Shown piece after piece: positions 1-64,000 of a stretch of 64,000 nt of DNA. Made by a program: the position numbers and the translations under genes. The DNA lies in the sequence record MZ560701; one strand, written 5' to 3'. Origin of the DNA: Escherichia phage vB_EcoM_TU01. Below the pieces are notes generated by a model. It was not told the origin of the DNA. It made no database searches and saw only the letters and a program-made list of their open reading frames with translations. How positions within the stretch are numbered: position 1 is the stretch's first letter; every line of letters starts with the position of its first letter.

Positions 1-1
1 C

Positions 2-78
<77 letters not shown>

Positions 79-96
79 ACTTTAAGTGAGGAAAAT

Positions 97-441
97 ATGA
101 AAGGCAATATTTATCTGGTAGTTCATGATTTAACGTTTTATTTTAACGAACANGATACAGTTATTTCCGACCGGTTGATTAATTCGTTATATCAACACGC
201 TGATTACGTTTATTTTAAAAATGAATTCGGACATTGGAAGTTTCTTAAAAACCGTTCCGGGTTAACTAGTTTTGAATACTTTGACCGTAAAGACCTTTTA
301 AACGAAATTCCATTACAACATCGATTCCAGAAACGCGAATCACTATACTATTGTCGCCATATACCAAATGCTGAATGTGTTTATGAAGCGATTAATCTAT
401 GGCGTCGGCGTCGAGAGCAAATTGATGATATGTCAAAATAA
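97..441 (+). CDS. hypothetical protein (115 aa)
   Basis: ORF with gaggaaa RBS before ATG 97; track ORF 49..441 trimmed because its 5' end overlaps the tRNA. Confidence 0.5.
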   Translation: MKGNIYLVVHDLTFYFNEXDTVISDRLINSLYQHADYVYFKNEFGHWKFLKNRSGLTSFEYFDRKDLLNEIPLQHRFQKRESLYYCRHIPNAECVYEAINLWRRRREQIDDMSK

Positions 442-589
442 GAAGCCGGGTCGCTACCGGCAAGTCGTCGGACTGATGTTCCCTGAGTAAGGACTGGTCT
501 TAATAAATCTTTATGATTTGTTAATATCCCCTTACATCACAGCAGAAACGGCGCANCGAATTATCGATTCGAGGAAATATCTTTGCCGT

Positions 590-705
590 AAGCCGAGTAG
601 CGTTTTTGACGGAACGTTCGGATATGGTCGAGATATGGCCTTTTAAAAATATTGAGTAGCGTCAACTACTTAATAACCGGGTTCAAATCCCGGCGTTTCG
701 TACAA
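590..705 (+). ncRNA. possible small stable RNA with tRNA-like T-arm (position analogous to T4 species 1/2 RNAs)
   Basis: Non-coding stretch 445-745; ccggg-ttcaaat-cccgg hairpin at 677-693; full fold not resolved. Confidence 0.25.
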
Positions 706-744
706 ACACTTACCTTAGTAGGTGGAAACCCCGACAAGGTATAT

Positions 745-775
745 AGCCCCTTCCGAAAGGTTGGGGCTTTTTTGT
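745..775 (+). terminator. rho-independent terminator
   Basis: agcccc...ggggct stem followed by T6; near-identical copy at 16915-16944. Confidence 0.7.
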
Positions 776-782
776 ATAAATA
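775..782 (+). promoter_or_regulatory. late promoter TATAAATA
   Basis: Exact TATAAATA about 35 nt upstream of ATG 818. Confidence 0.4.
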
Positions 783-817
783 TAGTAAACAATAAACCTA
801 CTTTCTAAGGACCATCG

Positions 818-1444
818 ATGTATACTTTTAATGAATTTTTAGCCGAAACGGAAGTAATCACCGAAGCCGGTGTACGTATGACAAAAGAGAAATGGCAAGC
901 TGCTTACGATGCTATTTCTGGTACAAAAACTAGTACAGAGTTTTTCAAAAACGTTCAAGCCATGTACGGTATCGACACTTCGAGCCAAAAAGAATATTAC
1001 AGAGCTTCTAAAGCATTCAAAGATATTGTTAGTGGTGGTGTTTCTGCTAAATCTGGTTCGCCTAAAGTAAAACCTGCTCCTACCATTCCTAAACCTGCGG
1101 CCCCTAAAGCAATAGCAAAACCTGAGCCTAAGCCTGAAGTAAAAGCAACTCCTAAAGCTCCTGCTCTTAAGTTTGATACTTCTAGCCTGGAAAAAAAATA
1201 TAAACAACTATCTTCGCTTGTTCGCGATATTGAATCCGATACATCTTCACTCGTTCGTGAATTCAATATTCTTCGCAATGGCCAACATATCAACAACCTT
1301 GATACCCCAGACCTTTATCGTCTTTATTTGACTATCGAAGGTTTGAAGTATACTCAACCACTTCACGATGCGATTAAAGAAAAACTTCGTCAGGCAGGTC
1401 GTTTGGCTGCTGACGCTGCTCAGTATGCAAAAACTCGTAAGTAA
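818..1444 (+). CDS. internal-protein-like protein with capsid-targeting-type N-terminus (MYTFNEFLAE) and Pro/Ala/Lys-rich linker
   Basis: ORF with aagga RBS; N-terminus matches the MKTYxEFxxE motif of T4 internal proteins; low-complexity KPAPTIPKPAAPK region. Confidence 0.6.
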   Translation: MYTFNEFLAETEVITEAGVRMTKEKWQAAYDAISGTKTSTEFFKNVQAMYGIDTSSQKEYYRASKAFKDIVSGGVSAKSGSPKVKPAPTIPKPAAPKAIAKPEPKPEVKATPKAPALKFDTSSLEKKYKQLSSLVRDIESDTSSLVREFNILRNGQHINNLDTPDLYRLYLTIEGLKYTQPLHDAIKEKLRQAGRLAADAAQYAKTRK

Positions 1445-1449
1445 AGAAT

Positions 1450-1470
1450 GGGGACTTCGGTCCCCTTTAG
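1450..1470 (+). terminator. UUCG-tetraloop hairpin (terminator or RNA-stability element)
   Basis: ggggac-ttcg-gtcccc then ttta; immediately after stop codon. Confidence 0.4.
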
Positions 1471-1496
1471 GGGGTCTATAACTTACTGAAAAAGTT

Positions 1497-1525
1497 GTTT
1501 ACTTCTTCCCTAGATGTGTTACTAT
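1497..1525 (+). promoter_or_regulatory. early promoter
   Basis: GTTTAC, 17 nt spacer, TACTAT, then ATAGACCTATCAA motif. Confidence 0.55.
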
Positions 1526-1553
1526 AGACCTATCAAAACATGAGGAGAATATT

Positions 1554-1859
1554 ATGAGTCTTTACACTGAACTGAATAAAAAATCTGAAGAATCTGCTGA
1601 AACTATTTTTAAAAACGTGCAAAAGCGTATTTTAGAAAAGATGTATAACACTGCAGCTAAAGGTGAAAAATCTTGCCGGTTTCCGATTAGGTGTTCTTCA
1701 GATTTATGCGCAAATACTATTGAATGGCTGGAAAGTGAAGGTCTTACGGTAGAGAAAAACCCGGCGACTTCTATTGACAGCGAATCATATATTAGTATTT
1801 CTTGGGATAAACCACGTATGAATGAAGGACACTACAAGTTGTTAAGTTGGAAAAATTAA
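1554..1859 (+). CDS. hypothetical protein (101 aa)
   Basis: ORF with gaggag RBS. Confidence 0.55.
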   Translation: MSLYTELNKKSEESAETIFKNVQKRILEKMYNTAAKGEKSCRFPIRCSSDLCANTIEWLESEGLTVEKNPATSIDSESYISISWDKPRMNEGHYKLLSWKN

Positions 1860-1869
1860 AAATAATGAT

Positions 1870-1898
1870 GTACAAGCACCAAGGATGGTGATACTATA
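1870..1898 (+). promoter_or_regulatory. early promoter
   Basis: GTACAA -35-like, 17 nt, TACTAT then AGACTTATCAA. Confidence 0.45.
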
Positions 1899-1927
1899 GA
1901 CTTATCAACTACAGAGGAGTAAACAAA

Positions 1928-2092
1928 ATGACTACTTTAATTATTTGGTTCGATGAAAATGAAGAAACATACTGTGTGAATATTGGTGAAAGTCCAATGC
2001 CTGAATTTGAATCCTCAGATAAAAACTCTGTTGTATCTTGGGCTGAAGGTTATAAAGCAGCTAAAGGTGACGTTGAAATAATTTACATCTAA
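1928..2092 (+). CDS. hypothetical small protein (54 aa)
   Basis: ORF below track cutoff; agaggag RBS before ATG 1928. Confidence 0.45.
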   Translation: MTTLIIWFDENEETYCVNIGESPMPEFESSDKNSVVSWAEGYKAAKGDVEIIYI

Positions 2093-2111
2093 GTAAGTTT
2101 ATGTTATAGTA
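2082..2111 (+). promoter_or_regulatory. early promoter
   Basis: TTTACA, 18 nt, TATAGT then AGTCCTATCAA. Confidence 0.4.
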
Positions 2112-2138
2112 GTCCTATCAAATCAAGAGGAAAACAAA

Positions 2139-2366
2139 ATGGCTACAGTTAGTATTGATGTCGTTGATTATGAATACACCGAAGAAGTTATTCGCAACCG
2201 TCACCCTGAAGTTCGTATCGATTCAGTCCAAGATTCCAAGTTCTGGACAACTGAGCTTAATCTGAGTGGTCCTTATGAAGCCGTTAAGAAGTTCATGGTT
2301 GAAGAATACTGNGAAGGCATGCACCCNGAAGACGCCGAGTTTTATGTCAATTTGATTAAAAAATAA
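2139..2366 (+). CDS. hypothetical protein (75 aa)
   Basis: ORF with agagga RBS. Confidence 0.5.
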   Translation: MATVSIDVVDYEYTEEVIRNRHPEVRIDSVQDSKFWTTELNLSGPYEAVKKFMVEEYXEGMHXEDAEFYVNLIKK

Positions 2367-2401
2367 TTTACAAACTCTTGAGAGCAGAGTATAATGCTCT
2401 C
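2367..2401 (+). promoter_or_regulatory. sigma70-type promoter TTTACA-17-TATAAT with inverted repeat gagagc/gctctc flanking the -10
   Basis: Consensus-like elements; 44-nt block 2371-2414 is repeated exactly at 32984-33027. Confidence 0.55.
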
Positions 2402-2436
2402 ATTGGATAATAAACCACCAATTGAAAGGTAATAAT

Positions 2437-3030
2437 ATGAACACACTGAAGAAACTTGTTGAATTCATCCGCACTAAACTGGGTACTGCTATGGCTAAAA
2501 ATCTGACTGTCGAAGAACAGTATAACGCAGCTGCAGATAAGTTGATTACCCAAATCAAAGAACTAAAAACGGCTTCTGTTAAATCTATTAATGAAGAAAA
2601 ACGTATTCGCGAACTTGTTAATGAAAAGAACAAGCAAGCNGCTTCTAAGGAACGTGAAATTCGTAAGCTCCTGGCTGAAGGACAAGATGTTACCATGCAT
2701 GCTAAGCTTGGTCTTCTGTATCGTCGAACTGCCGAACAACTTAATACAAAAGCTGACGGGTATGCCGCTATGCGAATTGAAATTGCTCGTAAGGTGGTTG
2801 AACTTGANGATGCTCGTCAGAATCTGGCAATCAAACTCGAATACATTCGTGAAACTCGAGCAGCCAATGCCCTTGGTATCTCTACGGCTGATGATGTAAT
2901 TGAAATCGCTGCACTGACTAAGGTTGATATCGAAGACACTCTGACTCGTGTTGAAACGTTCAATGGCACTCCAGCTGGTGTCGAAACCACTTCTGCNGAT
3001 GTACAAGAATATATTAACTCTTTGAAATAA
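2437..3030 (+). CDS. hypothetical protein (197 aa), coiled-coil-like
   Basis: ATG 2437 preceded by aaagg RBS; track start 2422 is TTG. Confidence 0.55.
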
Positions 3031-3038
3031 AATAATAC

Positions 3039-3061
3039 GGAGGACTCCGGTCCTCCTTTTG
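3039..3061 (+). terminator. rho-independent terminator
   Basis: ggaggac-tccg-gtcctcc then TTTT. Confidence 0.65.
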
Positions 3062-3079
3062 GATAATAAAGGAGTTAAC

Positions 3080-3676
3080 ATGCGAAACCAAAATAATGAT
3101 ATTGACTCAATGTTCGAAGAGTTCCGAAATAAGGTAAATCCACCTACGTCTTTAGTTGATTCATTACGATATGTTGCAACTGGACGTAAATGGTACTGGT
3201 CGTCTTCTTATGAGACAACTGAATATGCAAATAACCGAAAATCTTTATTAGCCCCAGGTATTATGATTCATGATATCGGAGCTATTGCTAAACTAGTTGC
3301 AGACCATGATATTAGATTCACTGATTTCGTTGCTCCTACATGGTCTGTTTGTTGTTTAAACACTGAATGGGACTATATCAGTGAACGTTCAGATGATTAN
3401 NTAGGCTTTAGAGATAAGCTTTTAAGGTCTAACATGTTTTATATTGATACNGAAGTTCTGGTCAATAATAAAAAATACTACTTCACTTTAATCGTCGATT
3501 CTGAAACTATGTATGAAGGCAAGCCTTTGCTTAAAAGAGTTGATGCTTTAAGTGCTATTGATGCGCTTTATGAAACCATGGTTGTTAGTCCTAATTTCAC
3601 TAACAATTTAATCCTTGAGCAATTTATTATGGAATGTAGAGAATATGTCAAAGCCAACCCTNTACATGCCAATTAA
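3080..3676 (+). CDS. hypothetical protein (198 aa)
   Basis: ATG 3080 after aaggag RBS. Confidence 0.55.
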   Translation: MRNQNNDIDSMFEEFRNKVNPPTSLVDSLRYVATGRKWYWSSSYETTEYANNRKSLLAPGIMIHDIGAIAKLVADHDIRFTDFVAPTWSVCCLNTEWDYISERSDDXXGFRDKLLRSNMFYIDXEVLVNNKKYYFTLIVDSETMYEGKPLLKRVDALSAIDALYETMVVSPNFTNNLILEQFIMECREYVKANPXHAN

Positions 3677-4040
3677 GCCCTGGGCNTANGAATACAAACG
3701 TAAATTAATCCCAAATGAAGTACTATTTGGCCCTATTTTAGCTTTAGCATTTTTAATCTTTATGATTATAGGAGCTGTTTTAGATTCTAGTGAAGTTATA
3801 TCGTCTGATGCAGNGTTTTTACTTATTATACCCGGGTCGTTTATTNTACCNTTTTTATTAATGCCTATTAACTGGGTGGGATATTGGNACCAAGGACGTC
3901 ATCACAGAGCCCGATTAAGAGAATGGAAAGTTCAGTGCGCAAAAGCCCAAGCTCAGTATGATGAAGCTGTTAAAAAGTATGAATANGAAGAAGCTATGGA
4001 ATTCGTTAAGGAAATAAGANGCAAAAGCCTCAACTCTTAA
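3666..4040 (+). CDS. hypothetical membrane protein
   Basis: Hydrophobic segments; start uncertain (ATG 3615, 3645 or 3666). Confidence 0.4.
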   Translation: MPIKPWXXEYKRKLIPNEVLFGPILALAFLIFMIIGAVLDSSEVISSDAXFLLIIPGSFIXXFLLMPINWVGYWXQGRHHRARLREWKVQCAKAQAQYDEAVKKYEXEEAMEFVKEIRXKSLNS

Positions 4041-4081
4041 CCGTACGGCCTTCTCTTGGTGAGAACATTCTAATTTTTATT

Positions 4082-4378
4082 ATGAGTATTGGCATGGGAT
4101 TTGCCTTTGGATTAGTTGGATTTCTTATTGACGGCGTTGTGTTAGGATTTATAGGGAACACTGGTGGATTCACAGACCAATGGCAGGACTTACGGTATAC
4201 CCAAGCCTTTGCATCCATCGCATCATTTTGTACTGTAGTCTATTTTTACTACGATTTTATAAACCATAACAAGAAAAATAAAAAGGTTTACGCTTCTCAA
4301 ATGATTAGTTATAATGAACTCCTAGCTAGACGTGAAAATGAAACAATCGAAAACTTTATTAAGGAATGTAGAAAATGA
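4082..4378 (+). CDS. hypothetical membrane protein (98 aa)
   Basis: Hydrophobic N-terminal half; ORF. Confidence 0.5.
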   Translation: MSIGMGFAFGLVGFLIDGVVLGFIGNTGGFTDQWQDLRYTQAFASIASFCTVVYFYYDFINHNKKNKKVYASQMISYNELLARRENETIENFIKECRK

Positions 4379-4680
4379 GTAAGATTATTGAAATTAAAGT
4401 ACCAGAGTTTAANGATGCCAAATCCGCTTCAGATGCAATTTATAAACTTCTGAATCAAGCTGAACGTATCGAAGAAGAAGCAACAAAGATCGCAGACCAA
4501 TATGCCGTATCATTTTCTGTAGGTGATTATGGTAGCGGTCGTACTTATTATCCTAAGGGTGAAATCGTATCCCAGTGGATGAAAAATGAAATTGAAAATA
4601 ATGGTGGCGATGTTAAGCGTGAAGGTAATGGTTACGTTATTACTGAAGGTGCTTGGGTTTCGTCTTCTGCGTTGTGCTAA
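4375..4680 (+). CDS. small protein, paralog family member 1 (C-terminal EGAWVSSSALC)
   Basis: Tandem ORF; conserved C-terminal tail shared with the next two ORFs. Confidence 0.55.
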   Translation: MSKIIEIKVPEFXDAKSASDAIYKLLNQAERIEEEATKIADQYAVSFSVGDYGSGRTYYPKGEIVSQWMKNEIENNGGDVKREGNGYVITEGAWVSSSALC

Positions 4681-4689
4681 GGAATCATT

Positions 4690-4962
4690 ATGTCTAAAGA
4701 ACAAACCGAACTGGCTGAAGCTGTAGCAAAAATCTATGCAGCTATTGAGGCTGCCAAAGAAATTGCTGATAAACAAAACACAACATTCGACTTGTATCCA
4801 GCTTATGGTATGGGTGGAACATATCATTCACCCGGACAGCTTAAAGCCGATCTTGAACGTTGTACAAAAAACGGCTATGCTGAATGGGCNGACGTTTACC
4901 AATACGACTACAACCTNAGCCTCGAAACNGGNGGTTGGATTGCATCTTCTCACACTTGCTAA
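4690..4962 (+). CDS. small protein, paralog family member 2 (C-terminal GGWIASSHTC)
   Basis: Tandem ORF, shared C-terminal motif. Confidence 0.55.
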   Translation: MSKEQTELAEAVAKIYAAIEAAKEIADKQNTTFDLYPAYGMGGTYHSPGQLKADLERCTKNGYAEWXDVYQYDYNXSLEXXGWIASSHTC

Positions 4963-4971
4963 GGAAACCAT

Positions 4972-5169
4972 ATGTCTCGTGAATTAGATTGTGCTGTACG
5001 TACGGCAGTAGCTGCTCTGGAAAACCTGTTCCAAATTGCAACAGAAGAACGCGAAGAAGTTACATTATGGATTGAAGATAACGCAGGNCTGAATCTCCAG
5101 AACGCAATCTCGTTATCAAATAATAGTATTACTGTTCAAGGCTGGGTATCNTCTAGTTATTCTTGCTAA
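4972..5169 (+). CDS. small protein, paralog family member 3 (C-terminal QGWVxSSYSC)
   Basis: Tandem ORF, shared C-terminal motif. Confidence 0.55.
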   Translation: MSRELDCAVRTAVAALENLFQIATEEREEVTLWIEDNAXLNLQNAISLSNNSITVQGWVXSSYSC

Positions 5170-5173
5170 AACA

Positions 5174-5203
5174 GTTTACAACAAGATAGGGCTATGTTAT
5201 AGT
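5174..5203 (+). promoter_or_regulatory. early promoter
   Basis: GTTTAC, 18 nt, TATAGT then AGnCCTATCAA. Confidence 0.5.
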
Positions 5204-5231
5204 AGNCCTATCAAATTAAATGGAGTCCACA

Positions 5232-5471
5232 ATGATTTATTANGAAAGTATTGGAACCNAAGTGGTTGCTAAAACCATTACTCGTGAAAAGTTTGCAAAG
5301 ATATTCGATATGCGTTATAAAAAATCTGAACACAAAGGCATCCGNTTCGAAGATGCACACTGNACAATTTGCCCTTATAATGAAGACATAAANGGTACAA
5401 TCGTTCCATTGGTAGAGGCTTCACACGATGACCTCTGGGATGAATATAATATCGCATGTCGTGAAATTTAA
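5232..5471 (+). CDS. hypothetical protein (79 aa)
   Basis: ATG 5232 after tggag RBS. Confidence 0.45.
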   Translation: MIYXESIGTXVVAKTITREKFAKIFDMRYKKSEHKGIXFEDAHXTICPYNEDIXGTIVPLVEASHDDLWDEYNIACREI

Positions 5472-5495
5472 GTTAATTAATCCGAGGAAAATATT

Positions 5496-6452
5496 ATGAT
5501 GTTAGTTATTGGTTCTCGTGCACTTCACTATCATGGCCTTATTGATTCTAACGCTATCAAAAATAGTGATTGGGACTTTATTGCGGACCAAGGTTCTTGG
5601 AATGCATTCAAAAATCAAATGATGGGTGTATATGTTCACCAAGATAACCCTGATGTCCAAGTTTTCAAATGCTTCCATAANGGACGCGAAACTCATTTTG
5701 AAGCATATATTGTTCCGGCAATCACTAATGTCCGTGAATTAGTAGGTGAACTCACTCCTGAAGATTTCACGTCTTCTTATGACCTTTTAAAATACGCCAA
5801 GAAAAATTTGACTAAAGACCGTTTGAACGGGTTTTACTGGGCAACTCCTGAGATATGTCTTGCAATTAAGATGTCTCATCGTTTCAAGAAAAATAATCCA
5901 TTCTTTTTAAAGACTATGAACCATATTCAGTATCTTCGTGGTAAAGGTGTTACACTGAACGATGAACTTACTGAAATTATGCTGAAACGCCAGAAAGAAA
6001 CCTTGAACTATGCTCACCCAGTTCTTGACACTTCTAAAAGTGCGTTCTTTAAAGATGANATCTATACATATGACCATGATACTATTCATGAAGCCATTGC
6101 ACTAACAGACCGTCCAGCGTATACATTTTATATGAAAGACGGTTCTGAAGTCATGACCTCACGCGAGAAGTTCGAATCGTTACCAGAAATGGTCAAATTG
6201 GCCGGTGTATATGAAGAATCATGTGTACTAGCATTAGAACGTTCTCAGATTCCTAATGACTTTAAAATTAACCCTGAAGCCAGTTTTATGATGGCATTAG
6301 AAAAAGTCTGCACAAGCATCACCTCNGGTTGGTTCCGTGAATACGCCTGGGAAAACTACAGCAAAGTAGTAAGTATGTACCAAAGCTTAGGACACGACGA
6401 TTACGTCAAACGTTTCAAACAAAATTTNCATATGGTAAAACCTTTCAAATAA
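5496..6452 (+). CDS. hypothetical protein (318 aa)
   Basis: Long ORF with gaggaaa RBS; no motif recognised. Confidence 0.6.
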   Translation: MMLVIGSRALHYHGLIDSNAIKNSDWDFIADQGSWNAFKNQMMGVYVHQDNPDVQVFKCFHXGRETHFEAYIVPAITNVRELVGELTPEDFTSSYDLLKYAKKNLTKDRLNGFYWATPEICLAIKMSHRFKKNNPFFLKTMNHIQYLRGKGVTLNDELTEIMLKRQKETLNYAHPVLDTSKSAFFKDXIYTYDHDTIHEAIALTDRPAYTFYMKDGSEVMTSREKFESLPEMVKLAGVYEESCVLALERSQIPNDFKINPEASFMMALEKVCTSITXGWFREYAWENYSKVVSMYQSLGHDDYVKRFKQNXHMVKPFK

Positions 6453-6464
6453 TTTCACAAAACT

Positions 6465-6494
6465 GTTTACAAGGTCTGTAGTTGTTGATACTAT
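6465..6494 (+). promoter_or_regulatory. early promoter
   Basis: GTTTAC, 18 nt, TACTAT then AGACCTATCAA. Confidence 0.55.
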
Positions 6495-6532
6495 AGACCT
6501 ATCAAAACAAATGAGTGAATGGAGATATAAAA

Positions 6533-6733
6533 ATGACTACTTTGAATAAACGTTTCGGTAAAGCTAAACCTGGTTGTGCAGCAGAACGTCGTTATGTTTT
6601 CGCTCAGTTAGAAGATGTAGAGTATCAGATTAATCAAGTTCACATTACTGGTATCGAGCCTATGTGTGGCCTTGAAGCTCTTCGTGAAGTTCGTGATGGG
6701 TATCGTCGTGACATCGAAGAAATGTCAAAATAA
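6533..6733 (+). CDS. hypothetical protein (66 aa)
   Basis: ATG 6533 after ggag RBS. Confidence 0.45.
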   Translation: MTTLNKRFGKAKPGCAAERRYVFAQLEDVEYQINQVHITGIEPMCGLEALREVRDGYRRDIEEMSK

Positions 6734-6763
6734 GTGTACAAACTNATAGGNCTATGTTATAGT
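6734..6763 (+). promoter_or_regulatory. early promoter
   Basis: GTGTAC, 18 nt, TATAGT then AGTCCTATnAA. Confidence 0.45.
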
Positions 6764-6789
6764 AGTCCTATNAACATGAGGAGAATATT

Positions 6790-7095
6790 ATGAAATTAAC
6801 AGAAACCAATCGAATCGGTCTTTTAACAATATTTGCATCACCTTTTTACGCAGCCCTTTCTGTTGCAGTATTACAAAAGGCTTACGATATGGATGGTGTT
6901 CCTGGTTTTGTATTCTTATCGCCGTTTTTGCTATTCGTCGGAGCATTGTTATTATATGCCACGACTAGTTTCGACCATAATGTCTGGGTCAATTATAAAT
7001 GTAAATTGTCTGAAGAAGAACACGCAGAAGCTCGTAAAAAAGCTATTGAATCTACCAATCTAGAAAATTTCATTAAAGAATGTCGAGGAAAATAA
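6790..7095 (+). CDS. hypothetical membrane protein (101 aa)
   Basis: Two hydrophobic segments; gaggag RBS. Confidence 0.5.
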   Translation: MKLTETNRIGLLTIFASPFYAALSVAVLQKAYDMDGVPGFVFLSPFLLFVGALLLYATTSFDHNVWVNYKCKLSEEEHAEARKKAIESTNLENFIKECRGK

Positions 7096-7096
7096 T

Positions 7097-7783
7097 ATGA
7101 ATAGTTCTAAAGTGTTTAATAGTCAAGCTCGTGCAGTAGGTGGTTTTGCTGGCGGTATTTCTAATGATAAAATCAAAAACGAGCCTATGTTCTTNAACTG
7201 TAGTTTAGAATTTGCTTTTAATAATGGCGGNCCNATTACTCGTAGCTTCATCATGAACTTGCCGGATGATTGGAACACTGACCAGGTTGTATTTGATTCA
7301 CGAGTCCACATGCTGATGCCTGGTTGGTATCCTGCTATTCCTGGATATCACCATGANGACGTACCACGCCCTGATATTCCAGTTGGTCAACACTTTATTA
7401 CTGCAGGACAACCTGATTATGACAATCCTCGCTATTTGTCTGAACATATTCTTGGTCTTGTTAACGCTGACGTGTGTCCTACTCATTTTGCAACAGGAAC
7501 TGCAGAGTTCAGTCAGATTCCTGATGGCGAACTTATCTATCGTCAGTGGCACAAAGAAGTCCTCGAAAAAATTGAAAAAGGTGAACTAGAGAAATGGGAA
7601 GCTCCAGATCGTACTCTTCTTCAGTTTGATTGGCAAACATGGCACACNGGTTCTCGTGCAGTAAGTAATGGATGGCGCTGGTTCGGACGTGTATCTCGTA
7701 ATACAGACCGAGTTAAAAAGATTACCAATGAAATTCGTGTCAATGCTCAAGTTTATCTGGAATTCCCTATGGAAGGCTGGTAA
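7097..7783 (+). CDS. hypothetical protein (228 aa)
   Basis: ORF; HH-x-D...H residues noted but no fold assigned. Confidence 0.5.
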   Translation: MNSSKVFNSQARAVGGFAGGISNDKIKNEPMFXNCSLEFAFNNGXXITRSFIMNLPDDWNTDQVVFDSRVHMLMPGWYPAIPGYHHXDVPRPDIPVGQHFITAGQPDYDNPRYLSEHILGLVNADVCPTHFATGTAEFSQIPDGELIYRQWHKEVLEKIEKGELEKWEAPDRTLLQFDWQTWHXGSRAVSNGWRWFGRVSRNTDRVKKITNEIRVNAQVYLEFPMEGW

Positions 7784-8274
7784 TGATTAACAAAACATAT
7801 TGGTCTAATATAGACGATGGCAATGAAGGTATTTCATACTATTCAGTAGATTGGACAGGATGTCCATCCTACTTAGTGAAACATATTTGCCAAGAATTTA
7901 AAATCGACCAGCCAGCAGGTATTATCGTGAACAGATACATTAATGGATATCAACCTATCGATGAAGTAATACGAACAACTCAAGCTGAGCTTGAAANGTT
8001 TTTCAATAAGTGCCAATGGATAACAGGATGGATTATATTTGTACCGTCTATATGGTTTTTCAGTACTAAGGTGAGTTCTTTCGGTTTTGTTGATATTATT
8101 GCTATCTTATTAGCATCTAGTATCATAAGTGTTGTTGGTGGCATCATTGGCGGCGGTACTGCAGCCATCATTATTAATCTTGTTAAAAGTAGTTTACAGG
8201 AACGTAAAGACAAGATAAANGCCAAGAATAATGAAGTTGAACGTTTTATTACCGAATGCAGGAATTTGAGATGA
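7783..8274 (+). CDS. hypothetical membrane protein (163 aa)
   Basis: Hydrophobic core segments; start overlaps upstream stop. Confidence 0.5.
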   Translation: MINKTYWSNIDDGNEGISYYSVDWTGCPSYLVKHICQEFKIDQPAGIIVNRYINGYQPIDEVIRTTQAELEXFFNKCQWITGWIIFVPSIWFFSTKVSSFGFVDIIAILLASSIISVVGGIIGGGTAAIIINLVKSSLQERKDKIXAKNNEVERFITECRNLR

Positions 8275-8507
8275 GTATAGCAATTTACATTAAATCAGAA
8301 TCATGTGATAGTTATCTGTACACATACGATAAAGATGTGTCAGAAGAAAAAATCAAAGACGACCTTAATATGGACCTTGATTTGTTCCGTCCTATTGCAG
8401 ATTACAAACTTGCGGTCTCTAATAGTGAAAGTCCATCTAAAGAAACGCGCATTGAAGAATTTATGTCCAAATTAATGGCCAAATCATGGGACCGAGATGA
8501 TGAGTAA
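8271..8507 (+). CDS. hypothetical protein (78 aa)
   Basis: ATG 8271 overlapping upstream stop. Confidence 0.45.
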   Translation: MSIAIYIKSESCDSYLYTYDKDVSEEKIKDDLNMDLDLFRPIADYKLAVSNSESPSKETRIEEFMSKLMAKSWDRDDE

Positions 8508-8955
8508 GAAAAATAAAGTGAAAGAACTATCAGCCGGTATTATTTTCCTTACCGAAGATAAAGAATTATTCATGGGGCGTGTAACTGGTTCTCGTCCTAA
8601 AGGTTCTTTAGCTCATCGGTGGGATATTCCTAAAGGTCGTGTCGAGCCCGGTGAATCTCCTATCGAAGCCGCTATTCGTGAATGCGAAGAAGAAACTGGG
8701 TTTACACAATACGACCCTGCCTTCCTGAAAGACCTAGGTGAACATCATTACTCAGACAATAAGAATATTCATCTGTTCCTATATACCATCCCTGTAGAGC
8801 ACGAGCAATTCAGAAACAGTGTTTGTAATTCCTATCATACGTTCCCAGACGGACGACAGATTCCTGAATTTGATGCATTCGCTTTAATTAAACCTTCTCA
8901 ATGGGAATATGTAATGGGCAAATCATTATATAAGGTGCTCACTACCCTCCTATAA
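8497..8955 (+). CDS. nudE: Nudix hydrolase
   Basis: Nudix box GRVEPGESPIEAAIRECEEETGF; sits immediately upstream of lysozyme as in T4. Confidence 0.85.
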   Translation: MMSKKNKVKELSAGIIFLTEDKELFMGRVTGSRPKGSLAHRWDIPKGRVEPGESPIEAAIRECEEETGFTQYDPAFLKDLGEHHYSDNKNIHLFLYTIPVEHEQFRNSVCNSYHTFPDGRQIPEFDAFALIKPSQWEYVMGKSLYKVLTTLL

Positions 8956-8989
8956 GTAATAAATACCTCCTATAAACGTGGGAGGTATT

Positions 8990-9478
8990 ATGAATATATT
9001 TGAAATGCTTCGTAATGACGAAGGTCTTAGACTGACTTTATACAAAGACACTGAAGGCTTTTGGACGATTGGCATAGGCCATTTAGTAACAAAGAACCCG
9101 TCTTTAGCCGTAGCTAAAGCTGAACTTGACAGAATGATCGGACGTAAATGCAACGGTACAATTACCCTTGATGAGGCTGAAAAGCTATTTAATGAAGACG
9201 TTGATAAAGCTGTTCGCGGAATCTTGGGTAATGCTAAACTTAAACCGGTATATGATTCTTTAGATGCGGTTCGTCGATGTGCATTGGTCAATATGGTCTT
9301 CCAAATGGGTGTAACAGGCGTCGCTGGTTTTACTAATTCTCTTCGTATGCTTCAACAGAAACGTTGGGATGAAGCGGCAGTAAATCTAGCCCAATCTAAA
9401 TGGTATCGTCAGACACCTAATCGCGCGAAACGCGTAATCTCAACATTTAAAACAGGAACTTGGAAAGCGTATATATGA
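8990..9478 (+). CDS. e: lysozyme (endolysin, T4 e type)
   Basis: [31 protein letters not shown] closely matches T4 lysozyme; ggaggt RBS; track start 8978 is GTG. Confidence 0.95.
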
Positions 9479-9756
9479 AAACATATAGTGAATTTTTATC
9501 AGAATCTATTCTTAACGAAGCTACTGACACATTTGCAACTAAGCTAGGTGCAGCTTTGGTTGAAGCTGAAAGTCTATTAGCACGTATTTCTGAACTTGCT
9601 AGTAAGATAGATACTCGCAAATTTGAACGTACCAGTGATATCGTTAAGCTTGAAGCCTTGTTGCGTATGTGCGATAAACCGGAAGAAATCGCTAAGAACG
9701 GCTCGCTGATGAAACAACGTCTTGAAAAATATATTTCAGGCGCTTCAGAAAAATAG
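9475..9756 (+). CDS. internal-protein-like protein ([11 protein letters not shown]-terminus)
   Basis: Capsid-targeting-type N-terminal motif. Confidence 0.6.
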
Positions 9757-9757
9757 T

Positions 9758-9787
9758 GTTTACTTCCTCCAAGGACTTTGATACTAT
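9758..9787 (+). promoter_or_regulatory. early promoter
   Basis: GTTTAC, 18 nt, TACTAT. Confidence 0.5.
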
Positions 9788-9814
9788 ACATTCATCAACT
9801 ACTTGGAGGAAATT

Positions 9815-10228
9815 ATGACTCGTATCAATTTAACACTTGTTTCTGAACTGACCGACCAACATCTTATGGCTGAGTATCGTGAATTACCACGCGTATTTGG
9901 TGCAGTCCGTAAACATGTTCAAAACGGTAAACGTGTAAAGGATTTTAAAATCTCTCCAACATTTATCTTAGGCACAGGTCACGTAACATTCTTTTACGAC
10001 AAACTCGAATTTTTACGTTTACGACAAATCGAGCTAATCGCTGAATGCTTGAAACGTGGTTTCAAAATCAAGGACACGACTGTCCAGGATATTTCCGACA
10101 TCCCTGCCGAATTTCGTAATAATTATGTCCCGTCCGAAGCGTCCATTGCGATAAGTCAAGCACGCTTAGATGAAAAAATTGCTCAGCGCCCGACTTGGTA
10201 CAAATACTATGGTAAACCAATTTACTAA
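9815..10228 (+). CDS. denV: endonuclease V (pyrimidine-dimer DNA glycosylase)
   Basis: [35 protein letters not shown] closely matches T4 DenV. Confidence 0.9.
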
Positions 10229-10234
10229 GGAAAA

Positions 10235-10351
10235 ATGAAAATGTATCAAGAATTTATCACTGAAGCAGATGACAAAGGTCCTAAAGTAGATGTTGACGAT
10301 ATTGGATACGATTTTAACAACTTCGGAATTATTTCTGGCGGTAAAGCTTAA
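10235..10351 (+). CDS. small internal-protein-like peptide (MKMYQEFITEA)
   Basis: 38 aa ORF with capsid-targeting-like N-terminus. Confidence 0.35.
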   Translation: MKMYQEFITEADDKGPKVDVDDIGYDFNNFGIISGGKA

Positions 10352-10354
10352 ACG

Positions 10355-10384
10355 GTTTACGCTTAAGTGTTAATATGGTATAAT
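10355..10384 (+). promoter_or_regulatory. early promoter
   Basis: GTTTAC, 18 nt, TATAAT. Confidence 0.55.
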
Positions 10385-10414
10385 TACTCTATCAAAACAA
10401 ACAAGGAAACAAAA

Positions 10415-10729
10415 ATGAAAACGTATAAAGAATTTATTGCAGAATCCGCCAACCAACGCGTTGAAGGTGGTTATATTTGGATTGAACAAGTTGAGCCACC
10501 GAGCCGCACTTCTACAGGTAAATGGAAAATTACTGTTGATGGTCCTGGTGGTAAACGTAGGACTCTTAAAGAAATTAATGGGTACTATGAAGAAGCTCTT
10601 TCGGATGCAGGAACTTACATGATGCAAATCATGATTAAAAACCCTGAAAACCGTTTTGCAGCTAAAGTCTTCCGTCGCATCGGTAATAAACTTTATGACG
10701 CATACTCTAAAAACTTCCCTAAAGAATAA
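10415..10729 (+). CDS. internal-protein-like protein (MKTYKEFIAES)
   Basis: Capsid-targeting-type N-terminus. Confidence 0.65.
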   Translation: MKTYKEFIAESANQRVEGGYIWIEQVEPPSRTSTGKWKITVDGPGGKRRTLKEINGYYEEALSDAGTYMMQIMIKNPENRFAAKVFRRIGNKLYDAYSKNFPKE

Positions 10730-10755
10730 CATAAATTAAAACAATAGGAACAAAA

Positions 10756-11058
10756 ATGAAAACNTATNAAGAATTTATNACTGAAGCGCGCGTAACTGCG
10801 GGTAAATTAGAAGCCGCTATAAATAAAAAGGCTCATTCATTTCATGATTTGTCCGATAAAGACCGTAAGAAACTTGTAAGCCTTTATATTGACAAAGAGC
10901 GTATTCTCGCTCTTCCTGGCGCTAATGAAGGTAAACAGGCCAAGCCTTTGAATGCTGTCGAAAAGAAAATTGATAACTTTGCTTCTAAATTCGGTATGTC
11001 TATGGACGACCTTCAGCAAGCGGCTATCGAAGCAGCTAAAGTAATTAAAGGTAAATAA
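10756..11058 (+). CDS. internal-protein-like protein (MKxYxEFxTEA, 100 aa)
   Basis: Capsid-targeting-type N-terminus; size fits a T4 ipII/ipIII-type gene. Confidence 0.65.
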   Translation: MKXYXEFXTEARVTAGKLEAAINKKAHSFHDLSDKDRKKLVSLYIDKERILALPGANEGKQAKPLNAVEKKIDNFASKFGMSMDDLQQAAIEAAKVIKGK

Positions 11059-11060
11059 CA

Positions 11061-11090
11061 GTTTACTTTCTCCTAAAATTGTGATAGTAT
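11061..11090 (+). promoter_or_regulatory. early promoter (diverged duplicate of the denV promoter)
   Basis: GTTTAC, 18 nt, TAGTAT; block resembles 9758-9940. Confidence 0.5.
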
Positions 11091-11115
11091 ATTCATAATT
11101 ACTTGGAGGGGTAAA

Positions 11116-11244
11116 ATGACTTATATTAATTTGACTTTAGTATCTGAACTTGCTGATCAACATTTAATCGCAGAATACCGTGAANTGCCNCGTGTTTTTG
11201 GTATAGTTCGTAAACATGTGGCAAAAATATTTACATTCAAATAA
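11116..11244 (+). pseudogene. truncated denV paralog (N-terminal 42 codons only)
   Basis: [35 protein letters not shown] then premature stop; full denV is at 9815. Confidence 0.6.
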
Positions 11245-11387
11245 CATGGGAACAACCTGGACCTCATGATTCTATGAGGGATTCCCGCCAACCTGTAATA
11301 AGGTCGAGCCCAAGTGCGGTAATGGGTAAATACAGAAATGGACAATTCATGTGCCACGGAATGGCCCCCAACCTTAAGAGAAATAAT

Positions 11388-11927
11388 ATGAGAACATTTT
11401 TAACTGGACCTTATCTATCCCTGATGAATGCTTTTACACACCATTCTGATGCTAGAGTAGAAGAAATTTGTAAGAACGGTTATGTCCCACCATTTGAAGA
11501 CGTACTCAAGCAGTACTGTACACTTCGTTTAGACGGTGGCAGACAATCCGGTAAATCAACTGCAGTAACTAATTTTGCCGCTAATTGGCTGCATGATGGT
11601 GGAACAGTTATTGTTCTTTCTAATACTTCAGCTTATTCTAAAATTTCTGCTGGCAATATTAAAAAAGAATTTTCTCGTTATTCTAGCGATGATATTCGAT
11701 TCCGTTTATTTACTGATTCTGTCCGTAGTTTTATTGGCAATGAAGGTTCTAAATTCCGTGGATTAACGCTTTCTCGTATTCTGTATATAATTGACGAGCC
11801 TATTAAAGCTCCTGATATGGATAAGATTTACAACATACATATTAAAACAGTCCAACACTGTTGCAAAAGCAAATATTGCATCGGCGGTATTGCTCGTCCT
11901 CAATTTTTTGTGATTGGAATGCAATGA
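11388..11927 (+). CDS. P-loop NTPase (Walker A GGRQSGKST, Walker B LYIIDEP)
   Basis: ORF; Walker motifs; start uncertain (in-frame ATG also at 11274). Confidence 0.5.
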   Translation: MRTFLTGPYLSLMNAFTHHSDARVEEICKNGYVPPFEDVLKQYCTLRLDGGRQSGKSTAVTNFAANWLHDGGTVIVLSNTSAYSKISAGNIKKEFSRYSSDDIRFRLFTDSVRSFIGNEGSKFRGLTLSRILYIIDEPIKAPDMDKIYNIHIKTVQHCCKSKYCIGGIARPQFFVIGMQ

Positions 11928-12232
11928 TGACCACTATTGAAGTTTTTGAATATTGTTATAATAGCCCAGTATGCAATAAAAGGGCCCTTGTAGAAAATTA
12001 TGAGATTTACCATTTTAAACCTAAACGATATCGTTTGACTAAAGGTCCATTCGCAGGTCAGCAGGTTCTTTGTACTGCTCCTAATGCACGGTTGATGACT
12101 AGTATTCCGCATTTCAAAATGGAATTTATTGATGGGCCATTTAAGGGATTAATCACTCAAAGTTTAATGGCGTTTAATTCCGTCCCATTTTTGATTAAAG
12201 AAAAAACTTGGATAAATTTATTTTCTAATTGA
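11924..12232 (+). CDS. hypothetical protein (102 aa)
   Basis: ATG overlapping upstream stop. Confidence 0.45.
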   Translation: MMTTIEVFEYCYNSPVCNKRALVENYEIYHFKPKRYRLTKGPFAGQQVLCTAPNARLMTSIPHFKMEFIDGPFKGLITQSLMAFNSVPFLIKEKTWINLFSN

Positions 12233-12238
12233 GGTTAT

Positions 12239-12601
12239 ATGAAAGCATATCAAATTCTTGAAGGTGCACATAAAGGCACTATTTATTTTGAAGACGGTGC
12301 TCAAGCCCGGATTATTGTCTCTAAGACTTTTAAAGAAGACGCTATTGTAGACCCAGAAATTTTCTACGGTTTGAATGCCCGTGAAATTGAAATTGAACAT
12401 CAACCTAAAGTTAAAATTGAAGGTGGACAACATCTGAACGTTAACGTTCTGCGTCGTGAAACTCTGGAAGATGCAGTTAAGCATCCGGAAAAATATCCGC
12501 AGCTGACCATCCGTGTATCCGGTTATGCAGTTCGCTTTAACTCTCTGACTCCAGAACAGCAGCGCGACGTTATCGCTCGTACCTTTACTGAGAGTCTATA
12601 A
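12239..12601 (+). CDS. autonomous glycyl-radical cofactor (GrcA/YfiD-like; T4 Y06I-type)
   Basis: C-terminal [25 protein letters not shown] glycine-radical motif; C-terminal half very close to the E. coli GrcA sequence as recalled. Confidence 0.8.
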
Positions 12602-12825
12602 TGGCTAAATTGATTATAGAAGGGTCTGAAGATGTTTTAAAATGTTTTGCCGCCTGGTTTAGTTGCTCAGGCGAGCAATCATTCATTGAAGCATTTAGAA
12701 CGGGTGATATTACTGGAAAATATCCGTCAACCGATATCACTGTACGCGGATATGGTATTAATGAGCCTATCCAATTGGTCGAATACGACCTTGCCACCGA
12801 TGAGGAAATTCCTTATGTCGATTGA
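12601..12825 (+). CDS. hypothetical protein (74 aa)
   Basis: ORF, ATG overlaps upstream stop. Confidence 0.45.
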   Translation: MAKLIIEGSEDVLKCFAAWFSCSGEQSFIEAFRTGDITGKYPSTDITVRGYGINEPIQLVEYDLATDEEIPYVD

Positions 12826-13081
12826 AGACATCAAAGGCTACAAGCCGCATACCGATGATAAAATCGGTAAAGTGAACGCTATTAAAGATGCTGAAGTCCG
12901 TCTTGGATTGATGTTTGATGCTCTGATTGAAGAAGCATATATCTTGAAAGAAAATGAAACAGAGCAACAAACCAAAGAAGATATGGATGCAGTGCAGGCT
13001 CTTAAGTATGCTAAGCAACATCTAAAAGAAGCTAGTATGTGGGCGTGTCGTGCAGTATTTCGACCAGAGGAAAAATACTAA
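12815..13081 (+). CDS. hypothetical protein (88 aa)
   Basis: ATG 12815; track ORF 12647 start implausible because of overlap. Confidence 0.45.
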   Translation: MSIEDIKGYKPHTDDKIGKVNAIKDAEVRLGLMFDALIEEAYILKENETEQQTKEDMDAVQALKYAKQHLKEASMWACRAVFRPEEKY

Positions 13082-13296
13082 TGGCTTCTACTATTACTGG
13101 GTTATTGGACTTTCAAGAAAAGGTCAACAAAATTTGTAGTGAATACTTAAAGTATCTTGAAGAAGACNTTGAAGATTGTAAGGAAGAAGGCGAAGAAGAC
13201 TATGCTGACCAGCGTCGTCGCCAAATCGAAGAGATGAGGCATTTCGCCGATATGGTATCTAAAGAATCTTGGGCTTTAACTCCATTTTATCAATAA
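13081..13296 (+). CDS. hypothetical acidic protein (71 aa)
   Basis: ORF. Confidence 0.45.
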   Translation: MASTITGLLDFQEKVNKICSEYLKYLEEDXEDCKEEGEEDYADQRRRQIEEMRHFADMVSKESWALTPFYQ

Positions 13297-13300
13297 AGTA

Positions 13301-13329
13301 GTTTACTTCTCCTCTAGTTGTGTTACTAT
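13301..13329 (+). promoter_or_regulatory. early promoter
   Basis: GTTTAC, 17 nt, TACTAT then AGACCTTGTCAA. Confidence 0.55.
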
Positions 13330-13357
13330 AGACCTTGTCAACTAGAGGAGAAATCAA

Positions 13358-13816
13358 ATGACTATCAATTCAGACGTTTTTATCCGCCGTAATAAACTCC
13401 GTCGAATCTTTGAAACGGAGTTCCGCAAAATAAATGCCGGTATAAAAGATGCTGCAAAGTCTCTTGGACTACCAGGCTTTCATATCAAGTATTCTCAACA
13501 TCTCTTAGATCGTGCCATCCAGAGAGAAATAGATGAGAACTACGTTTTTGAATTATTTCGTAAAGTAAAAAATCATGTTAAAGAAGTTGCAGAATTTTTA
13601 TCAATGCCGGCACGTCCAGATGTTGATGAAGATTTTGTCGAAGGCGTCGAATATCGCCCAGGCCGTTTAGAAATAACTGACGGAAATCTTTGGTTAGGAC
13701 TTACAGTTTGTCGCGAAAATCCAGCATTCAAAATGAAGACTCTTCAATGCAGAATGGCTATTATTAACAGTAAACGACTACCAGGAAAAGCTTCTAAAGC
13801 AGTGATTAAAATCTAG
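13358..13816 (+). CDS. regB: RegB site-specific endoribonuclease
   Basis: Matches T4 RegB as recalled (MTIN...FIRRNKLRR...LEITDGNLWLG...CRMAIINS..LPGKASKAVIK); correct position after denV. Confidence 0.8.
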   Translation: MTINSDVFIRRNKLRRIFETEFRKINAGIKDAAKSLGLPGFHIKYSQHLLDRAIQREIDENYVFELFRKVKNHVKEVAEFLSMPARPDVDEDFVEGVEYRPGRLEITDGNLWLGLTVCRENPAFKMKTLQCRMAIINSKRLPGKASKAVIKI

Positions 13817-13824
13817 AGGTAAAC

Positions 13825-14367
13825 ATGAGAAAAGCACTACTCGCTGGTCTATTTGCTCTTTCGTTATCAGCACATAGCTCCGAGCATACTTTTAGTAATG
13901 TCCAACTCGATAACTTGAATTATGCTTATCAGTTTGGGGAACAGTTTTCTAAGGACGGAAAATTTAAAACGCATGAAAATATGCATAAGAAAGGACTTGG
14001 ATACATAATGGCCGCAATACTATGGCAGGAATCATCTGCCGGTATTAATCTTAAAGATAAGAAAGGTCACCATGCGTATGGAATGTTCCAAAATTATCTA
14101 CCAACAATGAGGGCAAGAATTAACCAGCTTGGTTATAATATGACTGATGCCCAAATTAAGAAAATGCTATCTAAGCGGTCTAATTCAGCCAGATGGGCTT
14201 ATATCGAATTTTCTTATTGGTTAAATATACATAATGGGGATATAAGAAAAGCTATATCCTCATATAACGCGGGATGGAAGACAAGTGCTGGAAGTAAATA
14301 TGCTTCTGAAGTCCTAGAAAAGGCCAATTACCTTAAATCAAATAAACTACTGGAAATAAAAGAATGA
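13825..14367 (+). CDS. secreted lytic-transglycosylase-like protein (T4 vs.1 position)
   Basis: Signal peptide MRKALLAGLFALSLSA; WQESSAG motif resembles the SLT catalytic E-S. Confidence 0.55.
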   Translation: MRKALLAGLFALSLSAHSSEHTFSNVQLDNLNYAYQFGEQFSKDGKFKTHENMHKKGLGYIMAAILWQESSAGINLKDKKGHHAYGMFQNYLPTMRARINQLGYNMTDAQIKKMLSKRSNSARWAYIEFSYWLNIHNGDIRKAISSYNAGWKTSAGSKYASEVLEKANYLKSNKLLEIKE

Positions 14368-14711
14368 CCAAAATGTTGGCTTTAATAGTTGGCTTGGTTT
14401 CATTTAACGCTCTTGCTAATACTACATATACTGATATAACGGAGTATACAAACAGAACGGCGTCTGATTATTGTGGTCAAAGTCAAGAGTGTAAAGTAGA
14501 TTTTTCACAAAAATTGTTATATGCGTATAAAGACGGAGAAAAAGATGGGGCGTCTAGTAGGTTCAAGGCGTCTACCTTAATTAAAAGATACTATAAAAAA
14601 TGGCAAATATTAGAATGCTCGGTGGCGGAACCTAAAGATAAGGCAGCATGCAATTCTATGGTGGACCGTCTAGTTGACTCTTATAATAGAGGACTTGCAG
14701 CAAGTGATTAA
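14364..14711 (+). CDS. secreted protein, 115 aa (T4 vs position)
   Basis: Signal peptide; same size and position as T4 Vs. Confidence 0.5.
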   Translation: MTKMLALIVGLVSFNALANTTYTDITEYTNRTASDYCGQSQECKVDFSQKLLYAYKDGEKDGASSRFKASTLIKRYYKKWQILECSVAEPKDKAACNSMVDRLVDSYNRGLAASD

Positions 14712-15171
14712 AAACTATATCAAGGGCGATATTGTCGCCCTGTTTTCTAAAGGTAATAATATCGCTCATGGGTGTAATTGTTTTCATACAATGGGCGCCG
14801 GTGTGGCAGGACAATTAGCAAAGGCTTATCCAAAAATTCTAGAAGCTGATAAACTTCAAACCGAATTCGGAGACGAGTCTAAACTCGGGACTTATTCGGT
14901 TTATGAAAAATATTTTAAGACCCATAAAGCTTATTGCTTTAATCTTTATACGCAGTTTGAGCCGGGACCTAATTTTGAGTACTCTGCTTTAATGAATTGT
15001 ATAATAGAATTAAATGAATTCGGAAAGAATAAGATAACAAAGCCTGTAATTTATATGCCAAGAATTGGTGCAGGTATTGGTGGTGGAAACTGGGATGTCA
15101 TCGAAGAGATTTTAGATACGTATTCCACTAAACTAGAAATTGTGATTGTTGATTGGGAACCATTATTATGA
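14704..15171 (+). CDS. macro domain protein (TARG1/DarG-like ADP-ribose hydrolase fold)
   Basis: KGDI...AHGCNCFHTMGAGVAGQL and YMPRIGAGIGGG motifs parallel TARG1 macro domain; start uncertain (GTG 14704 or TTG 14674). Confidence 0.7.
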   Translation: MIKNYIKGDIVALFSKGNNIAHGCNCFHTMGAGVAGQLAKAYPKILEADKLQTEFGDESKLGTYSVYEKYFKTHKAYCFNLYTQFEPGPNFEYSALMNCIIELNEFGKNKITKPVIYMPRIGAGIGGGNWDVIEEILDTYSTKLEIVIVDWEPLL

Positions 15172-15380
15172 ATATACATTATCCACATCCATATGACCCA
15201 AAGAATAAGGCAGTAATTATTCGTCAATGGGAACGAATTTGTCGTACCAAATGCCCAATTAATAGTCCACATGATGTAGATAAAGACTACATCGGAACAT
15301 TCGTTGAATATACCTTTATTGATAAGAAAGGCCGTAAACAACATGTAGAAGAATATTGCTTAAAGGTGACATGGCTATGA
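15168..15380 (+). CDS. hypothetical protein (70 aa)
   Basis: ATG overlapping upstream stop. Confidence 0.45.
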   Translation: MNIHYPHPYDPKNKAVIIRQWERICRTKCPINSPHDVDKDYIGTFVEYTFIDKKGRKQHVEEYCLKVTWL

Positions 15381-15583
15381 GTCAAACAAAAATTCTTACA
15401 GGTGCTAAATGCGAAAAATGCGAATGGCCTGTAGTTTTTGCTTTATGCAATGACGAAATGGCTTGTGATTTTGATTATTGGTGTTACTGTTCGAACAAAG
15501 GTTGTAGCAATCATAAAGGTGAAGGGTTTTACTCAGGATTTTACCCTTACCCAGATTTCGTTAAAGAAGGTGAACCTAAATGA
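15371..15583 (+). CDS. hypothetical Cys-rich protein
   Basis: ORF; 10 Cys. Confidence 0.45.
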   Translation: MAMSQTKILTGAKCEKCEWPVVFALCNDEMACDFDYWCYCSNKGCSNHKGEGFYSGFYPYPDFVKEGEPK

Positions 15584-15762
15584 AATTAACTAAAGAAGAG
15601 AAAGCTAAACTGTTTGAACTTATTCATGACCTATTGGATGAGCAAGCAGCCACCAATGCGTACGATGAATATGCTCCTTTAACAGATGAAGAATATCAAG
15701 CATTGATGGAATCATTTGACAGGAAAGAACAAGAACTCATTGACTACGTGAATTCACTATAA
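15580..15762 (+). CDS. hypothetical acidic protein (60 aa)
   Basis: ORF. Confidence 0.4.
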   Translation: MKLTKEEKAKLFELIHDLLDEQAATNAYDEYAPLTDEEYQALMESFDRKEQELIDYVNSL

Positions 15763-15771
15763 GGGACTCTT

Positions 15772-16353
15772 ATGGCTAGTTTAATTTTTACATATGCCGC
15801 TATGAACGCTGGTAAGTCTGCTTCATTACTTACTGCCGCACATAACTATAAAGAACGTGGCATGGGTGTATTAGTTCTTAAACCGGCTATTGATACTCGC
15901 GATTCAAAAGGTGAAATAGTCTCTCGTATTGGTATTCGTCAGGACGCCAATATAATTACAAAAGACATGGATATCTTTGAATTCTATAAATGGGCTGCAG
16001 CACAAAAGGATATTCATTGTGTATTTGTTGACGAAGCTCAGTTCTTAACTACTGAAAAGGTGTATCAACTTAGTCGTATTGTTGACGTATACAATGTGCC
16101 GGTAATGGCATATGGACTACGAACAGATTTTAAAGGTAATCTATTTGAAGGTTCTCAAGCATTAATGGCTATTGCCGATAAGCTTGTTGAACTTAAAGGT
16201 GTCTGTCATTGTGGTAAAAAGGCCACAATGGTAGCTAGAGTCACGGAAGACGGACTTCCAATTACAGATGGCAGTCAAATTGAAATTGGTGATACCGATA
16301 GATATGTGTCATTATGCCGGAAGCATTGGAATGATTTGACAGGGTTGTTATAA
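15772..16353 (+). CDS. tk: thymidine kinase
   Basis: MASLIFTYAAMNAGKSASLL P-loop; closely matches T4 Tk (193 aa). Confidence 0.95.
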   Translation: MASLIFTYAAMNAGKSASLLTAAHNYKERGMGVLVLKPAIDTRDSKGEIVSRIGIRQDANIITKDMDIFEFYKWAAAQKDIHCVFVDEAQFLTTEKVYQLSRIVDVYNVPVMAYGLRTDFKGNLFEGSQALMAIADKLVELKGVCHCGKKATMVARVTEDGLPITDGSQIEIGDTDRYVSLCRKHWNDLTGLL

Positions 16354-16380
16354 ATACTAATATCTAACCAAGAGGTATAT

Positions 16381-16593
16381 ATGCAGCAATTAAACGAAAG
16401 ACAACTTCGTAATCTTACTGTAACCCAATTGGATGAAATCCGAAGAGAATTAGGACATTCTATTTCTCATTTAAACGAGGATATCCGTCAAACTGGTTCT
16501 AAAGCTGATTATACACGCAAGCGCAAGCTGGAAAAATACCTCACAGATGTTAAGGCCGTCCAAAGGCGAAAAATAAATACTGGCCAAAATTAA
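16381..16593 (+). CDS. hypothetical protein (70 aa)
   Basis: ORF with gagg RBS. Confidence 0.45.
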
Positions 16594-16605
16594 CAGGAGG
16601 CCTAT

Positions 16606-16908
16606 ATGGCCTTAAGAGCGATAGCTGTCATGGCGATGCTGGGGTTTTTTGCAGCAACAACTCCTAACGTTGGTACTGCGTACACCGACCCATATTTTGA
16701 TAACTTTATGGAATCAGGGATTAAAAACGTATATACTTTGTTTGAAATTCAAAATGTCGAGAATTCTGAAAAATTCTATAAGTATATGGCAAAGCATTAC
16801 AAAAATAGCCCCTGTGACGATGCATTTGAATGTCATGAACAAGGCATAAAAACTGCCAGACAATTTGCCGAGTTCATGAAAATAAAATTAGAGCCTACAT
16901 CTATCTAA
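16606..16908 (+). CDS. rI: lysis-inhibition regulator RI (antiholin)
   Basis: MALRAIAVMAMLGFF signal-anchor and FMESGI...KNSPCDD..FEC resemble T4 RI. Confidence 0.8.
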   Translation: MALRAIAVMAMLGFFAATTPNVGTAYTDPYFDNFMESGIKNVYTLFEIQNVENSEKFYKYMAKHYKNSPCDDAFECHEQGIKTARQFAEFMKIKLEPTSI

Positions 16909-16914
16909 TTTACT

Positions 16915-16944
16915 AGCCCCTTCCTTACGGTTGGGGCTTTTTTG
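16915..16944 (+). terminator. rho-independent terminator
   Basis: agcccc...ggggct then T6; duplicate of 745-775. Confidence 0.7.
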
Positions 16945-16953
16945 CATTTAGCA

Positions 16954-16982
16954 GTTTACTTCTCCTCAGGTTGTGTTATAGT
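16954..16982 (+). promoter_or_regulatory. early promoter
   Basis: GTTTAC, 17 nt, TATAGT. Confidence 0.55.
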
Positions 16983-17009
16983 AGTCCTTACTTACTAGAG
17001 GAGAACGTT

Positions 17010-17189
17010 ATGTCACGTAAAGAAAAAATTTCTAAGTTAATGTTTTTGATTGAAGAGTACGCTAATGCGGTATCTGATTGGGAAAATGCTCATGGTTGCG
17101 AAGATGGAGACATCGACATTAACAGAGCTATGAAAAAGATGGCCGATGCCCACACCGAATTGCAAATGTATGTTAACGAGATTATGTGA
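17010..17189 (+). CDS. hypothetical protein (59 aa)
   Basis: ATG 17010 after gaggag RBS. Confidence 0.45.
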   Translation: MSRKEKISKLMFLIEEYANAVSDWENAHGCEDGDIDINRAMKKMADAHTELQMYVNEIM

Positions 17190-17196
17190 GGATATT

Positions 17197-17361
17197 ATGC
17201 TTTACGATTATACTGGAAAATCTGAAGACGGTGTACTTGAACTTTTACCTGAAAGCGCTGAAGATGATATGGTAGTGATGTTTTGTGTTGGTTGTCAATC
17301 AATGCGTGATGAAATTTTTAAACGTGAACCAAGAAACTGTTGGCACAGGAGCATGAGATGA
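17197..17361 (+). CDS. small protein, MLYD family copy 1
   Basis: N-terminus MLYDYTGKSEDGVLELLPE, paralog of 17453 ORF. Confidence 0.5.
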   Translation: MLYDYTGKSEDGVLELLPESAEDDMVVMFCVGCQSMRDEIFKREPRNCWHRSMR

Positions 17362-17453
17362 TTTATTATCTTGAACCTTGGGCTTGGTTAACAATGGCTG
17401 TAGGACCTGTTTTAATTGGTTTATTCTTTTCATGGTTAGCGAGGAAACTGTAA
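17358..17453 (+). CDS. small hydrophobic peptide (31 aa)
   Basis: ORF between the two MLYD paralogs. Confidence 0.3.
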   Translation: MIYYLEPWAWLTMAVGPVLIGLFFSWLARKL

Positions 17454-17668
17454 TGTTATATGACCCAAGCGGNNNTTNTGAAGATGGTGTGATTGTTCTG
17501 GAGCCTGAGCATCCAGTTGGTGATGTATATCGCNCNGTTGAAGTATGCGAATGTAATTTCGTTGAAGGTAATACTGGCGGAATTTCCATTGAGCAAGATG
17601 ATGATGTTATTTACCTGGATGCAAGCCAAGTAGAAGCTCTTTATAGCATTTTAAAACACAATCGGTAG
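17453..17668 (+). CDS. small protein, MLYD family copy 2
   Basis: N-terminus MLYDPSxxxEDGVIVLEPE. Confidence 0.5.
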   Translation: MLYDPSXXXEDGVIVLEPEHPVGDVYRXVEVCECNFVEGNTGGISIEQDDDVIYLDASQVEALYSILKHNR

Positions 17669-17697
17669 TTTACGTCTTGGTAGGACTATGATATAGT
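17668..17697 (+). promoter_or_regulatory. early promoter
   Basis: GTTTAC, 18 nt, TATAGT. Confidence 0.5.
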
Positions 17698-17725
17698 AAT
17701 CCTACCAAAACAAATGGAGAACAAA

Positions 17726-17835
17726 ATGAAACTTTTGCTTATCGCTTATGTTGTAGTACAATACAATTATCCGATGTTTACTTATAACATGGTAAACGGC
17801 ATAGTGAATCTTATTGAAACGAGTATGGTAAAATG
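17726..17835 (+). CDS. small hydrophobic peptide (36 aa)
   Basis: ORF with ggag RBS. Confidence 0.3.
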
Positions 17836-18012
17836 ACCCGTGAACAAGCTAATAAATTGATGGACCTTATCCATGACTTACGTGAAGCCGATTCAGATTT
17901 GAATGATGTAGCTTATCATGCGGTAAATGATAACGGAGACTTTTATGAAAATCAGGTTGATGCTTGCCAGAATGCTTTGGTGAATTTTGTTGAAACTTTA
18001 ATTGGTGAATAA
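17832..18012 (+). CDS. hypothetical protein (59 aa)
   Basis: ORF. Confidence 0.45.
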
Positions 18013-18013
18013 T

Positions 18014-18544
18014 ATGAAAACTGTAATTGAAACAACCGAGTTGTTTGGTGATTTATGTATCGAAAAACGTGGNNATGTGTATGTTCTGACACAAGAAGAT
18101 GATGCTGCTACTATTCTTCCTATGGAACTGGACAAGATTTTGAAACTCAATCCACCCGGCCATGCATCTGTAATTAACATTAATGAAGACCTTCAAGTTC
18201 GTTTTTATCACGGACTTTATAGTGGGGTTAATATCGAAACTGAAGACGAATGTTTTTCTATTAATAATTGGAAAACATTCGTCGCTAAAGTGAAAGAATT
18301 CATGGAATCTGAAACAGCCAAAAAGGCCAAACTTCAATGGGCTAAATGCCGTAATGCTTTTATTACAAATCAGGACCGCCCTGACTATACAACAGTCCTA
18401 GGCGTTAATCCTTCGTATGAAGATGGTGATGTCGTAGTTATTCGTCAAATTGATGACCTTCGTCAACATATCATTACATTAGACAAAGATGAAGCAGTTG
18501 CTCTTAAAGCTTATCTTGATTCTATTATCCCGACTTTGAAATAA
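18014..18544 (+). CDS. hypothetical protein (176 aa)
   Basis: ORF. Confidence 0.55.
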   Translation: MKTVIETTELFGDLCIEKRXXVYVLTQEDDAATILPMELDKILKLNPPGHASVININEDLQVRFYHGLYSGVNIETEDECFSINNWKTFVAKVKEFMESETAKKAKLQWAKCRNAFITNQDRPDYTTVLGVNPSYEDGDVVVIRQIDDLRQHIITLDKDEAVALKAYLDSIIPTLK

Positions 18545-18553
18545 GGAATTATT

Positions 18554-19027
18554 ATGATTATCAATGAAAACTCTTGGCACTTTAAAATTTATGCCGCGTT
18601 CAATAGTACATGGAATCGTCCGAAAACGTTGTGTGCTTATTTTTGGAAAACGTTAATCCCNGTATTGGCTGTTTCAATTATTGGATTTGCGATTTTAGCA
18701 GGTGCCGTAATCATTGGCCAGGAAATTTTAACTANATTCTTTGTTTTTAGCAGTCTATGGACATTAGTTCCGGCCTCAATTGGTGTAGGCATTTTAANNG
18801 TAGCAGTCATGGCTCTTATTGCTGTCGGGTTGGTAATTGGCCCGTCTTGGTTGTTAGACAAATATAACGACAGAAAATATTATAAAGAAATTGAGTTCAT
18901 TGCACAAAACCAAGAACGAATTAAAAATGGACTTGAGCCTATTGAACGTAAGAAATCATTAATAGGTGAATACCTTAAAGCTCGTAAAGAAAAAGTCTGT
19001 CCTACTCTTGAATATAAGGCTAAATGA
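18554..19027 (+). CDS. hypothetical membrane protein (157 aa)
   Basis: Multiple hydrophobic segments. Confidence 0.5.
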   Translation: MIINENSWHFKIYAAFNSTWNRPKTLCAYFWKTLIXVLAVSIIGFAILAGAVIIGQEILTXFFVFSSLWTLVPASIGVGILXVAVMALIAVGLVIGPSWLLDKYNDRKYYKEIEFIAQNQERIKNGLEPIERKKSLIGEYLKARKEKVCPTLEYKAK

Positions 19028-20013
19028 TGAAAACAATTATGAAGGCTTACTTTGGTAGTCACCTTTATGGAACGTCTACTCCTGAATCTGACGTCGATTT
19101 TAAAGAAATTTATGTCCCTCATGCTCGTGATATTTTGACCGGTAACGTTAAAGAACATATGAGCAAGAACACGAATAACACATCTTCTAAGAACACAAAA
19201 GACGACGTGGACCATGAGTTGTATAGTCTCAAATATTTCTTTAAACTAGCTGCAGATGGTGAAACCGTCGCATTAGATATGCTTCACACTCCACAAAGTC
19301 TAGTAGTTAAATCTGATTTGCCTGANGTNTGGAAGTATATTCAAGACAACAGGTCTCGTTTCTATACTACTAACATGAAATCTTATTTAGGGTATGTCCG
19401 TAAGCAAGCTTCTAAATACGGTGTCAAGGGTTCTCGACTGGCTGTTCTTCGACAAGCCCTTAAACGTTCTAATGAATGGGGACAATACTTTGATAATGGT
19501 GCAGTAATTCGTTTATCACATATGAAGAATGTTCTGCCTGTAGGTGAATTTGCTTCGTGGGTTGAAACCGAAAACGAGAAAACAGGTAAGCAAACATTCT
19601 ATAATCTGTTAGACCGTAAATTCCAAGACACATTAACCAATAAAGAGTTCAATGCCATCCTTGTTAAACTAGAAGAGAACTATGGCGAACGTGCTCGTAA
19701 GGCAGAAGCTAACGAAGGTATTGACTGGAAAGCATTGAGTCATGCATGTCGTGGTGGACTTCAATTATTGGAAATTTACAAAACAGGCGACCTGGTTTAC
19801 CCACTTCAGGATGCTCCATTTATTCTCGATGTTAAGCTTGGTAAACATACGTTTAAAACTGTACAAGAATTCCTAGAAGATATCGTTGACCAAGTTGAAC
19901 ATGCGTCAGAACAAGCTGCCAAGAACGGTATGCAACAAAAAGTAGATATGAGTTTCTGGGATGACTTCCTTGAACAAGTCTATCTCGAAAATCATAATTC
20001 TTACTATAAATAA
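19024..20013 (+). CDS. nucleotidyltransferase-fold protein (Pol-beta superfamily motif GS-x11-DVD)
   Basis: N-terminal GSHLYGTSTPESDVDF plus downstream acidic residue (VALDM). Confidence 0.55.
   Translation: MMKTIMKAYFGSHLYGTSTPESDVDFKEIYVPHARDILTGNVKEHMSKNTNNTSSKNTKDDVDHELYSLKYFFKLAADGETVALDMLHTPQSLVVKSDLPXXWKYIQDNRSRFYTTNMKSYLGYVRKQASKYGVKGSRLAVLRQALKRSNEWGQYFDNGAVIRLSHMKNVLPVGEFASWVETENEKTGKQTFYNLLDRKFQDTLTNKEFNAILVKLEENYGERARKAEANEGIDWKALSHACRGGLQLLEIYKTGDLVYPLQDAPFILDVKLGKHTFKTVQEFLEDIVDQVEHASEQAAKNGMQQKVDMSFWDDFLEQVYLENHNSYYK
20005..20012 (+). promoter_or_regulatory. possible late promoter TATAAATA
   Basis: Exact motif but it overlaps the stop codon region of the upstream ORF; may be coincidental. 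Confidence 0.25.
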
Positions 20014-20044
20014 GTAGATAAATAACCCTTAACTTGAGGTAAAT

Positions 20045-20311
20045 ATGAAAAAATTAGTAATTGGTTTATTCGCAGTAATGATGGCATTCTCTGTTGGTGC
20101 TACCACGGGTGCAGGAGCTGGTGGTAACCAGTCTTCTGGGCCTTCTAATGGTTCTGTAAATGCATCACATTCTCAGGGTATTGAGAACATTAAATCAAGC
20201 TATATTAATAGCACGGCCGGACAAGCAACTGAAGCATGGTCAAAGGGCCGAGTAGTTACTCGCTCCGTATTCTGTGATATGCCTAATTATGTTGCTAAGT
20301 GCGATAAGTAA
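20045..20311 (+). CDS. secreted Gly/Ser-rich protein (88 aa)
   Basis: Signal peptide MKKLVIGLFAVMMAFSVGA. Confidence 0.5.
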   Translation: MKKLVIGLFAVMMAFSVGATTGAGAGGNQSSGPSNGSVNASHSQGIENIKSSYINSTAGQATEAWSKGRVVTRSVFCDMPNYVAKCDK

Positions 20312-20315
20312 ATGT

Positions 20316-20336
20316 GGGGACCTTCGGGTCCCTTTA
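20316..20336 (+). terminator. UUCG-tetraloop hairpin
   Basis: gggacc-ttcg-ggtccc then ttta. Confidence 0.4.
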
Positions 20337-20363
20337 GGGGGTTAAAATATTTTTAAAAAAGTA

Positions 20364-20393
20364 GTGTACATGCTTTTAGGATATGTTATTATA
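20364..20393 (+). promoter_or_regulatory. early promoter
   Basis: GTGTAC, 18 nt, TATTAT then AGACCTATCGAA. Confidence 0.5.
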
Positions 20394-20430
20394 GACCTAT
20401 CGAAACGAAATGAGTAAATTGGAGAATAAA

Positions 20431-21411
20431 ATGTTCAACGTTCAAATCAAAAAAGGTATCTATCGTAATAACGAAATCTCTGGTTCTTATGTTGCCACAA
20501 AGACCTGGTTCCCGGCAAAGCTTAATCCTGAATGTTCCCACTTAGGTGATGGTAAAATTTTCGTTATGATTGATGGTTCTGAACGTGGAGTATGGGTCTT
20601 CAAATCAGACATCGTAATGGAAGGAGTTGAGACATCTCCAGTTGCAGTTGTTGAAAGCACTGAAGATATGAAAACTCGTATCAACAAACGCTTTAAAGTA
20701 ATGAACATGATGACGAATGGCATTATCGATGGCAAAATTCGTTCACTCATTATTTCAGGTGCTGCTGGTATTGGTAAGACGTATTCTCTGGATAAAGCAC
20801 TTAATAATGCTAATGATAACGGTTTCATCAAATACAAAAGCATTAATGGTAAAATCTCTGGTATTGGCCTTTACGAACAACTTTGGCTCAACCGTGATGC
20901 AGATAGCGTTCTCTTAATCGACGACGTTGACGTATTCTCAGATATGGACATCTTGAACCTTCTTAAAGCAGCATTAGATACCGGAGATAAACGCAAAGTT
21001 TGTTGGAGCACTGCGTCATCTTATCTCGATGATAAGGGTATTGATAAAGAATTTGAGTTTGAAGGTACTATCGTTTTCATTACAAACGTTGATATCGATA
21101 AAGAGTTAGAACGCGGTTCGAAACTTGCTCCACACCTTCAAGCTTTAGTATCTCGTTCAGTGTATCTCGACCTTGGAGTACACTCTAATGAAGAGATTAT
21201 GGTTCGAGTTGAAGATGTAATATTATCTACTGACATGATGCAGAAACGTGGTCTGACGGATGCAGAAACGTATAAAGCATTGTCCTGGATGAAGGCTAAC
21301 GTATCTCGTCTTCGCAATGTATCATTACGTACGGCTCTTTATGTAGCAGATTTTATTTCAACTGATAAAGACGGTTGGGAGGAAATCTCCGAAGTAACTT
21401 TACTGAAATAA
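20431..21411 (+). CDS. AAA+/P-loop ATPase
   Basis: Walker A GAAGIGKT, Walker B LLIDDVD; ATG 20431 after ggag RBS. Confidence 0.65.
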   Translation: MFNVQIKKGIYRNNEISGSYVATKTWFPAKLNPECSHLGDGKIFVMIDGSERGVWVFKSDIVMEGVETSPVAVVESTEDMKTRINKRFKVMNMMTNGIIDGKIRSLIISGAAGIGKTYSLDKALNNANDNGFIKYKSINGKISGIGLYEQLWLNRDADSVLLIDDVDVFSDMDILNLLKAALDTGDKRKVCWSTASSYLDDKGIDKEFEFEGTIVFITNVDIDKELERGSKLAPHLQALVSRSVYLDLGVHSNEEIMVRVEDVILSTDMMQKRGLTDAETYKALSWMKANVSRLRNVSLRTALYVADFISTDKDGWEEISEVTLLK

Positions 21412-21549
21412 GCTTATAGGAAGTTCTGAGGTAACAAAAGCCATAAAGATGAATAATCATATGGCTTACCTCAAAGAAGGACACCAGGAACCTACTGAGG
21501 GCATAGAAATATTTAAAAATAATGATGTACAAATCAAAGAGGATATGTT

Positions 21550-21837
21550 ATGGATTTTATGCAAAAAATTAAAGCCGCAGTCGAACTGTATGCTCATCGT
21601 ATGGTTAGTTCTACGATGCAATATAGCGAGGAGGTTCGCCAGGACTCTTCCTTGAAAGGAAAAACTAAAGCCTTAATTACCTTAGACCGTCTGCAAAAGA
21701 ATGCCATAGAGTTGTTCCAGTACGACAAGGATGCATATAAGAAAGAACAGGAAGAGAAACTTAAATCCGAAAAATTACAGAAAATNCCGAAGTCGGTTTG
21801 GTTCAGTGGAAAAAATACCGAAAAAAGTTTCTTTTAG
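21550..21837 (+). CDS. hypothetical protein (95 aa)
   Basis: ORF. Confidence 0.45.
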   Translation: MDFMQKIKAAVELYAHRMVSSTMQYSEEVRQDSSLKGKTKALITLDRLQKNAIELFQYDKDAYKKEQEEKLKSEKLQKXPKSVWFSGKNTEKSFF

Positions 21838-21839
21838 TT

Positions 21840-21868
21840 GTTTACAAGGTCTATGGTTATGTTATTAT
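21840..21868 (+). promoter_or_regulatory. early promoter
   Basis: GTTTAC, 17 nt, TATTAT then AGACCTATCAA. Confidence 0.55.
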
Positions 21869-21895
21869 AGACCTATCAACTACTGGAGGTAAAAC

Positions 21896-22423
21896 ATGAA
21901 CGCTAAAGATATTTTCAACCTGGTAAATTATAACGACGGTAAATTTAAATCTGAAGCACAAAGCAAGTTCTTTAATGACGTTGCTTATGGTAATGAGATT
22001 ACCGTGGACGGAGGTCAGATTTTCAAATCTCGCTGGAATTGGATTGCTATCATCGATTCAGTTGGAATTGTAGAAGTCTACAAAAACACTAACAAAAAAC
22101 GTACATTATTCTGGTCTCGTGAAACTAACGAGCAGTACAAAAAGGATAAAGCATCTCGTTTATCCAAAGTAACCCAGGAAGATATCGAGTTTATCAAGAA
22201 AGATATCGAGATGTACGAAAATTTAATCGCTGAAGACCAGGCAGTACTCGATAAGTTTGATGAAATTAAAGCTTCTCGTGAAATCCCTGACTTCATGAAA
22301 GAAACAGTAAACGAACGATACGCTCTCACTTCAGAACGTATTGCAAACTATACAAAACAGAAAGCAGAACGTATTAGTACTCTTCGGAAATTTGAAGAAC
22401 GTTTAAAGACGGTTCACGCATAA
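21896..22423 (+). CDS. hypothetical protein (175 aa)
   Basis: ORF with ggaggt RBS. Confidence 0.55.
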   Translation: MNAKDIFNLVNYNDGKFKSEAQSKFFNDVAYGNEITVDGGQIFKSRWNWIAIIDSVGIVEVYKNTNKKRTLFWSRETNEQYKKDKASRLSKVTQEDIEFIKKDIEMYENLIAEDQAVLDKFDEIKASREIPDFMKETVNERYALTSERIANYTKQKAERISTLRKFEERLKTVHA

Positions 22424-22450
22424 ACGCTTTACCCAAGGACGGGTTATAAT
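22423..22450 (+). promoter_or_regulatory. middle-type promoter (MotA-box-like GCTTTA, about 13 nt, TATAAT)
   Basis: Box and spacing match the T4 middle-promoter architecture. Confidence 0.4.
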
Positions 22451-22485
22451 GGTTTTGAGTTCCAATTCAATCTGAGGAAATAGTT

Positions 22486-23481
22486 ATGAGCATTACATCT
22501 GATGCGGTAAAACATGAAATTAACGGTTTATGTGCTTCACAGATTAAAGTGTGGTTTAAAGACCATAATGATCGCAGAGCACTTAATTATGAACAAATTG
22601 CTATCCAAGTTCATCAATTACTGACTAGTAAATTTGATTTTCATATGCCGTCTGAAATCTATACTAATCTGCCGCGAGCGCTTATTAAAGCGTGTAAAGG
22701 TTACGGAAAATCAATGGCTGATGGAATCTTCAGCGCGCTGAATAAACTTAACGTTCTGTCGATGATTAACTCTAACAACATTCTGCGTAATCTAGGACGT
22801 ACTGATTTGTTCGGTCGTGAACAGTGTAAAATGCCTTTGAAATGGATTGTTGCTCATCTTAACGAGAACCAAACACGTTTTATGGCCGTATCAGCACGCT
22901 TACAAATGGGCCTAGATCGTCAGATGAACTTTAAAACTCATCCACGTTATTCAGGTTCAACAGACTTTTATAAATGTGAGCTTCAAAAGGTTGCAGGTAA
23001 AACTGTCTTAGTAGTTCGTGTAACGTTTGAAGGACGACGTCAAGGATATTTTGACCTAATCGGCTCTGGTCTTAAACATTGTGGATTTATTGACGAAGTT
23101 GATATCAAGCGAGACGGCATTGGATACCGTATTGGATATGTTTGTACTCTTAAAGAAGAGATTTCAGGACCAGCACCAGGACTAAAAGACGTTAGATATA
23201 AAGACGAGCTCGTTGAAGAAATAAAAGAAGTTGAATATGATATCAACCAAGAAGATGCTCTTAAAGACCTTATTGATGAACTAAACCAAGACGTTATTCC
23301 GGTTCAGAAATTTGAATCAAAACATGCTGAGCAAATCAAATACTTTGAAGCTTTGATTAACGAACTTAATGTAACTATTCAACAGACTGACGATGAAATC
23401 TCACGATTAGCAGGCTTAAACGGTAAAAATAAAACAGAACGAGCTAATCTTATTCAAGTAGTAAAACTTCTTAAGGAATGA
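22486..23481 (+). CDS. hypothetical protein (331 aa) with C-terminal coiled coil
   Basis: Long ORF; heptad-like C-terminus. Confidence 0.6.
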   Translation: MSITSDAVKHEINGLCASQIKVWFKDHNDRRALNYEQIAIQVHQLLTSKFDFHMPSEIYTNLPRALIKACKGYGKSMADGIFSALNKLNVLSMINSNNILRNLGRTDLFGREQCKMPLKWIVAHLNENQTRFMAVSARLQMGLDRQMNFKTHPRYSGSTDFYKCELQKVAGKTVLVVRVTFEGRRQGYFDLIGSGLKHCGFIDEVDIKRDGIGYRIGYVCTLKEEISGPAPGLKDVRYKDELVEEIKEVEYDINQEDALKDLIDELNQDVIPVQKFESKHAEQIKYFEALINELNVTIQQTDDEISRLAGLNGKNKTERANLIQVVKLLKE

Positions 23482-23536
23482 TGTACAACCAAGGATGGTT
23501 GGAGTATAATAAATTTTTCAACATGAGGAATATAAA

Positions 23537-24472
23537 ATGGCTTCTATTACACGTAGAGAACTTATCAAAGAATTTACCTCGAACGCATATACCCCAGGTC
23601 CTAATCCTATCCGTATGCCTGTAAAGACTCCTGAAGAGATTGAGGAAATTTGTTCATATTATGGGATTACTTCTCGTAAGTTTACTCAATTTGAATGCGT
23701 TACTAACACACCCGTTAAAGAGTTCATTAAAAATGGTGAGTTCAGCCGTTTATTGGCCAAACAGAAACTTCGTAATTTTTGTATCGGCGGNNAAGGACAA
23801 TATTTCGCTAAACAGTTCAGGAATAACCTTAACAATCTGATGGCCATTGCTTCTCGTATTCGTCCTCAAGCAATTAACATGAAACATTTGAAATATACTT
23901 ACGATAAGTTAGAAATCATGGTTATCAGTGAGAACGAGTTCACTCTTACGTATAAACCTAAGAATGATAACGTTGCTCGTGTATTCCACCAAGCGTTGGA
24001 AGTGTTAGGTGATAATATTCACGAGATTAAAGCAATTTATTCTCGTGAGCTTAATATTATCAACCCTATCAAGAATAAGGGCCATATCGCTATCCAGGCC
24101 CGTGTATCTATTGGTAAAAAGGTTCCTGCGCCATGGTGGCACAAAGACTCTGAATACTATCAAAATCTTAAAAAGGAAAATGCAACGTTCGAAGCGTCAA
24201 TTACTGCAACCCCAATTGGCAATGCTGAAGTTCTAGGTGCATATTCTACTGCTCCATCTATACACACTTCACCGTCGACTAAACTGGAAATCTCTAACGG
24301 TCTTCTTCCTGCCGAAGATTACTATTATAATCAAATCAAGGCCACTATGGACCAACTGTCTGTTGAACTTGACAAAGCACAAGCTAAGCTTCGTGATGCT
24401 CAAAGTGTTGTAACCAAGCTCCAGTTGCAGTACTCTAAACTTTTTAATGCAATGAATGCATTAAAATCATAA
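23537..24472 (+). CDS. hypothetical protein (311 aa) with C-terminal coiled coil
   Basis: Long ORF; upstream promoter tacaaccaaggatggttggagtataat. Confidence 0.6.
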   Translation: MASITRRELIKEFTSNAYTPGPNPIRMPVKTPEEIEEICSYYGITSRKFTQFECVTNTPVKEFIKNGEFSRLLAKQKLRNFCIGXXGQYFAKQFRNNLNNLMAIASRIRPQAINMKHLKYTYDKLEIMVISENEFTLTYKPKNDNVARVFHQALEVLGDNIHEIKAIYSRELNIINPIKNKGHIAIQARVSIGKKVPAPWWHKDSEYYQNLKKENATFEASITATPIGNAEVLGAYSTAPSIHTSPSTKLEISNGLLPAEDYYYNQIKATMDQLSVELDKAQAKLRDAQSVVTKLQLQYSKLFNAMNALKS

Positions 24473-24534
24473 AANAGTTTACAACCAAGGACGGTTGGAG
24501 TATAATCTTTCTATCTTAACGAGAGGAAAATATT

Positions 24535-25485
24535 ATGACACGTTCACATTACATTGATTATTTTGCAGGTCTTATCGCTAACGTTCATGCTCAGCGTGCT
24601 TCTGGTTCATTAGGATTTGATGTTCCACACCGAAATGTAGTAAGTGGTATTCTTCGAGATTTTGGTACATACACAGGTCAAGAAAATCATATCTGTAAAG
24701 ATACTCAGAATGCGTATTCTCATTCATTAGGGACATTGCTTCAATGGTTCAAACGTTCTCGTTTATTATCTTCTACTGTGGCTCGTGATAACATTAAAAA
24801 CTTTATGAAGCCGAGCTTTATTAAATCTGTGACATCTAAAACTGATTTGGTTGAATTTACTATTATTAACGATGTTAAAAAGACTCATTTAGCTGATTGG
24901 TTATCTACCATTCCTGAAACTAAATTTGCTGATAAATTTGCTTGTGAATTCAATAACCAAGTGAATATGCTTTTTAAACATTCACGTAAATTATTCACAG
25001 GCGGCGATGACCGTACAAATACGGTTCATGTTAAGGATTGGGTTACTGCAGTATTCAAACCAACTGGTAATGGTAACGCATCATTGTCAATTGATATCCA
25101 GGTTCCGTATTACTACTCACGTAATCTCGGTACAATGAAAGCCGAAGAAATTAATAAGCGCAACAAAACCGTTCGTTCGCTATCTTATAAACTTCGTATG
25201 ATGTTACGGACTATGGACGTAGTAGAAATGTTCAGCGAAACCGAAGATAACGGTTCAATGTTATTCAGTTCTCGTATTAAAATTAAGCTGAAGAACCCTA
25301 ATACGTATAAACCTAAGCCTATTAAAGAGCCTAAAGCAGAAAAAGTTGATAATTTAAGAGAAGAACGTGAATACCTCAAATCTCGTCTGAAAGAAGTCGA
25401 AGCCCAGATTGCAGAACAAACTAAATCGTTAAAAGCTCTGAATGCGAAAGCGGACGGTTTACGAAATGCCATTGAGGTGTTATAA
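24535..25485 (+). CDS. hypothetical protein (316 aa) with C-terminal coiled coil
   Basis: Long ORF; near-identical upstream promoter tacaaccaaggacggttggagtataat. Confidence 0.6.
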   Translation: MTRSHYIDYFAGLIANVHAQRASGSLGFDVPHRNVVSGILRDFGTYTGQENHICKDTQNAYSHSLGTLLQWFKRSRLLSSTVARDNIKNFMKPSFIKSVTSKTDLVEFTIINDVKKTHLADWLSTIPETKFADKFACEFNNQVNMLFKHSRKLFTGGDDRTNTVHVKDWVTAVFKPTGNGNASLSIDIQVPYYYSRNLGTMKAEEINKRNKTVRSLSYKLRMMLRTMDVVEMFSETEDNGSMLFSSRIKIKLKNPNTYKPKPIKEPKAEKVDNLREEREYLKSRLKEVEAQIAEQTKSLKALNAKADGLRNAIEVL

Positions 25486-25790
25486 TGAAACTACGTCTTT
25501 TAGAGGATATTGATATGAGCACTAATCATGGCTTGGTTAAGTTTATTGACGATAGTTCAAAGATTGAATTTGTTCAGCGAGATAAAATCCACGGTGAAGA
25601 AGAGTTCGTTCCTCCGGCATGGAACGAAATCATGAAAATGGTTGAACGACGTGAAAATGCTGCCAAATCGGCAGCAAAACATCCATGCCCGGAATGTGGA
25701 ACTATCCAAGTCCAACTGGTTAACTGGACCACTGATAACTTGAAATTGAAATGCCGTAAATGCTTCCACAAATTTGAGAGAACATTATAA
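25485..25790 (+). CDS. zinc-ribbon protein (CPECG...CRKC)
   Basis: CxxC...CxxC pair near C-terminus. Confidence 0.5.
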   Translation: MKLRLLEDIDMSTNHGLVKFIDDSSKIEFVQRDKIHGEEEFVPPAWNEIMKMVERRENAAKSAAKHPCPECGTIQVQLVNWTTDNLKLKCRKCFHKFERTL

Positions 25791-26203
25791 TGAGATATAG
25801 CCTTCGTTGTTTTATTGTAGCTTTAGTTTTTGCCATCATTCCATTCATTTGGAACAGCCAGAATACTTACATGGAAACTAAAGTAATTCCTGTGGAGGTA
25901 GTGGAATTAATCTCAGGCCAATCTACAGGAAAATATTCTAAATTAGAATTTATTGCAGTCTATAAAGATGAGCAAGGACGAGTTTTTGACAGGCATGTAT
26001 CTCCATCATTTTATACGCTTCTGAATAAAGGTGATACGATAGCTATAGAAATTCGTGAGATGGATATCAAACAAACTACTAAAGATAACTTGATTTGGTT
26101 CTTTGGTACAGTGTTGTTGGTTTCTATCTGTATCACAGGTTTTATTACATGTATTGTATTTGGCGTTGCATATTTAATTGATGAAAGGAAAAATAATGTT
26201 TAA
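25790..26203 (+). CDS. hypothetical membrane protein (137 aa)
   Basis: N- and C-terminal hydrophobic segments. Confidence 0.5.
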   Translation: MRYSLRCFIVALVFAIIPFIWNSQNTYMETKVIPVEVVELISGQSTGKYSKLEFIAVYKDEQGRVFDRHVSPSFYTLLNKGDTIAIEIREMDIKQTTKDNLIWFFGTVLLVSICITGFITCIVFGVAYLIDERKNNV

Positions 26204-26459
26204 AGTGTATGGGTATGACTCTACTATTCATAAATGCATTTATTGTGATAATGCGAAACGATTGCTGACTGTTAAGAAACAGCCATTCGAATTCATTAAT
26301 GTTATGCCAGAAAAAGGTGTGTTCGATGATGAGAAAATTGCTGAGCTTCTGGTTAAGCTTGGACGTGAATCACAAGTCGGATTGACTATGCCTCAAGTGT
26401 TTGCTCCTGATGGAANTTCGATTGGTGGATTTGACCAACTACGAGAATATTTTAAATGA
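26196..26459 (+). CDS. nrdC: glutaredoxin/thioredoxin NrdC
   Basis: MFKVYGYDSTIHKCIYCDNAKRLL with CxxC; closely matches T4 NrdC. Confidence 0.9.
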   Translation: MFKVYGYDSTIHKCIYCDNAKRLLTVKKQPFEFINVMPEKGVFDDEKIAELLVKLGRESQVGLTMPQVFAPDGXSIGGFDQLREYFK

Positions 26460-26812
26460 CATATTCATTAAATCTTAAAGATTTCCAAGATGTATACGAA
26501 GTTTGTGCCAATGAACTTGGTCCTGATGCTCCAACTATTATTGAAGTTTTAAATGTGCTCCCTTCATCATTAGCTTACGAAGCCAAATCATGGGGTTGGA
26601 ACGACACTGTCGTTCGTGATGACCTTTACGTCCTGATGAACGATATGATGGTTAAAAAGGCAGAACCGGTTGCACCAATGGTTACCATTACCGTTGAAGA
26701 ATATAATCGCCTGCAAGCCATTGAAGAGCTTCTGTGGAACATTGAATGTGACCTGCCTTCAGGGCTAGAATCCTGGATTGATTATGAAGAGCTCAATAAA
26801 CTCCGGGGTTAA
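26456..26812 (+). CDS. hypothetical protein (118 aa)
   Basis: ORF. Confidence 0.5.
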   Translation: MTYSLNLKDFQDVYEVCANELGPDAPTIIEVLNVLPSSLAYEAKSWGWNDTVVRDDLYVLMNDMMVKKAEPVAPMVTITVEEYNRLQAIEELLWNIECDLPSGLESWIDYEELNKLRG

Positions 26813-26940
26813 ACCGTGGTATTCTGCTCGATGGGAGACTGTCGAGCCAGACGTCGAAACGGTTTACAACGACGAAGAANCATGTTATGATGAACCTTCA
26901 ATAAATGAATTAATTGATATGGAAATGGGAAGAGATTATT

Positions 26941-27111
26941 ATGCAAGTTAAATTATTGTACCGTTTATTAAAAAATGGCAAACATGATTGGTATTTGCTT
27001 ATTAAAACCGATCCGAATTTTTTCTCTGGACAACCATTTACAGTTCGTCCTACTAAACGTCAGCTTCGCAAAGCTAAACGTTCTCATCGTAACTTTTATA
27101 GAGGATATTGA
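26941..27111 (+). CDS. small basic protein, RPTKRQ-tail family copy 1
   Basis: C-terminal TVRPTKRQLRKAKRSHRNFY shared with 27536 and 55512 ORFs. Confidence 0.5.
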   Translation: MQVKLLYRLLKNGKHDWYLLIKTDPNFFSGQPFTVRPTKRQLRKAKRSHRNFYRGY

Positions 27112-27112
27112 T

Positions 27113-27526
27113 ATGAATATTTCTGAAACTCGCGGTAAATGGTTCAAGATTGTTAAAGAAGACGAAGAACTACAAGNNAAGTTTCCTGAATTAAAGAAAG
27201 NTACAATCGTCAAGGTAATTGGTACTACTACCGAAGATGGTTATGGCGACCACGGCATTATCGAAGTGATGTTGAACACAGGTGAGAAACTTTGCATCTA
27301 TGACCGTGATACTTCTCTTTGGTGCTTCTGGGAATCCCATTCAATAGATGAACTCGAAGAAATTGACCAAGTAGTTTGTGATNGTGGACTTGGCGAATTT
27401 GAAGGTGAACGTATTTCTTATGCTTTAGCTAAATTAGCAGCCCAAGAAAATAATGACGGTTATGAAGGTAATCTGATGCAAGCCGCAGCGGAATACATTG
27501 AATATTTAGAAAGACGTTTAAGTTAA
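27113..27526 (+). CDS. hypothetical acidic protein (137 aa)
   Basis: ORF with gagga RBS. Confidence 0.5.
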   Translation: MNISETRGKWFKIVKEDEELQXKFPELKKXTIVKVIGTTTEDGYGDHGIIEVMLNTGEKLCIYDRDTSLWCFWESHSIDELEEIDQVVCDXGLGEFEGERISYALAKLAAQENNDGYEGNLMQAAAEYIEYLERRLS

Positions 27527-27535
27527 GGGCTTATT

Positions 27536-27715
27536 ATGAAAACTGCATTATTTTTTGGCGAAAGAACAAACGGTCAAAAATCTTGGAAATTTGTTATAAT
27601 TGGTGCTCCAAACAATCCGAACATGAGGACTTCAATCATTTCGGTAACACGTCCTACTAAAAGAATGATTCGTCAATATAAACGTTTTCATCGAGACTTT
27701 TATAACGTTTACTAA
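27536..27715 (+). CDS. small basic protein, RPTKRQ-tail family copy 2
   Basis: C-terminal VTRPTKRMIRQYKRFHRDFY. Confidence 0.5.
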   Translation: MKTALFFGERTNGQKSWKFVIIGAPNNPNMRTSIISVTRPTKRMIRQYKRFHRDFYNVY

Positions 27716-27717
27716 AT

Positions 27718-27753
27718 TATAAATACCCTTATCTANTANGGTAAGGGTTTATC
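27718..27753 (+). promoter_or_regulatory. late promoter TATAAATA plus hairpin overlapping the gene 49 RBS
   Basis: TATAAATA at 27718-27725; inverted repeat ccctta/taaggg just before ATG 27754. Confidence 0.45.
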
Positions 27754-28227
27754 ATGTTATTATCAGGCAAATTATANAAAGAAGAAAAACAAAAATTTTA
27801 TGATGCACAGAACGGTAAGTGTCCTATTTGCCACCGTGAATTAGACCCTGATGTTCAAGGTAACCATCTTGACCACGACCACGAATTAAACGGGCCAAAA
27901 GCAGGTAGAGTTCGTGGGTTACTCTGTAATCTGTGCAACGCAGCAGAAGGTCAAATGAAGCATAAGTTCAACCGTTCCGGTCTTAAAGGACGTGATGTCG
28001 ACTACCTCGAATGGCTTGAAGCTCTTCTTGCTTATTTGAAACAAGATTATTCTGATAATAATATCCATCCTAATTTTGTTCCAGACAAAACTAAAGAGTT
28101 CTCAAGACTAGGTAAAGAGGAAATGATGGCTGAGATGCTTCAAAGAGGATTTGAATATAATGAATCTGATACCAAAACACAATTAATAGCTTCATTCAAA
28201 AAGCAGCTTAGAAAGAGTTTAAAATGA
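27754..28227 (+). CDS. 49: endonuclease VII (Holliday-junction resolvase)
   Basis: MLLSGKLxKEEKQKFYDAQNGKCPICHRELDPDVQGNHLDHDHELNG closely matches T4 gp49 (157 aa). Confidence 0.95.
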   Translation: MLLSGKLXKEEKQKFYDAQNGKCPICHRELDPDVQGNHLDHDHELNGPKAGRVRGLLCNLCNAAEGQMKHKFNRSGLKGRDVDYLEWLEALLAYLKQDYSDNNIHPNFVPDKTKEFSRLGKEEMMAEMLQRGFEYNESDTKTQLIASFKKQLRKSLK

Positions 28228-30041
28228 AAATTGAAAAAGAAATTGAAGGATTAATTCATAAAACTAATAAAGATCTTTTGAACGAGAATGCTAATAAAGA
28301 TTCTCGTGTTTTTCCAACTCAACGGGACCTTATGGCTGGTATTGTGTCTAAGCACATTGCCAAAAATATGGTCCCGTCTTTTATTATGAAAGCGCATGAA
28401 AGCGGAATTATCCATTTCCATGATATTGATTATTCCCCTGCTCTTCCGTTTACTAATTGCTGTTTAGTCGATTTAAAAGGNATGCTTGAGAACGGATTTA
28501 ANNTAGGCAATGCTCAAATTGAAACGCCTAAATCGATTGGTGTTGCTACTGCAATTATGGCACAAATTACCGCACAGGTTGCTTCACATCAGTACGGCGG
28601 AACGACTTTTGCTAATGTAGATAAAGTACTTTCTCCTTATGTTAAACGCACCTATGCAAAACATATTGAGGATGCAGAAAAATGGCAAATCGCTGATGCG
28701 TTGAATTATGCCCAATCTAAAACAGAAAAAGATGTATACGATGCATTCCAAGCTTATGAATATGAAGTAAATACTCTCTTTAGTTCAAACGGACAAACGC
28801 CTTTTGTAACAATTACATTTGGTACTGGAACTGACTGGACTGAACGAATGATTCAGAAAGCAATTCTGAAAAATCGTATTAAAGGTCTTGGTCGTGATGG
28901 GATAACTCCTATTTTCCCTAAACTTGTTATGTTCGTTGAAGAAGGTGTCAATCTTTATAAAGACGACCCGAACTACGATATTAAGCAGCTTGCTCTAGAG
29001 TGTGCAAGCAAAAGAATGTATCCTGATATTATTTCAGTTAAGAACAATAAAGCTATCACGGGTTCATCTATTCCTGTTTCTCCAATGGGTTGCCGTAGTT
29101 TCTTAAGTGTATGGAAAGATTCGACTGGTAATGAAATTCTTGATGGACGTAATAATCTTGGTGTTGTAACACTGAATCTTCCTCGTATTGCATTAGATTC
29201 TTATATTGGAACACAGTTCAATGAACAGAAATTTNTCGANNTNTTNAATGAACGAATGGATCTGTGTTTTGAAGCTTTGATGTGTAGAATTAGTTCTTTA
29301 AAGGGAGTTAAAGCAACTGTTGCTCCTATTCTTTACCAAGAAGGTGCATTCGGGGTTCGTCTTAAACCTGATGACGACATAATTGAGTTATTTAAAAACG
29401 GTAGAAGTTCAGTGTCTTTAGGATACATTGGTATTCACGAATTGAATATTCTTGTCGGACGTGATATTGGACAGGAAATTTTAACTAAAATGAATGCTCG
29501 TCTTAAGCAGTGGACTGAAAGAACTGGTTTTGCTTTTAGCTTGTATTCTACACCTGCTGAAAACCTNTGNTATCGCTTCTGTAAACTTGATACTGAGAAA
29601 TATGGAAGTGTAAANGATGTTACTGATAAAGGCTGGTACACTAACAGTTTCCACGTTTCAGTAGAAGAAAATATCACTCCGTTTGAAAAGATTTCTCGCG
29701 AAGCCCCATATCATTTCATTGCGACAGGCGGNCACATTTCTTATGTTGAACTTCCTGATATGAAAAATAACCTAAAAGGTCTTGAGGCTGTCTGGGATTA
29801 TGCTGCGCAACATTTAGATTATTTTGGTGTTAATATGCCAGTAGATAAATGTTTTACGTGTGGAAGTACCCATGAAATGACTCCTACTGAAAACGGATTT
29901 GTTTGTTCTATTTGTGGAGAAACTGATCCTAAAAAGATGAACACAATAAGAAGAACTTGTGGTTATNTTGGAAATCCGAACGAACGCGGATTTAATCTCG
30001 GCAAAAATAAAGAAATCATGCATAGGGTTAAACACCAATGA
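28224..30041 (+). CDS. nrdD: anaerobic ribonucleoside-triphosphate reductase
   Basis: 605 aa uninterrupted ORF; C-terminal glycyl-radical region RTCGYxG; matches T4 NrdD. Confidence 0.95.
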   Translation: MKIEKEIEGLIHKTNKDLLNENANKDSRVFPTQRDLMAGIVSKHIAKNMVPSFIMKAHESGIIHFHDIDYSPALPFTNCCLVDLKXMLENGFXXGNAQIETPKSIGVATAIMAQITAQVASHQYGGTTFANVDKVLSPYVKRTYAKHIEDAEKWQIADALNYAQSKTEKDVYDAFQAYEYEVNTLFSSNGQTPFVTITFGTGTDWTERMIQKAILKNRIKGLGRDGITPIFPKLVMFVEEGVNLYKDDPNYDIKQLALECASKRMYPDIISVKNNKAITGSSIPVSPMGCRSFLSVWKDSTGNEILDGRNNLGVVTLNLPRIALDSYIGTQFNEQKFXXXXNERMDLCFEALMCRISSLKGVKATVAPILYQEGAFGVRLKPDDDIIELFKNGRSSVSLGYIGIHELNILVGRDIGQEILTKMNARLKQWTERTGFAFSLYSTPAENXXYRFCKLDTEKYGSVXDVTDKGWYTNSFHVSVEENITPFEKISREAPYHFIATGXHISYVELPDMKNNLKGLEAVWDYAAQHLDYFGVNMPVDKCFTCGSTHEMTPTENGFVCSICGETDPKKMNTIRRTCGYXGNPNERGFNLGKNKEIMHRVKHQ

Positions 30042-30508
30042 ATTATGATAGATTTTATCCTTGTGATTTTGTGAATGGCCCTGGATGCAGGGTCGTTCTT
30101 TTCGTTACAGGTTGTTTGCATAAATGCGAAGGGTGTTATAATAAATCAACATGGAACGCTAGAAATGGTATTCCATTCACTGGTGAAACACTAGAGCAAT
30201 TAATTGAATGTTTGAATAATGATTATATAGAAGGATTAACTATAACTGGAGGAGACCCTCTCTATCCTGATAACCGAGATGTTGTTCATTGCATTGCTCA
30301 AACAGTAAAAAATCTTTATCCNAATAAAAGCATTTGGTTGTGGACAGGATATAAGTTTGAAGATATTAAACAACTAGAAATGCTTAAATATGTTGATGTT
30401 ATTATTGATGGGAAGTATGAGAAAAATCTTCCGACCAAAAAGCTGTGGCGAGGATCAGATAATCAGCGACTTTGGTCAAATACCGATGGGGTGTGGAAAC
30501 ATGATTAA
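30038..30508 (+). CDS. nrdG: anaerobic RNR activating enzyme (radical SAM)
   Basis: CLHKCEGCYNK CxxxCxxC motif; 156 aa as in T4. Confidence 0.9.
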   Translation: MNYDRFYPCDFVNGPGCRVVLFVTGCLHKCEGCYNKSTWNARNGIPFTGETLEQLIECLNNDYIEGLTITGGDPLYPDNRDVVHCIAQTVKNLYXNKSIWLWTGYKFEDIKQLEMLKYVDVIIDGKYEKNLPTKKLWRGSDNQRLWSNTDGVWKHD

Positions 30509-30618
30509 ATTGAATTATATTATGGATACTATAAATGATATGATTTTTCATTTTGGTCCAGAGTTTTATTCGCAATATAGTTTAGTGTTTATCAATGCTT
30601 GGTTAATTAAGGGTAAAT

Positions 30619-30834
30619 ATGTGTAAATTTCGTAAAGGTTTAGCTGATTTTCTTACAACTGTAACGTTCTTTTTGTTTATGGCAGTTGGAGCTATTTTTC
30701 TTATTCCTTTTACTGTTGTATTTTTCGTGATTAGTTTAATTTCTCCTGAAAAGGGTTTATCCTCCAGCGAATTCAATGAACGTTTGGACAAAATTACTAA
30801 TAAACTGAATTCTGTTCTTGATAAAAAGGNTTAA
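30619..30834 (+). CDS. hypothetical membrane protein (71 aa)
   Basis: Hydrophobic N-terminal half. Confidence 0.45.
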   Translation: MCKFRKGLADFLTTVTFFLFMAVGAIFLIPFTVVFFVISLISPEKGLSSSEFNERLDKITNKLNSVLDKKX

Positions 30835-30836
30835 TT

Positions 30837-31154
30837 ATGATTAGTTTTGANCGNTATGTGGTAGAGAGTTGGAATGGTTTTGATATGTTCGGTAATGACT
30901 ATTATTTCTATGAATGTAGTCTAAATCCTAGTTTTTGGGCNGGACGTGAACGNGAACTCGAAGAAATTAATAATCGTGCTGAATTGTTAGGTGAATTACC
31001 TACGGTTTATTTTACCTTTGATGCATCTGGATTTGTTATCCAGGTTTATTTTCCTGAAGAAAATTCTGGNGATGATTCTGTTAANCCGCCATATTGGGCT
31101 TATCAAGGAATTATTTCTCGTGGAACAAAACTCGAACTTAAAGAACAAGATTGA
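30837..31154 (+). CDS. hypothetical protein (105 aa)
   Basis: ORF. Confidence 0.45.
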   Translation: MISFXXYVVESWNGFDMFGNDYYFYECSLNPSFWXGREXELEEINNRAELLGELPTVYFTFDASGFVIQVYFPEENSXDDSVXPPYWAYQGIISRGTKLELKEQD

Positions 31155-31443
31155 AATTTATGGCATCCCTGAAGAAGTAGGACGTTGTCCAGGATGTTAT
31201 ACTGTTACAAAACTTTTAAAGGAGCTCAATGCTCCTTATACATTTTATAAAGTCCTCACTAATAATGGTAAGATTGAATATGACCGTCCTTTAATCGTAT
31301 CTCTTGCTAAACGTGCAGGATTCACTTCACTTAATATTCGTTATCCTGTCATATTTTTAAATGATAAGAAACAAAAGAATATTGCAGAGTTTAAAAAGTC
31401 CTTGATTTCATTAGGATATGACTCTGATATCATAGAAGATTGA
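31120..31443 (+). CDS. glutaredoxin-like protein (NrdH-like, CPGC)
   Basis: KIEIYGIPEEVGRCPGCY thioredoxin-fold start; no in-frame ATG, GTG 31120 assumed. Confidence 0.5.
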   Translation: MEQNSNLKNKIEIYGIPEEVGRCPGCYTVTKLLKELNAPYTFYKVLTNNGKIEYDRPLIVSLAKRAGFTSLNIRYPVIFLNDKKQKNIAEFKKSLISLGYDSDIIED

Positions 31444-31468
31444 CCAGGTGCCGCCTGGTCTTCTTTAT
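31442..31468 (+). terminator. rho-independent terminator
   Basis: gaccagg-tgccg-cctggtc then T-rich. Confidence 0.55.
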
Positions 31469-31551
31469 CTCATTTCTAATATAATCCATTGGAATCTTCA
31501 CTTCACTATCTCCTTGTGCCCCTCTCAAATCGAAAATATTTTCATAAAACA

Positions 31552-31580
31552 GTTTACATCCTCAATAGATGTGTTAAGAT
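31552..31580 (+). promoter_or_regulatory. early promoter
   Basis: GTTTAC, 17 nt, TAAGAT. Confidence 0.45.
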
Positions 31581-31608
31581 TAAACCATCTACTATAGAGG
31601 AAAATAAA

Positions 31609-31791
31609 ATGACAATTGAAGATAAAGAAATTAAGGTCGACCAGTACTATTCTGTCAACGGTAATGCAGTACAGATAACCAGAGTTTCAAGCCTGGATGT
31701 TTGGTACCGTTCAATCAAATATCCAGAAATTGGTGAAATGCTTTGTGACCGTGGTATCTTCTGTTCAATTGCGAAGGAAATTAAGCCATGA
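31609..31791 (+). CDS. hypothetical protein (60 aa)
   Basis: ORF with agagga RBS. Confidence 0.45.
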   Translation: MTIEDKEIKVDQYYSVNGNAVQITRVSSLDVWYRSIKYPEIGEMLCDRGIFCSIAKEIKP

Positions 31792-32036
31792 TTAGTTTAG
31801 ATTCAAAGAAAGTTGTTCTAACCCTTAAAGTTGATGACGAGCGTCTAGTATTCGTTACCATTTCCGATTTGCATGTTGAAATTGCTAATGGCGTCCGTAC
31901 TTATCAAACGTCTAAAACACAATGGGACTATATCCCAATGTTGACGCTTACTCAGCGTTTAGAATCAATCGGTCTTAAAGACCTTTCAGTAAGTGAAGTG
32001 AATTTTATCAAACGCATTGTATCAATCAACCTCTGA
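31788..32036 (+). CDS. hypothetical protein (82 aa)
   Basis: ORF. Confidence 0.45.
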   Translation: MISLDSKKVVLTLKVDDERLVFVTISDLHVEIANGVRTYQTSKTQWDYIPMLTLTQRLESIGLKDLSVSEVNFIKRIVSINL

Positions 32037-32043
32037 GGTACTT

Positions 32044-32337
32044 ATGGGTAAAACGTATCGTCGTAAAGATTTGAAAGTTCGTGATTACGACTATTTTGGT
32101 AAACGTAAAGCTCCTGACGGTGTTAGCCACAAAGACATGGTTGAAAACATATTCCGCTCAGATAAATGGAAACGTATGAAAGGCGTTGATTCCGAAGTCA
32201 AGAACGAAATGAATCGACAACTCCGCAAAGAAGTTCGTAAGTTGAAAAAAGATGTTTACAGTAAAGAAGATTATGATTATAATACTTCTCATACTGAAGC
32301 CAAACGTAAAGCCAACGAATGTTATCGTTACAGTTGA
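32044..32337 (+). CDS. hypothetical basic protein (97 aa)
   Basis: ORF with gagg RBS. Confidence 0.45.
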   Translation: MGKTYRRKDLKVRDYDYFGKRKAPDGVSHKDMVENIFRSDKWKRMKGVDSEVKNEMNRQLRKEVRKLKKDVYSKEDYDYNTSHTEAKRKANECYRYS

Positions 32338-32344
32338 GGAAATT

Positions 32345-32479
32345 ATGAATATCAAACGAATGCTTTTTAAGCAGGGATTATATACTTTAAATGTTAATCC
32401 AAAGGGTGATACAACTAAATGGTCTGTAAATGACTGGATTAAGTTCATCGACGAAAATGGGGCGTGGAACACAAAATGA
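32345..32479 (+). CDS. hypothetical protein (44 aa)
   Basis: Short ORF with gagga RBS. Confidence 0.35.
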   Translation: MNIKRMLFKQGLYTLNVNPKGDTTKWSVNDWIKFIDENGAWNTK

Positions 32480-32676
32480 ATCCTGAAAATATTGTGTCAT
32501 GGCAACTTCGTGAAGAACGTGCCAAATTCTTTGCCAACATGAAACTCAACGGTGTTGAGGATGAAGACTTTTTACGTTGGTTCTGGATTTACAAATACAA
32601 AGAATGCCAACATGCTGTGCTATTGACTTGCGCAGCTATGTACGAAGGCTGGAAAGGCGCTAAAAAGTTCGGTTAA
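32476..32676 (+). CDS. hypothetical protein (66 aa)
   Basis: ORF. Confidence 0.45.
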   Translation: MNPENIVSWQLREERAKFFANMKLNGVEDEDFLRWFWIYKYKECQHAVLLTCAAMYEGWKGAKKFG

Positions 32677-32979
32677 TAATGTACAACGATAGGAAGACAT
32701 GTTATTATCTTCCTATCGTCTTAAAATGAGGAAAATATCATGGCCCAAGAATTAGANNNNNNNNNNNNNNNNNNNNNNNNNNNNNNNNNNNNNNNNNNNN
32801 NNNNNNNNNNNNNNNNNTATGACATTTTAACAGATGCTATTACTGTTAGTTGTGGTGGAAANNNNNNNNNNNNNNNNNNNACTGAAAACAAATACCCAAT
32901 CTATAAAGGCATCTTTGATATGGGTGTTGATATTAGNNNNNNNNNNNNNNNNNNNNNNNNNNNNNNNNNNNNNAAATAA

Positions 32980-33014
32980 TGCACAAACTCTTGAGAGCAG
33001 AGTATAATGCTCTC
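32980..33014 (+). promoter_or_regulatory. sigma70-type promoter with inverted repeat around TATAAT (second copy of the 2371-2414 element)
   Basis: Exact 44-nt repeat 32984-33027. Confidence 0.55.
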
Positions 33015-33045
33015 ATTGGATAATAAAATAACCGAGGAAAATAAT

Positions 33046-33378
33046 ATGTCTACTAAAATCAAAAACGTAGTTAATTCTTTCGCTTTCGATAAAGTTGTTG
33101 CTCTTCTGGAATCCGGCAATATTGTTACTCCTCAAGTTCTTGACGCGTGGGAATTCCGTCTTTATGAAATCATGCAAAAACACGACCAGAAAATTGGACG
33201 TAATTCTATTCGTGAAATTCTAGTACAATATATTCTTTCTGAATTTGACGTTGCTGCATTTGGTGTTGAATCTAAAGCTTATCAGAAACATGAAATCTCT
33301 GAAAAGACTATCCGTCGTATGAAAAATCAACGTAAGAAAAAATTCGTTGACCTGAAAATTGTTAAGGCGGTAAAATGA
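33046..33378 (+). CDS. hypothetical protein (110 aa)
   Basis: ATG 33046 after gagga RBS. Confidence 0.55.
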   Translation: MSTKIKNVVNSFAFDKVVALLESGNIVTPQVLDAWEFRLYEIMQKHDQKIGRNSIREILVQYILSEFDVAAFGVESKAYQKHEISEKTIRRMKNQRKKKFVDLKIVKAVK

Positions 33379-33602
33379 GCGTATTAACAGAAACTTTGAT
33401 TAATGACCTGCGTCTAGCTGGTTACGAAGTTGGTACAAATAGTCTAGGTCTTTCTCAGATTGAAGGGCTTGGATTTATCCTAGAATATGAATTCAAACAA
33501 TGGTGGCTATATGCTACGGCTGACGATGCGTTGAATATTGATTTCGTTGACCAATTTGATTCGTTGGATGCTGCTCTTGAAGCAGCAAAGGAACTAGAAT
33601 GA
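33375..33602 (+). CDS. hypothetical acidic protein (75 aa)
   Basis: ORF. Confidence 0.45.
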   Translation: MSVLTETLINDLRLAGYEVGTNSLGLSQIEGLGFILEYEFKQWWLYATADDALNIDFVDQFDSLDAALEAAKELE

Positions 33603-33868
33603 AATTAACTCGAATCAGTATAACTGAAGAAAAGCTGGGCGAATTTTATGTTGACGAATACATGAAAGTCACGTATTTTCCATTCGTTAAAGGTGTTGGT
33701 TTTTGGGAAACTCATGTATCTCAATTAAACGAAGGCGACTATAACGAAACACATGAGAACTTTTTAGATTTTCTTTATAATGCCGGTCTTACTGAGCTTT
33801 ATATCGATATCCATGAGTTCAAACGTTTAATGGAAAAAGTGTTTCAGGCTTATTGTTTGCTCCGATAG
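33599..33868 (+). CDS. hypothetical protein (89 aa)
   Basis: ORF. Confidence 0.45.
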   Translation: MKLTRISITEEKLGEFYVDEYMKVTYFPFVKGVGFWETHVSQLNEGDYNETHENFLDFLYNAGLTELYIDIHEFKRLMEKVFQAYCLLR

Positions 33869-33940
33869 TATCTCGTGCTTTAAGATAGGTCTCTAAATAT
33901 TATGATATAATAGACCTATGAATTGAGCCAAGAGGTACTT

Positions 33941-34498
33941 ATGACTGAACAAAAACCTAAAAATAACTATGTGAATAATAAAGAGCTTCTCGCCGCTATA
34001 ATCGAGTGGAAAAAGGAGCTCTTAAATAATAAAGACCCAAACAAAATTATTCGTCAGAATGATACCATCGGTTTAGCAATTATGCTTATCGCCGAAGGCC
34101 TGTCCAAACGTTTCAACTTTTCAGGATATACCCAGTCTTGGAAGCAGGAGATGATTGCAGATGGGATTGAAGCCTCTATTAAGGGACTTCATAATTTCGA
34201 CGAAACTAAGTACAATAACCCACATGCATACATAACTCGAGCTTGTTTTAATGCTTTTGTCCAACGTATCAAAAAAGAACGTAAGGAAGTTGCAAAGAAA
34301 TATAGTTACTTCGTTCATAATGTCTACGACAGTCATGACGATGATATGGTAGCGTTGGTAGATGAAACGTTTATTCAAGACATCTACGATAAAATGACGC
34401 ATTATGAAGAATCCGCTTATAAAGCTCCTGGGGCTGAAAAGAAGGAAGTTGTTAGCGATTCGCCTAGTTTGGATTTTTTATATGAGGATGACAATTGA
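33941..34498 (+). CDS. 55: late-transcription sigma factor gp55
   Basis: [51 protein letters not shown] closely matches T4 gp55. Confidence 0.95.
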
Positions 34499-34697
34499 CA
34501 TCTCTAACTACTTAGAAGAACCTTTTGACGAAGCAATCCCTTATTTGGTAAAACTGTTGGGTCGTGAATTTAAAATTAATTTTGACATCGACCCTTTGAA
34601 CCCACATGACGTGTCATTTTCGATAAATGGGACTCCGGTTGAGTATGAGTTCTGTATTGAAGAGGACGGACGTTTTTATTTTAATTTAATGAGATAA
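34482..34697 (+). CDS. hypothetical protein
   Basis: ORF overlapping the end of gene 55. Confidence 0.4.
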
Positions 34698-34698
34698 T

Positions 34699-35022
34699 AT
34701 GACTACCGAGATTATTGAAAATAAAGAAGCAGAAGATGCAGTAGCTAAAATGCTACAAGAAATCCAAANGAAAAATGAAGCTGAAGCACGTAAAAAATCC
34801 GAAAAGATTCTTAAAAAGAATCGTTTTGAACTAAACCGTCTTTATGCTCATGCTCAAGAAGCAGCAATTCAAAACAACTTCGAAGCTTACGAATATGCTA
34901 TTAAGAAATCTCGGGATATTCTACGACAACCATATAATGACAAGTTAATTAAAATCCAGTGGATTACTACTCGTCAGGCTATTGAGGACATCATTAATGG
35001 CGCTAGTTCAAACAAAGTTTAA
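34699..35022 (+). CDS. hypothetical protein (107 aa)
   Basis: ORF. Confidence 0.45.
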   Translation: MTTEIIENKEAEDAVAKMLQEIQXKNEAEARKKSEKILKKNRFELNRLYAHAQEAAIQNNFEAYEYAIKKSRDILRQPYNDKLIKIQWITTRQAIEDIINGASSNKV

Positions 35023-35203
35023 ACGTCTGAAGCTGAACGCAGGGTTCACCCTTAAATTGGGAGGTCCTCTTTGTGTTAAAATTTCTGAAAAGGAATATCA
35101 CGACGGTTCTATTACAGAAATTTGTCCGCCTATTGTAAAGGCAGACCCAAAACAACTCGTGTGGGTTGATTCATTTCAAGTTAAGAAATGGTGGAAACGA
35201 TGA
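34997..35203 (+). CDS. hypothetical protein (68 aa)
   Basis: ORF. Confidence 0.4.
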   Translation: MALVQTKFKRLKLNAGFTLKLGGPLCVKISEKEYHDGSITEICPPIVKADPKQLVWVDSFQVKKWWKR

Positions 35204-35242
35204 GAGAAATCGATTTAGGNNTTTTCTGAGAGGTGCTTATGC

Positions 35243-35416
35243 ATGACGAACGACCCGACCTCTGAAAATTTCGATAAAATCCGTAAAGGCAAAGCAGAAA
35301 GAATGAGACGTTTTAAAGAGTCTTATGATAAAGCTAAAGCCGAAGGAACTATTACATACAAGCCCATTCGATTTAAAAGTTCAAATGAGCCTCTGTACGG
35401 TGTACTATGTGGATAG
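35243..35416 (+). CDS. hypothetical small basic protein (57 aa)
   Basis: ORF below track cutoff, followed directly by a terminator. Confidence 0.35.
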   Translation: MTNDPTSENFDKIRKGKAERMRRFKESYDKAKAEGTITYKPIRFKSSNEPLYGVLCG

Positions 35417-35440
35417 GAACTCTTCGGAGTTCCTTTTTTG
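35416..35440 (+). terminator. rho-independent terminator
   Basis: ggaactc-ttcg-gagttcc then T6. Confidence 0.7.
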
Positions 35441-35462
35441 CTTTATAAACGGATGATAGAAT
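35436..35462 (+). promoter_or_regulatory. middle-type promoter (TGCTTTA, 11 nt, TAGAAT)
   Basis: MotA-box-like TGCTTTA at 35439-35445 upstream of gene 47. Confidence 0.45.
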
Positions 35463-35485
35463 GAATTAACTAATGAGGAAATAAT

Positions 35486-36505
35486 ATGAAAATTTTAAAT
35501 TTAGGTGATTGGCATTTAGGTGTTAAAGCCGATGATGAGTGGGTTCAATCCATTCAGTTGGATGGAATTAAACAAGCAATAGAATATTCTAAGAAAAANG
35601 GAATTACTACATGGATTCAATACGGCGATATTTTTGATGTGCGAAAAGCAATCACNCATAAAACTATGGANTTCGCNCGTGAAATAGTTCAAATGCTTGA
35701 TGATGCTGGTATTACCCTACATACTGTNGTAGGAAACCATGATATGCACTTTAAAAATACTTTAACTCCAAATGCTTCTACTGAGCTTTTGGCTAAATAT
35801 CCTAATGTTAAAGTATATGATAAGCCNACTACNGTAGATTTTGATGGATGTTTGATTGATTTAATTCCATGGATGTGTGAAGAAAATACAGGTGAAATCT
35901 TAGAGCACATCAAGACTTCTTCAGCAGCGTATTGTGTTGGGCACTGGGAACTGAATGGCTTTTATTTCTATAAAGGAATGAAGTCTCATGGGCTTGAACC
36001 TGATTTCTTAAAGACCTATAAACAAGTCTGGTCTGGCCACTTCCACACAATCTCTGAAGCTGCTAACGTCAAATATATTGGGACACCATGGACCCTTACT
36101 GCAGGCGATGAGAACGACCCTCGAGGATTCTGGGTATTTGACACTGATGTTGAACGTATGGAATTTATTCCTAATGAAACAACATGGCATCGACGAATCA
36201 CTTATCCGTTTAAAGGCAAAATCAATTATTCTGATTATACTAATCTAGCCGTACGTGTTATAGTATCAGAAATTGATTCAGAGTTGACTAAGTTTGAATC
36301 TGAACTTGAAAAAGTAGTTCACTCTCTTCGTATGGTTTCTAAAGTTGATAACAGTGTTGAATCTGATGATGACCAGGAAATCGAGATTAAATCACTTCAA
36401 GATATCATTAAAGAATATATTGACGCGATTCCAGATATCTCAGACGAAGACAGAGAAGCGCTGGTCAAATATTCCAACGAACTTTATATTGAGGCAACAC
36501 AATGA
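35486..36505 (+). CDS. 47: recombination nuclease subunit gp47 (Mre11-like)
   Basis: MKILNLGDWHLG phosphoesterase start; 339 aa; directly upstream of gp46. Confidence 0.9.
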   Translation: MKILNLGDWHLGVKADDEWVQSIQLDGIKQAIEYSKKXGITTWIQYGDIFDVRKAIXHKTMXFXREIVQMLDDAGITLHTXVGNHDMHFKNTLTPNASTELLAKYPNVKVYDKXTXVDFDGCLIDLIPWMCEENTGEILEHIKTSSAAYCVGHWELNGFYFYKGMKSHGLEPDFLKTYKQVWSGHFHTISEAANVKYIGTPWTLTAGDENDPRGFWVFDTDVERMEFIPNETTWHRRITYPFKGKINYSDYTNLAVRVIVSEIDSELTKFESELEKVVHSLRMVSKVDNSVESDDDQEIEIKSLQDIIKEYIDAIPDISDEDREALVKYSNELYIEATQ

Positions 36506-36759
36506 CTTTAGATGAATTTAACAATGCTGGACTCAGGCTTGAAGTTGAAATGGACGTTAAAGATGATGATGGATTCGAGAACACTATCAAGTATTGGATT
36601 GAGCCATTACGCGTTGAAGGCAATGAAGTTAAAGCAGTTCATGTCTGCACCGACTGGGCTATTGAATTTAGCTTTAATATAATGGACAACGATACTCCTG
36701 GCTCTATTCTTAAAATGGCTGAAGCGTGTATTGAGGATGCGTATAATGACGAAGACTGA
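36502..36759 (+). CDS. hypothetical acidic protein (85 aa)
   Basis: ORF between 47 and 46. Confidence 0.45.
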   Translation: MTLDEFNNAGLRLEVEMDVKDDDGFENTIKYWIEPLRVEGNEVKAVHVCTDWAIEFSFNIMDNDTPGSILKMAEACIEDAYNDED

Positions 36760-36985
36760 TTATGAAATCCATCGTCATGAATTTAGTATTGGTGACGGTT
36801 ATATTGGTATCGTTGAATGGACTGAGAATTACGAGGAATCAACTCCTCGTTTCTTTGGAACAATGTATGTTACCTGTGAGTACGCACCAGGTGTTGTTAT
36901 GTATGCAGAACTAGATGAATATTTTGCTGATAGAGATGACATGTTAAAATATGTAGAGGACTTCATTCGAAGAGAATACATATGA
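36746..36985 (+). CDS. hypothetical protein (79 aa)
   Basis: ORF between 47 and 46. Confidence 0.45.
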   Translation: MTKTDYEIHRHEFSIGDGYIGIVEWTENYEESTPRFFGTMYVTCEYAPGVVMYAELDEYFADRDDMLKYVEDFIRREYI

Positions 36986-38670
36986 AATCATTTAAATTAA
37001 ATCGTGTTCGTTATCAAAATATCATGTCGGTAGGCGGGAATCCTATTGATATCCAATTAGATAAAGTCCAAAAGACATTAATCACTGGTAAAAATGGCGG
37101 TGGTAAATCTACGATGTTAGAAGCCATTACTTTCGGACTTTTCGGTAAACCATTTCGTGATGTTAAGAAAGGGCAAATCATTAATAGCACGAACAAGAAA
37201 GAGCTCTTAGTTGAGCTTTGGATGGAATTCGATGGTAAAAAATACTTCATTAAACGTGGCCAAAAGCCCAATATTTTCGAAATCTCCGTTGACGGTGTTC
37301 GTCTTGATGAATCTGCCAGCAGTCGTGACTTCCAAGAAGAATTTGAACGTAGCATCGGAATGTCATACGCGTCTTTTAAACAAATCGTTGTGCTTGGGAC
37401 GGCAGGGTATACCCCTTTCATGGCTCTTAGCACCCCTGCTCGTAGAAAACTTGTCGAAGACCTTTTAGAAGTCGGCACACTCGCTGAAATGGATAAAATC
37501 AATAAGTCTCAAGTTCGAGAACTTAATTCCCAGGGACAAGTTCTCGATGCCAAGAAAGATGGTGTTATCCAACAAATTAAGATTTATAACGAGAATATCG
37601 AACGTCAAAAGAAATTATCTGGTGATAATGTAGCGCGTCTACAGAATATGTATGACGACCTAGCCAAAGAAGCTCGTTCATTAAAAGCAGAAATTGAAGA
37701 AGCTAACGAGCGTCTACTTAATATCGTTCTTGACGAAGACCCTACTGAGGCATTCAACAAGATCGGACAAGAAGCACTCTTGATTAAATCTAAAATTGAC
37801 TCATATAACAAAGTTATTAAGATGTATCATGATGGTGGTACATGTCCTACTTGTGCATCACAGTTGCACCAGGGTGATCCTATTGTCTCTAAGATTACCA
37901 ATAAGCTTCACGAATGTAATCACTCATTCGAGCAACTTACATGTCACAGAGATAATCTGAGTGTCCTAGTGGACGAATATAGAGCTAATGTTAAGACTAA
38001 ACAGGACCTTGCATCTGATATTCGTACCAAGAAACAAGCAATGATTGCCACTATTGATAAAGCTAAGAAAGTTAAAGCTGCAATAGAACAAGCCTCGGCG
38101 GAATTTATCGACCATGCCGATGAGATAGCTTTGCTTCAAAAAGAACTTGATAAAATCATTAAAACAAAATCAGATATCGTTCTTGAAAAATACCATCGTG
38201 GTATTATCACAGATATGTTAAAAGATTCTGGTATTAAAGGTGCTATCATTAAAAAATATGTGCCTCTGTTCAACAAGCAGATTAACCATTATCTTAAAAT
38301 CATGGAAGCTGATTACGTGTTTTCTATTGACGAAGAATTCAATGAATCTATAAAATCACGTGGTCGTGAAGATTTTAGTTATGCTTCATTTAGTCAAGGT
38401 GAAAAAGCACGTATCGATATCGCATTGTTGTTTACATGGCGAGATATTGCTGAAAAGGTCTCTGGCGTTAAAATCAACACTCTGATTCTTGATGAGGTTT
38501 TTGACGGCGCTGTTGATTCTGAGGCTGTTAAGGCTATAGATACCATTCTTGGAAGTTTACAAAACACTAATGTGTTCATTATCTCTCATCGAGACCATGA
38601 CCCTCAACGGTATGGACAGCATCTTCAGATGAGCAAAGTTGGACGATTTACGGTAATGACTGTTTCATAA
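36982..38670 (+). CDS. 46: recombination nuclease subunit gp46 (Rad50/SbcC-like ATPase)
   Basis: Walker A GKNGGGKST, coiled-coil middle with CPTC zinc hook, C-terminal LILDEVF; 562 aa. Confidence 0.9.
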   Translation: MKSFKLNRVRYQNIMSVGGNPIDIQLDKVQKTLITGKNGGGKSTMLEAITFGLFGKPFRDVKKGQIINSTNKKELLVELWMEFDGKKYFIKRGQKPNIFEISVDGVRLDESASSRDFQEEFERSIGMSYASFKQIVVLGTAGYTPFMALSTPARRKLVEDLLEVGTLAEMDKINKSQVRELNSQGQVLDAKKDGVIQQIKIYNENIERQKKLSGDNVARLQNMYDDLAKEARSLKAEIEEANERLLNIVLDEDPTEAFNKIGQEALLIKSKIDSYNKVIKMYHDGGTCPTCASQLHQGDPIVSKITNKLHECNHSFEQLTCHRDNLSVLVDEYRANVKTKQDLASDIRTKKQAMIATIDKAKKVKAAIEQASAEFIDHADEIALLQKELDKIIKTKSDIVLEKYHRGIITDMLKDSGIKGAIIKKYVPLFNKQINHYLKIMEADYVFSIDEEFNESIKSRGREDFSYASFSQGEKARIDIALLFTWRDIAEKVSGVKINTLILDEVFDGAVDSEAVKAIDTILGSLQNTNVFIISHRDHDPQRYGQHLQMSKVGRFTVMTVS

Positions 38671-38696
38671 ACGCTTTAACACGATGTGGTTATAAT
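38670..38696 (+). promoter_or_regulatory. middle-type promoter (GCTTTA, 12 nt, TATAAT)
   Basis: MotA-box-like element and spacing. Confidence 0.4.
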
Positions 38697-38724
38697 GACC
38701 ACATCAAATTAAATGGAGAACAAC

Positions 38725-38913
38725 ATGGAGTATTCAACCGGACAACATCTTCTCGTTGTCCCTGAAATTAAAAAATATGTTTTGACCAACACGTTTTCAG
38801 GTGAAGAACATATTGTTACTGAACAAATGCTCAAATCTGCTTTTAAAGATGAGTATAATAAAATAATGTCTAATCGCAATTCCGCATGGACAGTTACCGA
38901 CTTCTACGAATAA
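38725..38913 (+). CDS. hypothetical protein (62 aa)
   Basis: ATG 38725 after ggag RBS. Confidence 0.45.
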   Translation: MEYSTGQHLLVVPEIKKYVLTNTFSGEEHIVTEQMLKSAFKDEYNKIMSNRNSAWTVTDFYE

Positions 38914-38925
38914 GAGAGAAATAAT

Positions 38926-39342
38926 ATGTTTACTACTGCTAAAGGTTTCACTGCTGCTGATCTGAAAGTTACTTCTATCCGTACTGACGCTAACCCACAT
39001 AACCATAATCGTGTTCGTAAAGCATGGGTCCTGCATTGTGATGACGCAAGTGCTAAAAAACTCCAATCTTTGCCACAAGAAACTCGTTTTATGATTTATG
39101 GTTTTATTGATAACGATGTATCTGATATGTGGATTCATCTGATGCGTAAGCACTATAAAGATTCTATTGAAGCCGGCGGAAAAATCGTTCTTGATAAAGA
39201 TGGTTCTGAGCGTCTGGAAGATCTCTACTGTGTTGATGCCGACGAACAACTAATTGCAGCTGGCGAAATTGTTGCTTCTAAAATTCCAGAATATATTGAA
39301 TCACTGCCTGAAGCTATTAAAAAGCAGATGGTTGCTGCATAA
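38926..39342 (+). CDS. rpbA: RNA polymerase-binding protein RpbA-like
   Basis: Position between 46 and 45 and similar size to T4 rpbA; sequence not independently recognised. Confidence 0.5.
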   Translation: MFTTAKGFTAADLKVTSIRTDANPHNHNRVRKAWVLHCDDASAKKLQSLPQETRFMIYGFIDNDVSDMWIHLMRKHYKDSIEAGGKIVLDKDGSERLEDLYCVDADEQLIAAGEIVASKIPEYIESLPEAIKKQMVAA

Positions 39343-39384
39343 TAAATTTGTTATAAACTTTGAATTGTCTTGAAAGGAAATAAA

Positions 39385-40071
39385 ATGAAACTGTCTAAAG
39401 ATACTATCGCTATTCTGAAAAACTTTGCCTCTATTAACTCCGGCATTCTGCTGAGTCAAGGTAAATTTATTATGACTCGTGCAGTTAATGGCACCACTTA
39501 TGCGGAAGCAAATATCTCTGATGAAATTGATTTTGACGTAGCACTTTATGATTTGAATAGCTTCTTAAGCATTTTGAGTTTAGTGTCTGATGATGCTGAA
39601 ATTTCAATGCACACCGATGGCAATATTAAAATTGCAGATACACGTTCCACAGTTTATTGGCCTGCCGCTGACAAGAGCACCATTGTTTTTCCTAATAAGC
39701 CAATTCAATTCCCAGTGGCTTCTGTGATTACTGAAATTAAAGCCGAAGACCTTCAACAATTGCTTCGAGTTTCACGCGGTCTTCAGATTGATACAATTGC
39801 TATTACAAATAAAGATGGTAAAATTGTTATCAATGGCTATAATAAAGTTGAAGATTCTGGACTAACTCGTCCTAAGTATTCTTTGACTCTTACCGATTAT
39901 GATGGTTCTAACAATTTTAACTTCGTAATCAATATGGCTAATATGAAAATCCAGCCAGGTAACTATAAAGTAATGTTGTGGGGAGCTGGTGATAAAGTTG
40001 CAGCCAAGTTTGAAAGCTCTCAAGTAAGTTATGTTATTGCGATGGAAGCCGATTCTACTCACGACTTCTAA
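39385..40071 (+). CDS. 45: sliding clamp gp45
   Basis: MKLSKDTIAILKNFASINSGILLSQGKFIMTRAVNG closely matches T4 gp45. Confidence 0.95.
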   Translation: MKLSKDTIAILKNFASINSGILLSQGKFIMTRAVNGTTYAEANISDEIDFDVALYDLNSFLSILSLVSDDAEISMHTDGNIKIADTRSTVYWPAADKSTIVFPNKPIQFPVASVITEIKAEDLQQLLRVSRGLQIDTIAITNKDGKIVINGYNKVEDSGLTRPKYSLTLTDYDGSNNFNFVINMANMKIQPGNYKVMLWGAGDKVAAKFESSQVSYVIAMEADSTHDF

Positions 40072-40146
40072 GTCAAAGCTTTACGTTTAATGTGATACTA
40101 TTATGGAGGAGAAATCCTCCAGTTTAATGATAATGAGGAAAATTAC

Positions 40147-41109
40147 ATGATTACTATCAATTCCAAAGAACACATTCTAGAACAGAAATATCGTCCTTCT
40201 TCCATTGACGAATGTATTCTGCCTGCGTATGACCATGAAACATTCAAGTCTTTAGTATCTAAAGGAAAACTTCCTCATATTATTTTGCACTCTCCTTCTC
40301 CTGGCACAGGTAAAACAACCGTAGCAAAAGCATTATGTAATGATATCAATGCCGAAATGATGTTCGTCAATGGTTCTGATTGTAAGATTGATTTTGTGCG
40401 GGGTCCGTTAACCGCATTCGCTCGTTCAGTCTCAATGGAAGGCAAGCCTAAAGTTATTGTTATTGATGAATTTGACCGTAGTGGCCTCGCCGAATCACAA
40501 CGTCACCTTCGTACGTTTATGGAAGAATTCTCTAGTAACTGCTCTATTGTTATTACGGCTAACAACATCGATGGAATTATTGAACCATTACGTAGTCGTT
40601 GTCGAGTTATCGAATTCGGACGTCCAACCGAAGAAGATAAAATCTCGATGATGAAGAAAATGATTCATCGTATGGTTGAAATCTGTAAGAACGAAAATAT
40701 CGAAATCGCTGATATGAAAGTTGTTGCAGCTCTGGTTAAAAAGAACTTCCCAGACTTTCGTCGTACAATTGGTCAATTAGACCAGTACTCGTCTAAAGGT
40801 GTTCTTGATGCGGGTATTTTGTCTATCGTAACTAATGACCGTGGCACAGTCTCTGATGTTATCGAAGCAATGAAGAACAAAGATATCAAACAGCTTCGTG
40901 CATTAGCTCCAAAATATGCCGCAGATTATTCATGGTTCATCGATAAATTAGTTTCAGAATGTTATGACCAAGTTGCACCTGGTAAAAGTATTATTTCGCT
41001 TTATGAAATTGCAGGCGAAAACAATAAGTTTCATGGATTAGCAAGTAATATTGAATTACATGTTATGTATATGCTTCTTCAACTGACCTGCGAACTGACT
41101 TGGAAATAA
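40147..41109 (+). CDS. 44: clamp loader large subunit gp44
   Basis: [15 protein letters not shown] Walker A; VIVIDEFDR; closely matches T4 gp44. Confidence 0.95.
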
Positions 41110-41110
41110 T

Positions 41111-41674
41111 ATGAACTTATTCGATGATGACGTCCGGCTTAACGAGCACCAAATTGCATGGAAGTCTAATGACGCTGATGCGATTCAAAAATGTGCTGAT
41201 ATGTTTAAAGAAAAACCTGAGAATGAATTCTTTAAAATCATTAATGCTATTAATGAAAAGAAATCTATGTCAATTGCTCAGGTCGACTACTCAAAATTTA
41301 TGGTTGAGAACTCATTATCCCAGTTCCCAGAATGTATGCCAGCTGTTTACATGATGAACTTAGTCGGTTCTGAATTAAGTGATGAAGCGCACTTCAACTA
41401 TATGATGGCGGCAATTCCGCGTGGTCGTCGATTCTCTAAATGGGCTAAACTAGTCGAAGACACTTCAGAGTTACTAGTTATCAAACTGTTGATGAAACGT
41501 TACACAATCAACATGAATGATGCTACCGAGTATAAGCGGCTCCTTGAAAAAAATAACAAGTTGCCAATAGTCCTTAAAGAACTGAAGGCCATGGTCACTG
41601 ATGAGTTTCTCAAAGAAGTTACAAAAAATGTGAAAGAACAAAAACAATTTAAAAAATTAGCATTGGAATGGTAA
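41111..41674 (+). CDS. 62: clamp loader small subunit gp62
   Basis: 187 aa ORF immediately after gp44 and overlapping regA start, as in T4. Confidence 0.85.
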
Positions 41675-41676
41675 AA

Positions 41677-42045
41677 ATGATTGAAATTAAATTGAAGAAC
41701 CCTGAAGATTTTCTGAAAGTCAAAGAGACTTTGACCCGTATGGGCATCGCTAATAACAAGGATAAAGTCCTTTACCAGTCTTGTCATATCCTCCAAAAGC
41801 AAGGTAAATATTACATCGTCCACTTTAAAGAAATGCTGCGTATGGACGGACGACAGGTTGATATTGATGGTGAAGACTATCAGCGACGTGATTCGATTGC
41901 TCAGTTGCTTGAAGACTGGGGATTGATTGTTATTGAAGACTCTGCTCGTGAAGATCTGTTTGGCCTGACTAATAACTTCCGTGTTATCTCTTTTAAACAG
42001 AAAGATGACTGGACTTTGAAAGCAAAATATACAATTGGTAATTAA
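41677..42045 (+). CDS. regA: translational repressor RegA
   Basis: MIEIKLKNPEDFLKVKETLTRMGIANNKDKVLYQSCHILQK closely matches T4 RegA. Confidence 0.95.
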   Translation: MIEIKLKNPEDFLKVKETLTRMGIANNKDKVLYQSCHILQKQGKYYIVHFKEMLRMDGRQVDIDGEDYQRRDSIAQLLEDWGLIVIEDSAREDLFGLTNNFRVISFKQKDDWTLKAKYTIGN

Positions 42046-42048
42046 AGC

Positions 42049-42067
42049 AATGGGACTTCGGTCCCAT
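42049..42067 (+). other. UUCG-tetraloop hairpin upstream of gene 43 (terminator-like; possible gp43 translational operator)
   Basis: tgggac-ttcg-gtccca; T4 gp43 autoregulates via an RNA hairpin upstream of its start. Confidence 0.4.
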
Positions 42068-42126
42068 TTGGAGTATAATAAGTTCATCAACAAACAAAAG
42101 ACAATAACTCGTCTAAAGGAAATTAA

Positions 42127-44838
42127 ATGAAAGAATTTTACTTAACGGTTGAACAGATTGGTGATTCAATTTTTGAACGTTACATCGATTCTAATGGCCG
42201 TGAACGTACTCGTGAAGTAGAATATAAACCATCACTGTTTGCTCATTGTCCAGAAAGTCAGGCTACGAAATATTTCGATATCTACGGTAAGCCGTGTACT
42301 CGTAAGTTGTTCGCTAATATGCGTGATGCCTCCCAATGGATTAAACGCATGGAAGATATCGGACTTGAAGCACTTGGCATGGACGATTTCAAATTGGCGT
42401 ATTTGTCTGACACTTATAACTATGAAATCAAATACGACCATACAAAAATTCGTGTGGCTAACTTCGACATCGAAGTAACATCTCCGGACGGGTTCCCTGA
42501 GCCGTCACAAGCAAAACATCCGATTGATGCTATCACCCATTATGACTCAATTGACGACAGGTTCTACGTATTTGATCTATTGAATTCTCCATATGGTAAT
42601 GTAGAAGAATGGTCTATCGAAATCGCTGCTAAGCTTCAAGAACAAGGCGGTGATGAAGTTCCATCCGAAATTATCGATAAAATCATTTATATGCCGTTCG
42701 ATAACGAAAAAGAATTGTTGATGGAATATCTCAACTTCTGGCAACAGAAAACTCCTGTCATTTTGACTGGATGGAACGTTGAGTCATTTGATATTCCATA
42801 TGTGTATAACCGAATCAAGAATATTTTTGGCGAATCTACTGCGAAACGTTTATCACCACATCGTAAAACTCGTGTTAAAGTTATCGAAAACATGTATGGT
42901 TCTCGTGAAATCATTACATTGTTCGGTATCTCTGTTCTTGATTACATTGACCTTTACAAAAAATTCTCTTTTACCAATCAACCGTCGTATTCTCTGGATT
43001 ACATTTCAGAATTTGAATTGAACGTTGGTAAACTGAAATATGACGGCCCTATTTCTAAGCTTCGTGAAAGCAATCACCAACGATACATTTCTTATAACAT
43101 TATCGACGTGTATCGTGTATTGCAAATTGATGGTAAACGTCAGTTCATTAACTTGAGCTTGGACATGGGTTATTATGCTAAGATACAGATTCAATCTGTG
43201 TTTAGCCCAATTAAAACATGGGATGCTATTATTTTTAATAGCCTTAAAGAGCAGAACAAGGTGATTCCACAAGGTCGTTCTCACCCGGTTCAACCTTATC
43301 CTGGCGCTTTTGTTAAGGAACCTATTCCAAATCGATACAAATATGTGATGAGCTTCGACCTCACATCTCTGTATCCAAGTATTATTCGCCAAGTGAATAT
43401 TAGCCCAGAAACAATAGCAGGAACGTTTAAAGTAGCTCCATTGCATGATTATATTAACGCTGTTGCTGAACGTCCTTCTGATGTGTACAGTTGTTCTCCT
43501 AACGGCATGATGTATTATAAAGACCGTGACGGTGTTGTTCCAACTGAAATCACTAAGGTCTTTAATCAACGTAAAGAACATAAAGGTTANATGCTTGCAG
43601 CTCAACGTAATGGTGAAATAATTAAAGAGGCATTGCATAATCCTAATCTTTCTGTTGACGAACCATTAGATGTTGATTATCGTTTCGACTTCAGTGATGA
43701 GATTAAAGAAAAGATTAAAAAGTTGTCTGCTAAATCTCTTAATGAAATGTTGTTTAGAGCTCAACGTACTGAAGTTGCAGGTATGACTGCACAGATTAAC
43801 CGTAAATTGCTTATCAACTCNCTTTATGGTGCACTTGGAAACGTNTGGTTCCGTTATTANGATTTGCGTAATGCTACTGCAATCACAACATTCGGGCAAA
43901 TGGCTTTACAGTGGATTGAACGTAAAGTTAATGAATATCTGAATGAAGTTTGTGGCACAGAAGGTGAAGCTTTCGTTCTTTATGGTGATACAGACTCTAT
44001 TTACGTATCTGCNGATAAAATTATCGATAAGGTTGGTGAATCTAAATTCCGTGATACCAACCATTGGGTAGACTTCTTAGATAAGTTTGCACGTGAACGT
44101 ATGGAACCAGCTATTGATAGAGGTTTCCGTGAAATGTGTGAATATATGAACAATAAACAACACTTAATGTTCATGGACCGAGAAGCTATCGCTGGTCCTC
44201 CGCTCGGTTCTAAAGGTATTGGTGGATTCTGGACTGGTAAGAAACGTTATGCATTAAACGTGTGGGATATGGAAGGTACTCGTTACGCTGAACCTAAGCT
44301 TAAAATCATGGGTCTCGAGACGCAGAAATCTTCGACTCCTAAAGCAGTACAGAAAGCTCTTAAAGAATGTATTCGTCGTATGCTTCAAGAAGGTGAAGAA
44401 TCATTACAAGAATATTTTAAAGAGTTTGAAAAAGAATTCCGTCAATTGAATTATATTAGCATCGCGTCGGTATCTTCTGCGAATAACATTGCTAAATATG
44501 ATGTAGGTGGATTCCCTGGTCCCAAATGTCCGTTCCATATTCGTGGAATTCTGACGTATAACCGGGCTATCAAAGGTAATATCGATGCACCGCAAGTTGT
44601 AGAAGGTGAAAAAGTATATGTTCTGCCTTTACGTGAAGGAAACCCATTCGGTGATAAATGTATCGCATGGCCTTCTGGTACTGAAATCACAGATTTAATT
44701 AAAGACGACGTACTTCATTGGATGGACTACACTGTTCTCCTTGAGAAGACATTTATTAAACCACTTGAAGGATTCACATCAGCAGCGAAACTCGATTACG
44801 AGAAGAAAGCATCTCTGTTCGATATGTTCGATTTTTGA
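42127..44838 (+). CDS. 43: DNA polymerase gp43 (family B)
   Basis: 903 aa; exonuclease and polymerase motifs (DIE, YGDTDS); sequence matches the RB69 gp43 I recall. Confidence 0.97.
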   Translation: MKEFYLTVEQIGDSIFERYIDSNGRERTREVEYKPSLFAHCPESQATKYFDIYGKPCTRKLFANMRDASQWIKRMEDIGLEALGMDDFKLAYLSDTYNYEIKYDHTKIRVANFDIEVTSPDGFPEPSQAKHPIDAITHYDSIDDRFYVFDLLNSPYGNVEEWSIEIAAKLQEQGGDEVPSEIIDKIIYMPFDNEKELLMEYLNFWQQKTPVILTGWNVESFDIPYVYNRIKNIFGESTAKRLSPHRKTRVKVIENMYGSREIITLFGISVLDYIDLYKKFSFTNQPSYSLDYISEFELNVGKLKYDGPISKLRESNHQRYISYNIIDVYRVLQIDGKRQFINLSLDMGYYAKIQIQSVFSPIKTWDAIIFNSLKEQNKVIPQGRSHPVQPYPGAFVKEPIPNRYKYVMSFDLTSLYPSIIRQVNISPETIAGTFKVAPLHDYINAVAERPSDVYSCSPNGMMYYKDRDGVVPTEITKVFNQRKEHKGXMLAAQRNGEIIKEALHNPNLSVDEPLDVDYRFDFSDEIKEKIKKLSAKSLNEMLFRAQRTEVAGMTAQINRKLLINXLYGALGNXWFRYXDLRNATAITTFGQMALQWIERKVNEYLNEVCGTEGEAFVLYGDTDSIYVSXDKIIDKVGESKFRDTNHWVDFLDKFARERMEPAIDRGFREMCEYMNNKQHLMFMDREAIAGPPLGSKGIGGFWTGKKRYALNVWDMEGTRYAEPKLKIMGLETQKSSTPKAVQKALKECIRRMLQEGEESLQEYFKEFEKEFRQLNYISIASVSSANNIAKYDVGGFPGPKCPFHIRGILTYNRAIKGNIDAPQVVEGEKVYVLPLREGNPFGDKCIAWPSGTEITDLIKDDVLHWMDYTVLLEKTFIKPLEGFTSAAKLDYEKKASLFDMFDF

Positions 44839-44878
44839 TATAATGACATGGACGGTAAACTAATTAAATGAGAGAAAT

Positions 44879-45514
44879 ATGAAAACTACTCCTATTACTA
44901 TCGCTATTGACGCAATCATAAAACAAGCTTCTTCTTTGGCCGCTATGGCCAAAGTAATTAGTCAAAACCCTGCTCGTTATAATGCTATTCTAGAAACTCT
45001 TCGACGCCCAGGACTTAGNAATTANGAAAGCCGAGTAATTATTACAGGTGTTGGTAAGAATGCTAATATTGCAACTAAAGCTTCTGAGACATTTGCTTCA
45101 CTCGGTATCCCGAGTATGTACTTGAACACCGGGCATTATTCTCACGGTGATGCAGGATTCATTGCGCCTAATGATGTGTTGATTCATATTAGTCGTTCTG
45201 GTAAAACTGAAGAAATGATAGGCGTTGCTAAGCATCTTAAAATGATTCGTCCGAACGTCAAACAGATTCTGTTGCATTGTAACCCAGACATTCCACAAGA
45301 AAATGAAGCCCTTTTTGATTACTCTTTCTGTACAGGCATCGCAGTAGAGGTTGATGAGAATTCTCTGGCTCCGACTATGTCCACTACATTGTTGTTAGCG
45401 CTTATCGATACTTTTGCTATCAACCTTTCGTCTGAGCGTGGATTTACCTCTAATGACTTCCTTAAGTTCCACCCTGGTGGTGCACTAGGTGCCATGTTAC
45501 GAGGCGAACAATGA
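44879..45514 (+). CDS. SIS-domain sugar-phosphate isomerase (arabinose-5-phosphate isomerase KdsD/GutQ-like, no CBS domains)
   Basis: ITGVGKN...HGDAG...SRSGKTEE...APTMSTT...FHPGGALG parallel the E. coli KdsD SIS domain. Confidence 0.8.
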   Translation: MKTTPITIAIDAIIKQASSLAAMAKVISQNPARYNAILETLRRPGLXNXESRVIITGVGKNANIATKASETFASLGIPSMYLNTGHYSHGDAGFIAPNDVLIHISRSGKTEEMIGVAKHLKMIRPNVKQILLHCNPDIPQENEALFDYSFCTGIAVEVDENSLAPTMSTTLLLALIDTFAINLSSERGFTSNDFLKFHPGGALGAMLRGEQ

Positions 45515-45654
45515 AAGCAATAACAATAGGACTTTTACTATTGATGCTTGTCATGACTATCTACTGGAGCTTAACGGCTCCAGTAATGATTCCAACACTT
45601 GTAATTGGATGGATTATGATTGGACTACAAGCAAAGTATGAATGCTTTAACTAG
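45511..45654 (+). CDS. small membrane peptide (47 aa)
   Basis: Hydrophobic ORF overlapping upstream stop. Confidence 0.35.
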   Translation: MKAITIGLLLLMLVMTIYWSLTAPVMIPTLVIGWIMIGLQAKYECFN

Positions 45655-45695
45655 AATAGTGTACAATACTCCTACTTACCAATGAGGACNNCAAC

Positions 45696-47381
45696 ATGAA
45701 AAAAGCTGTTATTCTTGGTGCTGGACTGGCAACTCGTTTGTATCCAATAACGCATCATATTCCTAAGGTGCTTGTTAACTATAAACAAGACACTATTCTG
45801 AGCAATTTGTATACAATTTATTCTGACCTTGGCGCAGATGAAATTATTGTAGTAGTTCATTCAAAATTTGCTGAAACTGTTCGAGCTTATTGTGAGCAAG
45901 AAGGGTTCAATGTGACTATTCGTACAGTTGATGAAGCGTATGGTTCTGCTTATGCTCTTGCTAAATTACACAAAGATTTAGACGGCCATAATGTAATTGT
46001 TAACTGGTGTGATATTATTCCTGATTTTGGTTCATGGTCTTGGAATGTTAACGCAATCTATGTTAAGGGTGATGAATGTCGATATAATTTCGACGGTGAA
46101 AATATCACTAACGTAGGTTCAACAGGTGGTAATGTTGTAGGAATTTATCAGTTCAAAGACTGGGAATTCTATATGGGTTCTACTGATGAGGAAATTCATG
46201 AATACTGCAAAGGACGTGATTTCGTAGAATTCCTTTACGGCAGCGCATTCAATAAATCAGAGCTTATGAATCTAATTGATTTAGGTGATATGCCTAAACT
46301 TGAAAAAGCTCATGAAGTTCGTGAACTTAATCGTAGTTTTAATGCAGTTGAAATTGGTGAAGAAACTGTAACTAAATTCGCATTAACCGAACAGGGTCGA
46401 GCTCTTCAGAAAGATGAGATTTCATGGTATCTTAAAGTGAAATCAGATTCAGTTCCTCAGTTAGTTTCTGTTAATGAAAATAACTTTGAAATGGAACGCA
46501 TTAAAGGTAAGCCGGCATTTGAATATATTAAATCCAAATCGAGTCTTGCTCGTCCACAAATTGTTGATGCAATTTTAGATGCACTGAAATTCAGCACAGA
46601 CACTTATTTTGTAAGTCCTGAAACTGTTCGTCGTGATTTCACTAAAGAATTCTATACGAAAGTTATTGATCGTTGTGAAAGTATTCAACCATTGATTGAT
46701 TCATTTGGTAAAATCACACATGTGAACTACACTAAGATTGGACGTCTGAAGCCAATGCTGAAACAAGCTTTAGAACACCTTATTCGTTATCATAACCGTT
46801 CTCAGGGACAGTACTCTGTTATTCATGGCGACCCGAACTTCAGTAATACTATGATTACTGATAACGGCGAAGTCAAGTTTATCGACCCTCGTGGATATTT
46901 TGGTGAAACCAAGATTTACGGGCCAAAATTGTACGATGAAGCTAAAGTGCTTTATGCTGTTTCAGGTTATGATGAATTCAACGCTAATCCGACCTGGGGA
47001 CAGTTTACTATTGACGAAACAACTTGTAATGTGACTATTAACATCAATCCATTAATTTACAAATATGGAAAGCTGAGTTCGTTTAACGAGTATCATCATT
47101 TGGCCGTAGCAATTATCTGGATTGCATTAGGTGGTTATTTCAAGAATAATCCACTTAAAGCGGTAGCCGCATATTATAAAGGTATGGAACTTCTGACTAA
47201 GCAATTACGTAACATGGGCCGTGTACTTCAAGACGGCTCTATTAGTTATGACGTAGCAGAACCTGTAACGGCTACTCTGATTACAAAAAATCCTGGTAAA
47301 TGGGTACTAACTGATAAAGAAACTGGTGTTTCCTATCGTCCAATCGGTGGCGATATCACTCATCAATGGGAACGAATCTAA
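45696..47381 (+). CDS. bifunctional sugar-1-phosphate nucleotidyltransferase / APH-ChoK-like kinase
   Basis: N-terminal ILGAGLATRL (GxGTRL sugar-NTase motif); C-terminal HGDPNFSN...KFIDP (kinase catalytic loop). Confidence 0.75.
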   Translation: MKKAVILGAGLATRLYPITHHIPKVLVNYKQDTILSNLYTIYSDLGADEIIVVVHSKFAETVRAYCEQEGFNVTIRTVDEAYGSAYALAKLHKDLDGHNVIVNWCDIIPDFGSWSWNVNAIYVKGDECRYNFDGENITNVGSTGGNVVGIYQFKDWEFYMGSTDEEIHEYCKGRDFVEFLYGSAFNKSELMNLIDLGDMPKLEKAHEVRELNRSFNAVEIGEETVTKFALTEQGRALQKDEISWYLKVKSDSVPQLVSVNENNFEMERIKGKPAFEYIKSKSSLARPQIVDAILDALKFSTDTYFVSPETVRRDFTKEFYTKVIDRCESIQPLIDSFGKITHVNYTKIGRLKPMLKQALEHLIRYHNRSQGQYSVIHGDPNFSNTMITDNGEVKFIDPRGYFGETKIYGPKLYDEAKVLYAVSGYDEFNANPTWGQFTIDETTCNVTININPLIYKYGKLSSFNEYHHLAVAIIWIALGGYFKNNPLKAVAAYYKGMELLTKQLRNMGRVLQDGSISYDVAEPVTATLITKNPGKWVLTDKETGVSYRPIGGDITHQWERI

Positions 47382-47767
47382 TGCACCGTGTAGAAAACAT
47401 GCTTAATCTTTGTTTTGATGTCGATGATTGTATAACAGAGTGGAATAACAATCGTGATTACGTGAACTTCAAGCCGGACGTCGAAATGGTGAATGCCATT
47501 AATGCCCTGTATGATGCAGGGCACACAATAACGCTTTACACTGCTCGCGGTATGAAGTCAGTAGGTCCTGGTCGTATAGCAATTGACATTCTCCCAAGTC
47601 TTATTCAGAACTTGGCAAACATTGGCTTGAAGTACCATAATTTGCTAACACATAAACCAGTATATGATTGGATTATCGACGACAAAGCTATGCGTCCTGA
47701 CGAATTCAAAGCTCTTATGAATAAAGGCGAATTCGAAACATTTAAATCATATAAACCGAATCTATAA
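47380..47767 (+). CDS. HAD-family phosphatase
   Basis: DxDx motif CFDVDDCIT near N-terminus; small KdsC-like size. Confidence 0.65.
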
Positions 47768-47821
47768 TAATTTAAGTAAGACCTGCAAAAACCATCGCAT
47801 CAATTAACGCGAGATGCAAAA

Positions 47822-48982
47822 ATGAATACTTTTAAAATCGGAACGAATTTTGATTTAGCTCTTCTTGATAAAATCGTAGAGCTCAATAAAACTTATCCTA
47901 ATAGCTTGATAAACGAAGTATATGGCTCTACAAGAGAAATGGCTTTTGTAGCAGCCAGACCTGATTTTAGGCTTCCTGACGTTGACAAAAAGATGTTAGA
48001 AGATTACGTTAAACGTTGTAACGAATTAGGTATTTGCTTTAACTATACACTCAACACGATAAATCCTGGTTCAAAAAGAGAACTAGTTGAGTGGAAGAAG
48101 AAAGCTATTCAGGACTATGTTCAGTATCTTTGGTCAATAGGCGTATGGCGTATTACTATCGCTAACCCTGTTGTTATGGAAATTGTTCGTGAAGTCAATA
48201 AAGACATTGAGATTGAAGTTTCAACAATTTTACATGTCGATGCTGTAACTCAAATCAAATACTTACATGACCAGTATAATATCAAAAAGGTCTGCTGTGG
48301 AATTCATAAGAACCGTTCAGTTTCTTTCCTGAAGCGTGCAGCAGAGTTTTGCAATAAGAACAATATAATATTTGAAGTTCTTGTAAATGAGTTCTGTTCT
48401 AATGCTGGTAAAGGGTATACAACACATTGTAGCTATCGTGACTCTTGCTATATTTTCCATAGTACTGATGTTACAGCTGATGATGCTAAATCCTTAAATG
48501 GATATCCTATGCAGCACTGTATTAAAGCTCGTGATACAGACCCATTTAACTGGTTGAGAACTCGTTTTGTTCGTCCACAAGATTTGAAACTTTATAATGA
48601 TATTGGTATCACTCAATTTAAAGTTTCGGGACGTACAGGTAGCACCGACTACATTTTGAAAGTTCTTGAAGCTTATGCTTCTGAAAAGTTTGAAGGTAAT
48701 TTGTTGGAATTGTGGAAGCCTTTAGAGACCATTTTCACTCTTGAAAATGAGACCGAGTTTTCACATACGGTAAATATTGAAACCTCTTTGTTAGACGGCT
48801 TTTTAGAAAAAAGGTGGTTCAGACATCCGGATTTCGATTGTGCTAATGAAATCTGCGGGACGACGTGTACATATTGTGAAAGATATTATAAACGTCAGTT
48901 ATCTAAAAATGGGTTATCAGAAAATTCTATATCTATTATTGATATAACTAACTCTGACGACGCTTTGAGGTACCCAGAATGA
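47822..48982 (+). CDS. Cys-rich enzyme of unknown function (386 aa)
   Basis: Long ORF; Cys clusters EFCSNAGKGYTTHCSYRDSC and CANEICGTTCTYC. Confidence 0.6.
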   Translation: MNTFKIGTNFDLALLDKIVELNKTYPNSLINEVYGSTREMAFVAARPDFRLPDVDKKMLEDYVKRCNELGICFNYTLNTINPGSKRELVEWKKKAIQDYVQYLWSIGVWRITIANPVVMEIVREVNKDIEIEVSTILHVDAVTQIKYLHDQYNIKKVCCGIHKNRSVSFLKRAAEFCNKNNIIFEVLVNEFCSNAGKGYTTHCSYRDSCYIFHSTDVTADDAKSLNGYPMQHCIKARDTDPFNWLRTRFVRPQDLKLYNDIGITQFKVSGRTGSTDYILKVLEAYASEKFEGNLLELWKPLETIFTLENETEFSHTVNIETSLLDGFLEKRWFRHPDFDCANEICGTTCTYCERYYKRQLSKNGLSENSISIIDITNSDDALRYPE

Positions 48983-49216
48983 TTTCTAGAAAAACTTTTA
49001 ACCACCAACTTAATGAAGAGATTTTGACTATAAAAATTAACAGCAACGAACAAATTCTTAAAAAGGCCCTTATGGGCCTGTTTGAAACTAAAGCGGCTAA
49101 AGCGATTAAAGAAACCTGTTCAACTAGAATACTATGCCGACGCATTCCTTCATAGTGTCCTTGGAAGTATTGATGCCGAAGCTCTACGTTATATCAACAT
49201 CGCTAAGAAATTCAAA

Positions 49217-49242
49217 TAAGCTTTATGAATTGAGTATATAAT
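49217..49242 (+). promoter_or_regulatory. middle-type promoter (GCTTTA, 11 nt, TATAAT)
   Basis: Upstream of gene 42. Confidence 0.45.
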
Positions 49243-49261
49243 AAACTGTATTGAGGTAAAC

Positions 49262-49978
49262 ATGGGAAAACATAACACAATGAAATATATTAAAGCCGCA
49301 GATTTTCAATCCGCATTTAAAGCTGTCAATCGTGAAATTTTAGAAAACCCAGAATTCGTAACTGATTCTCGTATTGGACGTTGTAATGAAATTGGGTCTA
49401 TGACAGTAGTTGTTGACACTCCATCATCATTCAAAATGACCGACCCACGTATTAACCGCATCTCTTATGAATATGCCGAAGATTTCTGGAAATTTATGAT
49501 TTCTGGCGGNACTGANGCAGAAGAAGCATTTAAGGCATATCCTAATGTCGCTAAATTTATTTCTAAACCAAAATCAGACGCTTTGCCTGCGAACTTCAAC
49601 ACTTTCTATGGTCCTCGCATTGCGGCCCAATTACCAGCTCTTCTAAAAGAACTTAAAGAGAAGCCTAACTCTCGAAGAGTTGTGTTCCAAATTCTTGAAA
49701 GTTCTGATCAGGCTTTGCTTGATTCGGACGAAACGCTTGAATATCCATGTACTGACTCAGTGACTTATTATATTCGTGATGGTAAGCTTTATACCCACTG
49801 TCATATGCGTTCCCAGAACTGTGCTGTTGTTATGCAGTTGGATTTTTATCTCCAAGGAAAATTACTTCATTATATCGCTAAAGAATGCGGTGTAGAAGTT
49901 GGTGATTATACTCATACCATGGTAAGTGCCCATGTGTTTGAACGTGATTTTGATTATGTTAAAGGATTCCTTGACTAA
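49262..49978 (+). CDS. 42: dCMP hydroxymethylase (thymidylate-synthase fold)
   Basis: Syntenic with T4 gene 42; candidate nucleophile in EYPCTDSVTYY; diverged from T4. Confidence 0.75.
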   Translation: MGKHNTMKYIKAADFQSAFKAVNREILENPEFVTDSRIGRCNEIGSMTVVVDTPSSFKMTDPRINRISYEYAEDFWKFMISGXTXAEEAFKAYPNVAKFISKPKSDALPANFNTFYGPRIAAQLPALLKELKEKPNSRRVVFQILESSDQALLDSDETLEYPCTDSVTYYIRDGKLYTHCHMRSQNCAVVMQLDFYLQGKLLHYIAKECGVEVGDYTHTMVSAHVFERDFDYVKGFLD

Positions 49979-50877
49979 TGGCTATTTTCCGCGTACCTAT
50001 CTTGAGTATGCGGTCTTATGAAACCGGACAGTATGCTATCCTTAAGGATGGCAACTTCCAACTTCATTTGCACCGTGCTAATCCGGGTGATGTGATTACA
50101 TATCCACGTAATGCATCTGATATTAAAGAATGTGAACGTCTTTTCCCAGAATTTAAGTTTGTTCCATTATGGTATAAAGATAACGCGTATAACACTCGTA
50201 AATATTTCTGGTCTGAAAATGAATTTGTGGTTGATTCATTAATTGCTTATTATGATTGTGATTTTCTAATCACAGATATCACTGGATATGACGGAGCTTT
50301 TGATGTAGAATTCAATTTCAATATCACTGCAGACCCTAATAAACCACGTTTTTATATTGACGAATTCTTAAAAACCGACATGTTGTCGGTTAATCGTTCA
50401 CTTCAAACTACTGTGTTGAATGAACGTCAAAAAGAAGTGCTGGTTAACGCTGGTGCAGATGGTAATAAGATTATCGTAACCCAGAAAGTTATACGTCCTT
50501 CCATCATGCAGCGTCTTGTAGGTGATTTGGCTCCTATTCATCTAGATGGTATTTTTCATCCATTTCGAATTAGTGACCCGTGCTATCGTTTTGAACAAGT
50601 GGTTGAATGTGCAATTCAATTAGGTCAACCGCTTTATGTAACCGATCCAAATAATAGTTTCGATAGAAATAAGTATCCTGAAGAAGCGCTGATTCGAATT
50701 TTTAAACCAACTAAAACTGAGTACTATCAAATTCTTAAAGGACGGCCGAAGATTCAATATTTCGAAAATCCTGAAGAAGTATTCCATCCAGGTCTTGGCG
50801 AGTTCATCTACTTTAATGCTTTAATTTCTTCACCGTATAATATACCTAAATACGAAGATGTCGTAATCGAGGAATAA
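49978..50877 (+). CDS. hypothetical protein at the beta-glucosyltransferase position (candidate DNA sugar transferase)
   Basis: 299 aa ORF directly after gene 42; no similarity to T4 beta-gt recognised. Confidence 0.5.
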   Translation: MAIFRVPILSMRSYETGQYAILKDGNFQLHLHRANPGDVITYPRNASDIKECERLFPEFKFVPLWYKDNAYNTRKYFWSENEFVVDSLIAYYDCDFLITDITGYDGAFDVEFNFNITADPNKPRFYIDEFLKTDMLSVNRSLQTTVLNERQKEVLVNAGADGNKIIVTQKVIRPSIMQRLVGDLAPIHLDGIFHPFRISDPCYRFEQVVECAIQLGQPLYVTDPNNSFDRNKYPEEALIRIFKPTKTEYYQILKGRPKIQYFENPEEVFHPGLGEFIYFNALISSPYNIPKYEDVVIEE

Positions 50878-50878
50878 A

Positions 50879-51427
50879 ATGGCTAAAATTATTTTAGTAG
50901 ATGGCCCGGATAATGCTGGTAAAACAACTTTCATTAATGATATAATGGAAATTAGTGAAAGATATGTAAAGATTGATTTCCCTAAACGAACAGTTGATGG
51001 ACGTTTCGATGTTAAGTCTCGAAATGAAGTTGGCTGTTTCGAAACGATGTTGAATTATTTAGACCCTACTAAGATTTATCTGTTAGACCGTGGATATATT
51101 AGTAACTGGGTTTATGGACGTATTCGACAAGATGCGGACTCGGTTCTTGACGTTTATGAACAGGATTATGTTCGTCTTTGCCAAAACCATGATGTGTTCA
51201 CAATTATTTTAACACGTAACGAAATGACTGAAAGTTTTGAAGACGACCTTATTACTTTGTCTTCATTCGGTTTTAATACAGTCATTTCACATTTTGAAGA
51301 GTTTGCAATTCATAACAAAATCCAAACGTATCAATTACTTAATCATGATGGTGCTAACAAAGTTATAGGATTTAATGCAAGCGAACGTAATTATTTGATT
51401 ACAGAAATTATCAAATGGGCTCGTTAA
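50879..51427 (+). CDS. P-loop kinase-like protein
   Basis: Walker A GPDNAGKTT at N-terminus; 182 aa. Confidence 0.55.
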   Translation: MAKIILVDGPDNAGKTTFINDIMEISERYVKIDFPKRTVDGRFDVKSRNEVGCFETMLNYLDPTKIYLLDRGYISNWVYGRIRQDADSVLDVYEQDYVRLCQNHDVFTIILTRNEMTESFEDDLITLSSFGFNTVISHFEEFAIHNKIQTYQLLNHDGANKVIGFNASERNYLITEIIKWAR

Positions 51428-51446
51428 GAGCCTGTTTAAAGTTTTT

Positions 51447-51474
51447 AAATGCTGTATAACCCTTAGTATATAAT
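51447..51474 (+). promoter_or_regulatory. middle-type promoter (TGCTGTA, 12 nt, TATAAT)
   Basis: Upstream of uvsX. Confidence 0.4.
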
Positions 51475-51527
51475 CGTCTTATCTTTTAAACATGAGTAAA
51501 ATATAATGATGCCTATGGAAAAATACA

Positions 51528-52700
51528 ATGTCTGATTTAAAATCTCGTCTGATTAAAGCTTCTACTTCTAAAATGACTGCAGACTTGACTAAGTCTAAGC
51601 TGTTTAATAATCGTGATGAAGTCCCTACTCGTATTCCGATGTTGAATATTGCATTAGGTGGTGCACTGAATGCCGGGTTGCAATCAGGCTTAACTATTTT
51701 TGCTGCTCCTTCTAAACACTTTAAAACGTTGTTTGGACTGACCATGGTTGCAGCATATATGAAGAAATATAAAGATGCAATTTGTTTGTTCTATGATTCA
51801 GAATTTGGTGCTTCAGAATCTTATTTTCGTTCAATGGGTGTTGATTTAGACCGTGTAGTTCATACTCCGATTCAATCTGTCGAACAACTTAAAGTTGATA
51901 TGACTAATCAGCTTGACGCGATTGAACGTGGTGATAAAGTTATTATCTTTATCGATTCAATCGGTAATACTGCATCTAAGAAAGAAACTGAAGATGCGTT
52001 GAACGAGAAAGTTGTAGGTGATATGTCTCGTGCTAAGGCACTTAAATCTCTGTTCCGCATTGTGACTCCTTATCTGACTATTAAAGATATTCCATGTGTT
52101 GCAATCAACCATACAGCAATGGAAATCGGCGGACTATATCCTAAAGAGATTATGGGCGGTGGTACAGGTATTCTTTACTCTGCTAACACTGTATTCTTTA
52201 TCTCTAAACGTCAGGTTAAAGAAGGTACAGAATTGACCGGNTANGANTTCACGTTGAAAGCAGAAAAATCTCGTACAGTTAAAGAGAAATCTACTTTCCC
52301 GATCACGGTTAATTTTGATGGCGGTATTGACCCATTCAGTGGCTTGTTAGAAATGGCAACTGAAATTGGTTTTGTAGTTAAGCCTAAAGCCGGTTGGTAC
52401 GCTCGCGAATTCCTTGACGAAGAAACAGGCGAAATGATTCGTGAAGAAAAATCATGGCGTGCTAAAGCTACTGATTGTGTAGAATTCTGGGGACCATTGT
52501 TTAAACACAAACCTTTCCGAGATGCAATTGAAACTAAATATAAACTAGGTGCTATCTCTTCTATTAAAGAAGTTGATGACGCTGTTAATGACCTTATTAA
52601 TTGCAAAGCAACAACTAAAGTTCCGGTTAAAACTTCTGATGCTCCGTCTGCAGCAGATATAGAAAACGACCTTGACGAAATGGAAGATTTCGATGAATAA
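51528..52700 (+). CDS. uvsX: UvsX recombinase (RecA-like)
   Basis: 390 aa; matches T4 UvsX. Confidence 0.95.
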   Translation: MSDLKSRLIKASTSKMTADLTKSKLFNNRDEVPTRIPMLNIALGGALNAGLQSGLTIFAAPSKHFKTLFGLTMVAAYMKKYKDAICLFYDSEFGASESYFRSMGVDLDRVVHTPIQSVEQLKVDMTNQLDAIERGDKVIIFIDSIGNTASKKETEDALNEKVVGDMSRAKALKSLFRIVTPYLTIKDIPCVAINHTAMEIGGLYPKEIMGGGTGILYSANTVFFISKRQVKEGTELTXXXFTLKAEKSRTVKEKSTFPITVNFDGGIDPFSGLLEMATEIGFVVKPKAGWYAREFLDEETGEMIREEKSWRAKATDCVEFWGPLFKHKPFRDAIETKYKLGAISSIKEVDDAVNDLINCKATTKVPVKTSDAPSAADIENDLDEMEDFDE

Positions 52701-53034
52701 TCTCGATGATTTAAATCTAGAAATCGTTGATGAATCCCCTTCTTCGGAAGGGGAAGACATTCGCAAAGAACGAGTGTTTAATGAATCTCTTAAAATTGTC
52801 CGTTCAGCAATGGAAAATGTCATTCAAGAGATTCTGATTACGCTTGAAGATGGTTCTCATCATATAGTCTATATTACAAAACTAGACTGGGTTGATGGTA
52901 AAATCGTAATGGACTTTGCAGTTCTTGACCAGGACAGAAAAGCAGAACTTGCACCACATGTTGAAAAATGTGTTACAATGCAAGTACAACAAGCTTTTAA
53001 TGAACGGACCAAGAAAAAATTTAAATTCTTTTAA
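52693..53034 (+). CDS. gp40-like protein (head vertex assembly chaperone position)
   Basis: 113 aa ORF between uvsX and 41 as in T4. Confidence 0.45.
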   Translation: MNNLDDLNLEIVDESPSSEGEDIRKERVFNESLKIVRSAMENVIQEILITLEDGSHHIVYITKLDWVDGKIVMDFAVLDQDRKAELAPHVEKCVTMQVQQAFNERTKKKFKFF

Positions 53035-53043
53035 GGAGTTATC

Positions 53044-54486
53044 GTGGTAGAAATTATTTTGTCTCATCTAGTATATGACCAGGCTTATTTTTCTAAGGTC
53101 TGGCCTTATATGGATTCTGAGTATTTTGAGCGTGGACCGGCAAAAAACGTCTTTAAAATTATAAAGAGCCACGTTAACGAATATAATGCAATGCCATCTA
53201 TCAACGCGTTAAAGGTGGCTTTAGATAACAGTTCTTTAACTGAAGCCGAATATAAAGGAACTTCAGACCTAATTGAAAAATTGGCTGATACTCCTGAAGA
53301 CCACGAATGGTTGGTTAAAGAAACTGAGAAATATGTCCAGCAAAAAGCGATGTATAATGCTACATCCAAAATCATTGAGATTCAGTCTAATGCTGAACTA
53401 CCTCCAGAACAACGTAACAAGAAAATGCCTGACGTAGGAGCTATTCCTGATATTATGCGTCAAGCACTTTCAATTTCGTTTGATAGTTATGTTGGACATG
53501 ACTGGATGGAAGACTACGAAGCACGCTGGCTTTCTTATCTGAACAAAGCACGTAAGGTCCCGTTCAAATTAAACATTCTGAATAAAATCACTAAAGGCGG
53601 TGCAGAAACAGGTACACTGAACGTTTTAATGGCCGGTGTTAACGTCGGTAAATCTTTAGGCCTTTGTTCACTTGCTGCAGATTATCTTCAAACAGGTCAT
53701 AATGTTCTTTATATTTCCATGGAAATGGCCGAAGAAGTTTGCGCTAAGCGTATAGATGCAAACATGCTTGACGTATCACTTGACGATATTGATGATGGTA
53801 ACGTATCTTATGCTGAATATAAAGCCAAGATGGAAAAATGGCGTTCAAAAACAACATTAGGACGTTTAGTAGTTAAACAGTATCCTACTGGTGGAGCTAA
53901 TGCTAATACATTCCGTGCATTGCTTAATGAATTGAAACTCAAGAAGAACTTTGTGCCATCTGTAATCATGGTTGATTACTTAGGTATTTGTGGGTCTTGT
54001 CGTATCAGAGTTTACACTGAAAATAGTTACACATTAGTTAAAGCTATCGCAGAAGAACTTCGTGCATTAGCAGTAGAATCTGAAACAGTTCTATGGACTG
54101 CAGCTCAAGTAGGACGTGCAGCATGGGATGCTTCGGATATGAACATGAGCGATATTGCAGAATCAGCAGGTTTACCAGCAACGGCGGATTTCATGTTGGC
54201 CGTAATTGAAACAGAAGAACTTGCACAAGCTGAACAACAACTTATCAAACAAATCAAATCACGATACGGTGATAAGAATAAGTGGAATAAATTCCTGATG
54301 GGTGTACGTAAAGGCAACCAGAAATGGATTGAGATTGAGCAAGAAGGCATGAACACACCTAACACAGTAAATGAAAACGCAGGTGCTCAGATGCGTCAGG
54401 CAGAGGTGAATCGTACGGAACGCGTAGGTAAAGCCAAAACAACACGTGCTGACCTAGATAGCTTAGCCAATGAGTTAAAATTTTAA
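53044..54486 (+). CDS. 41: replicative DNA helicase gp41
   Basis: GTG start; MVEIILSHL...; Walker A GVNVGKS; matches T4 gp41. Confidence 0.95.
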   Translation: MVEIILSHLVYDQAYFSKVWPYMDSEYFERGPAKNVFKIIKSHVNEYNAMPSINALKVALDNSSLTEAEYKGTSDLIEKLADTPEDHEWLVKETEKYVQQKAMYNATSKIIEIQSNAELPPEQRNKKMPDVGAIPDIMRQALSISFDSYVGHDWMEDYEARWLSYLNKARKVPFKLNILNKITKGGAETGTLNVLMAGVNVGKSLGLCSLAADYLQTGHNVLYISMEMAEEVCAKRIDANMLDVSLDDIDDGNVSYAEYKAKMEKWRSKTTLGRLVVKQYPTGGANANTFRALLNELKLKKNFVPSVIMVDYLGICGSCRIRVYTENSYTLVKAIAEELRALAVESETVLWTAAQVGRAAWDASDMNMSDIAESAGLPATADFMLAVIETEELAQAEQQLIKQIKSRYGDKNKWNKFLMGVRKGNQKWIEIEQEGMNTPNTVNENAGAQMRQAEVNRTERVGKAKTTRADLDSLANELKF

Positions 54487-54492
54487 TAAAAA

Positions 54493-54512
54493 GGAGACTT
54501 CGGTCTCCTTTC
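54493..54512 (+). terminator. UUCG-tetraloop hairpin after gene 41
   Basis: ggagac-ttcg-gtctcc then tttcgggg. Confidence 0.45.
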
Positions 54513-54574
54513 GGGGTTTACATCTTCCTCTAGGCATGATATGATGTACTTACACCAACCAAGAGGAAAACATT

Positions 54575-54949
54575 ATGAATATGTCTCAAGCAATTTTTAC
54601 TGCAATCACCGAAAACACAACTGTTGAAGTAGTTTCTCCGCTGGCAACCTACGTTATTCTTGCTCCTAAAACTATTGTATCTCGTATGGAAAACATGGGC
54701 AAACGTATCGTACAAATTGTTGGAGCCGGAAATCAAAAACTTGATTATCTGCGAACCATCAAAGCTTATGAACATTTCCAACTCGAAAAAGGTTCTCCTA
54801 TCCAGGTAGAACTCGTAAATGGTGATATCGTTCGAGCAATGTTCCATCATTTCTATGCATTGAATGACCCATCTAAAGCGGTTCGTTTAATTGCATATGA
54901 CGCAAACCAAAACGAAATCAACGCAGATATATCTAAATTACGTTTTTAA
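54575..54949 (+). CDS. hypothetical protein (124 aa)
   Basis: ORF with agagga RBS. Confidence 0.5.
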   Translation: MNMSQAIFTAITENTTVEVVSPLATYVILAPKTIVSRMENMGKRIVQIVGAGNQKLDYLRTIKAYEHFQLEKGSPIQVELVNGDIVRAMFHHFYALNDPSKAVRLIAYDANQNEINADISKLRF

Positions 54950-54978
54950 GTTTACTTCTCCAGTAGTTGTGTTATTAT
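54950..54978 (+). promoter_or_regulatory. early promoter
   Basis: GTTTAC, 17 nt, TATTAT then AGACCTATCAA. Confidence 0.55.
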
Positions 54979-55004
54979 AGACCTATCAACTACTGGAGAA
55001 CAAA

Positions 55005-55322
55005 ATGAAAACCATCGATTGTAAAGCAGAATTTAAGATTTTTTATCACGGTTCAAGTAGTTCAGCTAACATCGAAAACATGCTTTGTCCTCCTGAAGAA
55101 ACAGGAGTTCTGTCTGAAACTGGACGTAAGAAAAACTTGGATCGTGTGTTCTTTACTGAAGATATCGGTTTAGCAAAGATTTATGCAGGACGAGCAGCAC
55201 GCTCTTATGGAGGTGAACCACGACTCTATCGAGTAATTTCTCCGGTAGACGTAGTTCAAATGAATAATACTAAAGGTGCTACAGTTTATCACGCTGAATG
55301 GGCATTTTGCGAGGAAATATGA
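55005..55322 (+). CDS. hypothetical protein (105 aa)
   Basis: ORF. Confidence 0.5.
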   Translation: MKTIDCKAEFKIFYHGSSSSANIENMLCPPEETGVLSETGRKKNLDRVFFTEDIGLAKIYAGRAARSYGGEPRLYRVISPVDVVQMNNTKGATVYHAEWAFCEEI

Positions 55323-55510
55323 GCAAATTAACTAAAGTTACTTTTATCGGTTGGTTTAAAAGCGGTGAGATGTTCACTAAAGATATCATGTTATCAGGTG
55401 ATCGCGAAGAAATCGAGTGGGTTACGGTACAACTTGCTGAAGTGAACAAAGCATTAGTTAAAGCATTTGTTAATGACGAGAAAGTTTTTGAAGCTGATTT
55501 CAGAGGATAA
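55319..55510 (+). CDS. hypothetical protein (63 aa)
   Basis: ORF. Confidence 0.45.
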   Translation: MSKLTKVTFIGWFKSGEMFTKDIMLSGDREEIEWVTVQLAEVNKALVKAFVNDEKVFEADFRG

Positions 55511-55511
55511 T

Positions 55512-55724
55512 ATGTATTCAACTGTGTTTAAACCATCAACATACGAATTTGCATCAACTACACAATGGAAAGCTCTTATTCTGGAAGGATGGGAACTAAT
55601 GATGGATTGTGAAGCATCTGAAAAGTTTCCACACGGCAAAGTGGACTTCGTTAAATTTGCTGTACGTCCGACTAAACGACAGATTCGTCAAGAAAAACGC
55701 AAATTTCGCAAAAGTTTAAAATAA
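55512..55724 (+). CDS. small basic protein, RPTKRQ-tail family copy 3
   Basis: C-terminal AVRPTKRQIRQEKRKFRKSLK. Confidence 0.5.
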   Translation: MYSTVFKPSTYEFASTTQWKALILEGWELMMDCEASEKFPHGKVDFVKFAVRPTKRQIRQEKRKFRKSLK

Positions 55725-55726
55725 CT

Positions 55727-55756
55727 GTTTACAAGCACCACATACTGTGTTACTAT
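55727..55756 (+). promoter_or_regulatory. early promoter
   Basis: GTTTAC, 18 nt, TACTAT. Confidence 0.5.
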
Positions 55757-55784
55757 CTTTCTATCAACTACAGAGGAAATTGAA

Positions 55785-56153
55785 ATGAAAAAATTAATCG
55801 CTTTAGCAATGGTATTTGGATTAACCGGATGTGGTGCCCATGGCTTTATCCCTAATAACGTTGGCCAACTGATTTACAATCCGAATGTTAAACAGTATGA
55901 CCAACCTAAAGTTGAAGTGGAAGACCCGGTTACTGTAGGTAATCGAATGATTCAAGCTGATGCACATGCTCAACGTTATCGTGATTCTGATACTGTAGCA
56001 TTGTCAAAAGAACAACGCGTTAAAGAACATTGTCTACAGGCTACTGAAATCGCATTCATTCGCTATGTTGAAACAACTGGTAAAGAGCCTACCCAGAAAC
56101 AAATCGCGAATAACTACGTCCAGTGTATTGAACGTTTAAACAAATTTAATTAA
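55785..56153 (+). CDS. lipoprotein
   Basis: Signal peptide with lipobox LTGC (MKKLIALAMVFGLTGC). Confidence 0.65.
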   Translation: MKKLIALAMVFGLTGCGAHGFIPNNVGQLIYNPNVKQYDQPKVEVEDPVTVGNRMIQADAHAQRYRDSDTVALSKEQRVKEHCLQATEIAFIRYVETTGKEPTQKQIANNYVQCIERLNKFN

Positions 56154-56214
56154 TTGGTTTACGCCAAAGTTAAAACAAGATATTATAAACATAACAAATC
56201 AAGAGGAAATTAAC

Positions 56215-56463
56215 ATGGAATTATTCGTAGCTAGTTCAGTAGCGGTTTTAATTGCAGGTATTGGTTCAATCATCATTTACATGTTGCCTTGGGTAATCGC
56301 ACTTATTCGTGGCACAAAAAGCACAACAGCAATCTTCTTTGTATCTTTACTCTTTAACTGGACGATGGTTGGTTGGATTGGAACTTTAATTTGGTCTATC
56401 GTTGCCGAAAAGAAATCTGCTCAGCAGCCTCAACAAGTAATTATTATTCGCGAAAAAGAATAA
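56215..56463 (+). CDS. membrane protein (2 TM)
   Basis: Two long hydrophobic segments. Confidence 0.55.
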   Translation: MELFVASSVAVLIAGIGSIIIYMLPWVIALIRGTKSTTAIFFVSLLFNWTMVGWIGTLIWSIVAEKKSAQQPQQVIIIREKE

Positions 56464-56467
56464 ACTT

Positions 56468-56497
56468 GTTTACATTATAGATGGACTATAGTATAGT
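56468..56497 (+). promoter_or_regulatory. early promoter
   Basis: GTTTAC, 18 nt, TATAGT then AGTCCTATCAA. Confidence 0.5.
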
Positions 56498-56526
56498 AGT
56501 CCTATCAAATCAACTAAGGAGTTAAA

Positions 56527-56820
56527 ATGAAAAAGTTATCATTGGCAGCAATCTTACTTGCAGTATCATGTGCACCAGCTCCAGTTACGGCAGGTTATGA
56601 TAAAGACCTCTGTGAGTGGTCAATGACTGCAAATCAAGAAGATGTTGAACAACAAATCTTCTCTGATATCATGAACATCACTAAACGAGACCGTCCTAAT
56701 ATGGTTAATAAAGTTGTTGAACAACTTAAGTCTGGCGGTATCATGCAGTACAATTATGTTTTGTATTGTGACCCTAATTTCGATAACAAAGATATCGTAA
56801 CCGAAATCACAGGTGAATAA
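56527..56820 (+). CDS. secreted protein (97 aa)
   Basis: Signal peptide MKKLSLAAILLAVSCAPAPVTA. Confidence 0.55.
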   Translation: MKKLSLAAILLAVSCAPAPVTAGYDKDLCEWSMTANQEDVEQQIFSDIMNITKRDRPNMVNKVVEQLKSGGIMQYNYVLYCDPNFDNKDIVTEITGE

Positions 56821-56821
56821 T

Positions 56822-57472
56822 ATGATTTATTATATGCACAAAAATGCGCCATTTAAATATGGTAAATTTCCTAATGCACAATGTTATAATATAACGCCGA
56901 ATGAAAATAATAACGGATACCATATTGGTGTAATTTTTGTAATTGTTAAAGATAACGAAATCGTTGCCTGGGCAGATTTTAAAGGTACAACATATGATGT
57001 TAATCCAGTGCCTTTCACATATTACAACATAATGGATTTGGCATATGATTATAACTGGTTTAATCATGACGCGTTGGCTCATATTGAAGGTGTAGGATTT
57101 GACATCTCTTATTCTAGCTATTCATTATGTCCTATGAGCCGAGCTCACGGTAAAGATGCATCATATCTTTCAATTCGGAAACGTGTAAACTTCAAACGTA
57201 GCACAGAGTATGTTGGTGGACTCTTTGTTAAAGATAATAAAATAACCCGTATTAGTTATCCTTTAAGTGTAGGTCAAAAAGATGTTGATGTTGATTTAGA
57301 CTTAACCGAAAATAACATTAATCATATTGCTTCTGTATATTTTGATATCGATGAAAAAATTGTAGTGTGTGGATACGAATTACCACCTGAAGAAAAGGCT
57401 GAAGCAATTGAAGTCGAATTAGAAATTTCTGTTGATGACCAAATATTTAATGCATTTATGAATCGAGGTTAA
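56822..57472 (+). CDS. hypothetical protein (216 aa)
   Basis: ATG 56822; ORF. Confidence 0.5.
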   Translation: MIYYMHKNAPFKYGKFPNAQCYNITPNENNNGYHIGVIFVIVKDNEIVAWADFKGTTYDVNPVPFTYYNIMDLAYDYNWFNHDALAHIEGVGFDISYSSYSLCPMSRAHGKDASYLSIRKRVNFKRSTEYVGGLFVKDNKITRISYPLSVGQKDVDVDLDLTENNINHIASVYFDIDEKIVVCGYELPPEEKAEAIEVELEISVDDQIFNAFMNRG

Positions 57473-57473
57473 A

Positions 57474-57671
57474 ATGACTACTGCAATTTGCACTGGTTCT
57501 AAAATTAGTGTTTTTACAAGTTTTGAAGATTATGAAGTTGTTTCAAAACACCAATACCATATTAGCGTAAAAGCTAATGACGGTGTAATTTGGAATATTC
57601 CGCAGTATGAAGGCACTACATATGAAGTCACAGATATAAATGGTGACAAAGCAATCTTTGTAATTGATTAA
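57474..57671 (+). CDS. hypothetical protein (65 aa)
   Basis: ORF. Confidence 0.45.
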   Translation: MTTAICTGSKISVFTSFEDYEVVSKHQYHISVKANDGVIWNIPQYEGTTYEVTDINGDKAIFVID

Positions 57672-57690
57672 ATATACTCAGGAGGTACCT

Positions 57691-58158
57691 ATGGGTATTA
57701 TTAACACTGCAATAGATTCTGTTTATGCATATAAGTTTATTAGACTAATGCAAAAACCTTTTACCGAATGGAAAGCGTACGAAGCCAAAATCATAGATGA
57801 ACGTGGAAGTGTTCTTAAACGTCCTTCTACTCCCGAAGAGAAAGCGGCGTATACACCTTTTCATGCTTCAGTTCGTTCAATGAAGCGAATGATGAGCACT
57901 GTTCCAGGTCTTAATGGAATGGCCTCAATGATGTCTGCCTGGAGTGCTGTAGCTTCACGCTATAACATTACGGAAGAACAACAGAAAGAAATATTTAAAG
58001 AACTCCCTTTATTTGAGGATATGGTTGCTGGTGATTCAGGCGGTANTCCTCAAGCTATTGCATCAGGAACAACTACAGGTGCAGTCGTAAATAAAGGTCC
58101 AGAACAAATTCCTTCCAAGAAAAGAAAGCGAATTAAAGTAAATATTAATAAGTTGTGA
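57691..58158 (+). CDS. hypothetical protein (155 aa)
   Basis: ATG 57691 after ggagg RBS. Confidence 0.5.
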   Translation: MGIINTAIDSVYAYKFIRLMQKPFTEWKAYEAKIIDERGSVLKRPSTPEEKAAYTPFHASVRSMKRMMSTVPGLNGMASMMSAWSAVASRYNITEEQQKEIFKELPLFEDMVAGDSGGXPQAIASGTTTGAVVNKGPEQIPSKKRKRIKVNINKL

Positions 58159-58197
58159 TATGATGGCCTTATTAATTTAAGGCCTCTGGAGAATACT

Positions 58198-59220
58198 ATG
58201 GCTGAATGGATAGATAATGAATTTGCTTATCGTGCGTTTTCTCACCTACCTCGTTTTAGACAAATCAATAATTCAAGCACATTTAAATTAACATTTCGAT
58301 GTCCAGTTTGTGGCGACTCCCAGACAGATGCAATGAAAGCTCGCGGATGGTATTATGGCGGTACTCCTGGTAATGTACATTGCTATAATTGCCAATACCA
58401 CAATACAATTTCCGGATACTTAAAAGAGTATGATGAAGAGCTTTATCGCGAATATCTAATGGAAGTTCGTAAAGAAAAAGCTAGAATGGAACCAAAGATT
58501 GAAAAGGTTCCTGAACATAAACCAGAACCGGAGAAAAAGACTATAAATTCTTTGCCGTCTTGTTCTCGTCTGGACAAGCTGCCTGAAGAGCATCCTATTG
58601 TGAAATATGTTAAGACTCGATGCATTCCTAAAGAATCATGGAACAGATTATGGTTCACATTAGAATGGCCCAAATTGGTCAACAAGATTCAACCTGGTAC
58701 GTATAAGAAAGAGATTCCCGAACCACGTTTAGTGATTCCTATTTTTAATAAAGATGGGAAGGCTGAGTCATTCCAAGGACGTGCACTTCGTAAAGATGCT
58801 CCTCAGAAATATATCACTATTAAAGCGTTTGAGTCTGCAACAAAAATTTATGGTGTTGAACGTGTTAAGGAAGGAGACGTCTGGGTAATGGAAGGCCCTA
58901 TTGATAGTTTATTCATACCCAATGCAATCGCTATTACAGGCGGCTCAATAGATTTAGATGTGGTACCATTTAAAGAACGTCGTGTATGGGTAATGGATAA
59001 TGAACCTAGGCATCCGGATACTATAGCTCGCATGAAGCGATTAGTTGATGCAGGCGAACGTGTCATGTTCTGGGACCGAGCTCCATGGAGATCAAAGGAT
59101 GTGAATGATATGGTAATGAAAGAAAATGCAACACCACAAGAAATTTTAGAATATATGAAACAGAATATTTCAAGTGGGTTGCATGCTAAAATGAGATTAT
59201 CTCGTTATTCGAAGATTTAA
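58198..59220 (+). CDS. 61: DNA primase gp61
   Basis: Zinc-binding CPVCGDS...CYNC N-terminus, Toprim-like core; 340 aa. Confidence 0.9.
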   Translation: MAEWIDNEFAYRAFSHLPRFRQINNSSTFKLTFRCPVCGDSQTDAMKARGWYYGGTPGNVHCYNCQYHNTISGYLKEYDEELYREYLMEVRKEKARMEPKIEKVPEHKPEPEKKTINSLPSCSRLDKLPEEHPIVKYVKTRCIPKESWNRLWFTLEWPKLVNKIQPGTYKKEIPEPRLVIPIFNKDGKAESFQGRALRKDAPQKYITIKAFESATKIYGVERVKEGDVWVMEGPIDSLFIPNAIAITGGSIDLDVVPFKERRVWVMDNEPRHPDTIARMKRLVDAGERVMFWDRAPWRSKDVNDMVMKENATPQEILEYMKQNISSGLHAKMRLSRYSKI

Positions 59221-59414
59221 ACAAGCCCTATAATAGCAAAGGCCAAATCAACTACAGTATCCAATGGAACAGAAGGAACCATAACACCATTAGCAACTAA
59301 CAATGGTGCAATCCCGAAGTTCCATGAAATAATGCCACCTACAACTATTGCAGCGATAGCAGTTTTCTTTTTATTGCCTTTAATAGCGTTGATTAACGAT
59401 GGAAGTTTAAACAT
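59217..59414 (-). CDS. small membrane protein on the opposite strand (65 aa, 2 TM)
   Basis: Minus-strand ORF with strong aaggagat RBS 5 nt before ATG; no + strand ORF occupies this interval. Confidence 0.55.
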   Translation of the reverse strand: MFKLPSLINAIKGNKKKTAIAAIVVGGIISWNFGIAPLLVANGVMVPSVPLDTVVDLAFAIIGLV

Positions 59415-59442
59415 AATATCTCCTTAGTTACCTATTATTTAT

Positions 59443-59469
59443 TACGCTTTATAAAATTAATGTTAGAAT
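59443..59469 (+). promoter_or_regulatory. middle-type promoter (GCTTTA, 12 nt, TAGAAT)
   Basis: Upstream of gene 56. Confidence 0.4.
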
Positions 59470-59502
59470 TAACTCTCTTATACTGAATTGAAAGGAAAAA
59501 TA

Positions 59503-60024
59503 ATGGCACACTTTAACGAATGTTCACAACTTATTTCTGGTGTTGATAAAGCAGAAGAAGCTTATTTTAATGCTCTGATTCACGAAGATAAAGACCCACT
59601 GCAGGTAATGCTTGATATGCAGAAATCTTTACAGGTTCGTCTGGCAAATGACAAGCCTGAACATAACAAACATCCTGATGAATTGGCCACTGCTGGTGAT
59701 GTTGTTGATTGGCTGCGTAATCAGAAAGATTATATTGATGATGAATTCCGTGAACTGCTGACTTCACTTGGTGGTATGAGCAATGGCGAAAAAGCCGCTA
59801 GCTCTGTATGGAAGCCGTGGAAAGCACAACATGCTGAATATCGAAATCGTCGTATCGATGAACTGTCTCCTGAAGACCAGCTTGAAATTAAATTCGAGAT
59901 GATTGATATNCTGCACTTTGTTCTGAATATGTTCCAAGGTCTGGGTCTTTCGGCTGAAGAAATCTTTAAACTTTACTACTTGAAAAACCAACACAACTTT
60001 GAACGCCAGGATAATGGTTACTGA
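59503..60024 (+). CDS. 56: dCTPase/dUTPase gp56 (MazG-like)
   Basis: MAHFNEC...DPLQVMLDMQ...DELATAGDVVDWLR...IDDEFRELLTSLG closely matches T4 gp56. Confidence 0.9.
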   Translation: MAHFNECSQLISGVDKAEEAYFNALIHEDKDPLQVMLDMQKSLQVRLANDKPEHNKHPDELATAGDVVDWLRNQKDYIDDEFRELLTSLGGMSNGEKAASSVWKPWKAQHAEYRNRRIDELSPEDQLEIKFEMIDXLHFVLNMFQGLGLSAEEIFKLYYLKNQHNFERQDNGY

Positions 60025-60030
60025 TTAAGT

Positions 60031-60038
60031 TATAAATA
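60031..60038 (+). promoter_or_regulatory. late promoter TATAAATA
   Basis: Exact motif about 30 nt upstream of the soc start, as expected for a capsid gene. Confidence 0.5.
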
Positions 60039-60069
60039 CACCTGTAATTAAACAACAAAGGAGTTAATT

Positions 60070-60306
60070 ATGGGTGGTTATGTTAACATCAAAACCTTTA
60101 CGCATCCTGCTGGTGAAGGCAAAGAAGTTAAAGGTATGGAAGTTTCTGTACCGTTTGAGATTTATTCAAACGAACATCGGATTGCAGATTCTCATTACCA
60201 AATCTTTCCGTCAGAAAANGCAGCTTATTCTNNTGTAGTTTCTGATGCAGCNACTTGGAAAACTAAGAACGCTGCAATGTTTACGCCTACANNANTAGGT
60301 GGTTAA
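60070..60306 (+). CDS. soc: small outer capsid protein Soc
   Basis: GYVNIKTF...HYQIFPSExAAYS resembles T4 Soc; about 78 aa. Confidence 0.8.
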   Translation: MGGYVNIKTFTHPAGEGKEVKGMEVSVPFEIYSNEHRIADSHYQIFPSEXAAYSXVVSDAXTWKTKNAAMFTPTXXGG

Positions 60307-60313
60307 ATAATTC

Positions 60314-60344
60314 AAGGAATCCTTCGGGATTCCTTTTTTTTTTG
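60314..60344 (+). terminator. rho-independent terminator
   Basis: ggaatcc-ttcg-ggattcc then T11. Confidence 0.8.
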
Positions 60345-60352
60345 TTTCTACA

Positions 60353-60382
60353 GTTTACAACCACTAAAAACTGTGTTAAGAT
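60353..60382 (+). promoter_or_regulatory. early promoter
   Basis: GTTTAC, 18 nt, TAAGAT. Confidence 0.45.
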
Positions 60383-60410
60383 ATTCTTACTTACTCAAGA
60401 GGAGAACAAT

Positions 60411-60638
60411 ATGTTAAATCGTTGGATTAAACCTAATAACACATTAGGTGCTTTGATTGCTCAAGAAGTTTCGTTGAAATACGGTCTTGGATATTACGAT
60501 GATGTAGTCGTACACTCATTCATGATGGATGGTGAAGACGTCAAATTTAATGCCGAAATCCGTTGGGATGACGGTGGTGTTCGTTTTGTTCGAGGAACAA
60601 TTAATGCTTACGATGCTGAAGAAGTTGTTTGCTGTTAA
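60411..60638 (+). CDS. hypothetical protein (75 aa)
   Basis: ORF with agaggag RBS. Confidence 0.5.
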   Translation: MLNRWIKPNNTLGALIAQEVSLKYGLGYYDDVVVHSFMMDGEDVKFNAEIRWDDGGVRFVRGTINAYDAEEVVCC

Positions 60639-60651
60639 ACCAGGCGAAGGT

Positions 60652-60840
60652 ATGATGCCTATTCCTGATACACNCGAAAAGNCTTGGGAATATATCGGCG
60701 ACGGAATGATGGAAGAAGTTGTTCGTCCAAAGTCTGCTTCAAGCTCTTCAAGTTATAATCATTCATACGTATCGTCTTGGCCTGGTGATTCTGGGTCAAG
60801 TTATTCTGATTGTGGTTCAAGCTCAGGGAGCTGCGAATGA
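60652..60840 (+). CDS. hypothetical Ser-rich protein (62 aa)
   Basis: ORF; low-complexity Ser-rich C-terminus. Confidence 0.4.
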   Translation: MMPIPDTXEKXWEYIGDGMMEEVVRPKSASSSSSYNHSYVSSWPGDSGSSYSDCGSSSGSCE

Positions 60841-61016
60841 ACANGATAGTAAAATGGTTTAAAAGCTGGGACGATGGTGTCGGTCCGGAAGATTGGCTGG
60901 ATGTTCTTGAAGAGAATATGGCTAAAGAATTCCAGAAACACGAAGAGAAGCTCGTCGAAGATGAAGGCGAACGTATTGTAAAACTTTATATGGGTGAACC
61001 ATCGAGGAAATTATAA
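60837..61016 (+). CDS. hypothetical acidic protein (59 aa)
   Basis: ORF. Confidence 0.4.
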   Translation: MNXIVKWFKSWDDGVGPEDWLDVLEENMAKEFQKHEEKLVEDEGERIVKLYMGEPSRKL

Positions 61017-61480
61017 TGGATGCTATGTTATTTAAAATGTATTTGCTTGAAGCCAAGTCGTTTAAACATATACCAGTAGAAGATAAGACTCCACTAGAAA
61101 TAGCTATTCTCATTAACAAAAGTCTAAATAATCCGCAATATATCGTAGAAGAATTCTGCAAATTGCAGATTCCTAAAGGTTATAAAATTCGTGTAGAGCG
61201 AGTTGGAGCTATTACTCATTCTAAAAATTCTCCGTTTAGTCTTGAAGAAGGCATAAAGGACTTAGGTTATGAATCTACGGAAAATGCAGTTTATGTGAAT
61301 CCAGAAAAGCGTTTAGACCTGTTTGAAAAGCGAGACCATAAGTATTTTGCCAAAAAATACTTTATTACATCATTAGCAGATTTAANCCATTTGCAACGAG
61401 CTATTTGGAAATTTTTTAAGACAAAAGGTGTAGCACTAGAAACATTCTCTGAACCTGCTAGTTTTTATCTTGGTGAATAA
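61016..61480 (+). CDS. hypothetical protein (154 aa)
   Basis: ORF. Confidence 0.5.
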   Translation: MDAMLFKMYLLEAKSFKHIPVEDKTPLEIAILINKSLNNPQYIVEEFCKLQIPKGYKIRVERVGAITHSKNSPFSLEEGIKDLGYESTENAVYVNPEKRLDLFEKRDHKYFAKKYFITSLADLXHLQRAIWKFFKTKGVALETFSEPASFYLGE

Positions 61481-61481
61481 T

Positions 61482-61661
61482 ATGGACNTNATGAGTATGT
61501 TTGATGAGCCTGAAGTTGAGGCTCCTAAAGTGCATCGTAGTGAACTTGTTGATGAACTAGATAGTATTATACAACGTCACGGCTTTAGTTTACCTGTTGA
61601 AGCCCTGAAAGACCTTGCCTCTTATTATGACGACCCTCCACCATGGAGTCCTTGGAAATGA
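61482..61661 (+). CDS. hypothetical protein (59 aa)
   Basis: ORF. Confidence 0.4.
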   Translation: MDXMSMFDEPEVEAPKVHRSELVDELDSIIQRHGFSLPVEALKDLASYYDDPPPWSPWK

Positions 61662-61822
61662 AAGAGAAATTTAAAGAGAAATTCTTACTAGAAATCAAGG
61701 AAAAAGACTTTGAGACATGGTATCGAATGGTGAAAGGGTTGACATTGCTTTTTAAAGCATCCTTATTCATGTTAGAACAACCTGGACCTGATGGACCTTT
61801 AGTAGGAAAGCTTAAAAAGTAG
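61658..61822 (+). CDS. hypothetical protein (54 aa)
   Basis: ORF below track cutoff. Confidence 0.35.
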   Translation: MKEKFKEKFLLEIKEKDFETWYRMVKGLTLLFKASLFMLEQPGPDGPLVGKLKK

Positions 61823-61850
61823 TTTACATTCCCTCCTCTCGTGTTATGAT
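61822..61850 (+). promoter_or_regulatory. early promoter
   Basis: GTTTAC, 17 nt, TATGAT. Confidence 0.45.
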
Positions 61851-61877
61851 AGGCTTATCTTTAAATGGAGGTCTATC

Positions 61878-62459
61878 ATGACATGTCAATCTGAACTTCA
61901 AGAACGTGAATACCTAACAAATCTGATTGATAGCAAATTCACCCGCCAAGAACAAAACATTCTCTGGGCTTGCACCGATTCTAAGGAAGACCCGGATTTC
62001 CACTATGAATTAGACCATCTTGTTCGTAAGCATATGACTTCTACAGTACCAGTAGAACTCTACCGTGGTGTAACTCCAGAAGAAGTAGAACGTCTTTCAC
62101 TTCTTTCTGTTGGATGCCATTGGTCTCCTGGACGAGTAACATCGTTCACAACTGATTTCAGTACAGCTCGTCAATTCTCCGGGAGATGGGAATATCAGAC
62201 GTACACTATTCTTAGTCTCAGGAATGCTCCATTCATTTTTGATTACTACCAAAACATGGTTAACATTGTACTTGCCGGAAAGAACCCTAAGCATGTTATG
62301 GAAGAAACTCGTNTNGATGTCCTAGATATGATTGAATCTGAACAAGAGTACATGGTCTCAGGTATCTCTAGATTTGAGATTGTGGAAATTGAAGACTTAG
62401 AATATGACCCTTTATCTCGATTATACAAAATCATTCATTTAAAAATGTTGAATTTTTAG
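61878..62459 (+). CDS. ADP-ribosyltransferase, ModA/ModB-like (R-S-ExE type), copy 1
   Basis: YRGV, FSTAR and ESEQEYM motifs; paralog of the next ORF. Confidence 0.6.
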   Translation: MTCQSELQEREYLTNLIDSKFTRQEQNILWACTDSKEDPDFHYELDHLVRKHMTSTVPVELYRGVTPEEVERLSLLSVGCHWSPGRVTSFTTDFSTARQFSGRWEYQTYTILSLRNAPFIFDYYQNMVNIVLAGKNPKHVMEETRXDVLDMIESEQEYMVSGISRFEIVEIEDLEYDPLSRLYKIIHLKMLNF

Positions 62460-62488
62460 TGTACAAACTCTACNGACGATGATACTAT
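62459..62488 (+). promoter_or_regulatory. early promoter
   Basis: GTGTAC, 18 nt, TACTAT. Confidence 0.45.
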
Positions 62489-62516
62489 ACTTTTATCAAC
62501 CACAGGAGAAACCTAA

Positions 62517-63125
62517 ATGTTTATGCCGTATAATGAATGTGAAATTGAGGAAATGGTTCGACGTGCNCAAAACCCCGAATATCAAGATGTATTGCAGTAC
62601 GAAATNGATAGTCAATTCAGCGACATTGAACAAAGTGTACTGTGGCAATGTATGGAAAACAAGCCAGACAGCATCCAACAAGATTTAAGTGCAATTGTTC
62701 GTAGAAATTGGTCNTCTTCNGTTCCTGAGACAATGTATCGTGGAATCTCTAAGAAAACTATGGCCACACTCGACGATAAAGGCNTTGGTAGTATTATTAA
62801 ATTTGACAGAGTAATGAGCTTTAGTCCGGTGTTCGGTGTAGCACGTAACTTCGCTTCATATAATTTTTATGGAACATTTAATATGTTCTGCATCAAAGAT
62901 GCACCATTTGCTTTCAACTTCCGTGAACATATGCTTAATATGATTCTGGCTGCACCATCTTGTGAGTTCAATGGAGCTTTCCCTGAAGCGACAAGACGGT
63001 CTAATGCTAGACTTATATCTGACGAATGTGAATTTATGCTCCCTATAGGGACTACACTGCGTGTAGATTCTATTATTCAAGATGGACGTTATACAATCTG
63101 GAATCTGTCTATTGTCAGTTACTGA
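62517..63125 (+). CDS. ADP-ribosyltransferase, ModA/ModB-like (R-S-ExE type), copy 2
   Basis: YRGI, SFSPVFGVAR and SDECEFM motifs. Confidence 0.6.
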   Translation: MFMPYNECEIEEMVRRXQNPEYQDVLQYEXDSQFSDIEQSVLWQCMENKPDSIQQDLSAIVRRNWXSXVPETMYRGISKKTMATLDDKGXGSIIKFDRVMSFSPVFGVARNFASYNFYGTFNMFCIKDAPFAFNFREHMLNMILAAPSCEFNGAFPEATRRSNARLISDECEFMLPIGTTLRVDSIIQDGRYTIWNLSIVSY

Positions 63126-63277
63126 CTGGATTGGAATAACCGGATGGAACTCAGAACCATTATAACACATAAAAAATTAAAGCATTTTACGAAAAAAGAG
63201 TGTACACTACCTGAGGGCATGATATTATANACCNATCAGCTAAATGACCTAACGTCCGTAAGACAGAGGAAAATATT

Positions 63278-64000
63278 ATGTTATCAAATAATAAAATTAA
63301 CAAAATCAATCGTCGTCTTGACCACACCAGAGCTTCTGCGAAGAGACGCTCTAAGGATTTTAACTTAGACTTTAATTACCTTAAAAACATTCTTGATCAA
63401 AAGGTCTGCGCTTACTCAGGTGAATCTTTCAATAACTCTGTTGAAGGTGAGAAATTATCCTTAGAACGTTTTAATAATGATATAGGCTACATTAAAGGTA
63501 ATGTCATCCCAGTTAAGAAAAAATATAACACGGCTCGTTCTGATTTAACATTAGAAGAACTTATTGAGAAACGTGACGCNATTGCAAGACGTATCGCTAA
63601 TCCTTCTGCCCGTAAAGTAGAGAAACTTAATCTCGACGAGAAGAAATGGGCCCAAATTAAAAAGGTTTATGGTACTATTTTAAAAATCCGAGCAAAACGT
63701 GAAAATCGTGTTAAGCATATGGCGAACATGATGAAAAATCAACCTTTATCTAACGAATCTAAACTTAGAATTGTTGCTTTGAAAGCACGCATTAATGGAT
63801 CACATCAAGCAGAAGGCCATGAACTTACTAAACTCAANGTTCTTCTTAAAGGCTCTGACTGGAAAACTAAAACTAAATTAACTGACGCTGAATCGCTTTT
63901 CGATACATATGATAAAGTTATCCAAGGTCTGCAACGTTTTGAAAAGATCGGTTTCATNGGTAAATTAAAATTGAAACGTGGCTTACCACTTAGCGCATCN
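63278..64000 (+). CDS. HNH-family endonuclease-like protein (Mob-like), partial at window end
   Basis: LERFNNDIGYIKGNVIPV resembles the DRxxNxxGYxxxNV signature of phage HNH homing endonucleases; ORF runs off the window. Confidence 0.4.
   Translation, partial: MLSNNKINKINRRLDHTRASAKRRSKDFNLDFNYLKNILDQKVCAYSGESFNNSVEGEKLSLERFNNDIGYIKGNVIPVKKKYNTARSDLTLEELIEKRDXIARRIANPSARKVEKLNLDEKKWAQIKKVYGTILKIRAKRENRVKHMANMMKNQPLSNESKLRIVALKARINGSHQAEGHELTKLXVLLKGSDWKTKTKLTDAESLFDTYDKVIQGLQRFEKIGFXGKLKLKRGLPLSAX

Follow-up and report, generated by a model that had tools for sequence, protein, structure and literature searches.

Introduction

Hypothetical proteins of the RB69ORF029w, RB32ORF030w and VR7ORF033w family (PHROG 2024) are already annotated in hundreds of T-even-type genomes, so that the detection of this small gene in a further T4-type phage is not in itself new. 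Among phage membrane proteins involved in lysis or exclusion, those that resemble the family in size and membrane location are the class II holins, the pinholins, PF11351 (GTA_holin_3TM), and T4 Imm, Sp and RI, with holins also being late proteins. As regards expression, T4 late genes located in early regions, such as soc, have a TATAAATA-type box shortly before a strong Shine-Dalgarno sequence.

Here we compare with these systems one locus in a 64,000-nucleotide stretch of DNA from Escherichia phage vB_EcoM_TU01 (record MZ560701), the whole of which is referred to below as the window (Table 1). The window is that of an RB69-like Mosigvirus, and the minus-strand open reading frame (ORF) between genes 61 and 56 is RB69ORF029w. 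This ORF is like the other family members in its length, in its position between 61 and 56 or dam, in lying on the opposite strand and in its upstream box, and we find no difference that would separate it from the family. It shares with T4 late genes such as soc a box shortly before a strong Shine-Dalgarno sequence but, unlike them, runs against the flanking early and middle genes. Compared with the membrane proteins of lysis and exclusion (holins, PF11351, Imm, Sp and RI), however, the ORF product has no significant sequence or fold match. Moreover, the lysis genes are not linked to the ORF, and Imm and Sp are encoded by early genes. On the basis of the evidence presented below, we consider that the ORF is a small Tevenvirinae gene, probably expressed late, which encodes a predicted 65-residue inner-membrane protein; an accessory part in late envelope events is a tentative suggestion.

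Table 1. Genes and sequence signals at the 61-56 locus and upstream of it. Positions refer to the window except where NC_000866 is given.
Feature	Position	Strand	Remarks
dmd homologue	55328-55507		tblastn, upstream of 61
61.4 homologue	55512-55721		tblastn, upstream of 61
sp homologue	56527-56817	+	tblastn, upstream of 61
61.2 homologue	56822-57469		tblastn, upstream of 61
61.1 homologue	57994-58137		tblastn, upstream of 61
Gene 61 (DNA primase), convergent neighbour	58198-59220	+	74% identical to T4 gp61; primase in relatives
TTAA, overlapping stops (TAA of gene 61 and TAA of ORF)	59217-59220	.	sequence
RB69ORF029w-family ORF MFKLPSLINAIKGNKKKTAIAAIVVGGIISWNFGIAPLLVANGVMVPSVPLDTVVDLAFAIIGLV	59217-59414	-	65 aa, stop codon within coordinates, ATG start (ORF listing)
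Shine-Dalgarno sequence AAGGAGAT of the ORF	59418-59425	-	5-nt spacer from GGAG to ATG at 59414
T4 late-promoter-like box AATAAATA	59436-59443	-	21 nt before ATG; consensus TATAAATA, A at -13
MotA-type middle promoter of gene 56, GCTTTA-N12-TAGAAT	59446-59469	+	back to back with late box; equals RB69 Pm:16038
Gene 56 (dCTPase), divergent neighbour	59503-60024	+	72% identical to T4 gp56
Consensus late promoter TATAAATA of soc	60031-60038	+	31 nt before soc ATG (60070); internal positive control
T4 late box of the ORF	17709-17716 (NC_000866)		

Coding potential and family membership

In a first-pass annotation of this DNA, made from the letters alone, the ORF was described as the only clearly coding minus-strand gene of the window. 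It is the sole minus-strand ORF of at least 40 aa that combines a coding appearance with a location almost entirely (98%) outside plus-strand ORFs of at least 60 aa. That description stands with the qualification that there is another minus-strand ORF (50 aa, 63805-63957) with no overlap with such plus-strand ORFs. As had also been reported, the interval is free of competing plus-strand frames, with none of at least 60 aa and a single one of 31 aa, and the strong aaggagat ribosome-binding site is indeed present at the expected distance from the ATG (Table 1). GGAGG or AGGAG is found upstream of the ORF in 12 of the 12 lineages compared, and in the annotated relative Shf125875 the ORF is the single opposite-strand CDS among 64 CDS in 33 kb.

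Proteins of annotated Mosigvirus genomes share 95-100% identity with that of the window, or 98.5-100% in one of the comparisons, and the versions present in T4 and RB51 share about 54%. Searches of named families with this protein gave a match to PHROG 2024 alone (phrog_2024, E 1.9e-26, with residues 1-65 on profile positions 1-65 of 65), there being no family for it in Pfam (0 families at E up to 10), NCBIfam or PADLOC. Homologues of the ORF are present in 692 phage records. The dN/dS values of 0.05-0.4 reveal purifying selection, and substitutions are most frequent at the third codon position, followed by the first and then the second.

An open frame of 65 codons arises in about 1% of cases per start in DNA as AT-rich as this, and 81 ORFs of at least 60 aa are present on the minus strand of the window, both of which are consistent with a chance antisense ORF that occupies an intergenic spacer and encodes nothing. 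The length of the ORF by itself is not significant, but the ORF rises above chance because of its conservation, as seen in the 692 records, the dN/dS values and the order of the codon positions. Moreover, its position, length and protein motif are shared by seven or more genera, and it has a dN/dS below 1, a strong ribosome-binding site and a conserved promoter box. These conservation data refute the chance reading, to which we assign practically no probability; the ORF at 59217-59414 (minus strand) is a genuine, conserved and Tevenvirinae-specific membrane-protein gene.

When 1.84 billion representative proteins were searched exhaustively with HMMER, only 7 matches were obtained, all of which are T4-like; one of the seven (P0075) is an artefact that derives from T4 DNA with C-to-T conversion of the bisulfite type. 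Truncated or frameshifted copies are present in a few assemblies (P0068, P0071 and P0073), implying that the ORF is probably dispensable in the laboratory. A search of the accessible literature covering the ORF names, T4 small-protein and ribosome-profiling studies, and T4 start-site and antisense maps gave no transcript, protein or phenotype data on the ORF.

Gene order and distribution in T4-type phages

The ORF had been placed, by comparison with T4, where that phage was taken to have 61.1-dmd-dam. In the direction of transcription, however, the T4 order is 41 > dmd > 61.4 > sp > 61.2 > 61.1 > 61 > ORF (opposite strand) > dam > 56, so that only dam and the same ORF lie between T4 61 and 56, and 61.1, 61.2, sp, 61.4 and dmd are all upstream of 61. 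Given this order, the ORF is no replacement for Dmd or for the 61.x genes. The accompanying statement that Dmd, Dam and their neighbours could not be found here is borne out for dam, the only one of these genes that is absent from the window, but it does not hold for dmd and the 61.x genes, whose homologues tblastn finds upstream of 61 (Table 1). T4 itself has an intact copy of the ORF at NC_000866 17738-17938. The NC_000866 RefSeq record carries no annotation for this copy, and work that relies on the T4 RefSeq annotation will have missed it.

Located between 61 and dam or 56, and on the opposite strand, the ORF is present in Mosigvirus, Tequatrovirus (including T4), Gaprivervirus, Dhakavirus, Gelderlandvirus, Moonvirus and Jiaodavirus-like phages, and the same 61-ORF-dam/56 arrangement is seen in divergent metagenomic T4-like phages. 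Genomes and loci in which we met the ORF at this position comprise RB69, Shf125875, T4, RB51, CJ20, OE5505, Moon, STP4-a, KIT01, a Proteus phage and the metagenomic loci. The ORF is absent from Slopekvirus, Krischvirus and Yersinia phage JC221, in which 61 adjoins 56, and also from Karamvirus and one Aeromonas phage. Convergence of the ORF on the primase gene, which had been recognized from the sequence, is confirmed, and the stop codons of the two genes overlap in a TTAA (Table 1). The same 4-nt stop overlap is observed in T4, RB51, OE5505, Moon, STP4-a and KIT01.

A late-promoter-like box upstream of the ORF

A box of the form NATAAATA or ATTAAATA stands 12-33 nt ahead of the ATG in 12 of 12 lineages, even though the flanking sequences are otherwise unalignable. 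Position -13 of this box is never the consensus T, being A, G or C, or else the box has the ATTAAATA form. As a background, NATAAATA occurs 12 times per 128 kb, counting both strands, and VATAAATA is depleted, with 6 occurrences found versus 21.4 expected. Of 50 T4 late promoters listed, 9 have the A(-13) variant, which is the commonest variant in that phage (PMC2988020), and position -13 is weakly conserved in RB69 late promoters (PMC1524935). G or C at -13, as in the T4 and Gaprivervirus boxes, is rarer than A among known late promoters, and the RB69 late-promoter HMM of Nolan 2006 (31 sites) lists no site for RB69ORF029w. The soc gene of the window, 650 bp away, has a consensus box at its own start (Table 1), whereas the ORF box is sub-consensus at -13.

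Upstream of the ORF, positions 59415-60200 contain no sigma-70-like site on the minus strand, and the nearest upstream MotA-pattern site is on the plus strand, where it serves gene 56. This site directly abuts the ORF box (Table 1), in line with the first-pass annotation, which had the upstream region of the ORF overlapping the gene 56 promoter, and it agrees with RB69 Pm:16038, a predicted middle promoter with a score of 21.6 (Nolan 2006, Additional file 4). The MotA pattern is found 20 times in the window versus 3.1 expected. Further upstream on the minus strand, inside gene 56, there is also a loose MotA-pattern match at 59528-59552.

At the level of motifs, the ORF appears to be late-promoted in the gp55/gp33/gp45 manner, and from the position of the box the transcript is predicted to start near 59430 and to have a leader some 16 nt long. 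The ORF would thus be silent early in infection. After the onset of replication, RNA polymerase with gp55/gp33/gp45 would transcribe it from a late promoter that deliberately falls short of the consensus, implying a low transcript level, and the mRNA with its short leader would be efficiently translated.

No terminator was found between the ORF and gene 61, and structured RNA after the ORF was likewise not detected (fold z-score -1.0, no Rfam match). As a result, the late transcript is probably also antisense to the 3' end of gene 61. The missing terminator and the overlapping stops, which make antisense read-through into gene 61 likely, would fit a model in which transcription itself is selected, either because late antisense RNA silences gene 61 mRNA or because divergent promoters aid oriA via R-loops. 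The T4 annotation places oriA in gene 56, at a distance of about 1 kb; this origin is reported to be more active late, and R-loops at late promoters have been proposed to act as cryptic origins (PMC3016281). We regard this model as highly unlikely, however, because the amino-acid sequence is under purifying selection, with residues that are invariant even though the DNA is saturated at synonymous sites, and because the strong Shine-Dalgarno sequence is conserved. Moreover, the hairpin that is present directly 3' of the ORF in some lineages (L011 and L014) would halt antisense read-through, and an Rfam scan of 58900-59700 revealed no RNA family, nor is there any unusual fold.

Predicted topology of the product

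The ORF product had been called a two-TM peptide. We find one full hydrophobic span, at about residues 18-41, and the second element is a 12-residue C-terminal helix (51-62) that contains D56. The published prediction for RB69ORF029w is of a single TM segment at 21-41 and is negative by SignalP (Nolan 2006, Additional file 2). In the AlphaFold2 model of the 65-aa protein (pLDDT 81), helices span residues 3-11, 15-41 and 51-62. Basic residues are confined to the N-terminal side, with all Lys at positions 3-17, and the C-terminus reads ...AFAIIGLV. In fold searches with the AlphaFold2 model, the BFVD matches were confined to the family of the protein itself, and the PDB gave none. Overall, the earlier observation was correct as to the ORF, its ribosome-binding site, its convergence on gene 61 and its contact with a promoter, but is not confirmed for the two TM segments and the T4 placement; in the same way, its interpretation as a minus-strand membrane-protein gene converging on primase survives, whereas the T4 gene order given with it does not.

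We infer that the product is an inner-membrane protein with one TM helix, at about 18-41, and its N-terminus inside. The basic N-terminus (K12, K15-17) would then stay in the cytoplasm, and the Pro-rich loop and the hydrophobic 12-residue C-terminal helix would sit at the periplasmic leaflet. The family has the conserved motif WN[FY]-x3-P-x5-G-x3-P...[DE]. That this motif is invariant at the outer half of the membrane suggests that the protein may bind another membrane protein rather than bring about bulk membrane damage.

A different fate for the product would follow if its N-terminal 41 residues were a cleavable signal peptide, from which signal peptidase I would free a 24-residue hydrophobic peptide to the periplasm or outer leaflet. 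The residues ahead of the conserved [HN]G are suggestive of such a site, there being a conserved small residue at -1 (A, S or T), A or L at -3, and Pro at -5. The idea was nevertheless set aside, and we judge it very improbable, given the negative published SignalP result for RB69ORF029w, in which residues 21-41 are predicted to be a TM helix. In addition, a hydrophobic region of about 23 residues with an invariant WN[FY] is atypical of signal peptides, and the AxA pattern is not kept in the 96-aa relatives of the protein.

Relatives encoded by enterobacterial prophages

A 43-residue module of the ORF product is shared with 96-residue proteins of Enterobacterales prophages, such as WP_023328017, P0085 and P0086 (hhalign probability 97.9%, E 4.9e-13), and these proteins match the PHROG 2024 model with an E-value of 4e-11. 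Like the T4-type proteins, they have a C-terminal TM helix, a Pro-rich loop and a short helix, together with the motif WNY..P....G...P..PL[DE]. They differ from the T4-type proteins by additional N-terminal sequence, consisting of an amphipathic helix with an acidic linker of about 45 residues. The gene context differs as well, since the 96-aa genes are found at the end of siphovirus-type prophages, after the tail-tip genes, where each closes a SegE-like/189-aa/103-aa/96-aa block, with GH24 lysozyme and KAP NTPase genes nearby. For the 189-aa and 103-aa proteins of this block, neither PHROG nor PADLOC gave a match, and phage matches were uninformative or lacking. A Tevenvirinae-specific gene with a late-type promoter encodes a membrane-protein motif that it has in common with widespread enterobacterial prophage proteins.

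Possible roles in late envelope events

The first-pass annotation had pointed out that small membrane peptides such as this one are often toxins, holin-like proteins or exclusion factors. No toxin, holin, exclusion or defence family was matched at significance by the ORF product, and with respect to type I toxin-antitoxin systems, whose hydrophobic toxins are paired with an antisense RNA antitoxin, 58900-59700 contains no Rfam RNA. The orthologue in OE5505 is labelled 'Holin' in UniProt, however, and PF11351 is detected below threshold in 22 of the 30 members of the 96-aa family (best E 0.003). As a GH24 lysozyme gene is also present at a distance of about 1.4 kb from these prophage genes, and the ORF combines predicted late timing with a small membrane protein, the product might be thought a true holin, or a pinholin-like hole former that depolarises the membrane, distantly related to the three-TM 'GTA holin' PF11351. 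The PF11351 scores are only 12-17 bits, however, all of them below the 24.8-bit gathering cut-off. The unrelated PrgI family scores equally, a consensus query brings no improvement, and neither the T4-type proteins nor the family consensus has a Pfam match at E up to 10. With all 30 members and the consensus scanned, and scores at the level of an unrelated family, we dropped this lead as evidence. Moreover, the ORF product has one full TM helix and no charged C-terminal tail, whereas class II holins need at least two TM helices and PF11351 has three, and a charged, hydrophilic tail at the C-terminus is typical of holins. T4 mutants defective in t are not known to lyse, and a redundant holin is consequently not expected. 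Taken together, these data make hole formation by the ORF product quite improbable.

Within our preferred reading of the ORF as a late-expressed membrane-protein gene, the product may, as a tentative suggestion, modulate late envelope events, for instance the timing or the inhibition of lysis, in an accessory capacity alongside holin T, antiholin RI or the spanins. Such a role in lysis is without homology support, the window protein having no family in Pfam or NCBIfam. Known genes already account for T4 lysis, which counts against a role of the ORF in it. It is rather unlikely that T4 and its close relatives have in this protein a low-abundance, late inner-membrane component of envelope control that has so far been overlooked, whether as a partner of T or RI in lysis inhibition or as a late exclusion factor. 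Were this so, the sub-consensus promoter, with never a T at -13, would represent dosage control on a potent membrane effector, and the omission of the gene from the T4 reference annotation, and hence from studies or screens based on that annotation, would explain why it has escaped attention. The gene will interest phage biologists if it proves to be part of lysis-inhibition signalling; failing that, it is just another small accessory gene.

Several features of the protein and its relatives are consistent with a late factor in superinfection exclusion or envelope protection, which would block entry of DNA from a secondary phage or lysis-from-without in the manner of Imm, Sp and the 'moron' membrane proteins of prophages. 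The protein is a small inner-membrane one whose conserved motif is predicted to face the periplasm. The 96-aa homologues are encoded in a position typical of morons, at the distal prophage end beside a KAP-NTPase defence gene (PADLOC PDC-S20), and sp and imm are within 3 kb in Mosigvirus. T4 imm and sp are early genes, however, whereas the ORF has a promoter of late type only, and there is no PADLOC match for the 65-aa protein or its 96-aa relative, the gene for the latter closing an operon that itself has no assigned function. We therefore think exclusion an unlikely role for the ORF product. The product is not homologous to either Imm or Sp, and both of these proteins have their own genes elsewhere: T4 Sp matches a separate plus-strand gene of the window (Table 1), and imm is annotated separately in Shf125875.

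Gene identity and evidence of coding

An ATG-initiated ORF of 65 codons lies on the minus strand beside the primase gene 61 (see table), encodes MFKLPSLINAIKGNKKKTAIAAIVVGGIISWNFGIAPLLVANGVMVPSVPLDTVVDLAFAIIGLV, and follows the Shine-Dalgarno sequence AAGGAGAT at a GGAG-to-ATG spacing of 5 nt. The two genes are convergent and their stop codons overlap, and the sole plus-strand ORF within the interval has 31 codons. In line with the first-pass annotation, this is the only coding-looking minus-strand ORF of at least 40 aa almost wholly outside plus-strand ORFs in the 64-kb window, leaving aside a 50-aa ORF at 63805-63957; in the annotated Mosigvirus relative Shf125875, all but one of the 64 CDS in 33 kb share a strand, the exception being the homologue. 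A 65-codon frame is not unusual in this AT-rich DNA, which contains 81 minus-strand ORFs of at least 60 aa, and the case for a gene is therefore carried by conservation. The window itself is RB69-like Mosigvirus DNA, a 901-bp probe being 99.6% identical to phage PTK and approximately 99% identical to many others; it contains 270 N bases, which place X residues in several translated ORFs, e.g., genes 56, soc, and 61.1.

Coordinates of the ORF and neighboring features (window positions unless stated)
Feature	Position	Strand	Remarks
ORF (RB69ORF029w family)	59217-59414	-	65 codons
Shine-Dalgarno sequence of ORF	59418-59425	-
Gene 61 (primase)	58198-59220	+
Stop-codon overlap, 61/ORF	59217-59220		TTAA
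dmd homologue	55328-55507	+	tblastn, upstream of 61
61.4 homologue	55512-55721	+	tblastn, upstream of 61
sp homologue	56527-56817	+	tblastn, upstream of 61
61.2 homologue	56822-57469	+	tblastn, upstream of 61
61.1 homologue	57994-58137	+	tblastn, upstream of 61
MotA-type promoter of gene 56	59446-59469	+	GCTTTA-N12-TAGAAT
Late box of soc homologue	60031-60038	+	perfect TATAAATA, 31 nt before ATG
soc homologue	60070-60306	+
T4 orthologue	NC_000866 17738-17938		66 aa, intact; L003 2239-2439
Late box of T4 orthologue	NC_000866 17709-17716		GATAAATA

Homologues of the protein are found by tblastn in 692 phage records, approximately 155 at more than 80% identity and approximately 535 at about 54% or less, the latter being mostly Tequatrovirus (T4 included) together with Gaprivervirus. 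They are annotated as RB69ORF029w, RB32ORF030w, or VR7ORF033w, and always as hypothetical. The protein matches PHROG 2024 (E 1.9e-26), a family with no function assigned, and gives no match in Pfam, NCBIfam, or PADLOC. Pairwise dN/dS values are 0.05-0.15 for the better-sampled within-genus pairs, up to approximately 0.4 in other pairs, and 0.66 in one near-identical pair that is too close to be informative; between genera, values of approximately 0.14-0.39 are obtained with synonymous sites saturated. Within-group differences at first, second, and third codon positions number 12/0/22, 63/19/140, and 52/12/60, and Met-1, Leu-7, Trp-31, Pro-37, and Gly-43 are invariant in 15 diverse proteins, with Asn-32, Pro-47, and Leu-64 nearly so. 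A chance ORF is excluded, and there is good support for a conserved gene, restricted to the Tevenvirinae, that encodes a small inner-membrane protein. The initial observation is thus real, and novelty is low because the gene already belongs to a known, uncharacterized family; useful by-products are a corrected gene map, an unannotated T4 copy, a conserved sub-consensus late box, and prophage relatives. Frameshifted or truncated copies in a few T4-type assemblies (proteins P0068, P0071, and P0073) suggest that phages can do without the gene under some conditions of propagation, although sequencing error is possible.

Gene order in T4 and distribution among T4-like phages

The first-pass annotation placed the ORF where T4 has 61.1-dmd-dam and reported that none of these genes could be found. 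The placement is wrong, since all of them except dam lie upstream of 61 in T4, where the genes are transcribed in the order 41, dmd, 61.4, sp, 61.2, 61.1, 61, the ORF (other strand), dam, and 56. Searching the window with T4 proteins recovers homologues of dmd, sp, and the 61.x genes, and only dam is without one. The ORF is no substitute for dmd, sp, or the 61.x genes; it is the orthologue of a gene present in T4 too. The T4 copy and gene 61 overlap by 4 nt at the gene 61 stop codon, and a late box and a GGAGG Shine-Dalgarno sequence precede the copy. No gene is annotated in this 309-bp dam-61 gap in the T4 RefSeq record, and RB69ORF029w was accordingly counted as lacking a T4 match (Nolan 2006), whereas a Pyrodigal-based T4 record calls the gene. 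Four T4 dam-61 assemblies from Logan (L007-L010; SRR27475519, SRR27475520, SRR24798469, and SRR24798472) read T for every C on one strand, with the changes A>V, S>F, P>L, T>I, and H>Y and a stop at codon 3. The pattern resembles T4 DNA after bisulfite or deaminase conversion, assembled and translated as though the product, P0075, were a genuine protein cluster, and P0075 is therefore a database artefact. In Mosigvirus, imm and imm.1 lie between sp and dmd (7539-8217 of the Shf125875 locus L046; compare 55721-56527 of the window), so that sp, imm, and the ORF place three envelope-related genes within approximately 3.5 kb.

Conservation in related phages is borne out by opposite-strand copies between 61 and 56/dam in Mosigvirus, Tequatrovirus, Gaprivervirus (CJ20 and TH41), Dhakavirus (KIT01), Gelderlandvirus (STP4-a and a Proteus phage), Moonvirus, KPV15-type Klebsiella phages, and divergent metagenomic T4-like contigs. 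Gene 56 comes 11-14 nt after gene 61 in Slopekvirus, Krischvirus, and Yersinia phage JC221, while the junction is occupied by a 94-aa plus-strand "MazG-like" ORF in Karamvirus fGh-Ecl01 and by endonuclease V in Aeromonas phage ZHF. The family HMM finds no match at any of these loci (L048 and L050-L053), so the gene looks to have been acquired within the Tevenvirinae; the differing contents mark the 61/56 junction as a site of recurrent gene insertion. The family is narrow: when 1.84 billion representative proteins are searched exhaustively with HMMER, only seven match.

A late-promoter-type box below consensus

A late-promoter-type box stands 12-33 nt before the ATG of every copy of the ORF, the remaining flanks being unalignable. 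It reads AATAAATA in the window, RB69, RB51, KIT01, and L034 (a compared locus); GATAAATA in T4, OE5505, and loci L011 and L014; CATAAATA in Gaprivervirus and locus L017; and tATTAAATA in Moon and STP4-a. Only 12 copies of NATAAATA occur on both strands of the window, and VATAAATA is strongly depleted there (6 sites on both strands versus 21.4 ± 4.2 expected), as would fit a model in which stray late-promoter boxes are selected against. Given this scarcity, chance falls far short of explaining a box within 40 nt in each lineage. Exact TATAAATA sites number six, all on the plus strand, at least three being in intergenic gaps (775, 27718, and 60031).

T4 late promoters consist of an 8-bp TATAAATA box that spans -13 to -6, perfect in 32 of 50 listed sites, with A at -13 in nine (PMC2988020); in RB69 and related phages, conservation at -13 is poor (PMC1524935). 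In the ORF box, -13 is A, G, or C but never the consensus T across approximately 12 lineages. That it varies yet is never T suggests that weak late expression may be under selection. The minus strand 5' of the ORF has no sigma-70-like site. A late promoter for ORF029w is, however, absent from the list of Nolan et al. The ORF is most probably a late gene transcribed from a weak gp55-type promoter, its translation starting from a short leader with a strong Shine-Dalgarno sequence.

With the soc box and the ORF box, gene 56 is flanked by two opposite-strand predicted late promoters within approximately 600 bp. The corresponding T4 region contains the replication origin oriA, whose annotated position, 16763, lies within gene 56. 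Overlap of the ORF upstream region with the gene 56 promoter had been noted correctly: the MotA-type middle promoter directly adjoins the late box and is the counterpart of Pm:16038 among the published RB69 predictions. Sites of the form GCTTTA-N11-13-TANNNT number 20 in the window versus 3.1 expected, mostly on the plus strand with a TAnAAT -10 element; plus-strand examples lie at 35440, 38673, 45644, 49220, 50818, and 59446.

Neither a terminator nor an unusual fold or Rfam family is found downstream of the ORF in the window, so that a late transcript would continue into gene 61 as antisense RNA. That the transcript itself acts, at the RNA level or in connection with the origin, seems very improbable. 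In two metagenomic lineages, a hairpin directly follows the ORF stop codon.

Protein topology and possible role

All basic residues of the protein are N-terminal (Lys-3, Lys-12, and Lys-15 to Lys-17) and the only acidic residues are Asp-52 and Asp-56. Published TMHMM and SignalP results for RB69ORF029w give one transmembrane helix (21-41) and no signal peptide, and AlphaFold2 (pLDDT 81) predicts helices at 3-11, 15-41, and 51-62. Taken together, these place the N-terminus inside in the predicted topology, with a single full transmembrane helix and a hydrophobic C-terminal helix too short to span the bilayer; the protein is accordingly not clearly a two-TM one, as the first-pass annotation had described it. 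The SignalP result also argues against a cleaved secreted peptide, which we regard as very unlikely. Fold searches return nothing past the family itself. The conserved motif WN[FY]-x3-P-x5-G-x3-P..[DE] occupies the helix's outer half and the loop, and the protein may act by binding a membrane partner through it on the periplasmic side. We tentatively favor modulation of late envelope events, i.e., lysis timing or lysis inhibition, as one possible role; late exclusion or envelope protection appears somewhat less probable still.

Scanning IMG/VR identified 96-residue proteins with C-terminal 43 residues homologous to the family (hhalign probability 97.9%, E 4.9e-13; PHROG 2024 match E 4e-11). 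They are common in E. coli, Klebsiella, Serratia, Pectobacterium, and Citrobacter prophages and always annotated as hypothetical. Weak matches to PF11351 (GTA_holin_3TM) in 22 of 30 of these longer proteins raise the idea that the phage protein is a true holin, as does the UniProt label "Holin" on the OE5505 orthologue. All of these matches, however, are confined to the 96-aa relatives, fall under the gathering score, and are no better than those of the unrelated PrgI family, and a consensus query does not improve them. The holin link and label are thus unsupported, and a true holin is unlikely. The prophage gene order is tail tip, DUF8377, a 90-aa TM helix/coiled-coil protein, GH24 lysozyme (opposite strand), SegE-like GIY-YIG, 189 aa, 103 aa, 96 aa, and KAP NTPase (opposite strand, PADLOC PDC-S20). 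The 90-aa protein weakly matches holin PHROG 1296 and DUF2730. The block from the SegE-like GIY-YIG gene to the 96-aa gene is conserved at prophage ends in chromosomes of E. coli and other Enterobacterales (L040 and L043-L045) and in IMG/VR (L028-L039).
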